Source: Octopus sinensis (Eukaryota). Taken from it: a stretch of 43,833 bases of DNA. How positions within the stretch are numbered: the first letter of the stretch is position 1; each line of letters opens with the position of its first letter. Position numbers and translations under genes: made by a program. The notes beneath the pieces are model-generated. The model made no database searches. It was given only the letters and a program-made list of their open reading frames with translations, and was not told the DNA's origin. The stretch covers positions 1 through 43,833 of the forward strand of contig NW_021834948.1 of assembly GCF_006345805.1 (NCBI RefSeq), written 5' to 3'. This document shows, piece by piece, positions 1-43,833 of the stretch.

Positions 1-382
1 CAGATCAATACGCGTTGGCACTGCTGGGTAGCGCTGACACAGAGAATGCGGAAATCAATTAACGACTCTTTCACAGATATTGATATCAAGGGAAGTTATC
101 AAACACTTGTCGTTTCAGGAATACAACATGATGTAGTCGAACCGATATCAAACCATTGTGGTTACTGTGATAACATCACAAAGGGACGTGGTTGTGATAT
201 CACACAATGATATTACTGTCAGATCAAAAATATGTTCAGCTACTCTGATATCACGATATGCCATCTTGCCATCTTGCTCTCATAATGTGAAGCTGCTCTG
301 ATATGCTATCACAATCAATCAGACGTTATTAAGTATGGACTGGTTTCTCGGAACAGTCGATATTTCACACGGACACACCAAC

Positions 383-404
383 TATGCTGCTGCTGCCGCT
401 GCTG

Positions 405-440
<36 letters not shown>

Positions 441-556
441 TTACTACTACTATTACTGCGGCTGCTGCTATTACTACTACTAGTGCTACTGCTGCTGCTA
501 CTGCTACTACAACTTCTGCTGCTGCTGCTACTACTACTACTACTACTATTACTAAT
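383..556. repeat. (CTA/CTG)n trinucleotide microsatellite
   Basis: Direct reading: gctgct/actact arrays; source of the poly-A/T/L ORFs at 335-574. Confidence 0.95.
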
Positions 557-649
557 TCACCACTAGTTTGTTGACGTGCTAGTGGTGGTGGTGGTAGTGA
601 TGGCGTTAGTCATTCTTAGTTATTTCGTTTACCATGTGATTATGTGTGT

Positions 650-1266
650 ATATATGTACGCATATATATATTATATATAATACATATATATACAGATATA
701 TATATATACATATTATATATAATATATATACATATATATCTATATATATATATATTGTGCATGCACACACATACAAACATTCACTCACACACAACACACA
801 CACACACACAACACACACACACCACACACACACACATATATATAATATATATATGTGTGTGTGTTTGTGTGTGTGTGTGAGTGGGTGTGTGTGTATTTTT
901 ACTGTTTGAAATTGGGTTTTTTCTCTTCTTCCCTCCCTCCCTCTCACACTTCTTTTTTCACTCATCCTGGGTTTTCTGTTTTCCTCCTGTTCTTCTTCTC
1001 TGTCTCTTTCACTCTCGCTCTATCTCACTTTCTCTTTTTCCTCTCTCTCTCTCTCTCTCACTCTCAATCTATCTCTTTTTCTCTCTCTCCTCTCTTTCTC
1101 ACTCTCCTCTCTCTCTCTTTCTCTCATACACACCCACCCACAGAGACACTCTCCATATCTTTGTATATTTGTGTGATCATACACAGAAGGACAGAGAAGA
1201 CAGAGAGAGAGAGAGAGATAGAGAGAGGAGAGAGAGCGAAAGCAGGTGGGACGGAGATAGGTAGGC

Positions 1267-1302
<36 letters not shown>

Positions 1303-1447
1303 AGCAAGTGCGAGCGTGCGCATGCGTGTACATACGTGCATGAGAGTGCATGTTAGTGATGTATGAATTTGTCCCATATACAGGGAGAGAGAATGTTCAG
1401 CGAGAGAAAATGTAGATTTATGCGTATATAACTACAAAACCATACAC

Positions 1448-1498
<51 letters not shown>

Positions 1499-1500
1499 AA
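650..1500. repeat. Compound (TA)n/(CA)n/(TG)n/(CT)n/(GA)n microsatellite block
   Basis: Direct reading of alternating dinucleotide tracts. Confidence 0.9.
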
Positions 1501-2017
1501 CACAGACACGCACACATGTACACACATGTCTATATTCTTGTATACTCCCAACAAAAGCGATGTGGTAATAAAACTTAAAGAAATGTTACGTGCAGTAATA
1601 ATTTTCTTATTATACCGGTTATATATTGGAATATTGACTTACACGCTACGTATAAGACTATGTATTTGTGAGGGTGCATTACAACACACACATATATATA
1701 TATATATATGCGTATACTTGCATACCCGTATCTATGTATGTACGCATGTACATATATACATCTTCATAGTGACACGGCAGCGATGTCTTACATAATATGT
1801 AGAACATTATACCGATCTATCTAGAATTTAACACGGTCCAACATGTATACAAAACGTCCATACATGTCTATAGACACACACACGCACACACACACAGAGA
1901 AATATATATACATACATATATATATATATACATATATAAATACATATATATTTATATACACACATACACACATATATACATATATATAAACATTTTTTGC
2001 ATACTCACACACTGTGC

Positions 2018-2049
<32 letters not shown>

Positions 2050-2166
2050 AGTGTGTGTGTGCTTATACCTGTTTTTGTCTCTATGTGAAAGAAGAAATAG
2101 TGACAGGGTGAATATTGAGAGTCCAAAGTCATAAAGAGTAGATATGATCTACCTCCTGTTCCATAA

Positions 2167-2202
<36 letters not shown>

Positions 2203-2710
2203 TGTGTTTCTTGTTATCCGATTCAGTTTCTCTTACACACACACACACACATAAACACACACACTCACACACACACAACTCATACACACACATCTATATG
2301 TGTGTATTTATATATACACGCATATAGATTTCTTTATTCATATGTATACTTATATATATATACATATACATTTATATATATATATATACATATGTGTGTG
2401 TACGTGTGTGTGTGTGTGTGTGTGTGTATGTATGCACACACACACTCACACACACATACATATTCCTACATCAATAAATGGGTATCTAAATTTATACCTG
2501 AGCACATTTTGGCGATGTTTCGTTCTGAAAATACACTTCGGTTCTTTGTGTTCATGTGAGGAACTGCCTACACACACACACACACACACACACATACACA
2601 CACATACACGCATCTACATACAACAAAATATGTGTGCGTACATTTATTCATCTGTATGTAAATGTATATATGTATGTACATATATTTATTATATATTATA
2701 TATAATATTA

Positions 2711-2742
<32 letters not shown>

Positions 2743-3109
2743 TATATAATGTCTTTTTGTGTGTGTGTGTGTGTGTGTGTATACATATATATATACATAC
2801 GTGTGTGTAGGAAGGACATGCTTTCGCCGAAGGGTGTATAGACCAAAAAAATAAAACGTGTACAGCATAAAAGTACATGTGTATACTGTACAGAGATCGT
2901 CATTGCTCCACCCCACCGCCCCCTCCACACAACTCGACACATCACCGCCTCACTTGTTAGAAAGCGGGAAAATGGCTGTGTAAAGAAATTCGCCATTTTC
3001 CTTACTAACATGTTCGTGTCTCCTGATCGATATTTGGTTCTGCAGTTCTTTTATTCGACATCCATCAGCGTCGACACCACTATGCTCAGCCTCCTCCTCC
3101 TCTACGTCA

Positions 3110-3248
3110 CCGTCATTATCATCATCAACATCATCATCATCATCTTCATCACCATCGTTGTCATAATCATCATCATTATCATTATCATCAGCATAATCAT
3201 CATCATCATCGTCACCTACATCATCTTTTGCTTTTGACGATATCATTC

Positions 3249-3306
<58 letters not shown>

Positions 3307-3470
3307 CATCATCCTCATCATTATCACCATTATTATCTTTATTTTGACTTTTATATTTTTCTCGTCTTTATTATTATTTTCACTTTTATCATCATGAGCA
3401 TCATCATCATCATTATCATCATCATGAGCATCAACACCCTCATCATCATCATCATCACCTACATCATCAT
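3110..3470. repeat. (ATC)n and (ATT)n microsatellites
   Basis: Degenerate atcatc arrays around a pure (att)n run at about 3250-3305. Confidence 0.9.
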
Positions 3471-3619
3471 TTCTGATATGTTGTTGTCGTTGCTTTTGTT
3501 CTCGTTCCTTCTGCGTTACTGCAATAAAATCTTTATCAAGTTGTGGTTTGTGTGATGAGGCGGGGTTAGTCTAGCAGGGTGGTCATGGCGGAAAAAGTTC
3601 ATTTGAAGGTTGAATCCGG

Positions 3620-4010
3620 ATAGAAAAGATTGTCGGCCATATTGGCATAGGTGAGAGAATCGATTTTACATGTCAGGTCGGTATATTGATAGATATGAAG
3701 GACGGCCCTACGTAGTATACACGTAGGCCATCTTCTTCCAGTCTGGTAAAAGAAGATTAGTTTGGCTGGTTGAGCGCTTTAGATGAAAGTCAGTGACGTA
3801 TAGACGTCGACAGTGTAAAATATCGAGAAAAAAAATGATCGGTCAAGGTGTTAAAATGGTAGATCTATGCAATGTCGGACCAAAAGGCCAGTCAAGAATG
3901 TGCTAGATGTAGTAGAATGCCGGACCAAAAAGCAGAGGTCGAAATGTTTAAATGCCTGGCGAAAAAGTTAGATGTTGTAGGAAAAAAAAAAACGGTCGGC
4001 TGTAAATCAC
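3620..4010. repeat. Degenerate internally repetitive element (gtcgg(a/c)caaaa-like subunits)
   Basis: Related motifs at 3631 tgtcggccatat, 3872 atgtcggaccaaaa, 3917 atgccggaccaaaa, 3952 atgcctggcgaaaa, 3993 cggtcggctgtaaa. Confidence 0.4.
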
Positions 4011-4416
4011 CAAGAATTTGTTTCGGGGTTAAATTTTCATTAAGTCGCCACGAGAGAAAATGCTCAACAGCCTTTCTTGCCACGTCTATGCTTATTGTAT
4101 TCTAAAGGAGAACGAGTAGAGTTCATAACTATTGTAGAATACGCATGGGTCTAGTTCATGCGTAGGTCCTAAGTCCTAATACAGCTGGTATGTCAAAAAT
4201 GTGGTTCCGACCGTGACCACCGCTGCTTTATTATTTTTCGGTGATTTAGTGTATTCAGAATGAGACGATGCAATTAGTTTCAGTTTTGTTTAGGACAGTA
4301 ATGAGGGATTAACGTTAGATTACTCCAATACAGCGTGAAGGGTGAATAACCGAATTAAGAAACTCTCGAATATTACTATGTGTCGGGCCAATAGCAGTAT
4401 TTCTGACGGCCGGGAC

Positions 4417-4449
4417 AATAATAATAATGATAATAATAATAATAATAAT

Positions 4450-4482
<33 letters not shown>

Positions 4483-4504
4483 AATAATAATAATAATAAT
4501 AATA

Positions 4505-4554
<50 letters not shown>

Positions 4555-4555
4555 T
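4417..4555. repeat. (AAT/AAC)n microsatellite, tail of adjacent SINE
   Basis: Direct reading; abuts the 3' end of the minus-strand SINE. Confidence 0.95.
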
Positions 4556-4757
4556 TCTACTGGAGGCACATTGCCTCAAATTTGAGGTGAAGGGACTACA
4601 TCGATCCCAGTGGTTTACTGGTACTTAATTTATCGACCCCGAAAGGATGAAAGGTAAAGTCAAGCTCGGCACAATTTGAACTCGGAACGTAGCGAGGGGC
4701 GAAGTACTGCGATGGATTTCGTCCAGCGTGCTAACGGTCCTGCCAACTCGCCGCCTT
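4555..4757 (-). mobile_element. tRNA-derived SINE, family A, full length
   Basis: Minus strand reads aaggcggcgagttggcagga (A-box-like) ... gagttcaaattg (B-box-like) ... tttcatcctttcggggtcgataaattaagtaccag ... (att)n tail; about 10 further copies in the window. Confidence 0.9.
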
Positions 4758-4764
4758 TATTATG

Positions 4765-4930
4765 ATGAGAAGAAGAAGAAGAAGAAGAAGAAGAAGAAAG
4801 AAAGAAGGAAAGAAGAAGGAGAAGAAGAAGAAGAAGAAGAAGAAGAAAAGGAAGAAGAAGAAGAAGAAGAAGAAGAAGAAGAAGAAGAAGAAGAAGAAGA
4901 AGAAGAAGAAGAAGAAGAAGAAGAAGAAAA
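4765..4930. repeat. (AAG)n polypurine tract
   Basis: Direct reading. Confidence 0.95.
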
Positions 4931-4935
4931 TAATG

Positions 4936-5081
4936 AATTATTTGAAATGTTAGCACAAGGCCAGCAAAGGAGGTAAGGTAAAATCGACCTTGGAGAAATT
5001 TGAACTTAAACGGCAAAGCCGGACGAAAGGCTGCTGAGCATTTTGACCGGTGGGCAGAAGATTGGGTCAGCTCGCCACCAT
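4936..5081 (-). mobile_element. SINE family A, internally deleted copy
   Basis: Head ggtggcgagctgacc, B-box-like aagttcaaatttc and tail tgctggccttgtgctaac on the minus strand; central core missing. Confidence 0.75.
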
Positions 5082-6280
5082 GTTAATAATAATAATGATA
5101 GCAGATTTGCTAACATCGAACGGTCGAGTTGCTGTCCCACCAACGCATGCGCAGATCATTTTATTTGCATTGCCAACGTTATATTGGTAATTAACGTCTC
5201 TGACAAGCATATATAATTAGATTGGAATTCACTGTAAAATATTAATTACAATTTGACTGGAGTATTGTTTGTCTTAATTTCGTTCTCTGTCTGACGAGTT
5301 CTTCTGTATATTTAAGAATATTAGAAGACACAGACACACACAACCACCGCGACACACAGACACACACACAATATATATGTACATGTATGTCCATGTATAG
5401 AGAGAGATGGATAGATAGAAAGTTACATGCATACATATATTACATATCTATCATAAACATAATTAGTATACACGTTCAATACACAGTCTTTGTTATGTAC
5501 TATGCAAATATAGGCCTTTACATATAGAGATTTAAATATTTATACACGTGTATAAGCATGTATGTATATATATAGAAATACATATATATATACATATATA
5601 TATATATATGCATATATATATATATATGGGCATGAAGCAATGTATATATGAGTCAACAAAGTGATACAGAGAGGTATTAAGCAGTTATCACACACACATT
5701 CAAGCGTCCACACTGTCAAAATCCTCCCACCCACTCACATACACACACACATTCATGGCTGATATTCCAGAATATTCCATTATTATGCGTCCAGAACTTG
5801 TAACAGATTTTTTTTCCACAAAACTTAGTTGGTGTTTAATAAAGACAAACGAAAGAGTGGTGGTGGGGGGGGTATGATTGGGTTCGGGGGTGTTGAGAGG
5901 AATAAAATATGAAGAGTGTGGTGTACGGGTGGGAGTGGATCGACTCATTGGTCAGAACTTAGATTGGTTGGTGTGGTTGTGGTTTATGTTCGTGGCGGTG
6001 GTGATGGAGGCAGCGGCGATGATGATGATGATGATGGTACCCAATGTCCACATGGAATATCTATTTACGCTGCTTTCTTTGTAAATGCAATTGTCTTCTT
6101 GGTTATTTTCAATGCATACATACTTAGATATACACATATATACATACAGACATACACAGACACAAACACACACACAACACACACACACACGCACACACAC
6201 ACATATATATATATACGTATATATATATAGTCAGATGGAGAGAGAGAGATAGAAAGATAGACACATATATATATATATAT

Positions 6281-6455
6281 ACGGGCATACTGGAGCAACG
6301 CGTTTAGTCGAACAAATCGGCGCTAGGACTTAGTTTTTGTAAGCCTAGTGCTTATTCTATCGGTATATTTCGCTGAACCGCTAAGTTACTAGGACGTAAA
6401 CACACCAACATCAATTATCAAGCGATGTTGGGGGGGAGCAAACACAGACACACGT
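6281..6455 (-). mobile_element. SINE family B, 3' half
   Basis: Similar to 32130-32310 and 33284-33510 (actggagc...tagtcgaa...taagcctagtgcttattct...cgctaagttac...acaccaacatc). Confidence 0.8.
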
Positions 6456-6714
6456 ATACATACATACATACATACATACACAATCATATATATATATATA
6501 GGGAGTTAGGGCGAAAACGACCTGTCTCCAGCATGGTTGAAGTGCTGATAGCTTCAAAAAAAAAATACCAAAAACTCCAGCTAAATATATAAAATTTTTA
6601 TAGCATACCTACTACTTGATAGAATCAATATACACATACACACACACCACAACACACACACACGTATATATATATATATATTATATATATACATATATAT
6701 ATATAATATATATA

Positions 6715-6772
<58 letters not shown>

Positions 6773-6897
6773 ATAATAATATATATATATATTATATATA
6801 TATATAATATATAATATATATATATATAATATATACACATATATGTATATATGGGTGTCGTATGTATGTATCTATGTTGTGTTATTATCTATCAAAT

Positions 6898-7125
6898 CAG
6901 CGAGCTGACAAAATCGCTAGCATGCAGGGCAAAATGCTTGGCATTTCTTAAAACTTTACGTTCAGCGTTCAAATTCAACCAAATTCCGACTTTGCCTTTT
7001 ATGCTTTCGGAATCAAATGAATAAGTGCCGACTGCGCATTTTGTTCGATGTAATCGACTGCCCCCCCACCCGCTCCATCAGAGTTTCGAGCCTTGAGCTT
7101 ATAGTAGAAAAGAACTATTATTATT
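6898..7125 (+). mobile_element. SINE family A, diverged full-length copy
   Basis: gcgagctgacaaaatcgctagc ... cgttcaaattc ... gactttgcctttt ... gatgtaatcgact ... tagtagaaaagaactattatt tail. Confidence 0.85.
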
Positions 7126-8346
7126 AGTTATACATCGTACATATATACTGCGTATAGAAATATGCATATAAATAAATGTGTGGGTGACGCGGGGCGACCC
7201 GTGTGTTTAATTCGATGCCAATATCGCAGTTATTTCTAGCAACCCCACTGGGTTCCTTCGTGTCACAACAGTAAATAAATTCACAGATGGAACACTAGTT
7301 GTTCTGTCCTTTAATGAGTAACAAGAGAGACATATGCATCTGAAGTGCCCTTCTTGGAACTGTTGCCTTACTAGGTTTCCCGCACCTGCTTAGCACCCGT
7401 AATGCCAGATAACATCACGAAATATCAATTCTTTGTCGAATTCTTCCCCTAAATTCTATCTTTGAATACTATGCTGCATGGCGTGTTCCCTAATTTAAAG
7501 TCTTTCATTTATTGTCGCCATTCATGTATTGTGTAACAGCCGAATGCATATGATGTTAATCTATTATATTTTCACAGTGTGAGTAAAACCAACGACCAGA
7601 ATAGGAAATAATGATATGAGAAGAAGTGTGTGAGGATGCAAGGGGAGGGGCAGTGGTGTGTGTGTGTGTGTGTGTATGTAGCAATATGTGTGTTAGTGTG
7701 CAAACGTATATTTGTGCCAAGAAGGTATACACTAGCGAGTATGTGTATATGGATATATATGTGCGTGGGATGAGAGCGTGTGCCTGTGTATACACTCACA
7801 CACACTTATATATATATATGTGTGCGTGTGTGTGTGTTTGCGCTTGTTTGCATGCATTCATATGTATGAACATATTCATGTATACAGATAAGACATATAC
7901 ATACATACATACATACACACTCACATATATATGTTTATATATATATATGTGTTTGTATATACATATATGTGTGTATGTGTCTTTGTTTATGGACTTCTAA
8001 AGGCATTCATATACACACGTGCACCACACACACACACATATAATAATATAAATATATATATATGCTTACGTAAGCATATATATATGCTGATATGTAATCC
8101 TTATGTCATGAATATGCACAAATTTTATAGGTGTGAATATATGTATATGTATATGATGTGTGCGTCAGAGTGTGTGCTTTTGTGTGTGTATACGAGAGTA
8201 ATAGGCTCATATACTTACACACATAAACACACAATATACATACATATACTTACACATATATATATATGTATATGTTTGTATGTATATAGGCATATGTACC
8301 GGTAAATATATATGGAAATTCTATGTATATTATATCTGTACACATA

Positions 8347-8536
8347 CAGAGGTTGGACAAAATAATGGAAACACCTTAAAATTTCAAACAAATTTATTGT
8401 AATAATGGGTAGGGCCGCATTTGGCAGTAATTGCAGCTTCAATTCTACGAGGTATGGACTCGTACAAAGTCTGAATTGTTTCCAAAGGATTTTTTGTCCA
8501 TTCTTCAGCTAAAGCAGTCTCTAGTTCTTGTAGTGT
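8347..8536 (-). mobile_element. Tc1/mariner DNA transposon 3' end (TIR plus transposase C-terminus)
   Basis: TA (8345-8346) followed by Tc1-type TIR CAGAGGTTGGACAAAATAATGGAAACACC. Minus-strand translation TLQELETALAEEWTKNPLETIQTLYESIPRRIEAAITAKCGPTHY matches the Tc1 transposase C-terminal pattern L.EEW..I....I..L..S(M/I)PRR..A.I.A.GG.T.Y. Confidence 0.9.
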
Positions 8537-9771
8537 ATGATTTATAGCTTCATCTACTTCGATTTCCAATGTTAAAAACGAATTATTTCACGACTCTTGA
8601 AGTTTCTAAATTCATATGGCCTAGACAAATATTCATATACACGCGCACACATACATATATATGTATGTATATTTATATTGGATCGACCACAACAGGGATT
8701 TAACATGAGTTTAATTGCAGAAGGGTGATATGCCTGGCTCAGCCAGAGAGGGTCTGCATCTCAGGTTCAACCCTGCAGGCTCCTATCGGTCAGAGAAACT
8801 CTTTGAAAGCCCAATGAACAAGAATTCACAGTATTAGTCTTCTACTTCAAGTTAAAATTTTCTTATAAAAAATACAAAATCGCGTTACGCTGCTTCTGTC
8901 AAAAAAATGTGAAGCTTTTGTTGTTGGTGGAGGTATAAGGGAATAACGAAATGGGCTTGCAATTCTGCTTTGGTGAATATCATATTTTACCAATTTTAAA
9001 AACACGGTATCTTTCACTCCATGTTCTTCGTTTTACGTTCTTGACAAGATGTGGATTTCGTATTTTCAGTTTCACTTCTCTGCACCAATTTTTAGTGCAG
9101 TTCCTGTTCTCTAAAGTGTTGCCACATTTTGGCCAACCACAAAAATTTTATGCTGCAGGCACCAAATAAAGTGAACTTTCTTTGAGAGAATAATGTAATA
9201 TCTTGATGCAACATTTACAAGTACGAAGCGAAATGCAAGAATTATTATCGACACGCAGACATTAAAACAAATATCGCCTACGGAAATCCGATGAGATTCA
9301 CTGTCCATAATTTAGAAGTCAACCGGGAAACAAACAAAAAAAAATAAACGCATAAATTTTGCCTACGTTAGCGGAAATGCGATAAAGTTACACTATAAGC
9401 CATATTGAAACTACTAAAAGTCAGCAGCCAACGAGAAACCTAAAGGATGTTAGCTTGTATATTGATACACATCACACAGATATTTGTACATGTAAGCATA
9501 CATGCGTGCAAACATACACACGCAGGTACATATAGATACACATAATACATATGATGAGAAAAGAGACAGAGAGATAGAGAGAGATACAGATATATACATA
9601 TATATATAGAGAGAGAGGGTGTAGGTTCTAAGAAAGAAAGAAATGTATATTAAAAGGAGTCTTATAATATTAGCTTTATTTATATTCCAACAAAATGGCC
9701 ACCATGCTTGAGAAAAGCTTGTATTCACTAAGCTCCATGAAGGCATGTTTTTAAGAAAATACAGTTGCTTA

Positions 9772-9901
<130 letters not shown>

Positions 9902-11098
9902 TGCTTTTGCACAGCTCCAAACGCTGGAGATGTACTACGGTGACAGCTGTTCACTACTAGTGAATCGAGCACCATCCGAGTATTCGAGCGGGTCCATGCA
10001 GTGCTGTTTTCTAAAAGTATTCCACCCTTACTGCAGGCTCTATTTGTTCCATGTACTTTTCAATATAATATACTCACTGTTCCCAGGGCTCCAACAATTA
10101 TTGGTACTACTACCACCATTTTCATCAACCACAACTGCATAACCTCCCAAGTTAACCTGTCATATATATCGAATTTTCTTTATTCCTTATTGCATACGTT
10201 GTTGTTCGCTGGACATGCTATATCTATGATCCAGCATCGTTTGCTTTCTTCCTCAATTAACACTATGTCTGGCTTCTTATTCTCTATCTCATGGTCGCAC
10301 TGAATCATAAAATCCCATAATCTTTTGCATTTTAATTTTCGGCGATGACCCCGGGTTTATGCTCGTACCAAGTTTTTGCTCTGTCAAGTCCATACTTGTT
10401 GGCAAGTATCCATTGGACACTTTTTGCTATATTGTCATGACTTCTCTTATATTCTTTCTAGGCTAGTAGCGTACGTTGAGAGGTAATATACCATACGATT
10501 TCACCATTTAGTCCACAAATTCTGCACTTATTACTTTCTGATGTGTTGTCTATTCTGTATTTCATGTAATTGGTTCTTAATGCTTGCTCTTAGGCAGCAC
10601 AGATTAGAGCTTCCGTCTATGCATTCTTTTCTTTATCCACCTATTTTTAATTTCATTCATTCTCAAGTGCTTGTACACTGCTTTATCTTTGCAGTCTTCC
10701 ATCCTATCCAAGCTTGACCTTCTTACTTCCAATAATAGTGCTTCTGTGGAATTTTTTTTACATACCATGCTATGTTGTTTTCTTCTGCTCCAATGCTGTA
10801 CTCGCATCCAGTCAGTCCTCTTCACCCTCTTTTTCTTGGTACATACAGTCTTTCTCTGTCACTTTTTGGGTGGAATGCAAACGTCCTTGTCTTTCTGTCT
10901 AAGTTGTTTACTTCGTCTACTGTCCATTCGGTTACCCCTGCTCCATATGCACAGTACAAAGTTCAATGGGGACAGGCAGCCACATTAGAAGATGCCTCCC
11001 CTGATTTCTATTGTCCCTAAATTTCTTCCATACGCTATCAGTTCCGTCGTCCAATTCACCATACTTTTTCCAAGCAATCGCTCAACATTCGATGCAAT
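9902..11098 (-). mobile_element. R4/Dong-clade non-LTR retrotransposon relic (family 1), 5'-truncated, with stops, frameshifts and internal deletions
   Basis: Manual minus-strand translation: IASNVERLLGKSMVNWTTELIAYGRNLGTIEIRGGIF*CGCLSPLNFVLC (RT GIFQGDxLSP motif); YGAGVTEW...FHPKSDRERLYVPRKRG*RGL; TEALICAA*EQALRTNY...KCRICGLNGEIVWYITSQR (decayed CCHC knuckle); KEYKRSHDNIAKKVQW; KKPDIVLIEEESKRCWIIDIACP (PD-D restriction-like endonuclease); IIVGALGTVS...KTALHGPARIL. Confidence 0.92.
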
Positions 11099-11165
11099 TG
11101 TTGTCATCATCATTATTATTATTGTTGTTGTCGTTATTCTTGTTGTTGTTGTTGTTCTTGTTGTT
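11099..11165. repeat. Degenerate (TTG/TTA/TCA)n microsatellite, 5' flank of Dong-like element
   Basis: Direct reading. Confidence 0.85.
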
Positions 11166-11206
11166 CAGCTCTGACTATGCTTGTGTATGCGGGTTTCACT
11201 TTCTGT

Positions 11207-11207
11207 G

Positions 11208-11273
<66 letters not shown>

Positions 11274-11355
11274 TACATACATACATACATACATATATAT
11301 ATACATACATACATACATACATACATACATACATACATACATACATACATACATA
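11207..11355. repeat. (GATA)n-(CATA)n compound tetranucleotide microsatellite
   Basis: Direct reading. Confidence 0.95.
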
Positions 11356-11908
11356 ATTGACAAGTACCGAGATGTGATAGTTTGTAACTGAAGGTAGCCG
11401 TGCACAGCCCATTATTTTCGAATCTGCCACACCTTACATCTAACTTCACCGACCATCATATCCTCCAGTCCTTAACTCCACATTAAACATCAGCAGAACC
11501 TCTTGAAAGGTGCTAAACGAGCGATAGACATAGCAATGCACGTGTTTGTATTGTTGCTATCTAGCAGTACAATATGGCGTTAATGTACTTCCGGCGTTAA
11601 CAATCGCCATTGTTATTATATCAGTAGTGACGATTCCAAAAGCAGCAGCACATGCAGCAGCATAAGGAGCTGTGTAAGCAGCACCAGCAGCAAGAGTAGA
11701 AGCAAATGCAGTGATTGTCTTTGTTTCTGTCAGCGTGATTTGTTAATGATGTCAGATGCCGGATTAAAGGTTTAGTACGAAGATTAATGAATAACGCGTA
11801 GCGGAGTAGATTAAAGAGTGTGAAATGGTTTTGTACGATGTCATCGCTTAGATAACTGGTGTATTTGGACAGCAACAAATCGTACATGGATACACACAAA
11901 CACACACG

Positions 11909-11944
<36 letters not shown>

Positions 11945-12164
11945 ACACACACACACACACACACCAAGCACACACACATATACACGTATATATATGTGTG
12001 TGCGTGCTCGTAATATATATAATACGTGTACGTATACACAACGATGTCATACAGTTATTCAAACACACACTAACATATTGACACTAACATACACACGCGC
12101 GCACAGGATCGTATCGCCTGAACACACACGCACACACACACACAGGATCGTATCGCCTGAACAC

Positions 12165-12200
<36 letters not shown>

Positions 12201-12393
12201 ATCTGTTAAAACAAATATGACAGGAATACAAGTGATAACGTACTGTATAATTAACTTAACTGCAAATTTACAGTAGTGTGTCAAAGGATCGAGACTTTCC
12301 TATGCCTGTAAATAAATATATTACATATATATATATATATATGCATATATGCATCTGTATGTCTTATGTATGCATGTATGCATGACTAAATGT

Positions 12394-12425
<32 letters not shown>

Positions 12426-12707
12426 CTTCTATATTTTAATTATTATAAATCTTCCATTATGTATGCCTGTGTGTATTCTAATTTATATGTATGCATGAAT
12501 GTATGTGTGCATGTATATATGTATGCATGTGTGTATGTATGAGTGTATATATGTATGTAATTATGTATGTATGTATGTATGTGTTTATATTATTGTTTAA
12601 TGAGCAGTGACTTCGCAGAGTTTTGGCCACCTGTAGCGCTCAGTCGGAATGTAAGAGGTACAGGTTGCCATTCTATCTAGAGGTTTTATTTTCTCACTAG
12701 AAAATAA

Positions 12708-12867
12708 GGCGTAGGCGTTACTGTATGATAAGAAGCCTGCTTTTCAATGGCATGGATCTGTGTTCAATTCCACCGCGTGGAACATTGAGCCAGTGTCTTC
12801 TACTATAGTGGATTTGGTAGACGGAAACTGAAAGTAGACCGTTGCATATGTGTATGTGGTGGGGCGT

Positions 12868-12941
<74 letters not shown>

Positions 12942-13115
12942 TGTGTACGTGTGTGTCCGCCCTGCAACACTGTTCATTGTGTAACCATCTATGAAACTTA
13001 AAGGTTCGGCAAAACAAAGATAGGTTTCTAAAATATAAGAACTGGCGTTGATTCATTTGACTAGAAGGCGCTGTACAAGCACGGCCGTATTCTACTGACC
13101 GTAATAAGTACAATA
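12708..13115 (+). mobile_element. SINE family B, full length, with internal (GT)n
   Basis: Head ggcgtaggcgttactgtatgataagaagc, B-box-like gtgttcaattcc, CORE-like cattgagccagtgtcttctactatag, gtggatttggtagacggaaactgaaag, (GT)n at 12868-12955, 3' part ggttcggcaaaa...gactagaaggcg. Confidence 0.85.
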
Positions 13116-13149
13116 CATAGACAGACAGCCAGCCAGACAGACAGCCAGC

Positions 13150-13178
13150 CAGACAGACAGACACAGAGAAGATAGATG

Positions 13179-13247
<69 letters not shown>

Positions 13248-13262
13248 GTAGGTAGATAGATG

Positions 13263-13357
<95 letters not shown>

Positions 13358-13360
13358 GGA
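13150..13360. repeat. (GATA)n microsatellite
   Basis: Direct reading. Confidence 0.95.
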
Positions 13361-14537
13361 CAGACAGACAGGCAGATAGACACTCAGAGAGAGACAAACG
13401 AAAGGAAAGAGTATGCGACTAGTTTTGTTCGGTTTAAGATATTTCGTAGGATTGACGCTGTGGGTTCAATCCTTTAGCAAGGTACCCAAGAATGGTGATT
13501 TCAACGATAACCTGAATTACCCACTAATTCCCCCTGTCAAAGACATTTGGTATACGGAATCTTTTAAGAGGCAGGTTTTGTAAAAACGCGCCGGAGTGGT
13601 CGACTTAATCCATCACCTCCATTAAATCCTCTAATTCACCCTTGAGTACATTTTATGGAACGCTCTTGTTATAAGCGTCAGGTTTCCGTTCTGAGGAAGG
13701 ATTTCTTCCTTTCTGTAGACAGTCTTTGAGGTTTTGATTAAAAGAAAGCCATTGGCTCAGCTTGTCCCATCTCTCATTAATCCGTAATCATTTCCTTTTT
13801 AATTGCAACATTTAAATTAATTAACAGTTGATATACACAGTCTTGCAAATCTCTCTTCAACTGTTGCGTTTGGCACAACATCCAACATGAATAATGTCCT
13901 TCCGCAGCCTGTCTGGTTTTATGAAAATTTAAGAAAAATATCCCCAAAGACATGTGTGTGTGTGTATGTGTGTATGTGTGTGTGGTGTGTCTGCGTGTGT
14001 GTGTATGTGAGAGAGAGAGGCGGGAGTGGAGAGACAAAGAAGGAGAGAATATAGAAAAATAGAGCGTGTGAACCGTACATGTGTAAATGTACGTCGCCAT
14101 ATTGATGTCGCTTTGTTGCGTTTCGCTTTGAAGCCAACGAAACAAAAGAAAAAAGTAATTTGTACAATTTGTCATTGGTGACAACATGTCAAGTTACAGC
14201 GTGGAAGAGTCGAAGCATATTAATAAATACAACAGCAAAAACAACCGCAAGAAGAATAGTATGATGATAATAACATCAATATCAATAATAATAAAAATAG
14301 TATTAATAACAATAATAATAATAATTAACCATAATAATAATATAATAATAATATAATAATAATAATAATAATATAATAATATAATAGCAACAACAATAAT
14401 AATAGTAACGGCTTCAAATTTTGGTACAAGCTAGAATTTTGGGGGAGGATTAGGCTAGTTACATATACATACATGCATACATACATACATATATACATAC
14501 ATACATGCATACATATATAGCTACATATATATATATA

Positions 14538-14578
<41 letters not shown>

Positions 14579-14794
14579 TGTGGTGACAACTATATACATG
14601 TCTGTATGTGTATGTGAGTATATGTGCGTGCGTGTGTACAGCGGTTATATCTGTAGATCCAGGATAGGATCTGATAGGATCTATAATTTTGCTTTGATTG
14701 ATCTCTCGTGAAAGATTGATAATATTAATCACACTATCAGTAATCTGCTCGAGTCGATTAAATTGGCAGTTATAGATCCAAAAGGGAAACATCT

Positions 14795-14950
14795 ATGGGG
14801 TAGGACAGTCTGCTAAAAATAGGAGATAAATATCCTCAAACCTCACCCAAGTGCTCTAACCGCGCACATAAGATGATAGAGTGGTAGATATATTATAAAT
14901 ATTAAAAAACGCAGGATAGGTACAGCTGGGACGTTTTTGATCATATATCT
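14795..14950 (+). mobile_element. SINE-like repeat family D fragment
   Basis: ctgctaaaaataggagataaatatcctcaaacctcacc ... tttttgatcata, related to 15235-15430 and 33140-33260. Confidence 0.5.
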
Positions 14951-15234
14951 TGCCCTTAAGGGCGACCTTGCTGTCAAATACCTTAAATCACAGCCTATTG
15001 TGTGGTGAAGGGGCTGACACCCAGGGACATCGTAGTCCATGTGACACCGATAGAATTTTGAAAGTGGAGGATCACATGGCATAATAATATACATTCAAAT
15101 GTACAAAATGGCGTGATGGTCAAGGGTGGAACCCTCCCTTACAAGTAACCACAGACAAATCATAATCAACAACAAGAATAACAACAGCTGCACCATTTTA
15201 AAAAATAGCCAATGAGAGTATCTCCTAAGTTATC

Positions 15235-15430
15235 CTTCGATTTGCTTGAAATAACAACCAAAGCCATCTCAAATTAAGCTCTGTCGTCTTAAGAAAAGGA
15301 AGGCCAAATTAGAAAACGGAATCCGCTGTCTGAAACTAACAAAACCACCGGCTTGGCTATCGATAGAACACGTTTGATCATGGTCTGTCCGGTCTGGGTT
15401 GGTCTGGTGTTAAACAACAACAACACCAAC
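15235..15430 (+). mobile_element. SINE-like repeat family D fragment with (AAC)n tail
   Basis: ttgcttgaaataacaaccaaagccatctcaaatt ... tttgatcatggtctg ... ttaaacaacaacaac. Confidence 0.6.
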
Positions 15431-15449
15431 AATAACAACCACAACGAGA

Positions 15450-15660
15450 AAACTAATTAGCTTTGTATGTATTTGCATGAAATCATTATTTGTTAATTTA
15501 CATATTAATTAGCATAATGGGGGAGATTATTCTGTCATCTGTCAGCTGTCAGCTGTTCCGCTAACATCCAATCATCAACAATGTCTACAAGCTAATTAAC
15601 AGCCGATGAACAATTAACAAATTACTTTACTATTTCATCACACAACTATTTGCATCATTT
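15450..15660. promoter_or_regulatory. Candidate enhancer: POU octamer, tandem E-box/TALE, Sox and homeodomain motifs
   Basis: ATTTGCAT at 15471 and 15648, TAATTAGCATAAT at 15506, CATCTG-T-CAGCTG-T-CAGCTG at 15536-15555, AACAATG at 15577. Motif evidence only. Confidence 0.3.
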
Positions 15661-16110
15661 ATCTTTCAAATCTCACAATCTCTCACGCGCGTCGCTCCAT
15701 CCTTTCTCGTTTCTCTCTTTTTCTCTCTCTCTCTCTCTCTCTTTATCTCTCTCTCTCTCTGTTTTTTTTTTTTGCTCTACTGCACTTTCTCCTTCACTCC
15801 ATCTCTCTCTCCTCTCTCTCTCTCTCTCTCTGCGACGTCTCCCTAAGTGTGTGCGTATCTGTCTATGTACGTGTTTCATTTTATGGTGTTCGCATACATA
15901 TATGTATGTGTGTGAGTGTCTCTGTGTGTGTGCGTGTGTGTGTGTATGTGTGTGTGAGAGTTTGTGTGTGAGAGAGTGTGTGTGTGATGTGGGTGGGAAT
16001 GTACGGAGTGTGTGCGTGTGTGGTTCAGTGGCTTAAGTGCGTTAGGAACTGCCTTGTCCACTCAACCTCGCTTCTATTTCATTATACATATAATGTACGA
16101 GGATGAATAG

Positions 16111-16319
16111 TGGCTTCAAATTTTGCCACAAGGGCAGCAAAAGAGGACGAGTCGATTAAATCGACCCTCTCAGTGTTCAACTTGTACTTAATTTATCGAC
16201 CCCGAAAGGATGAAAGGCAAAGTGGACCTTGGCGGAATTTGAACTCAGAACGTCACGGCAGACGAAATACCGCGAAGTATTTCGCCCAAGTGCTAACGAT
16301 TCTGCCAGCGGGCTGCCTT
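16111..16319 (-). mobile_element. SINE family A, full length
   Basis: Clear A-box-like ctggcagaatcgttagc, B-box-like gagttcaaattcc and core tttcatcctttcggggtcgataaattaagtac on the minus strand. Confidence 0.92.
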
Positions 16320-16324
16320 AACAA

Positions 16325-16527
16325 TGAGAAGAAGAAGAAGAAGAAGAAGAAGAAGAAGGAAGAGGAGGAGGAGAAGAAGAAGAAGAAAAAGAGAGAGAAG
16401 AGGAGGAGAAGAAGAAGAAGAAGAAGAAGAAGAAGGAGGAGGAGGAGAAGAAAGAAGAAGAAGAAGAAGAAGAAAAGGAGAAGAAGAAGAAGAAGAAGAA
16501 GAAGAAGAAGAAGAAGAAGAAGAAGAA
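16325..16527. repeat. (AAG/GAG)n polypurine tract
   Basis: Direct reading. Confidence 0.95.
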
Positions 16528-17308
16528 ACCAAAATCATTATGTTAAAGGCATATACAAGATTATACAACGTGCATCGCTTTTATGCATAACACGAAATAT
16601 ATGCGTGTGTGTGTGTGTGTATGAACTCCCACAACCCTCACACACATTATACTTACATAGAAAAACATACATATACACATATGTTTATTCTATCAAAAGT
16701 TTCTATTCTCAAATTCGCCCTTTACATCTGTGTTCGTGACAGTCCTGAATCTCCTTCAAAAGAGTTGTTCTAGTCCTTCTTCAAATATTTCAGAACGTGT
16801 GTGTGAGTTATTCATATCTGACTTTAAATGAACATCACATCAGAGCAGCAAATAGGGCGGGTGAGATTTCATGTTGAAACAGAAACTATTGCATCATGGA
16901 AGAATCATATTTAGCGATATCAGAACACGGAAAAATGTTACCGTCACATTTTCCAATCATATTTTTTTGCCAGGACATTTTAATGAAAGAATGGTCTCTG
17001 ATGACCGATAGATACCTACTACTACTGTGTACGTAACACAGAAAGGTTTGTTACGGTATATCAATTAGGCTGGAGATACTGAAAGTAGTGATGCACAAAT
17101 TAGTATTTCTGTCATTGTATCAAATTAGTATAGCTGTCATTGTATCAAAAAATACACAAGGAAAATACTAATACATTACGTTATACAGATCTGGGTAGTA
17201 TAAGTAATAAAATATGAAAGCGTAACACTCCTTTGACTAAGACCTGTCTTTATGTAACGTAACAGTGGCGTATGACTGGTCTCATTTGAGCCTTTTGAAG
17301 GCTATGTA

Positions 17309-17309
<1 letters not shown>

Positions 17310-17360
<51 letters not shown>

Positions 17361-17530
17361 TACTACTATTATTATCATTATTATTATTACTACTACTACT
17401 ACTATTATTATTATTATTATTATCATTATTATTATCTTATTATCATTATTATCATTATTATTATTATACTATTTTATTATTATTATTATTACTATTATGT
17501 TTTGTTATTATTATATTATTATTATTATTC
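17310..17530. repeat. (ATT)n microsatellite
   Basis: Direct reading. Confidence 0.95.
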
Positions 17531-18094
17531 ATTCGATTGTTTTGATTGTTTTCTATTCATTTCCTCGTATAATGTGCTGCGATTGGTTTTTGTTGTGTAG
17601 ATGCATAGTTAGTGGACAGGAAAGCGTTCTTCTCGTTTGACCTATGTTATGCTGTATGAAATGTTGTTTACGGAATTTACGCTTTCATGAAAGGCGATCA
17701 ATTGCTTTGGATAATTCAATTAAATTATGAATGTATAGATTTCTTATCAATAAGTATCTTTTGTATAAACCCAGCAATTATTACTTTTCTTTTCGGGCGG
17801 ACGTGAGGAGGGGGTTACATTTACTAATAAAACTTTATCTATGAGGTGGCTACATGTTATTACTTTCGCAGTACAATTGGAGACGTGTTGCATTCTCTCT
17901 GAATCTTTTCGTTTATATCTCTGTTTAAATCTCTTATTTATCTTATGTCTTCTGCCCACCCACTCTCCTTCTCTCTCTATCATCCATTCTCAGTTTCCCG
18001 CCTATTCTTGCGTTCTCTTTTTCTCTTCTCTCTTCTCTTTCTCTCCCTCCGTATATGCATTTGTGTACATATGTATATATACATACTTATATAG

Positions 18095-18145
<51 letters not shown>

Positions 18146-19050
18146 CATATATATATGTCTCTCTTCTCTTTCTTTTCTCTTCCTCTTTCTCTCTCCTCTC
18201 TCTCTCCTCTCCCTTGATATATATATATATACATACTTGCATACGCGGTGGTTAGGCGGAAGTTCTTTCACCAAATTGAGATGTGTAACAAATATTTTAC
18301 GTCAAAGAAATTTAAGGATTCCGGAAACAGCAATCTTAACATCATTGATGAAGCAGTGAATAGAAAGGGGAAAGGGGGGAGATAAAAAGACGTAGAGAGG
18401 TGGGATGAGAAGGAGGAGGAATTGGAAGATGAGGATGAGGCGAGGCGTGAGGGAGGCGAGAGGATGTGGAGGAGGAGGTGGAGGAGGAGGAGGAGGAGGA
18501 GGTAGAGTAGAAAGGTGAGAGAGATACAGACAAGCGGTGTGAAAGAGAGAGCGAGAAATATAATGATACTGGAGATTAGGAAAATGAGAATAAAGCGAAG
18601 AACAACAACAACAACATGTACAACAAATTCAACAGTAACAACATCATCGCCAACAAAGCATGTTCAGCTGCACCATTACCAACACCATCACCACCATCAA
18701 CAACAGCAACAACAGCAACAACAATGATAACACTAACAACACGGAATATAAGAATATTATCATCAATGACATCAATAACGTTATGAACAAGACCAACAAT
18801 AATAACAAGATGGCGACGAGGAAAATGTGAGGAGATATACAGGAAGCTGACTGGTTAATCAAGCAATTGTGTTCGCTATTATTGGTTTATATAACTGTGA
18901 ATGGGAGTTGAAATTGTGATTATTGGCAGTAAGAGTTGCGCCGGGCATTTTACTGTCTTCTTTCTATCATAAGTCTTTCATAGACCAGCGAAAATAAAAA
19001 TAAAAGATAAACATTCAGTATTATTATTATTGTTATTATTATTATTATCA

Positions 19051-19208
19051 ATGCTTAGTTGCATTTCGTCCGTCCTTACGCTCTGAGTTCAAATTCCGCC
19101 AAGATCGTCTTCACCTTTCATCCCTTCTGGGTCGATAAATTAAGTACCAGTGAATCACTGGGGGTCGATATAATCGACTAGTCCCCTCCCCTCAAATTTC
19201 GGGCCTTA
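19051..19208 (+). mobile_element. SINE family A, 5'-truncated
   Basis: ctgagttcaaattccgcc ... cctttcatcccttctgggtcgataaattaagtaccag ... tcccctcccctcaaatttcgggcc. Confidence 0.9.
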
Positions 19209-19211
19209 ATA

Positions 19212-19250
<39 letters not shown>

Positions 19251-19274
19251 GTTGTTGTTGTTGCTGCTGTTTGT

Positions 19275-19466
19275 TATTCAGTAGTTCACTACCGAGCGCA
19301 GCTCTGTGTGCCTTGGGTATGTGCTGTGATTTGTTATGATGCTCTGATGGTTACTGTATTGAGAGTGTTCTGCGTAGGATGTGTGCAGTGCCTAGTAGTG
19401 CAATTGTCTCTATGTTATATATATTTGTAAGTCCTGGAGATTTTGTTATTATTTGTTCTGAATATT
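19275..19466 (-). mobile_element. R4/Dong-like retrotransposon (family 2), short 3' end
   Basis: Minus-strand translation KSPGLTNIYNIETIALLGTAHILRRTLSIQ* (stop at 19351-19353) plus a 3' UTR clearly homologous to 43260-43340. Confidence 0.88.
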
Positions 19467-19559
19467 ATTATATAATATATTTATTATTTTATTATTATAT
19501 TATTATTATTTATTATTATTATTATTATTATTATATTATTATTATTATTATTAATATTA

Positions 19560-19601
<42 letters not shown>

Positions 19602-19646
19602 CATTATTATTATTTATTATTATTATTATGATTATTATTATTATTA

Positions 19647-19678
<32 letters not shown>

Positions 19679-19700
19679 TATTATTGCTGTTGTTGTTGTG
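19467..19700. repeat. (ATT)n microsatellite, 5' flank of Dong-like fragment
   Basis: Direct reading. Confidence 0.95.
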
Positions 19701-21363
19701 TATTATTATATTGTTGCTTATATAGTTGCGTCAGTCAGACGTGTTGTATGCCGATGTCCAGCTTCGTATGTTTACCGTATAAAATTAAGAGAAAATGGCT
19801 TATTAAATGAATTATTAATTTATTTACATATAAAGGTAATTAATTAGACGGCAATTAATTCATTGATTTTCTTTTAATTTTTATTTTATAACTTTGAAGA
19901 CGGGCAAAATTGACCTGCGAATTTCAATTTCATTCTTCTTAAAGATACTTCAATCATACATTAATACAGATCATTTAACACACACACACATACACACACG
20001 TACACAGATAGACAGGCAGACAGACAGACAGATAGATATGCATAAATATAAACACATGCATCTAAATATATACGTACATAATCTTATTCTCTTTATCCTT
20101 TTTTCCTTTTCGATAAGATATACCAATTTTTTCAAAGTATCTTTCAAAAGCCCTCAAGAAGATGCTTCTTATGATTTATATTAATATTGTAAATATAAAA
20201 TGATATAAATAGGAAATTGGAAATGTTTGCACCATTACACGTGTTTCATTTGCTAATAGGAAATGGAAGATTGTACATTTTGGATAAAGGTGTAAAAATT
20301 TCCTATTAGAAATTTTTCAGACAATCACATAGTACAAAATTCACCTTTGGGCGAAGCGCTAATAGAAATATATGTTTGTGTGTGTATACTAACACTTATA
20401 CACGCCCCTACACTATACACACCACACCACACACACACACACACACCAACACACACACACACCACACACACACACGCATATACATATGTGAGTGTGTGTT
20501 TGTGTGCGTGCATGATAACTTCAACTATCCAACATTGCTTTTAGAAAAAATCCGCAGAGCAATTTATGTAAATGAAAGAGAAGCTCAAGCTTCTCTAATG
20601 ATGAAGCAAAAGTATGAACTCAATATGGCGTTATCGTCTGCAATAGAAAGAAACGATTAAATACCATCGGCCTACACAAAAACAAGCGCAAAAGGATGTC
20701 ACGTGACTGAATCCGATATATCCAATCAATATTAGGCACTTAGGTTAGAAATATATTCCCCCATCTTGTAAAATTAGACTTTCTCATAAATATAGCAAGA
20801 CTCCAACCTCGATCCTCCGAACACTAATTCGATAACAGATTATCATTCTTCAGCAATGAAAAACAAATGAATAATTCAAAGAATATTAACAAAACAAACC
20901 GCGACGATCATTCACAGAACGCATTCCTAGTCAACAGCAATTATTTAGAAAAATCAGTTATCTAAGCAGTCACTGTCACATTTCGCATTAATCACAATGT
21001 AATTGATTACACTGTCGTGACAGAAAATGACTTTAAGATTAGATATAATCAACATACATATACATTTAGATTATTACAAAGGCGACTTCACGTGAGCCTA
21101 ACAACACATACATGGTTTTGTTTGTTTATTTTTTGGGGTTTTTTTTTTCAATACTAATGTAACCTACAATATCAGTTGGCATATTTTATACCATCCAATT
21201 CTCTCTGTAATTTATGGAACAGGTCTTTATTTTTTTGTTTAAAACGAAATTCTGAAAACGTATATAGTTAATTTTTTCTTGTCTAAAGAAGCCAAAATTC
21301 CATCATACAGTGGTGGTTTTTCACTAAGAGTGAACCGAACTATGGGATAATGATATAGATTTT

Positions 21364-21635
21364 GTGAAGTCACGTGGCTTAGTGGTTAGGGTTCAACGCT
21401 GACGATCGCCAGATCATGGGTTCAATTACCTAAACGAGTGGTGTGTTGTGTTCTTGAGCAAAACCCTCCATTTCAAGTTGCTGCAGTCCACTCAGTAGTC
21501 AATGGGTCACCCTGCGACGAACTGGCCCTTCCGATCAGGGCCTGCTCGCCAGCAGGGTGGCATCGTCTCGAATCTAAAACGACGTGAAGTGCATTGTAAC
21601 CAGCGACGTACAAAACCATCCAGGATAGCCAGGTC
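21364..21635 (+). mobile_element. tRNA-derived SINE, family C
   Basis: A-box-like tggcttagtgg, B-box-like gggttcaattacc, CORE-like gtgttcttgagcaaaac...ttca, then aatgggtcaccctg...gggtggcatc shared with 25507-25700. Confidence 0.8.
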
Positions 21636-22262
21636 GATCAAGTGATTTTTATATCATTTTGTGGTATCTTAACACCTTACAATTTGTAACATCGACTGAC
21701 TCTTAAGTGAAGACATTGTTAGTTATCCAGATAATCTCATTTCAGAGAAACTGTAATGTCTCGTTTATATAAACAAGCTTTAAATCTGTTATATATAATT
21801 TAAACATTAAGTAACAATACAGCAGACGTGTAGACATATTTAATACATGAGCACACACACACGATTTCATAATTGAGACGTAAATGATGAGCGATTAGGA
21901 TGCCGAAAGGTTATTATAGAACTTCAGCCGGATACATAAGCACAAGTGAAATATGTATTAGCTATGATATATATTTGTATGGGTTGAATCAAACAACTGA
22001 TCCTACTCTATTTGATGAACAATGTGATGGCGAAACTTCAAGTAGTGATGCGAATACGTAGTGACGAATTTGCTAATAAATACAAAGAGTACACTTGAAG
22101 GAAGCATTGAGCTCTTCATTCTATTATAATTACTTTGAGTGCATAATATATCACATATATACATATGTATATATACATATATATATATACACACACAATA
22201 TATAGGAGCACCTAGATGCGTCGGCATATAGATGCATATATATATATATATATATATATAAC

Positions 22263-22296
<34 letters not shown>

Positions 22297-22299
22297 ATA

Positions 22300-22490
22300 T
22301 ATATAGTTGAAATTGAGAGAAAAGCAAAATACGAAGATAGGTGTATGGGCAACAAGTAGAAGTATTAGTTTGACGCTCGGGAAAGTGAAACAGTCTTTTA
22401 TATTTCGAGCCTACGCTCTTCAACAGAAAGAAATAACAGGAAATAAACAGGGAGAATGAAAAAAGCTTGTAGATTTAGCGATCAACCATT
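22300..22490 (-). mobile_element. Dispersed repeat resembling a Penelope-like element terminal repeat
   Basis: Homologous to 33520-33690 (gtattagt..acgctcgggaaa..gaaa...tttcgagcctacgctcttc.acagaaagaaa). The Penelope assignment rests only on the hammerhead-like motif. Confidence 0.55.
22394..22431 (-). ncRNA. Minimal type I hammerhead-like motif, variant core CUGUUGA
   Basis: Minus strand UCUUU-CUGUUGA-A-GAGC-GUAG-GCUC-GAAA-UA-UA-AAAGA: stem I 5 bp, stem II 4 bp, GAAA, UH site. Confidence 0.4.
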
Positions 22491-22715
22491 CAAGCATACA
22501 CACATATATAAATATATATATATGTATATACAGGGGAACATAGATGCATACATATATACTAACATGTGTTAGGACGCTCACGTTAGTGTGTATGGTTCTC
22601 AGTGTGTATATACATGCTTAAGCAAACTCTCAGATGCAAAAACCATATATTTATGTACTTGTAGATGAAACGAAATGTGTATATTATGTATGTATAAATA
22701 CATGTGTACATGCAT

Positions 22716-22773
<58 letters not shown>

Positions 22774-23245
22774 CATACGTGTGTGTGTGTGTGTACGGTT
22801 ATGCATATATATGTTTACGCAAAACTTAGCTTCACGAACGATGACATACACATGCATACATATGTGTATACATGTCTAAATGCGTCAGTGTGCGCGTGTT
22901 TAGATGTATGTGCGTGTATATATGTATATATGCTTGACAGTATGAATGGCTTGTGTGTGTGTTCGAGTGTGGATGGGTGTGAGCGCGCGAGCAAATGCAT
23001 AAGAACATATTTTGTAAGCCTACAATTACTGGTGTAAAAGTATGGAAGGAAATCAAACACACATATTTGCTTGTGTATATAATTTGATGTGTATATATAT
23101 TTGCCTGTGTATATAATTTCAATTGGGAACAATCGACATGGAATCGTTTTCCTACCATAATTGAAAGGTTTCCAGAGGAATCGAGAATACTTCCGGCGGC
23201 CATCTACACACACGCATATATTTGCATAAATATATATATATATAT

Positions 23246-23276
<31 letters not shown>

Positions 23277-23335
23277 ATATATATACATAAACGCACACAC
23301 ACATACACATACATACACCACACACACACCACACA

Positions 23336-23373
<38 letters not shown>

Positions 23374-23667
23374 AATATATTTGCATACATGTATACAGGA
23401 TATATTTGCGTTTTATTTTGTGTGTGTTCGCATGTGAATGCGTGCTCGTGCGTGTATAATTTTATCCGCCTGTGTATATGTGTGTGTGTGTGGGTGTGTG
23501 TGCATCTGAGTGAGATTGTGTATGTGCATGTGTATGTATGTATATGACTGTATAACATATTTCTGTATGTTATATGTTTGTGCATACGAATGTAGACAAA
23601 AATTTGCATATGTTTATGCATTGGAACATAGACAGAGAAAGAGAGAGAGAAGAGAAAAAGAGAGTCA

Positions 23668-23669
23668 GT

Positions 23670-23757
<88 letters not shown>
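23668..23757. repeat. (GATA)n microsatellite
   Basis: Direct reading. Confidence 0.95.
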
Positions 23758-23758
<1 letters not shown>

Positions 23759-24470
23759 ATCGCAGAGAACGAGAGAGTGTGATATATAGAGAAGCCAGCC
23801 GAACTAGAGACGTACAATGACGCAGAGAGCGACTAGTTTAATAACCGAGTCAATTACAGCCGATCTTTTGTGCTGCGAAACATCCGTCCGTGACAGATCA
23901 ACCGAGCTGGCTTTTCACCTGGATCGCTGCTACTTACGACTCTTGATATTTTCTGTGAACGGACGCTGATTAAACTGATGAGCACGACATGTGCTTCTGA
24001 GCTTGAAACACAGCAACTCTCCTTACACTATGTTAGAATTCACATCATGCCAGTCTGTAGTTTGTAGGTTTAATAATTACACTGCCTGCTCGTGTGCGCC
24101 AATATACATATATGTGTGTGTGTGTGTGTCTATCAGTGAATGTGTGTGTGCGTGATTGTATATGTGTGCGTTTGTTTGGACGTTTGCGTGCGTGTGCAGT
24201 GAACGTGTGTGTGTGTGTATGTTTATGGCGTATAGGAATATGTATTTAGGTATACATTATATATATATATATGTGTGTGTGTGATGTATATATATATATA
24301 ATGCATGTATGTACATATATATATATATAACATATACATATATAAATATCTTACGCGCATATGTATTTATACAAGTAGATATGTGTATATGCATTGCATA
24401 TATATACAAACATATATATATATATATATATATACATATATACGTATATATATATCTAATATATATATAT

Positions 24471-24515
<45 letters not shown>

Positions 24516-24990
24516 TATTTGCATATACATATCCATAATATCCATAATATACATATATTTGTATATTCATTAATAATTCATATCGATAATCATTCATATT
24601 GTTAATAATCCAACATGGTCATCTTAATCCACGTAATCCCTCCTGATCCATTTAATCTCCATAATCCATATATACCACGTAATCTTGAATAATTCTAAAT
24701 TTCCTGTCTTGTTCACTGATATGTATTCCAACATAAAAGAGAGATAAATGTGTTTTCTAACTGCAGTTTATGTGTGTATGTTAGTGGCTCTGGGACTATG
24801 CGTATGGGTGTGTATAATTATTGATATATATGTGTGTGGAGTAGTGCTTTTGTGTGCGTCAGCGTTTTCGTTATATGTATACATGTGTCTCTCAATACGA
24901 AGGTATGTGTATGGTTATATATATAATGCGAATGAGATATGATGTATGTGTATTTGTATGTGTGTGTGTGTGTTATGTACGTATGTGTGT

Positions 24991-25060
24991 GAAGGCGCAT
25001 GGCCCAGTGGTTGGGGAACTGCACTTGCTATCGCTAGATCTTGGATTCGATTCTTCGACG
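24991..25060 (+). mobile_element. SINE family C head only
   Basis: gaaggcgcatggcccagtgg (A-box-like) ... atcgctagatcttggattcgattc (B-box-like). Confidence 0.7.
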
Positions 25061-25080
25061 CGCGAGCTCACACACACACA

Positions 25081-25506
25081 GATGTTTTGCAAACATCTTG
25101 CACCTGCAAGTGCTACCAGTCGAGAACTCTGCATACCGGAAGCAGCCAGTGAGTATATGGGGTCATCAGGAGAACATGCGCGTCCTTTTGTGGCCTACCT
25201 CTCGACAGCATCACTGCGCACCGCCCCCCCCCCTCACTGAAATGAGGCCTCGCTTGCTAGGTCAACTGGTTATCAGATGTAGCTCAATATTCTTCTAACC
25301 TTCACTCATCGCCTCTTTTTAACCAAATCTAGTGGCTTGCTTTTTCCATTGTAGTTTGAATATGGTGGTATTTGCTTCACGATGAGTTTGGCCTAACGAT
25401 GACACCAGTCGCTTCACACTCTGTTCAACGAATCCTCTACATTCGACTTGGAAATTGCTCCATTTTTCCAGCCTGTGTCTTCACCTGCCATGTGATCAAC
25501 CAGTCT
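25081..25506 (-). mobile_element. Hero/NeSL-like RLE non-LTR retrotransposon 3' end (ORF C-terminus plus 3' UTR)
   Basis: Frameshifted minus-strand translation LVD..GWK(MEQFP)VECRGFVEQSVKRLVSSLG...TMEKASH*IWLKRGDE resembles the Hero-clade C-terminus GW....PVEVGCRGF....L..LG....AEKAS.WLWL(K/R)R. 3' end is closed by hairpin gatgttt-tgc-aaacatc next to (CA)n. Confidence 0.7.
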
Positions 25507-25700
25507 GTCTTTCGAATGATGCCACCCCGCTGGCTGGCCGACGTTGCCCATGATCAGAAGGCGAAGCCATCACAGGGTGACCCATTTGCTCATTAACAGC
25601 TGGGTGGACTCAAAAACTGAGTGCGCCACCTATCCAGGATTCGAAACCATGATCTAGCGATCGGGAGAGCAGCTTCCTGAGAACTGAGCCTTGCGTCTTC
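25507..25700 (-). mobile_element. SINE family C, 5' part, joined to Hero-like 3' end
   Basis: Minus strand gaagacgcaaggctcag...gatcgctagatcatggtttcgaatcc...aatgggtcaccctg...gcggggtggcatcattcgaa, homologous to 21364-21580. Confidence 0.75.
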
Positions 25701-25992
25701 ACACACATACGTATACAAAACACACTCATACATATGTATACATGTATGTATATGCATACACATATACGTGTGTATGTATGTGTGCGTATATGAATGTATT
25801 GTGTGTCGTGCTTATGTTCCTGTTTTTAGTAGCGTGTGTATTTGCAAATGTTTGGTTTCTGTGTGTTTGTGTATGTGTTTGTGTGTTTGTATGAGTGTAT
25901 GTGTGTATGCATAGGTTTATGCATTCGTATGCACATCTGTCTTCTCGTGTATGTAATCGTGTCTATATTTGTATGAAGGTCTATCCCTATAC

Positions 25993-26042
<50 letters not shown>

Positions 26043-26104
26043 CATGGATGATGTTTTCGAATTTTGGCTTTAACTTATGATTAGCGTTGTTGTTATTGTG
26101 GTTG

Positions 26105-26205
26105 TTGTTATTGATAAGATTCCAGGTCAGTCAGCATAAATTAAGCAAATCTCTAACTGAAAAACTGTCCAACTATGACCATCCTGCCTATTTTTTCAGA
26201 TAGTG
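26105..26205 (-). mobile_element. Family D repeat tail fragment
   Basis: ccaggtcagtcagc...ccaactatgaccatcc...ttttttcagatagtg adjacent to (TTG)n. Confidence 0.5.
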
Positions 26206-26644
26206 GAGATACGTGAAGCATTTGATGTCGGCGTTGGTGGTGCTGTTTATGGTGGTGATTGTGGTGGTAGTGGTGGGGATAGTGGTCGCGATGGTCATGG
26301 TGGTTGTATTTTTTTTTAATAATGTCGAAGGTGGAGGTGGTGCGAAACTAATAATCTGCCCCAATGTATGATCAAATCCATTCAATATAATCTTCGATGT
26401 TTTTTTCGTAGTAGGAAGTAGTACATTCTGAGAGCTGGAACATTTCATTACATTTACAGAAAGTATGCGTATAAACACATTATAAGGAGAATTTCTTCCC
26501 TGGAGACAACTCACAGCGTAGCGTCTTTCCATGTCCGAATGCAATAGTACATGTTAACTAAGACTCGTACATAATTATATTTCAGTCAACGCTGATAAGT
26601 GTGACTTTAACATTTATGCGTATGTGTGTGTATGTGATTGTATG

Positions 26645-26684
<40 letters not shown>

Positions 26685-27843
26685 TATCTATATGCATATG
26701 TGTATGTGTTTATTCATATGGTCTTTCGTGTTCCTATGACATTAAATACACAACTGCCTACCCACAAGTTATATAAATATTCAAATAAAGTTTGATCATT
26801 TAGTTTCTGTTTTATTAATAGGATTTCTAGCTTCACATCCGTCTTTGTATGAAATACGAAGGTTTGTAACTAGTTACAGACCCCAACACACCCCACGCCC
26901 TTGATATTATAAAGAATTACTAAGAGCCGGATTATCGTGTTTTAAATATTAGCCGGAGGAAGAGACTTTAAACAACAACACCTACAACAACAGTTACATA
27001 CACATTGAACAGACCAATATCACCCTTCTATATTTCATCCGTGTAAATCTTATCAAATATAAAATTGGACATTCGACAACTATACAATACCGGCGGCTTA
27101 TTATGTACTTACTATTTGCTGATGTTGCATTAAATTTCCATAGAGAACGGGGACAAATACTAGATTACAACATTATTGTATTAAATAGAATCCTCCTGCT
27201 ACACCACACACACATATACACGCACGCCACACACACAAACACACACGCACACACACACACACAACACATACACACACACACACAATGACGATTAAAGACA
27301 CACAGAGCACCCACACACAACGACGAAAACAAATATGGGATAATTATTCATGGATTTTTCTTTCAATAAATCCAAGGCATTGATTAGCTGCCAAAAATGA
27401 TGTACGGAAAACACGCTAAACATTTTCAAATAACAGTCATTATCAGTCACATTGCAGTTTTGATAATTCGAGAGAAAAACCCAAGAGACCAGAACTGATC
27501 GCCATAAGAAAACTAACCAAGATTCGGCCCATTATGTGTGTGTGTGTGTGTTTGTCCGTTTAAAAGTATCTCAAATGAATTCTTATGAGAAAGGAGCAGA
27601 ATTCATCCACTAAGAGTCATTAATTTAATAAATGAGAATCTTTCTCTTTCGCCCCTTCTCTTTCACTCTTACTTCAAGTAGTAACGTAAATGTGTAGTAA
27701 CGTACACACACACACATATACACATACACACCCACACCTACAAACATACATACATACTTACAAACATATACATATATATAGACACATACAAATGCGCGTA
27801 TGTACACCCACATACATACGTTTATATGTATACATATATTTCT

Positions 27844-27982
27844 GTATTTCGTCTGTCCTTACGTTCTGAGTTCAAATTCCGCCGTGATCTACTTTGCCTT
27901 TCATTCTTTCGGAGTCGATAAATTAAGTACCTGTAACGTATGTGGTCGATCTAATCGACTGGCACCCACCCACAAAATTTCC
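27844..27982 (+). mobile_element. SINE family A, 5'-truncated
   Basis: ttacgttctgagttcaaattccgcc...ctttgcctttcattctttcggagtcgataaattaagtacc. Confidence 0.9.
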
Positions 27983-29498
27983 CCTTGACCCGTTGCGAAA
28001 AAGCCGCGTATAATGAAGTTCACAGTAAAAGGCAGGAACTCTTGGTTTCACTGCTTAAATCTGTGGGAGCACACCCTAAGAAACTGCGTATCTCAGGAAT
28101 CTGTCGTCCGATTTACGCCACTTTCCTGTTATGCGCCGGTTTGGCCGTATTAAATTACAGACAAGCACGCACGCAAATAAGCAAGCGATCACAGAGTTTT
28201 AGTAGTACATAGATATATCATGTACACATATGCGTGTAAGAATGTATCTATGTATTTATGTGTGTATATGCGTGTATACATGTGTGTATATGTATGAGTG
28301 TATTGTGTCATGTATAATCCGGTATGGTCATATTGCATCTAAGGTGAGCCTTGTAAATAATGAACAAAATATATATTAAAGAAAATATGTAGTTCCACCA
28401 AGGCTGTAGTCAGATTCCGTGTGATATTCAGTTGCAAATCTTTACCTTCTGAGTTCGAACCCCACGGAGGCCAGCTTTGACTCTCCGCTCTTGCAGGGTC
28501 GATGTAACCAACTCACTCACAGTCTCTTCTTTCACTCAAACTGTGGCTTCGTATCCCTTTGTTGTTGTTGTTGTTGTTGCTGCTGCTGTTGCTGCTACTG
28601 CAACTGCTGCTACTACTGCTGCTGCTACTACGGCTGCTGCTGCTACTTCTTAAGACACACGGTTTCTAATTAATCTAGTTATTCTGTAGAAGACCAAACT
28701 ATTATTTTTCTGCTGGTAAAAGTCACTGAGGTTAGAAAGCACTTTTCTTCGCTCACTGATGAGCAGTGATAAGATCGGAACATGTCCGTCGATGACAACT
28801 TACATGCGAACGAGGATTATATTCTTAATCTAAACTAAAAACTGAATTTTCTGAGGAAGGACATCTAACTTATTTGCAATTACCTCCCCTTTACTTCGAA
28901 CATGTCTACCTAACGTCACTAGGTGTTTTGTGCTGCTTTTACAGATCAGATGGACATTAATTCATAAATACACTTTGTGAATGTCATTCTGTCCAACAAA
29001 ACTTATCTGGTTTACGAGTACAATGGTTTGGTGCTCACTCATATCTACTGAAGAGAATACTGCTTATCTGCCTGTTTGTTTGTGTGTGTGTGTTTGCGTG
29101 TATGTGTGTGTGTGTGTGCATGTGTGTGTGTGTGTCCAACGACGTCGTAGAGATAAAGACGGCCATATTCCGTCGTACCGAGTGCTTCGAAGTCATAAAA
29201 GTATCAGAAATCTATGAGATGATATTTTATTATATGAAGAGGACATAATTAAAGAACATAGTACAGAGACGCTCACCGTGTCTGTTGGACACAGAGAGAC
29301 ACAAACACACAAACACACACAAACGCACATACACACACATACACACGCATACATATGTCTACGTGTGTGTGTGTTTGTCTAACAGAAATCAATATTCTGC
29401 CATTACTTCCAGAATATTTTCATGCAAGCTTTATATAATGTCCTCGACAAATATATATAAATAATAGGAGAGAAACTCGGAGTTATAAAACATAATGT

Positions 29499-29551
<53 letters not shown>

Positions 29552-29861
29552 GTTCGTCTGTGTATGCACTTATATACACATATAAATGTTTGTAGAGCTT
29601 AGCCGTTACAATTCATTGGAATCACGGCGCATCAGCTGGTAGGGGGCCAAAAATGGTTAGGTTCGATAACATAAAGCTGAAAGTGAGGTAAACATCACTG
29701 AAGGCATTAAATGTTGGTAGGATAGTGTAGATATGCAAGTATCAAATCCAATTTAAACCATAGATCCGACTGCATACTTTGTCTTTGTTGTGGCGCAGAT
29801 TTAAAAATTAACCACAAATGGAATTTGAAATTCACGACAGCTGTTCCGATAGAATTTTATA

Positions 29862-30032
29862 TACATACATACATACATACATACATACATACATACATAA
29901 AAGCTTGCATACATACATACATACATACATACATACATACACGCATACATACATACATGCATACATACATACATACATACATACATACATACATACATAC
30001 ATACATACATACATACATACATACATACATAC
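29862..30032. repeat. (CATA)n microsatellite
   Basis: Direct reading. Confidence 0.95.
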
Positions 30033-30083
30033 AGGCATTTTAGGTGCTTTCTCATATACGAGCAAAACCATTGCTAGAAAGAA

Positions 30084-30525
30084 TCACTGAAATGCGTCAC
30101 TGGTGATGCAATGTGAGGCGCTTGTGTGACTCTTGTGCCCGGCCAACGATTTGCCCATTCTATTGCTTAATGCACTGCTGTGCTGGCTGGCAGAGGGTGC
30201 CACAGGTGCCACACTACGGATTCTCTTGACACGCCTTTTCAATCCTCCAACTGAGAGGCACACCGTTCCACTTGTTGCATATGTTCTGTTGTGAACAATA
30301 ACCATATCACAATTGACCATGGGCCGATTCCTGTGAGTTCTCTGATGGCTGACCAGGACCGCACCCCTGACGCGCCTCCTCCCACACACCTCTCTTTCTT
30401 TTAAGCCTTCTCTGAATCTTTTCCTGCTTCATTTTCTCTCTCTTTCAAACCTCAAACAACCACGTTGTGGCACTATTGTTCCTCCATCCACCTCGGTCAT
30501 GTGCCCCTCCTCTCCCAATCTACAG
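30084..30525 (-). mobile_element. RTE-clade LINE 3' ORF remnant with two decayed C2H2-like motifs
   Basis: Frameshifted minus-strand translation DWE..AHDRGGWR..QRGCLRFERE..KIQRRLKRK, then CGRRRVRGAVLVSHQRTH and TYATSGTVCLSVGGLKRRVK; matches the RTE C-terminal WE.LA.DR..WR and zinc-finger-like patterns. Confidence 0.75.
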
Positions 30526-31210
30526 CTGTGTGTAATTGTGCATGTATATATATAATATACAGCAACCCCGAGTAGAGGGGACGACACGAACACATAAATA
30601 AAATACGTTCTTTTCTTTTCTAACATAGTCGGTAGTAAGCGGAACAGTAGGGATATGTAAAACTTTTCTAAGTCTTTAGCATGTCTCTCATTCCCGCTTC
30701 TGCTATCCATCTATGGAGTTGCCAGTCTTTGTTAGAAACCAGATATTTCTTTGCCGGACTAATTCTAATAATTACAAAGCAAAATTACGAAAGACACGTA
30801 TGAACACGTATACGTCTATACAACTACACGTCAGTACACTCATAAATACACATATGTATATACACATACCCACACCCTAGCACATACAAATACCTATACA
30901 TATATATACATACATACATACATACATATATATATATATATATGTATACTATAAATATATATACACACACACGCACACGCACACATTCATAGCGACACTA
31001 AGACACTCATATATACATGTGCACGAATGTAGCTCTGTTTCAATATGTGCGTGTGTATGTATGTGTGTGTGTGTGTATGCGTGTGTATGTATGCGTGTGT
31101 GTGTGTGTGTGTGGCCACATGTGAAAAGCCATAATTACGGCCCAATTTGGAAATTGGCATGTTTGATAGTGATTAATTTTTTTCTGTCAGCAATTACGGT
31201 TTGTTGATGG

Positions 31211-31212
<2 letters not shown>

Positions 31213-31272
<60 letters not shown>
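31213..31272. repeat. (CT)n microsatellite
   Basis: Direct reading. Confidence 0.95.
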
Positions 31273-31275
<3 letters not shown>

Positions 31276-31869
31276 CCTCTCTTTCTCTCTCCCTCTCTGC
31301 AAATGCTTCACTATATGACAGTAATAAGACACTTATACTATAGACGCGCTCCTCATTCACCGACAGTTTAGACAATGATCGCTACAATCATCATCATCAT
31401 CATCATCATCATCCTCATCATCATCATCATCAGCATCATCATCATCACAGCAGCAGCAGCATCACCATCACCATCATCATCATTGTCGTCGTCGTCGTCG
31501 TCGTCGTCGTCGTCTTCAGCGCTACGGTCGTGACCATCTTTCCTACGTGCAGCCAGCGACTGCCTTCGTCATCATTGGCATCGCCATCACCATCACAATC
31601 ATCATACCCATCACCACCTTCGACACCACCACCATCACCTACACTACTATCCTTACCACCCTCGTCGTCGCCTCCACAACCACCACTGCCACCGCCATCA
31701 CCATAACATCGCAACGTTTCCTACCATTACAGCGACCACTCTGGGCACCACCATCACCACCACCTCGGAGTCAAAGGTGTATTTTAATTCGTGAGTAAAG
31801 AGTGATGGCCATGGCTAGAGTGCCTCAGGTCATAGATCTGCTCAATCAGGACCAGCCACAAGGATTGAT

Positions 31870-32082
31870 TTAGAAAATACGTGTAGGTTCGTCCTGTAAT
31901 TTGAGGGGAGGGGATAGTCGATTAAATCGATCTCAGTACTTGACTGGTACTTCATTTATCGGCCCCGAAAGGGTGGAAGGCAAAGTGACCTCAGCGAAAT
32001 TTGAACTCAGAACGTAAAGGCAGACGAAATGCCGTGAAGCGTTTCGCCCGGCGTGTTAACGACTCTGCCAGTTCGCCGCCTT
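31870..32082 (-). mobile_element. SINE family A, full length
   Basis: Minus strand aaggcggcgaactggcagagtcgttaac ... ttctgagttcaaatttcgc ... ggccgataaatgaagtaccag. Confidence 0.92.
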
Positions 32083-32129
32083 TAATCCTTTCTAATATAC
32101 GCACATATATCTTTTACCTTCTTCTTGTT

Positions 32130-32537
32130 GCAGTCATCAGGATGCGGCCATGCTGGGGCACCGCCTTGTAGAATTTTAGTCGAACGGCTCGATACCAATA
32201 TTATTATCGATTTGTTTATTTGCATTTTCGTAAGCCCAGTACTTATACTACCGATCTCTTTCGGGGACATAAATACACCAACACCGGTTGTCAAGTGGTG
32301 GTGGTGGTGGAGAAACACAAACACAAGGACACACACACGCACACACACACACATACACACACGGACACGGACACACATACGCGGACACACAGAGGTTTCT
32401 TTCGGGTTCTGTCCATCAAAATGTGGTTTTGATCGACCCGAAGCTATTGTCGAAGACACTTGCCCAAGTTTTTTCTCGGTGGGATCGAACTAGGAACGAC
32501 ACGGCTACAAAGCGAGCATCTTTACTCCAAAGCCATA
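32130..32537 (-). mobile_element. SINE family B, full length, with internal (CA)n
   Basis: gcggccatgctggggcaccgcc tail, acaccggttgtcaag, internal CA tract, gaagacacttgcccaag CORE-like segment, gatcgaact B-box-like segment. Confidence 0.85.
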
Positions 32538-33139
32538 ATGACACTTAAGAGACAGCGACCCAGTAAACGCCATTTTCTTTTTTACGATGGAACAACGGTT
32601 TTATGTCTACCAGTTGCTAGCTCAGAGATGTTAATCCGGTTTCTATTGTGTTGCTAACAATTGGTTGCGGCATTAGAGCAAATAATAACGGCCCTGTTGC
32701 TGCTTGCGGCAGCAGCGGCGGTGGTAGTGATGATGGTGGTAGTGGTGGTGGAGGTGGCGATGGTGGTTGTGTTTTAGCGTCGTAATACAACGAGATATGG
32801 AAATTTTATGATTAACTCCTAATTTGTAGGGAGGATTTAAGTACAAAATACTGATGCACCCTATACCCGGTATTAAATATATAACGAAAATAAACAAAAC
32901 ATACCCAAACCATTCTTAGAAGTTCGAAGGAAAAAGCATCTTAATTTTATGTCATAAAACAGAATGCATCAGCTTTTAACGGCCATGGTTGTATGTCCGC
33001 CATTTTATTGATTCCCAAACCACAAAATAGCTTCAACTACAACAACACTGAAATGAATAAAATATTGAACTGTAAATGAAGACATCTAAGTACAGTTACC
33101 GGGGGCGGGGTAGGGAGGGGTTGGGATAAATCAGGTTAG

Positions 33140-33260
33140 CAAACAGTAGAGTTTTATGTCGTCTGCCGACTTGCTAGAAATAGCAGCCGACGGTTTTTAA
33201 CAAATAAATGGAGGGATTGTCATCAGGACATTGGATTCAGTGTAGTCCTGTGTAAATCGT
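33140..33260 (+). mobile_element. Family D repeat fragment
   Basis: gtcgtctgccgacttgctagaaatagcagcc ... acattggattcagtgtagtcct. Confidence 0.6.
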
Positions 33261-33283
33261 CTTTTTTTTAAATCTTATATCGT

Positions 33284-33865
33284 GTGCTTGTTTCCGTTAC
33301 TAGACTGCGGCCATGCTAGAGCAACGCTTCGAAGAAATTTGAGTCGAATGAATCGATCATTGTACTGATTGCTTTTTGTTGTTGTTGTTGTTGTTGTTTT
33401 TTTACACCAGGTGCATATTATATATTTCTCCTTTGCCGAACTGCTAAGTTACTGCAACATAGGCACACCAATATCAGTTTTCATGCGGTGGTGGGAGACA
33501 AACATACACACACACACATATAGGGGGAGAATTCACAAAAAAAATGACGGAGACAGGTGGTGTAGACAACAAACAGATGTATTAGTAATAACGCTCGGGA
33601 AATGAAAAAAACTTTAACATTTCGAGCCTACGCTCTTCCACAGAAAGAAACAAGGAGAGAAAATAAACAATGTGTAGTGGCTATAAAGATTGTGCCTATA
33701 TATATATACGACAGGATTTTTTCATTTTCCGTCTACGAAATCCACTCACAAGGCTTTGATCGGCGCAAGGCTACAGTAGAGGACACTTGCTCGCCCAAAG
33801 TGCCATGCAGTGGGACTGAACCCGGAACAATGTGGTTGAGAAGCAAGCTTCTAACAACACGCCCA
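33284..33865 (-). mobile_element. SINE family B, full length, interrupted by the hammerhead-bearing repeat
   Basis: 3' half at 33284-33510, insert at about 33520-33690, 5' half at 33708-33865 (ttccgtctacgaaatccactcacaaggc ... gggactgaacccggaac..tggttgagaagcaagctt). Confidence 0.85.
33611..33648 (-). ncRNA. Minimal type I hammerhead-like motif, variant core CUGUGGA
   Basis: Minus strand UCUUU-CUGUGGA-A-GAGC-GUAG-GCUC-GAAA-UG-UU-AAAGU. Confidence 0.4.
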
Positions 33866-33981
33866 GACATACAGACATACACACAGACACACAGACAAGC
33901 AGGCAACAGTCAGACACATTGACACACAGACAGGCAGGTAGGCATACAAACAGACAAAGATACACACACACACACACACAC

Positions 33982-34018
<37 letters not shown>

Positions 34019-34034
34019 GAATGTATATATATAT

Positions 34035-34037
34035 AGT

Positions 34038-34103
<66 letters not shown>

Positions 34104-34118
34104 CAGACAGACACAGAC

Positions 34119-34203
<85 letters not shown>

Positions 34204-34248
34204 CAGATGGATGGATGGATGGATGGATGGATGGATGGATGGATGGAT
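34035..34248. repeat. (GATA)n/(GGAT)n microsatellite
   Basis: Direct reading. Confidence 0.95.
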
Positions 34249-34499
34249 AAGTCTTCGCAGAGAGATAAATCGATCGACTGATTGTTACGTTGAGTGCTTA
34301 TCAGTGTCAAGTCAATTATAGAAGAGTTTATTGCAACCACGAAATCATCAGAAGTGAACCATGGAGATGGGATGAGGGAGGGCAGGGGGTGTAATTGCTA
34401 ATGAGGGAGTGGTGGGAAGGGTGCAGGTTGATTGAGGCGGTGGGGGCGGGGGATAGATTTGGGTGGTGATGGTTGTGTGTTGGGTAGGAGGGAGTTTAA

Positions 34500-34692
34500 G
34501 GAAGAAGAATAAGAATAAGAAGGAGGAGGAGGAGAAGAAGAAGAAGGAGAAGGAGAAGAAGAAGAAGAAGAAAAAAGAAGAAGACGAAGAAAAAGACGAA
34601 GAAAAAGAAATAGAAGAAGAAGAAGAAGAAGAAGAAGAAGAAGAGAAGAAGAAGAAGAAGAAGAAGAAGAAGAAGGAGAAGAAGGAGAAGAA
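34500..34692. repeat. (AAG)n polypurine tract
   Basis: Direct reading. Confidence 0.95.
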
Positions 34693-34714
34693 GTAGTCAA
34701 CCGTAATTGATCAG

Positions 34715-34870
34715 CTGAAGATGAAAGGCATTCCAGTCGTGACCAACTCCTCTGTGCAAGGAATCGAAATCCAGATTCTCCTGTATGTGTCCCCCTGTCG
34801 AGGATGGACGATTAAGTGTGAATTGATAAAGCTCTGGTTGCTATTTCTAGCAACTCCACTGACTACGTGG
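34715..34870 (-). mobile_element. Family D repeat fragment
   Basis: aaaggcattccagtcgtgacca ... tggttgctatttctagca. Confidence 0.55.
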
Positions 34871-35179
34871 ATGTTACTTCGTGAGAAGTTCGTGTTGATG
34901 GTGGTGGTGGTGGTGGTGGTTGTGGTGGTGGTGATGGAGATGGTGGTTGTGGTGGTGGTGGTAAGAATAGTGGATCTAGTGTCTCTTGAAGGGAAATTCA
35001 GCGAAGATGATGGAGGAGGAGGAGTAGGAAGGGGAGTAGGAAGGGGATGATGTAATTTGTCCAATGTCTTCAACAGTCGTTTCAATTTAAGATAATTACC
35101 ACGTCAGTATTTCTCTCTCACGAGGTAGGTAATGAGTTCGTGTCAGGCACGCTGAACATTACTCCGCATCCGCCCTCCT

Positions 35180-35583
35180 CCCACTCCTCCTCCTCCCCCT
35201 CCTCCTCATCCTTCTTCTTCTTCGTTTCCTTCTTCTTCTTCTTCTTCTTATTATTATTATTATATTTTTTTTTTTCTTCTTCTTCTTCAACAGCGCTGCC
35301 ACCAAGACGAAGCCGACCACCACCACCACCAACACCATCAATGCCAACAGCATCAGCAACAACAGCAACAGCACAGCCGTCACTGTCATCATCATTATCA
35401 TCATCATCATTATCATCAACAACATCCATCTCTATCAACATCATCACTATCATTACTATCGCTAGCAATCTCAAGCCGTGGAAGAAGGAGAAGAAGGAGA
35501 AGAAGAAGCAGCAGCAGCAGCAGTAGTAGTAGTAGTGGTGGTGGTGGTGGTGGTGGTGGTGGTGGTGGTGGTGGTTGTAGTAA

Positions 35584-35630
<47 letters not shown>
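35180..35630. repeat. Compound trinucleotide block (TTC, CAT, AAG, CAG, GTG, GTA)
   Basis: Direct reading. Confidence 0.9.
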
Positions 35631-36381
35631 TTTGAGGTGGGAGTCGGTAATCAGAGGTCATTATTTCATTGACGACTTTGAGTTAATGATTTAAATTTCC
35701 AGTCACATGCAATTACTTGTTCGCACACACACACGAACGCCCGCGAGAGCTTTCACCGTCATACACGTGTGTGAGTGTGTGTGTGTATGTGCGTGAGAGT
35801 GTGTGCGTAAGTGTGTGTGTATGAGTGTATGTGTGTGAATGTGTATGTGTGTAGGACATTAAAAATTAAAATGAAGAATTGTACATCTCCAAAATCTTGT
35901 TTATTACAGATTTATATACAATGCGTTCACTCTAAATCTCAGCCCGACACCTGTTTCTGGTGCATAAATAGGCAGCGTATGACATCGAAATGCATTCAGT
36001 TCGGTCAATTGCATTGTACGTATGTACGTATGTACCTATGCATGGATGTATCTGTGTATGTAAGTACATATGCACAGTATACATGTATACATAAATAGAT
36101 ATATATGTGTATGTGAGTGTGCGAAAAGTGTGTGTATGTGTGTACAAATATGGGTGCGTGTACATAAGCAGAGATGTGTTTTCTGTGAGAGAATGGAATT
36201 TTTGTACGGGAAAAAGCGATTTATCGAACATCTAGACTACCAGACTACAGACTAATGGCATGAAACACCAATTTGAAGATATTTATGCGCTTTGAGCGTA
36301 TTTGCGTGTCTGGTTGCTCTAGTCTCTGTGTGTTTGTATGTATATATATATATATATTATATATATATATATACACACAAT

Positions 36382-36710
36382 TTATAATTTATGCGTCTCG
36401 AAACAAACCGACAGAAATTCTAAAAATCCGTTATTACCGTATTGGTCCAATTTCGGGGTTAATTCAAAGAATTCTCCCTCTTCAGCAATAAATACGTGGG
36501 ATATAAGTGAAATACTTATTCATAACCATGGAAAGTAAGCACTAAGTCCTGTGCTGCTTTTTCCATGGGTATGAAAAGTATTTCACTTATATCCCACGTA
36601 TTTATTGCTGAGAGGGGAGAATTATTTTAATTAACCCCGAAATTGGACAATACGGTAATAACGGATTTTTAGAAATTCTGTCGGTTTGTTTCGAGACGCA
36701 TAAATTATAA
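36382..36710. mobile_element. Foldback/MITE-like element: about 160-bp inverted arms, 8-nt spacer
   Basis: Left arm ttataatttatgcgtctcgaaacaaaccgacag...ccatggaaagtaagcac is the reverse complement of the right arm gtgctgctttttccatgg...tttcgagacgcataaattataa with about 11 differences by eye; TTATAA at both ends. Confidence 0.75.
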
Positions 36711-36861
36711 TGATATGACAATTTTATATTTTTTTCGAATATTTGGCATTAGAATTTTTCTTTTGCCCTATCTGGTAATTATTTATAAATTAACCTTTAA
36801 AGGTTTATTTTTGATATGCTGGCTATATATATATATATTTATATATATTATAGCTTCCCGT

Positions 36862-36896
<35 letters not shown>

Positions 36897-36998
36897 TATA
36901 TAATATATATAATATATATATAATATATATGATATATACAGATAGATAGATGGATTTGGATAGGCGAGCGAGACAGACAGGAAAGATTGTATATATGT

Positions 36999-37057
<59 letters not shown>

Positions 37058-37074
37058 GTATGTATGTATGTATG

Positions 37075-37141
<67 letters not shown>

Positions 37142-38029
37142 CTGTTATTTGCTTTCTATATAATCATTCATAAAATGATCCACCATTCACAGAAGAAGCA
37201 AACACTACATATAATTAATTACTAAAAAGATTTTGCAAAGATTTGTCTGACAGTGACTTCGAAGTTTCCGTAGTAGCCGACTTCTTCGAACCAATTTTTC
37301 TCTTTTTTCACTCGTTATAATTATATCCATTTCGCATGCCATATCTTACCACATGTTATGAATCCCAGCAAAATCGATAGATACACAATTTAAATTCCGT
37401 TAAAAACGGAGCCCCAGTATGGCCGTACTCCAGCACCAGTGACAGAATAACAGAATATAAGAATATAATGAAAGAATTACCATAGAGGTCACACAGTGTG
37501 ACAATATGGCGTCATTTCCTCTCTTAGAAATTATGAATTGCTGAGGTCTACAGTGGAAATATAAATTTTACAGTTCTCATCGCTAATATGTCATCCATTT
37601 TGTTTGTTTTGTACCACGTGATCGCTGCCTTTCTTCCCCTCTCTCCTTCTCAGACACAAACTGTTTTCGACTTTATTTATCCGTTTCTGTGGCTCTTTCG
37701 ACATCCCTGTCTCTCTCTCTCTTTCTATCTCTATCTCTCTACCGATCTATCTACTTGTGTATCTATCTGTCTATTTATCTATCTATCAATGCATCTACCT
37801 ACATATGTTTGCATATATATATATATATATATATATACATATGTCTAGCTTTTGTATTTGTCTGTCTAACTATTTGTCTTTTTCACTCCTACAAATTTGA
37901 AAATATTTCAAATACATTCACCTCGATGTCAGAATATTGTTTCAGATATTTTTAATACATCATCAATTATATGTGTGCAAATATATACATACATATATTT
38001 ATATATGATATATGATATTACATGATATA

Positions 38030-38154
<125 letters not shown>

Positions 38155-38367
38155 TATATATATTTATACATACACACATATATACGTGTTGTTAGTAGAA
38201 ACAAGCTTCTTACCAGTTAGCCACGCTACGCCGAAAAGTGCAACTTATTTACACAATAAATACTCTAAGGGATATTTTGCGAGGTAAATATTGTGAGGGT
38301 AAAGATCACGCTGAGGAATTTCCTGACGATGGGTCATTTTATGAATGTGCAGCAGATGCAGCAGGGA

Positions 38368-38450
38368 GACTCGAGGACTGAGAGTTTCGTTCATTGGCAC
38401 TTATCAGACTTTGATGGGTGCCAATTCACGAAACTTTCGGATCATGAGTT
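38368..38450 (+). ncRNA. Candidate microRNA precursor hairpin
   Basis: Unbulged 39-position stem (28 Watson-Crick, 7 G:U, 4 mismatches), 5-nt terminal loop, CTGC (CNNC) at 38454. No match to a miRNA family I recognise. Confidence 0.45.
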
Positions 38451-39016
38451 ATTCTGCTACATACTCTGTGTTATTTTTGCTAAATGCTAATAGACACACA
38501 CACACACACACAAACATACATACAAAATATATATATATATATATATATAAACGATATAGATATAGGTAGATAGAGAGATAGATGGGCATATGCATGCATA
38601 CGTACATACATATATACGTACATAAAATATATACATAGATACAAGCATACATATGTACATACACACACACACATACATACATACATGCATGCATACATAC
38701 ATGTATACATAAATACATGAATACATACATACATGCATACATACATACATACATACATACATGCATACATACATACATACATACATACATACATACATAC
38801 ATACAAATGTGCGTACTACAAAACATAGGTATATTGAAGCATATGTGATAATGATAGACAGGGAGAGATGTATATATTTGCGTGTTTGTGTTCATATATT
38901 TTTCGAGTGTGCGCGCCTAAACAATTCAGCGATGAAGGGAGCGAGGAGTTGGACCAGAAGGGGAGCGAGAAGGGGCAAACAAAACATGGAGCTGTAGACA
39001 GTTGTATATATGCCTG

Positions 39017-39053
<37 letters not shown>

Positions 39054-39305
39054 CAAGACAGACAGACACACACACAGACATACATACGTGTGAATGAGCG
39101 TGTGTTGTACAAGTGTAGAGACCTCTGCGTGTTGTGTATCAATAATATTCTAGTTTGACCTCGTTAGATGTGTCTGATCATGTTTAGCCCCGGCGCGGTG
39201 ATTAAACCAGGAGTTGGTGGCGAAGGGGGGTGAGAATTGATGAATGATCAGCGTAATCATGTGTGGCTAACTCTCTCAATTCTCTCTTCCTTTATCTCTT
39301 TCTTT

Positions 39306-39336
<31 letters not shown>

Positions 39337-39470
39337 CATAAGTATGGCTAAAATATATATATATATATATAATATATATATATATCCCTGCATATATACA
39401 TATATTATAGATATGTATGTATATATATATATATATGTATATACATATGTGTGTCTGTGTTCTATATCTA

Positions 39471-39550
39471 TATATGTACGTATTTCTGTATATACGCTTT
39501 CCAAATATACATTTATTTGGAAAGCGTATATACAGAAATACGTACATATA
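39471..39550. repeat. Perfect 37-bp inverted repeat with 6-nt loop
   Basis: tatatgtacgtatttctgtatatacgctttccaaata - tacatt - tatttggaaagcgtatatacagaaatacgtacatata. Confidence 0.95.
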
Positions 39551-40328
39551 CATATGTATACGTACATATGTATACGTACATATACATATGTATGATTACA
39601 TGTATGTATGTATGCTTGCATGTGTATAGATATATATATTTGTAGATTTGTGAGTCTTCGTGTATGATTAAATTGTTTTTGTACATACATACCGATGTAC
39701 CTACACATACACACATACACACATACACACACACACATATGTATATATAATTCCTGGATTATCCTTCATTCACTGTTCAAACTAACTAATAGCAAAAGAA
39801 AGAAACGAAATAGAAATAAAAAACAAATTAACGAATCAATATATAAACAAAGAACTACACTAAACAGAATAAATTAATAGGAAACTAACACGTCTAGTGG
39901 TCTCTTATAAAAACTTTACAACGAGTGTACTTGATATGTATGCATGACTTCACGAATTTACTTGAGTGTGGCAACTTGCAAACGGGCAATAAACAAGCGG
40001 AACATAAACTACACATATAAACAGAGTCTTATGTATTTATGTAATTAATATATATATATATATATGTATATATATATGTACACGTACGTGTGTGTAGGTT
40101 TGTACGGAGGTATATTTGGACTATAATTTAGGCGGAGGTACATAAAATATATATATTATATTATCTATATATATTTATATATATTATATATGGAGATATA
40201 TATAGAGTTAATATATATATATAATATATCTATATATATAGATATATATATATTATATGTATATTATATAGAGTATACTATATATATAGAGGTATATATA
40301 TATAATATATATATATATAATATAATAT

Positions 40329-40421
<93 letters not shown>

Positions 40422-41004
40422 GTAGTAGTATGTATGCATATTTTTGTATGTGTGTGGTGTGTGTGTATTCTCAGAGACAGTATGTGCACTAGACGTGTAA
40501 GAAAAAAAAAGTAGATGTACCTAAAAACAAAATACAGAATGAAATACAAGCAGTAAGTAGAATATAGCAAAGACGATATTAAAAAAAGAGAATCATCTGC
40601 GTTCTGTAAATTGGTTTCTACCAATGGAGATTCTAGTGGAATAATTGTGTCAGAAGATTTGTTTTTAGCTTTCGTCTGTGTTTATATGGCTGTGTACGTG
40701 TTTGTGTGCATCTTTCTATATATGCGTTTATGTGCTTAAGTGAGTGTGTATAAAGGTGTACGCTGGGGCCGTTAGTGTTGGTTACTTTTATATATATGTA
40801 TAATGTACGTATATATATGTATATAATACATATATATATATATATATATATATACATAATATATATAATATATATTATATACATACATATAATATATATA
40901 GCAATATATATAATCTACGTATATATATAATGTATATATACAATATATATACACACACATATATATATATATACTTATATATATATATAAAAAGGAGAAA
41001 GAAG

Positions 41005-41044
<40 letters not shown>

Positions 41045-41354
41045 CACACACACGTATCTCTTCTGTTATATGAGTGCTAGGTAATATGTGTTTATGCGTG
41101 TGCACAGTTTATGTTGATATATATATAATATATTATATATAAAACATATATTATATATATATATATATACTGATATATAAATGTGTGTCTTCGCGCGCGT
41201 ATGCTTGTTTATATATCGTATATGCAAATGTACACATAAAAGTTATACATATACATATATTTATGTATGTATGCGTTACTATATTATAATCTGTGCTAGT
41301 TTATCTATTTCTATACGCATATATATATGCATATTCATATATATATAATGTATA

Positions 41355-41445
<91 letters not shown>

Positions 41446-41699
41446 CGTGTTGTGTGTATGTGTTTGTGAGTGTATGTAAGTGTAGTTGAATGTTTGTTTA
41501 TCGAATATTGTGTGTGTGTATATGTTCTAGTTGTATGTTTGCTATCGTTTCCATTTTTAATACCATTAGCATGAAGATGAACATTAGCACCAGAATCCTT
41601 CGTCATTATCATCAACTTCACCATTATTATCACACCTCGCCGTCATCGCCGTCACTTCACCGACTGCTTCGTCCGCATTCTCTCATTCATCACCAACAC

Positions 41700-42160
41700 C
41701 AACACCATGACCACTACCACCACCACCACCACCACCACCACCACTACCATCGTTATCACCACTTTTGCTATCCTCATCGTCATCGTCCTACTCCTCCTCC
41801 TCATCATCATCATCAGCATCATCACCATCATTAACTTTATCTTCATCATTACCATCATCATCACGATCACCATCATCATTCATCATCACCATGATTAACA
41901 GCATCACCACCGACAACAACACTATTATCACCTTCATTATCATCAGTGTCATCTCAATCATAACCTTATCATCATCATCATCAACACAATATCATGTATC
42001 TATTATTATATTCGTGTGTTGCTTGTTAATATGGAGAGTGGTTATCTTTTTGTGGTGGTGGTGGTGTGGTGGTGGTGCTGGTGGTGCTGGTGGTGGTGCT
42101 GGTGGTGGTGCTGGTGGTGGTGCTGGTGGTGGTGTGGTGGTGGTGCTGGTGGTGCTGGCC
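41700..42160. repeat. (CAC/CAT)n and (GGT/GCT)n degenerate trinucleotide repeats
   Basis: Direct reading. Confidence 0.85.
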
Positions 42161-42165
42161 GTTGC

Positions 42166-42406
42166 TGTGGCGAGGTGGCAGAAACGTTGGAGCGTCGGCA
42201 AAATATTAATTCCGGTATTCAATCGAACTCTTTACATTCGCAGTTCAAATTCCGTTGTAGTCTGCCTCTCACTTTTCAATTCTTTCGGGTCTGAGGCAGA
42301 ATGAAATACAAATGAAATACTGCTATCGAAGTTAATGGATCAATCCGCATCCCCACCAAAACTCACATTTGCTGGTCTTGTACCTCAATTAAAAATCGTC
42401 ATTATT
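42166..42406 (+). mobile_element. SINE family A, old diverged copy
   Basis: gtggcgaggtggcagaaacgttg ... cagttcaaattccg ... ttctttcgggtc ... ttgctggtcttgtacc tail. Confidence 0.7.
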
Positions 42407-42610
42407 TTAACGTATATTAACTGAAGTATGGAGAGCGCAGAGGAGTGCATCCGCGGTTGGATCGTCCCCAAGCAGAAAGGGAACCGGAATTTTGAAGAAT
42501 CTTTAAGAAAATATTTAGGATGAAGAGAAGGGGATGAGAACAAAGAAGAATGGAAAATAGAGTTTAGATAAAACAAGCAGCAGCAGTAGTGTGTGTGTGT
42601 GTGTGTGTGC

Positions 42611-42643
<33 letters not shown>

Positions 42644-42977
42644 ATGTGTATGTGTGTGTATGTGTGTGTGTTTTATTAAATCTTCGAAATCATCACGGAA
42701 TTGTTTCACATTCCCGTTCGTCGAACAGTTGTGCTAAATACATACAAAAACATATACCTATACATATGTGGTACATATGTATATACATATACATAACATG
42801 TGTGTATATATATATATATATGCATATATGTATTTGTATATATATATATATGTGTGTGTATATATGTGTATATATATATAATATATATAGATATATATAT
42901 ATATATATAATACATACATACACACCATACACATACACACACACAACATATATATAATAATATATATATATATATCT

Positions 42978-43365
42978 AAATGCTTTCTAATCGACGTATA
43001 AAATACCGTCAGATGGTAAGTTTCTCTAAAACAAGCAGAGAAATTCTCACAATACAAAGATCTGGAAATAGAGATAACTGTAATATGAAACTTAAAAACA
43101 GGAACAATTACTATCATAATAGGCGCATTAGGTATGATAAAAAATATTCAGACAAACACATAACGAAAACACCAGGACTTACAAATATATATAACTTAAG
43201 AAAACAGCACTACTGTTCGCCGCACACATCCTGCGCAAAACACTTTCAATACAGTCACCAAAAGAGCAGCACAACAAACCACAGCACATAGCCAAGGCAC
43301 ATAGAGCCGCGCTCGTCAGTGAATTGAAAGCACGTGACAGAAATAAGAGCACGGAATAGTAGTAA
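42978..43365 (+). mobile_element. R4/Dong-like retrotransposon (family 2), 3' end with RLE C-terminus
   Basis: Frameshifted translation KCFLIDV..PSD..VSLKQAEKFSQYKDLEIEIT...NLKTGTITIIIGALGMIK..SDKHITKTPGLTNIYNL.KTALLFAAHILRKTLSIQ, then 3' UTR homologous to 19275-19350. Confidence 0.88.
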
Positions 43366-43516
43366 AAAGGACAAGGCGGCAAAATTTAGAGAAGCAACAG
43401 CTTATATTATTGCAGCTGTTTTTGGTGGGGCCTGTAATGGCGGCTATATATTGGTTTGTGTTGTCAGGCGGGTTAGATGGAGTAGTTGAAATCAGGAGGA
43501 AGACAAATAAGAGGGG

Positions 43517-43618
43517 AAACCCGAAGGAGGAAGGGCGAAGTTGACTTCGGCACAACTTGAAATCAGAACGTAAAGACAGACCAAATGCCCAGCAGGTTGG
43601 CGATTCTACCAGCTCACC
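43517..43618 (-). mobile_element. SINE family A fragment
   Basis: cccgaaggaggaagggcgaagttgacttcggcacaacttgaaatcagaacgtaaag...cgattctaccagctcacc. Confidence 0.7.
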
Positions 43619-43737
43619 AATAATATAATAATAATAATAATGATGATGATGGTGGAGGTGGTGGTGAAGGTGTATATGAATTCGTGTACGTATTTCAGTA
43701 TTATTGTATGTAAATATGTATCTAATAATATACAAGG

Positions 43738-43795
43738 TGGTGAACAGTTGCTCCAGCATCGCCACAGTGTAATGACTGAAGCAAGAAAGAAATAC
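43738..43795 (+). mobile_element. SINE family B 3' tail fragment
   Basis: ttgctccagcatcgccacagtgtaatgactgaagcaag. Confidence 0.6.
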
Positions 43796-43833
43796 AAGAT
43801 ACATATATAGACACATACATACATACATACTAC

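What the first reader, a model, noticed from the sequence alone, without database searches (positions are those of the whole stretch)
38368..38457. Candidate novel microRNA gene with strand-specific G:U pairing
Positions 38368-38406 pair with 38412-38450 without bulges: 28 Watson-Crick pairs, 7 G:U, 4 mismatches, 0 A:C. A neutrally decaying DNA palindrome should give G:U and A:C about equally, so 7:0 suggests selection on the plus-strand RNA fold. One canonical register gives 5p AGUUUCGUUCAUUGGCACUUAU (38383-38404) and 3p GGGUGCCAAUUCACGAAACUUU (38416-38437) with 2-nt overhangs, a 13-15-bp lower stem and CNNC 17 nt downstream. I do not recognise the family; coleoids have many lineage-specific miRNAs (established). 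The cut sites are inferred.
Basis: partly seen in the sequence, partly recalled or inferred. Interest (0 to 1): 0.75.

Follow-up and report, generated by a model that had tools for sequence, protein, structure and literature searches.

The report
Single-copy octopus hairpin, unproven microRNA
A real, very stable 51-base-pair hairpin sits in non-coding, repeat-rich octopus-like DNA, but it is too long and too fully paired for a textbook microRNA precursor, and most likely it is an old inverted duplication that has not been shown to make any small RNA.

Summary
Positions 38368-38406 pair with 38412-38450 without gaps: 28 Watson-Crick pairs, 7 G:U, 4 mismatches and 0 A:C. The plus strand folds at -55.9 kcal/mol (z -9.7), and the minus strand at -41.9.

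That makes 51 pairs (36 WC, 9 G:U, 1 A:C, 5 mismatches) around a 5-nt loop.

This weakens the microRNA reading in three ways:
- There is no single-stranded basal junction about 13 bp below the proposed Drosha cut.
- The CNNC motif is itself base-paired (probability 1.0).

The G:U excess is only nominally significant (p 0.016-0.021). The 2-nt overhangs follow automatically from any bulge-free stem.

No known family matches in Rfam, and no arm or seed appears in the cephalopod miRNA papers and supplements I could search. No second copy exists in the window or in 62 kb of Octopus bimaculoides DNA.

The window contains no coding sequence. It is full of microsatellites and SINEs shared with O. bimaculoides, and two other palindromes lie within 2 kb of the hairpin on either side.

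Small-RNA reads and orthologous loci could not be reached. My best reading is a decayed inverted duplication (about 0.55). A true microRNA has a probability of about 0.1.

The parts
38356..38462 (+). Whole hairpin: 51-position ungapped inverted repeat around a 5-nt loop
   Evidence: It has 36 WC, 9 G:U, 1 A:C and 5 mismatches. As a 107-nt RNA it folds at -56.9 kcal/mol, z -10.5. The minus strand folds at -44.6.
38356..38406 (+). 5' arm
   Evidence: Every position pairs with position 76818 minus its own coordinate.
38407..38411 (+). Predicted terminal loop (GACUU, 5 nt)
38412..38462 (+). 3' arm
38383..38400 (+). Cleanest part of the duplex (pairs with 38418-38435): 16 WC plus one 2x2 U.C/C.U internal loop and no G:U
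   Evidence: There are 2/18 non-WC positions here against 13/33 in the rest of the stem (Fisher p 0.053).
38374..38377 (+). Weak spot in the lower stem (A.A, G-C, G.U, A.A against 38441-38444).
   Evidence: Pair probabilities are 0, 0.57, 0.44 and 0.
38454..38457 (+). CNNC (CUGC), 17 nt 3' of the proposed 3p end, but base-paired with 38361-38364
   Evidence: pair probability 1.0. The chance expectation is about 0.09.
38187..38226 (+). Fragment of a SINE tail at the start of the 310-bp unique island that holds the hairpin. The hairpin itself is not part of the SINE.
   Evidence: Island positions 2-41 match about 10 SINE copies in the O. bimaculoides locus L007, and nothing beyond position 41 matches.
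38474..38478 (+). Run of five T, 12 nt after the base of the hairpin
   Evidence: Noted only. It is common by chance in DNA with about 32% G+C here.

Best explanation
This is an old, decayed inverted duplication: a DNA palindrome of about 51 to 60 bp per arm around a 5-nt spacer. It lies in a non-coding stretch of an octopus-type genome that is rich in microsatellites and SINEs.

Inferred origin: a fold-back or template-switch event during replication or repair copied a short unique segment in inverted orientation. The two arms then diverged by point substitutions only (15 of 51 positions, Jukes-Cantor distance about 0.37 between arms).

If the plus strand is transcribed, the RNA would form a 51-bp, bulge-free hairpin. 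That would be a generic double-stranded RNA, and so a possible ADAR or Dicer substrate. Nothing shown here indicates that it is processed into a microRNA. On this reading the G:U excess is a nominal fluctuation, or a mild mutational strand bias, picked out after the fact.

Shown: the palindrome, its extent, its uniqueness in 106 kb, its context and its non-canonical geometry. Inferred: the origin by inverted duplication and the lack of function.
For: - The arms align without a single gap over 51 positions, with weaker pairing out to 38347/38471, as expected of two copies of one sequence.
- The transition-type to transversion-type mismatch ratio is 10:5, which is ordinary for neutral decay.
- The neighbourhood makes palindromes. 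A near-perfect palindrome with 45-nt arms lies at 39463-39558 (z -16, equal energy on both strands). A 329-bp fold-back lies at 36382-36710 (91% self-complementary).
- The window has no credible coding sequence. Its long ORFs are all microsatellite translations.
- It carries SINE families shared at 80-88% with Octopus bimaculoides.
- The geometry does not fit a Microprocessor substrate: a 51-bp helix, a 5-nt loop, a paired CNNC, and no basal UG or apical UGU.
- CpG observed/expected in the hairpin (0.75) is no higher than in the window (0.84).
Against: - The 9 G:U to 1 A:C ratio favours the plus strand (p 0.021; 7:0 gives p 0.016), worth about 14 kcal/mol.
- Flank G+T content is only 0.52-0.58, so a strong mutational strand bias is not evident.
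- Non-WC positions avoid the central 18 bp (p 0.053).
- There is no indel despite about 19 substitutions, with P about 0.05-0.22 under usual indel:substitution ratios.

Together these hint at some constraint on the helix. No target-site duplication and no donor copy was found that would document the duplication event.
Confidence: 0.55

Rival explanations
1. A young, lineage-specific microRNA, or a proto-microRNA emerging from an inverted duplication. It would be transcribed from the plus strand and cut by Drosha about 22 bp below the apical loop, near 38383/38437. Dicer would then produce 5p and 3p species close to those the reader proposed.
For: - The hairpin is very stable and asymmetric between strands.
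- G:U versus A:C is 7:0, or 9:1 over the full stem.
- The cleanest duplex coincides with the proposed miRNA/miRNA* region.
- The sequence is single-copy in the 43.8-kb window and in 62 kb of O. bimaculoides DNA.
- Octopus vulgaris has 90 novel miRNA families, so undiscovered or lineage-specific ones are plausible (PMC9699675).
Against: - The stem is 51 bp instead of about 35 bp, with pair probability 1.0 at the -13 position where a basal junction should be.
- The CNNC is paired, and UG and UGU are absent.
- The loop is 5 nt.
- No Rfam miRNA family matches. The best hit is MIR2646 at 24.8 bits against a gathering score of 245.
- No arm k-mer occurs in the supplements of the octopus or Euprymna miRNA papers.
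- Candidate 8-mer seed sites were searched for ten cut positions (twelve 8-mers). None is listed as a seed in the stored parts of the O. vulgaris target tables, and one (AACGAAAA) is explicitly labelled 'Non-seed kmer'.
- Base rates are unfavourable. Complex short-loop palindromes occur at roughly 1-3 per 100 kb here, which means tens of thousands per genome, against about 150 miRNA genes.
Confidence: 0.1
2. A hairpin-shaped mobile-element remnant, such as a miniature inverted-repeat or fold-back element, with other copies elsewhere in the genome.
For: - The element is palindromic along its whole length.
- It sits next to a SINE fragment, among other repeats, and 1.6 kb from a 329-bp fold-back.
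Against: - No second copy appears in 43.8 kb plus 62 kb, either by blastn with word size 7 or by a covariance model.
- No target-site duplication is visible at the palindrome ends.
- This sample would detect only families of roughly 10^4 copies or more.
Confidence: 0.15
3. A structured double-stranded RNA element inside an intron or UTR that is selected for pairing but is not a microRNA. It could be an ADAR editing substrate or docking site, or a short hairpin source of endogenous siRNAs.
For: - The evidence of constraint is the same as for the miRNA reading: the G:U excess, the absence of indels and the clean centre.
- A 51-bp uninterrupted helix suits ADAR or Dicer better than Drosha.
- In octopus most A-to-I editing lies in introns and 3'UTRs, which are rich in hairpins (PMC9699675).
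Against: - There is no evidence that the locus is transcribed, and no gene can be placed around it.
- The statistical signs of constraint are weak.
Confidence: 0.12

Closest known systems
Canonical animal microRNA precursor (Drosha/DGCR8 substrate, MirGeneDB-type gene)
   Same: It is an imperfect stem-loop with G:U pairs on one strand and no large bulges. Two arms of about 22 nt can be drawn with 2-nt offsets. It is single-copy as far as sampled.
   Different: The stem is 51 bp, not about 35 bp. There is no single-stranded basal junction about 13 bp below the cut. The loop is 5 nt. The CNNC lies inside the helix, and UG and UGU are lacking. It matches no family model, and there are no read or conservation data.
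Short genomic palindromes or inverted duplications
   Same: The two arms align without gaps around a very short spacer. Decay is by substitutions with an ordinary transition:transversion ratio. A younger, near-perfect palindrome lies 1 kb away (39463-39558), in unstable DNA rich in microsatellites.
   Different: The mismatches are biased towards G:U on one strand, and they spare the centre. A purely neutral palindrome does not predict either.
MITE-derived or fold-back-derived hairpins (for example miRNA-like hairpins from miniature inverted-repeat elements)
   Same: The whole length is palindromic and the setting is rich in repeats.
   Different: No other copy is present in 106 kb, and no target-site duplication is visible.
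Long hairpin RNAs and ADAR substrates in cephalopod introns and UTRs
   Same: It is a long uninterrupted duplex (over 30 bp) in non-coding DNA of an octopus-type genome.
   Different: Transcription and editing were not shown. The stem is much shorter than classical hpRNA loci.

Membership tests
Canonical animal microRNA gene | Hairpin with at least 16 bp of complementarity between the two arms | tested here: met
   45 of 51 positions pair, z -9.65.
Canonical animal microRNA gene | Stem of about three helical turns (about 35 bp), with a single-stranded basal junction about 13 bp below the Drosha cut | tested here: not met
   The helix is 51 bp. Pair probability is 1.0 at -13 (38370) and at least 0.86 down to 38356/38462. 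The rule is as stated in PMC6004053. Those rules were derived for human Microprocessor, and their transfer to octopus is assumed.
Canonical animal microRNA gene | Flexible terminal loop (about 8-10 nt or more) | tested here: inconclusive
The predicted loop is 5 nt. The loop-size threshold comes from my own knowledge.
Canonical animal microRNA gene | Primary-sequence motifs: basal UG at -14/-13, apical UGU at 22-24, CNNC at about +17 in the single-stranded 3' flank | tested here: not met
   The -14/-13 positions read AC and positions 22-24 read UCA. CUGC is at +17 but paired at probability 1.0, and chance gives about 0.09. These motifs are helpers rather than requirements. About 79% of human pri-miRNAs have at least one (PMC6004053).
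Canonical animal microRNA gene | 20-26-nt reads from both arms with homogeneous 5' ends and 2-nt offsets | not testable with these tools
   No small-RNA read data can be reached.
Canonical animal microRNA gene | Conservation of the arms above the loop and flanks in related species | not testable with these tools
   No cephalopod genome can be searched by DNA. Attempts through protein space and the contig collections found nothing usable.
Any described miRNA family | Match to a family covariance model or a published mature sequence | tested here: not met
   Rfam 15 gives no hit at gathering score, and the best is 24.8 bits against 245. No arm k-mer occurs in PMC or bioRxiv texts or in the cephalopod miRNA supplements. 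No candidate seed site is listed as a seed in the stored O. vulgaris tables. MirGeneDB itself could not be queried.
MITE / fold-back transposable element | Multiple dispersed copies | tested here: inconclusive
   There is one copy in the 43.8-kb window and none in 62 kb of O. bimaculoides DNA. The sample is too small to exclude families below about 10^4 copies.
MITE / fold-back transposable element | Target-site duplication flanking the inverted repeats | tested here: not met
   No direct repeat is present at 38347-38356 versus 38462-38471 or nearby (by inspection).
Inverted duplication (DNA palindrome) | Two arms homologous in one ungapped register around a short spacer | tested here: met
   There are 51 positions, a 5-nt spacer and 0 indels.

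The most novel reading that the evidence does not exclude
The hairpin is a newly born, octopus-lineage small-RNA gene caught in transition. On this reading an inverted duplication, transcribed from the plus strand, is being shaped by selection (G:U tolerated, A:C purged, no indels, clean central duplex) into a Dicer- or Drosha-processed precursor. Its stem is still about 16 bp longer than a mature microRNA hairpin.
Probability: 0.1. Interest if true: 0.4.

Novelty: new member of a known kind. Interest (0 to 1): 0.2.

Why it matters
If it were a real microRNA, it would add one more lineage-specific gene to the large coleoid microRNA expansion that has been linked to the octopus nervous system. 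Because its stem is over-long, it would also be a rare example of a microRNA at an early stage after birth from an inverted duplication. If it is only a decayed palindrome, as I think more likely, it is ordinary. Its main value is then as a caution: in octopus DNA, which is full of microsatellites and palindromes, a stable hairpin with a nominal G:U excess is not enough to call a microRNA.

Tried and rejected
1. Known RNA family. Rfam on the whole window at gathering score gave nothing. The permissive scan of 38250-38560 gave only generic long-hairpin hits far below threshold.

2. Resemblance to the miR-96/183/263 family. The 5' arm contains UUGGCAC and the 3' arm contains AAUUCAC. This was a lead from memory and I rejected it. 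The two motifs lie on opposite arms and are not at a 5' end in any register of this fold. No mir-96, mir-182, mir-183 or mir-263 model scored at E below 10.

3. Published sequences. Arm 13-17-mers appear in no PMC or bioRxiv main text except two chance primer matches. Arm 10-12-mers are absent from the supplements of PMC9699675 and PMC8125070. PMC11701709 has no held supplement. Candidate seed-site 8-mers were searched for ten cut positions (twelve 8-mers). Eleven are absent from the stored parts of the O. vulgaris tables and one is listed there as 'Non-seed kmer', while the Let-7 control site is present. This is inconclusive, because the files were cut when stored and the sequences are kept in MirGeneDB.

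4. Reaching orthologues through protein space. The 65-aa ORF across the hairpin and a six-frame concatenate of the island found no homologue. Three window ORFs are not on record as genes.

5. Collection scans. A pattern covering both arms found 0 matches in metagenome and viral contigs. The 3p 20-mer found 0 in prokaryote genomes. The 5p 20-mer found 6 metagenome contigs, all unrelated bacterial-type sequence with no hairpin, so these are chance matches.

6. Membership in a SINE. Only island positions 2-41 are SINE-derived, and the hairpin is not.

7. Paralogues or a cluster. There are none by blastn with word size 7 or by a covariance model, in the window or in L007.

8. Mirtron. There are no splice-site-like ends (by inspection).

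9. Comparator hairpins. The other two short-loop hairpins that passed my complexity filter turned out to be TG/CA microsatellite pairings, so they are poor controls.

Full report
**What is there.** Positions 38368-38406 and 38412-38450 pair without gaps. The quoted 5p, 3p and CNNC strings are all present.

As RNA, the plus strand of 38358-38467 folds at -55.9 kcal/mol. Dinucleotide shuffles average -24.6 +/- 3.2, which gives z -9.65, and none of 200 shuffles folds as well. The minus strand folds at -41.9, z -7.3. The hairpin and its strand asymmetry are therefore real.

The helix continues in the same register down to 38356/38462. Over 51 positions it has 36 WC, 9 G:U, 1 A:C and 5 mismatches. 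Folded inside a 221-nt context, every one of these pairs keeps a probability of at least 0.86. The exceptions are the 1x1 mismatches and a weak patch at 38374-38377. The predicted terminal loop is 5 nt.

**Fit to a microRNA precursor.** A Microprocessor substrate is a stem of about three helical turns between two single-strand/double-strand junctions. [quoted passage not shown] A basal UG lies at -14, an apical UGU at about 22 nt, and a CNNC at about 17 nt in the 3' basal segment (PMC6004053).
- Position -13 (38370) is paired with probability 1.0, and the helix runs 27 bp below the cut.
- Positions -14/-13 read AC, and positions 22-24 read UCA.
- The CUGC at +17 pairs with 38361-38364 at probability 1.0. 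A CNNC at +16 to +18 is expected by chance about 9% of the time at this composition.
- The 2-nt overhangs carry no information, because every register of a bulge-free stem gives them.

These rules come from human Microprocessor, and applying them to octopus is an assumption.

**Signs of selection.** Three weak signals exist.
- The G:U versus A:C imbalance gives a two-sided binomial p of 0.016 for 7:0 and 0.021 for 9:1.
- Non-WC positions avoid the central 18 bp: 2/18 against 13/33, Fisher p 0.053.
- No indel has accumulated despite a Jukes-Cantor distance of 0.37 between the arms, with P about 0.05-0.22 under common indel:substitution ratios.

Several things argue against reading much into them. 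The window holds 177 inverted-repeat pairs. A symmetric scan found other arms with G:U to A:C ratios of 5:0, 3:0, 0:3 and 6:3. Flank G+T content (0.52-0.58) does not show a strong mutational strand bias. CpG observed/expected is 0.75 in the hairpin against 0.84 in the window.

**Context and organism.** The window has no credible coding sequence, and every long ORF is a translated microsatellite. There are no tRNA genes and no Rfam family at gathering score.

The window carries dispersed SINE-like repeats. A query made from their translations hit one protein among 5.8 billion, 'uncharacterized protein LOC106868243 [Octopus bimaculoides]'. The locus of that gene, L007, is 76 kb of CM046612.1, of which 62 kb is not N. 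It shares several repeat families with the window at 80-88% identity.

The hairpin lies in a 310-bp unique island (38186-38495) between TA and CA/TA microsatellites. The first 40 bp of the island are a SINE tail, and the hairpin is not part of that SINE.

**Copy number and family.** I found no second copy of either arm, of the island or of the fold. This holds in the window and in L007, by pattern search, by blastn with word size 7 and by a covariance model built from the hairpin. This excludes only very abundant repeat families.

No Rfam miRNA model matches. The best is MIR2646 at 24.8 bits against a gathering score of 245, which is a generic long-hairpin match. No arm k-mer occurs in the searchable literature, or in the supplements of the octopus and Euprymna miRNA papers.

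I searched candidate 8-mer seed sites for ten cut positions (twelve 8-mers) in the stored parts of the O. vulgaris target tables. Eleven are absent and one, AACGAAAA, is listed as a non-seed k-mer. The Let-7 control site is present. MirGeneDB itself could not be queried, so novelty relative to it remains open.

**Neighbouring palindromes.** A near-perfect palindrome with 45-nt arms lies at 39463-39558 (z -16, the same energy on both strands). A 329-bp fold-back with 91% self-complementarity lies at 36382-36710. Together with the hairpin, these are the only complex palindromes I found in 106 kb, and all three fall within 3.2 kb. Either this stretch is prone to forming inverted duplications, or the three belong to one unit. 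I could not tell which.

**Verdict.** The microRNA interpretation cannot be settled here, because reads and orthologues are out of reach, and the testable anatomy does not fit a canonical precursor.

Base rates also weigh against it. Complex short-loop palindromes occur at roughly 1-3 per 100 kb in this DNA, which means tens of thousands per genome. About 2% of those would show a 9:1 imbalance by chance. An octopus genome has only on the order of 150 microRNA genes; this count is from my own recollection, since one search reports only 94 novel genes in 90 novel families (PMC9699675).

My estimates are:
- decayed inverted duplication without demonstrated function: 0.55
- mobile-element remnant: 0.15
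- selected double-stranded RNA element that is not a microRNA: 0.12
- genuine young microRNA: 0.10

Noticed in passing
window 36382-36710: A 329-bp fold-back element, 91% self-complementary, with arms of about 135-155 nt around a spacer of roughly 58 nt. It is made of complex sequence, is single-copy in the window and is absent from the O. bimaculoides locus L007. It resembles a fold-back or MITE-type element.
   Followed up: partly
window 39463-39558: A near-perfect palindrome: 45-nt arms, 93% complementary, 6-nt spacer. As RNA it folds at -57.7/-57.9 kcal/mol on the two strands, z about -16. It looks like a very recent inverted duplication.
   Followed up: partly
window 36382-39558: The three complex palindromes (the fold-back, the candidate hairpin and the near-perfect palindrome) are the only ones found in about 106 kb examined. 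All three lie within 3.2 kb. This suggests a local hotspot for palindrome formation, or one composite unit. It remains unexplained.
   Followed up: no
window 4510-4759, 16142-16319, 19050-19256, 27843-27981, 31898-32084: Copies of a SINE-like repeat of about 200 bp (containing GGAATTTGAACTCAGAACGT). They are 74-82% identical to each other and 80-88% identical to copies in O. bimaculoides CM046612.1. A translated copy matches O. bimaculoides LOC106868243. This identifies the window as octopus-type DNA.
   Followed up: yes
window 6282-6500, 22326-22449, 33396-33871: Further repeated segments shared within the window and, for 6282-6500 and 33697-33871, with L007 at 78-87%. They include a second dispersed repeat family. 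A 40-bp tail fragment of that family forms the start of the hairpin's unique island, at 38187-38226.
   Followed up: partly
window 38474-38478: A run of five T lies 12 nt downstream of the hairpin base, with an AT-rich TAAATAT about 70 nt upstream (38287-38293). It looks superficially like a Pol III terminator and TATA box, but such strings are common by chance in this AT-rich DNA.
   Followed up: no
window 1-43833: The window has no credible protein-coding ORF, no tRNA and no Rfam family. The long ORFs are translations of (TA)n, (CA)n, (TATC)n and trinucleotide microsatellites. G+C rises to 0.42-0.44 at 30-36 kb, where GC skew swings from -0.24 to +0.32.
   Followed up: partly
L001-L006 (metagenome contigs): The 20-mer GTTTCGTTCATTGGCACTTA occurs exactly in six JGI metagenome contigs of two unrelated kinds: G+C-rich soil-type contigs and an AT-rich set of three near-identical contigs. 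None has the second arm, so these are chance matches.
   Followed up: yes
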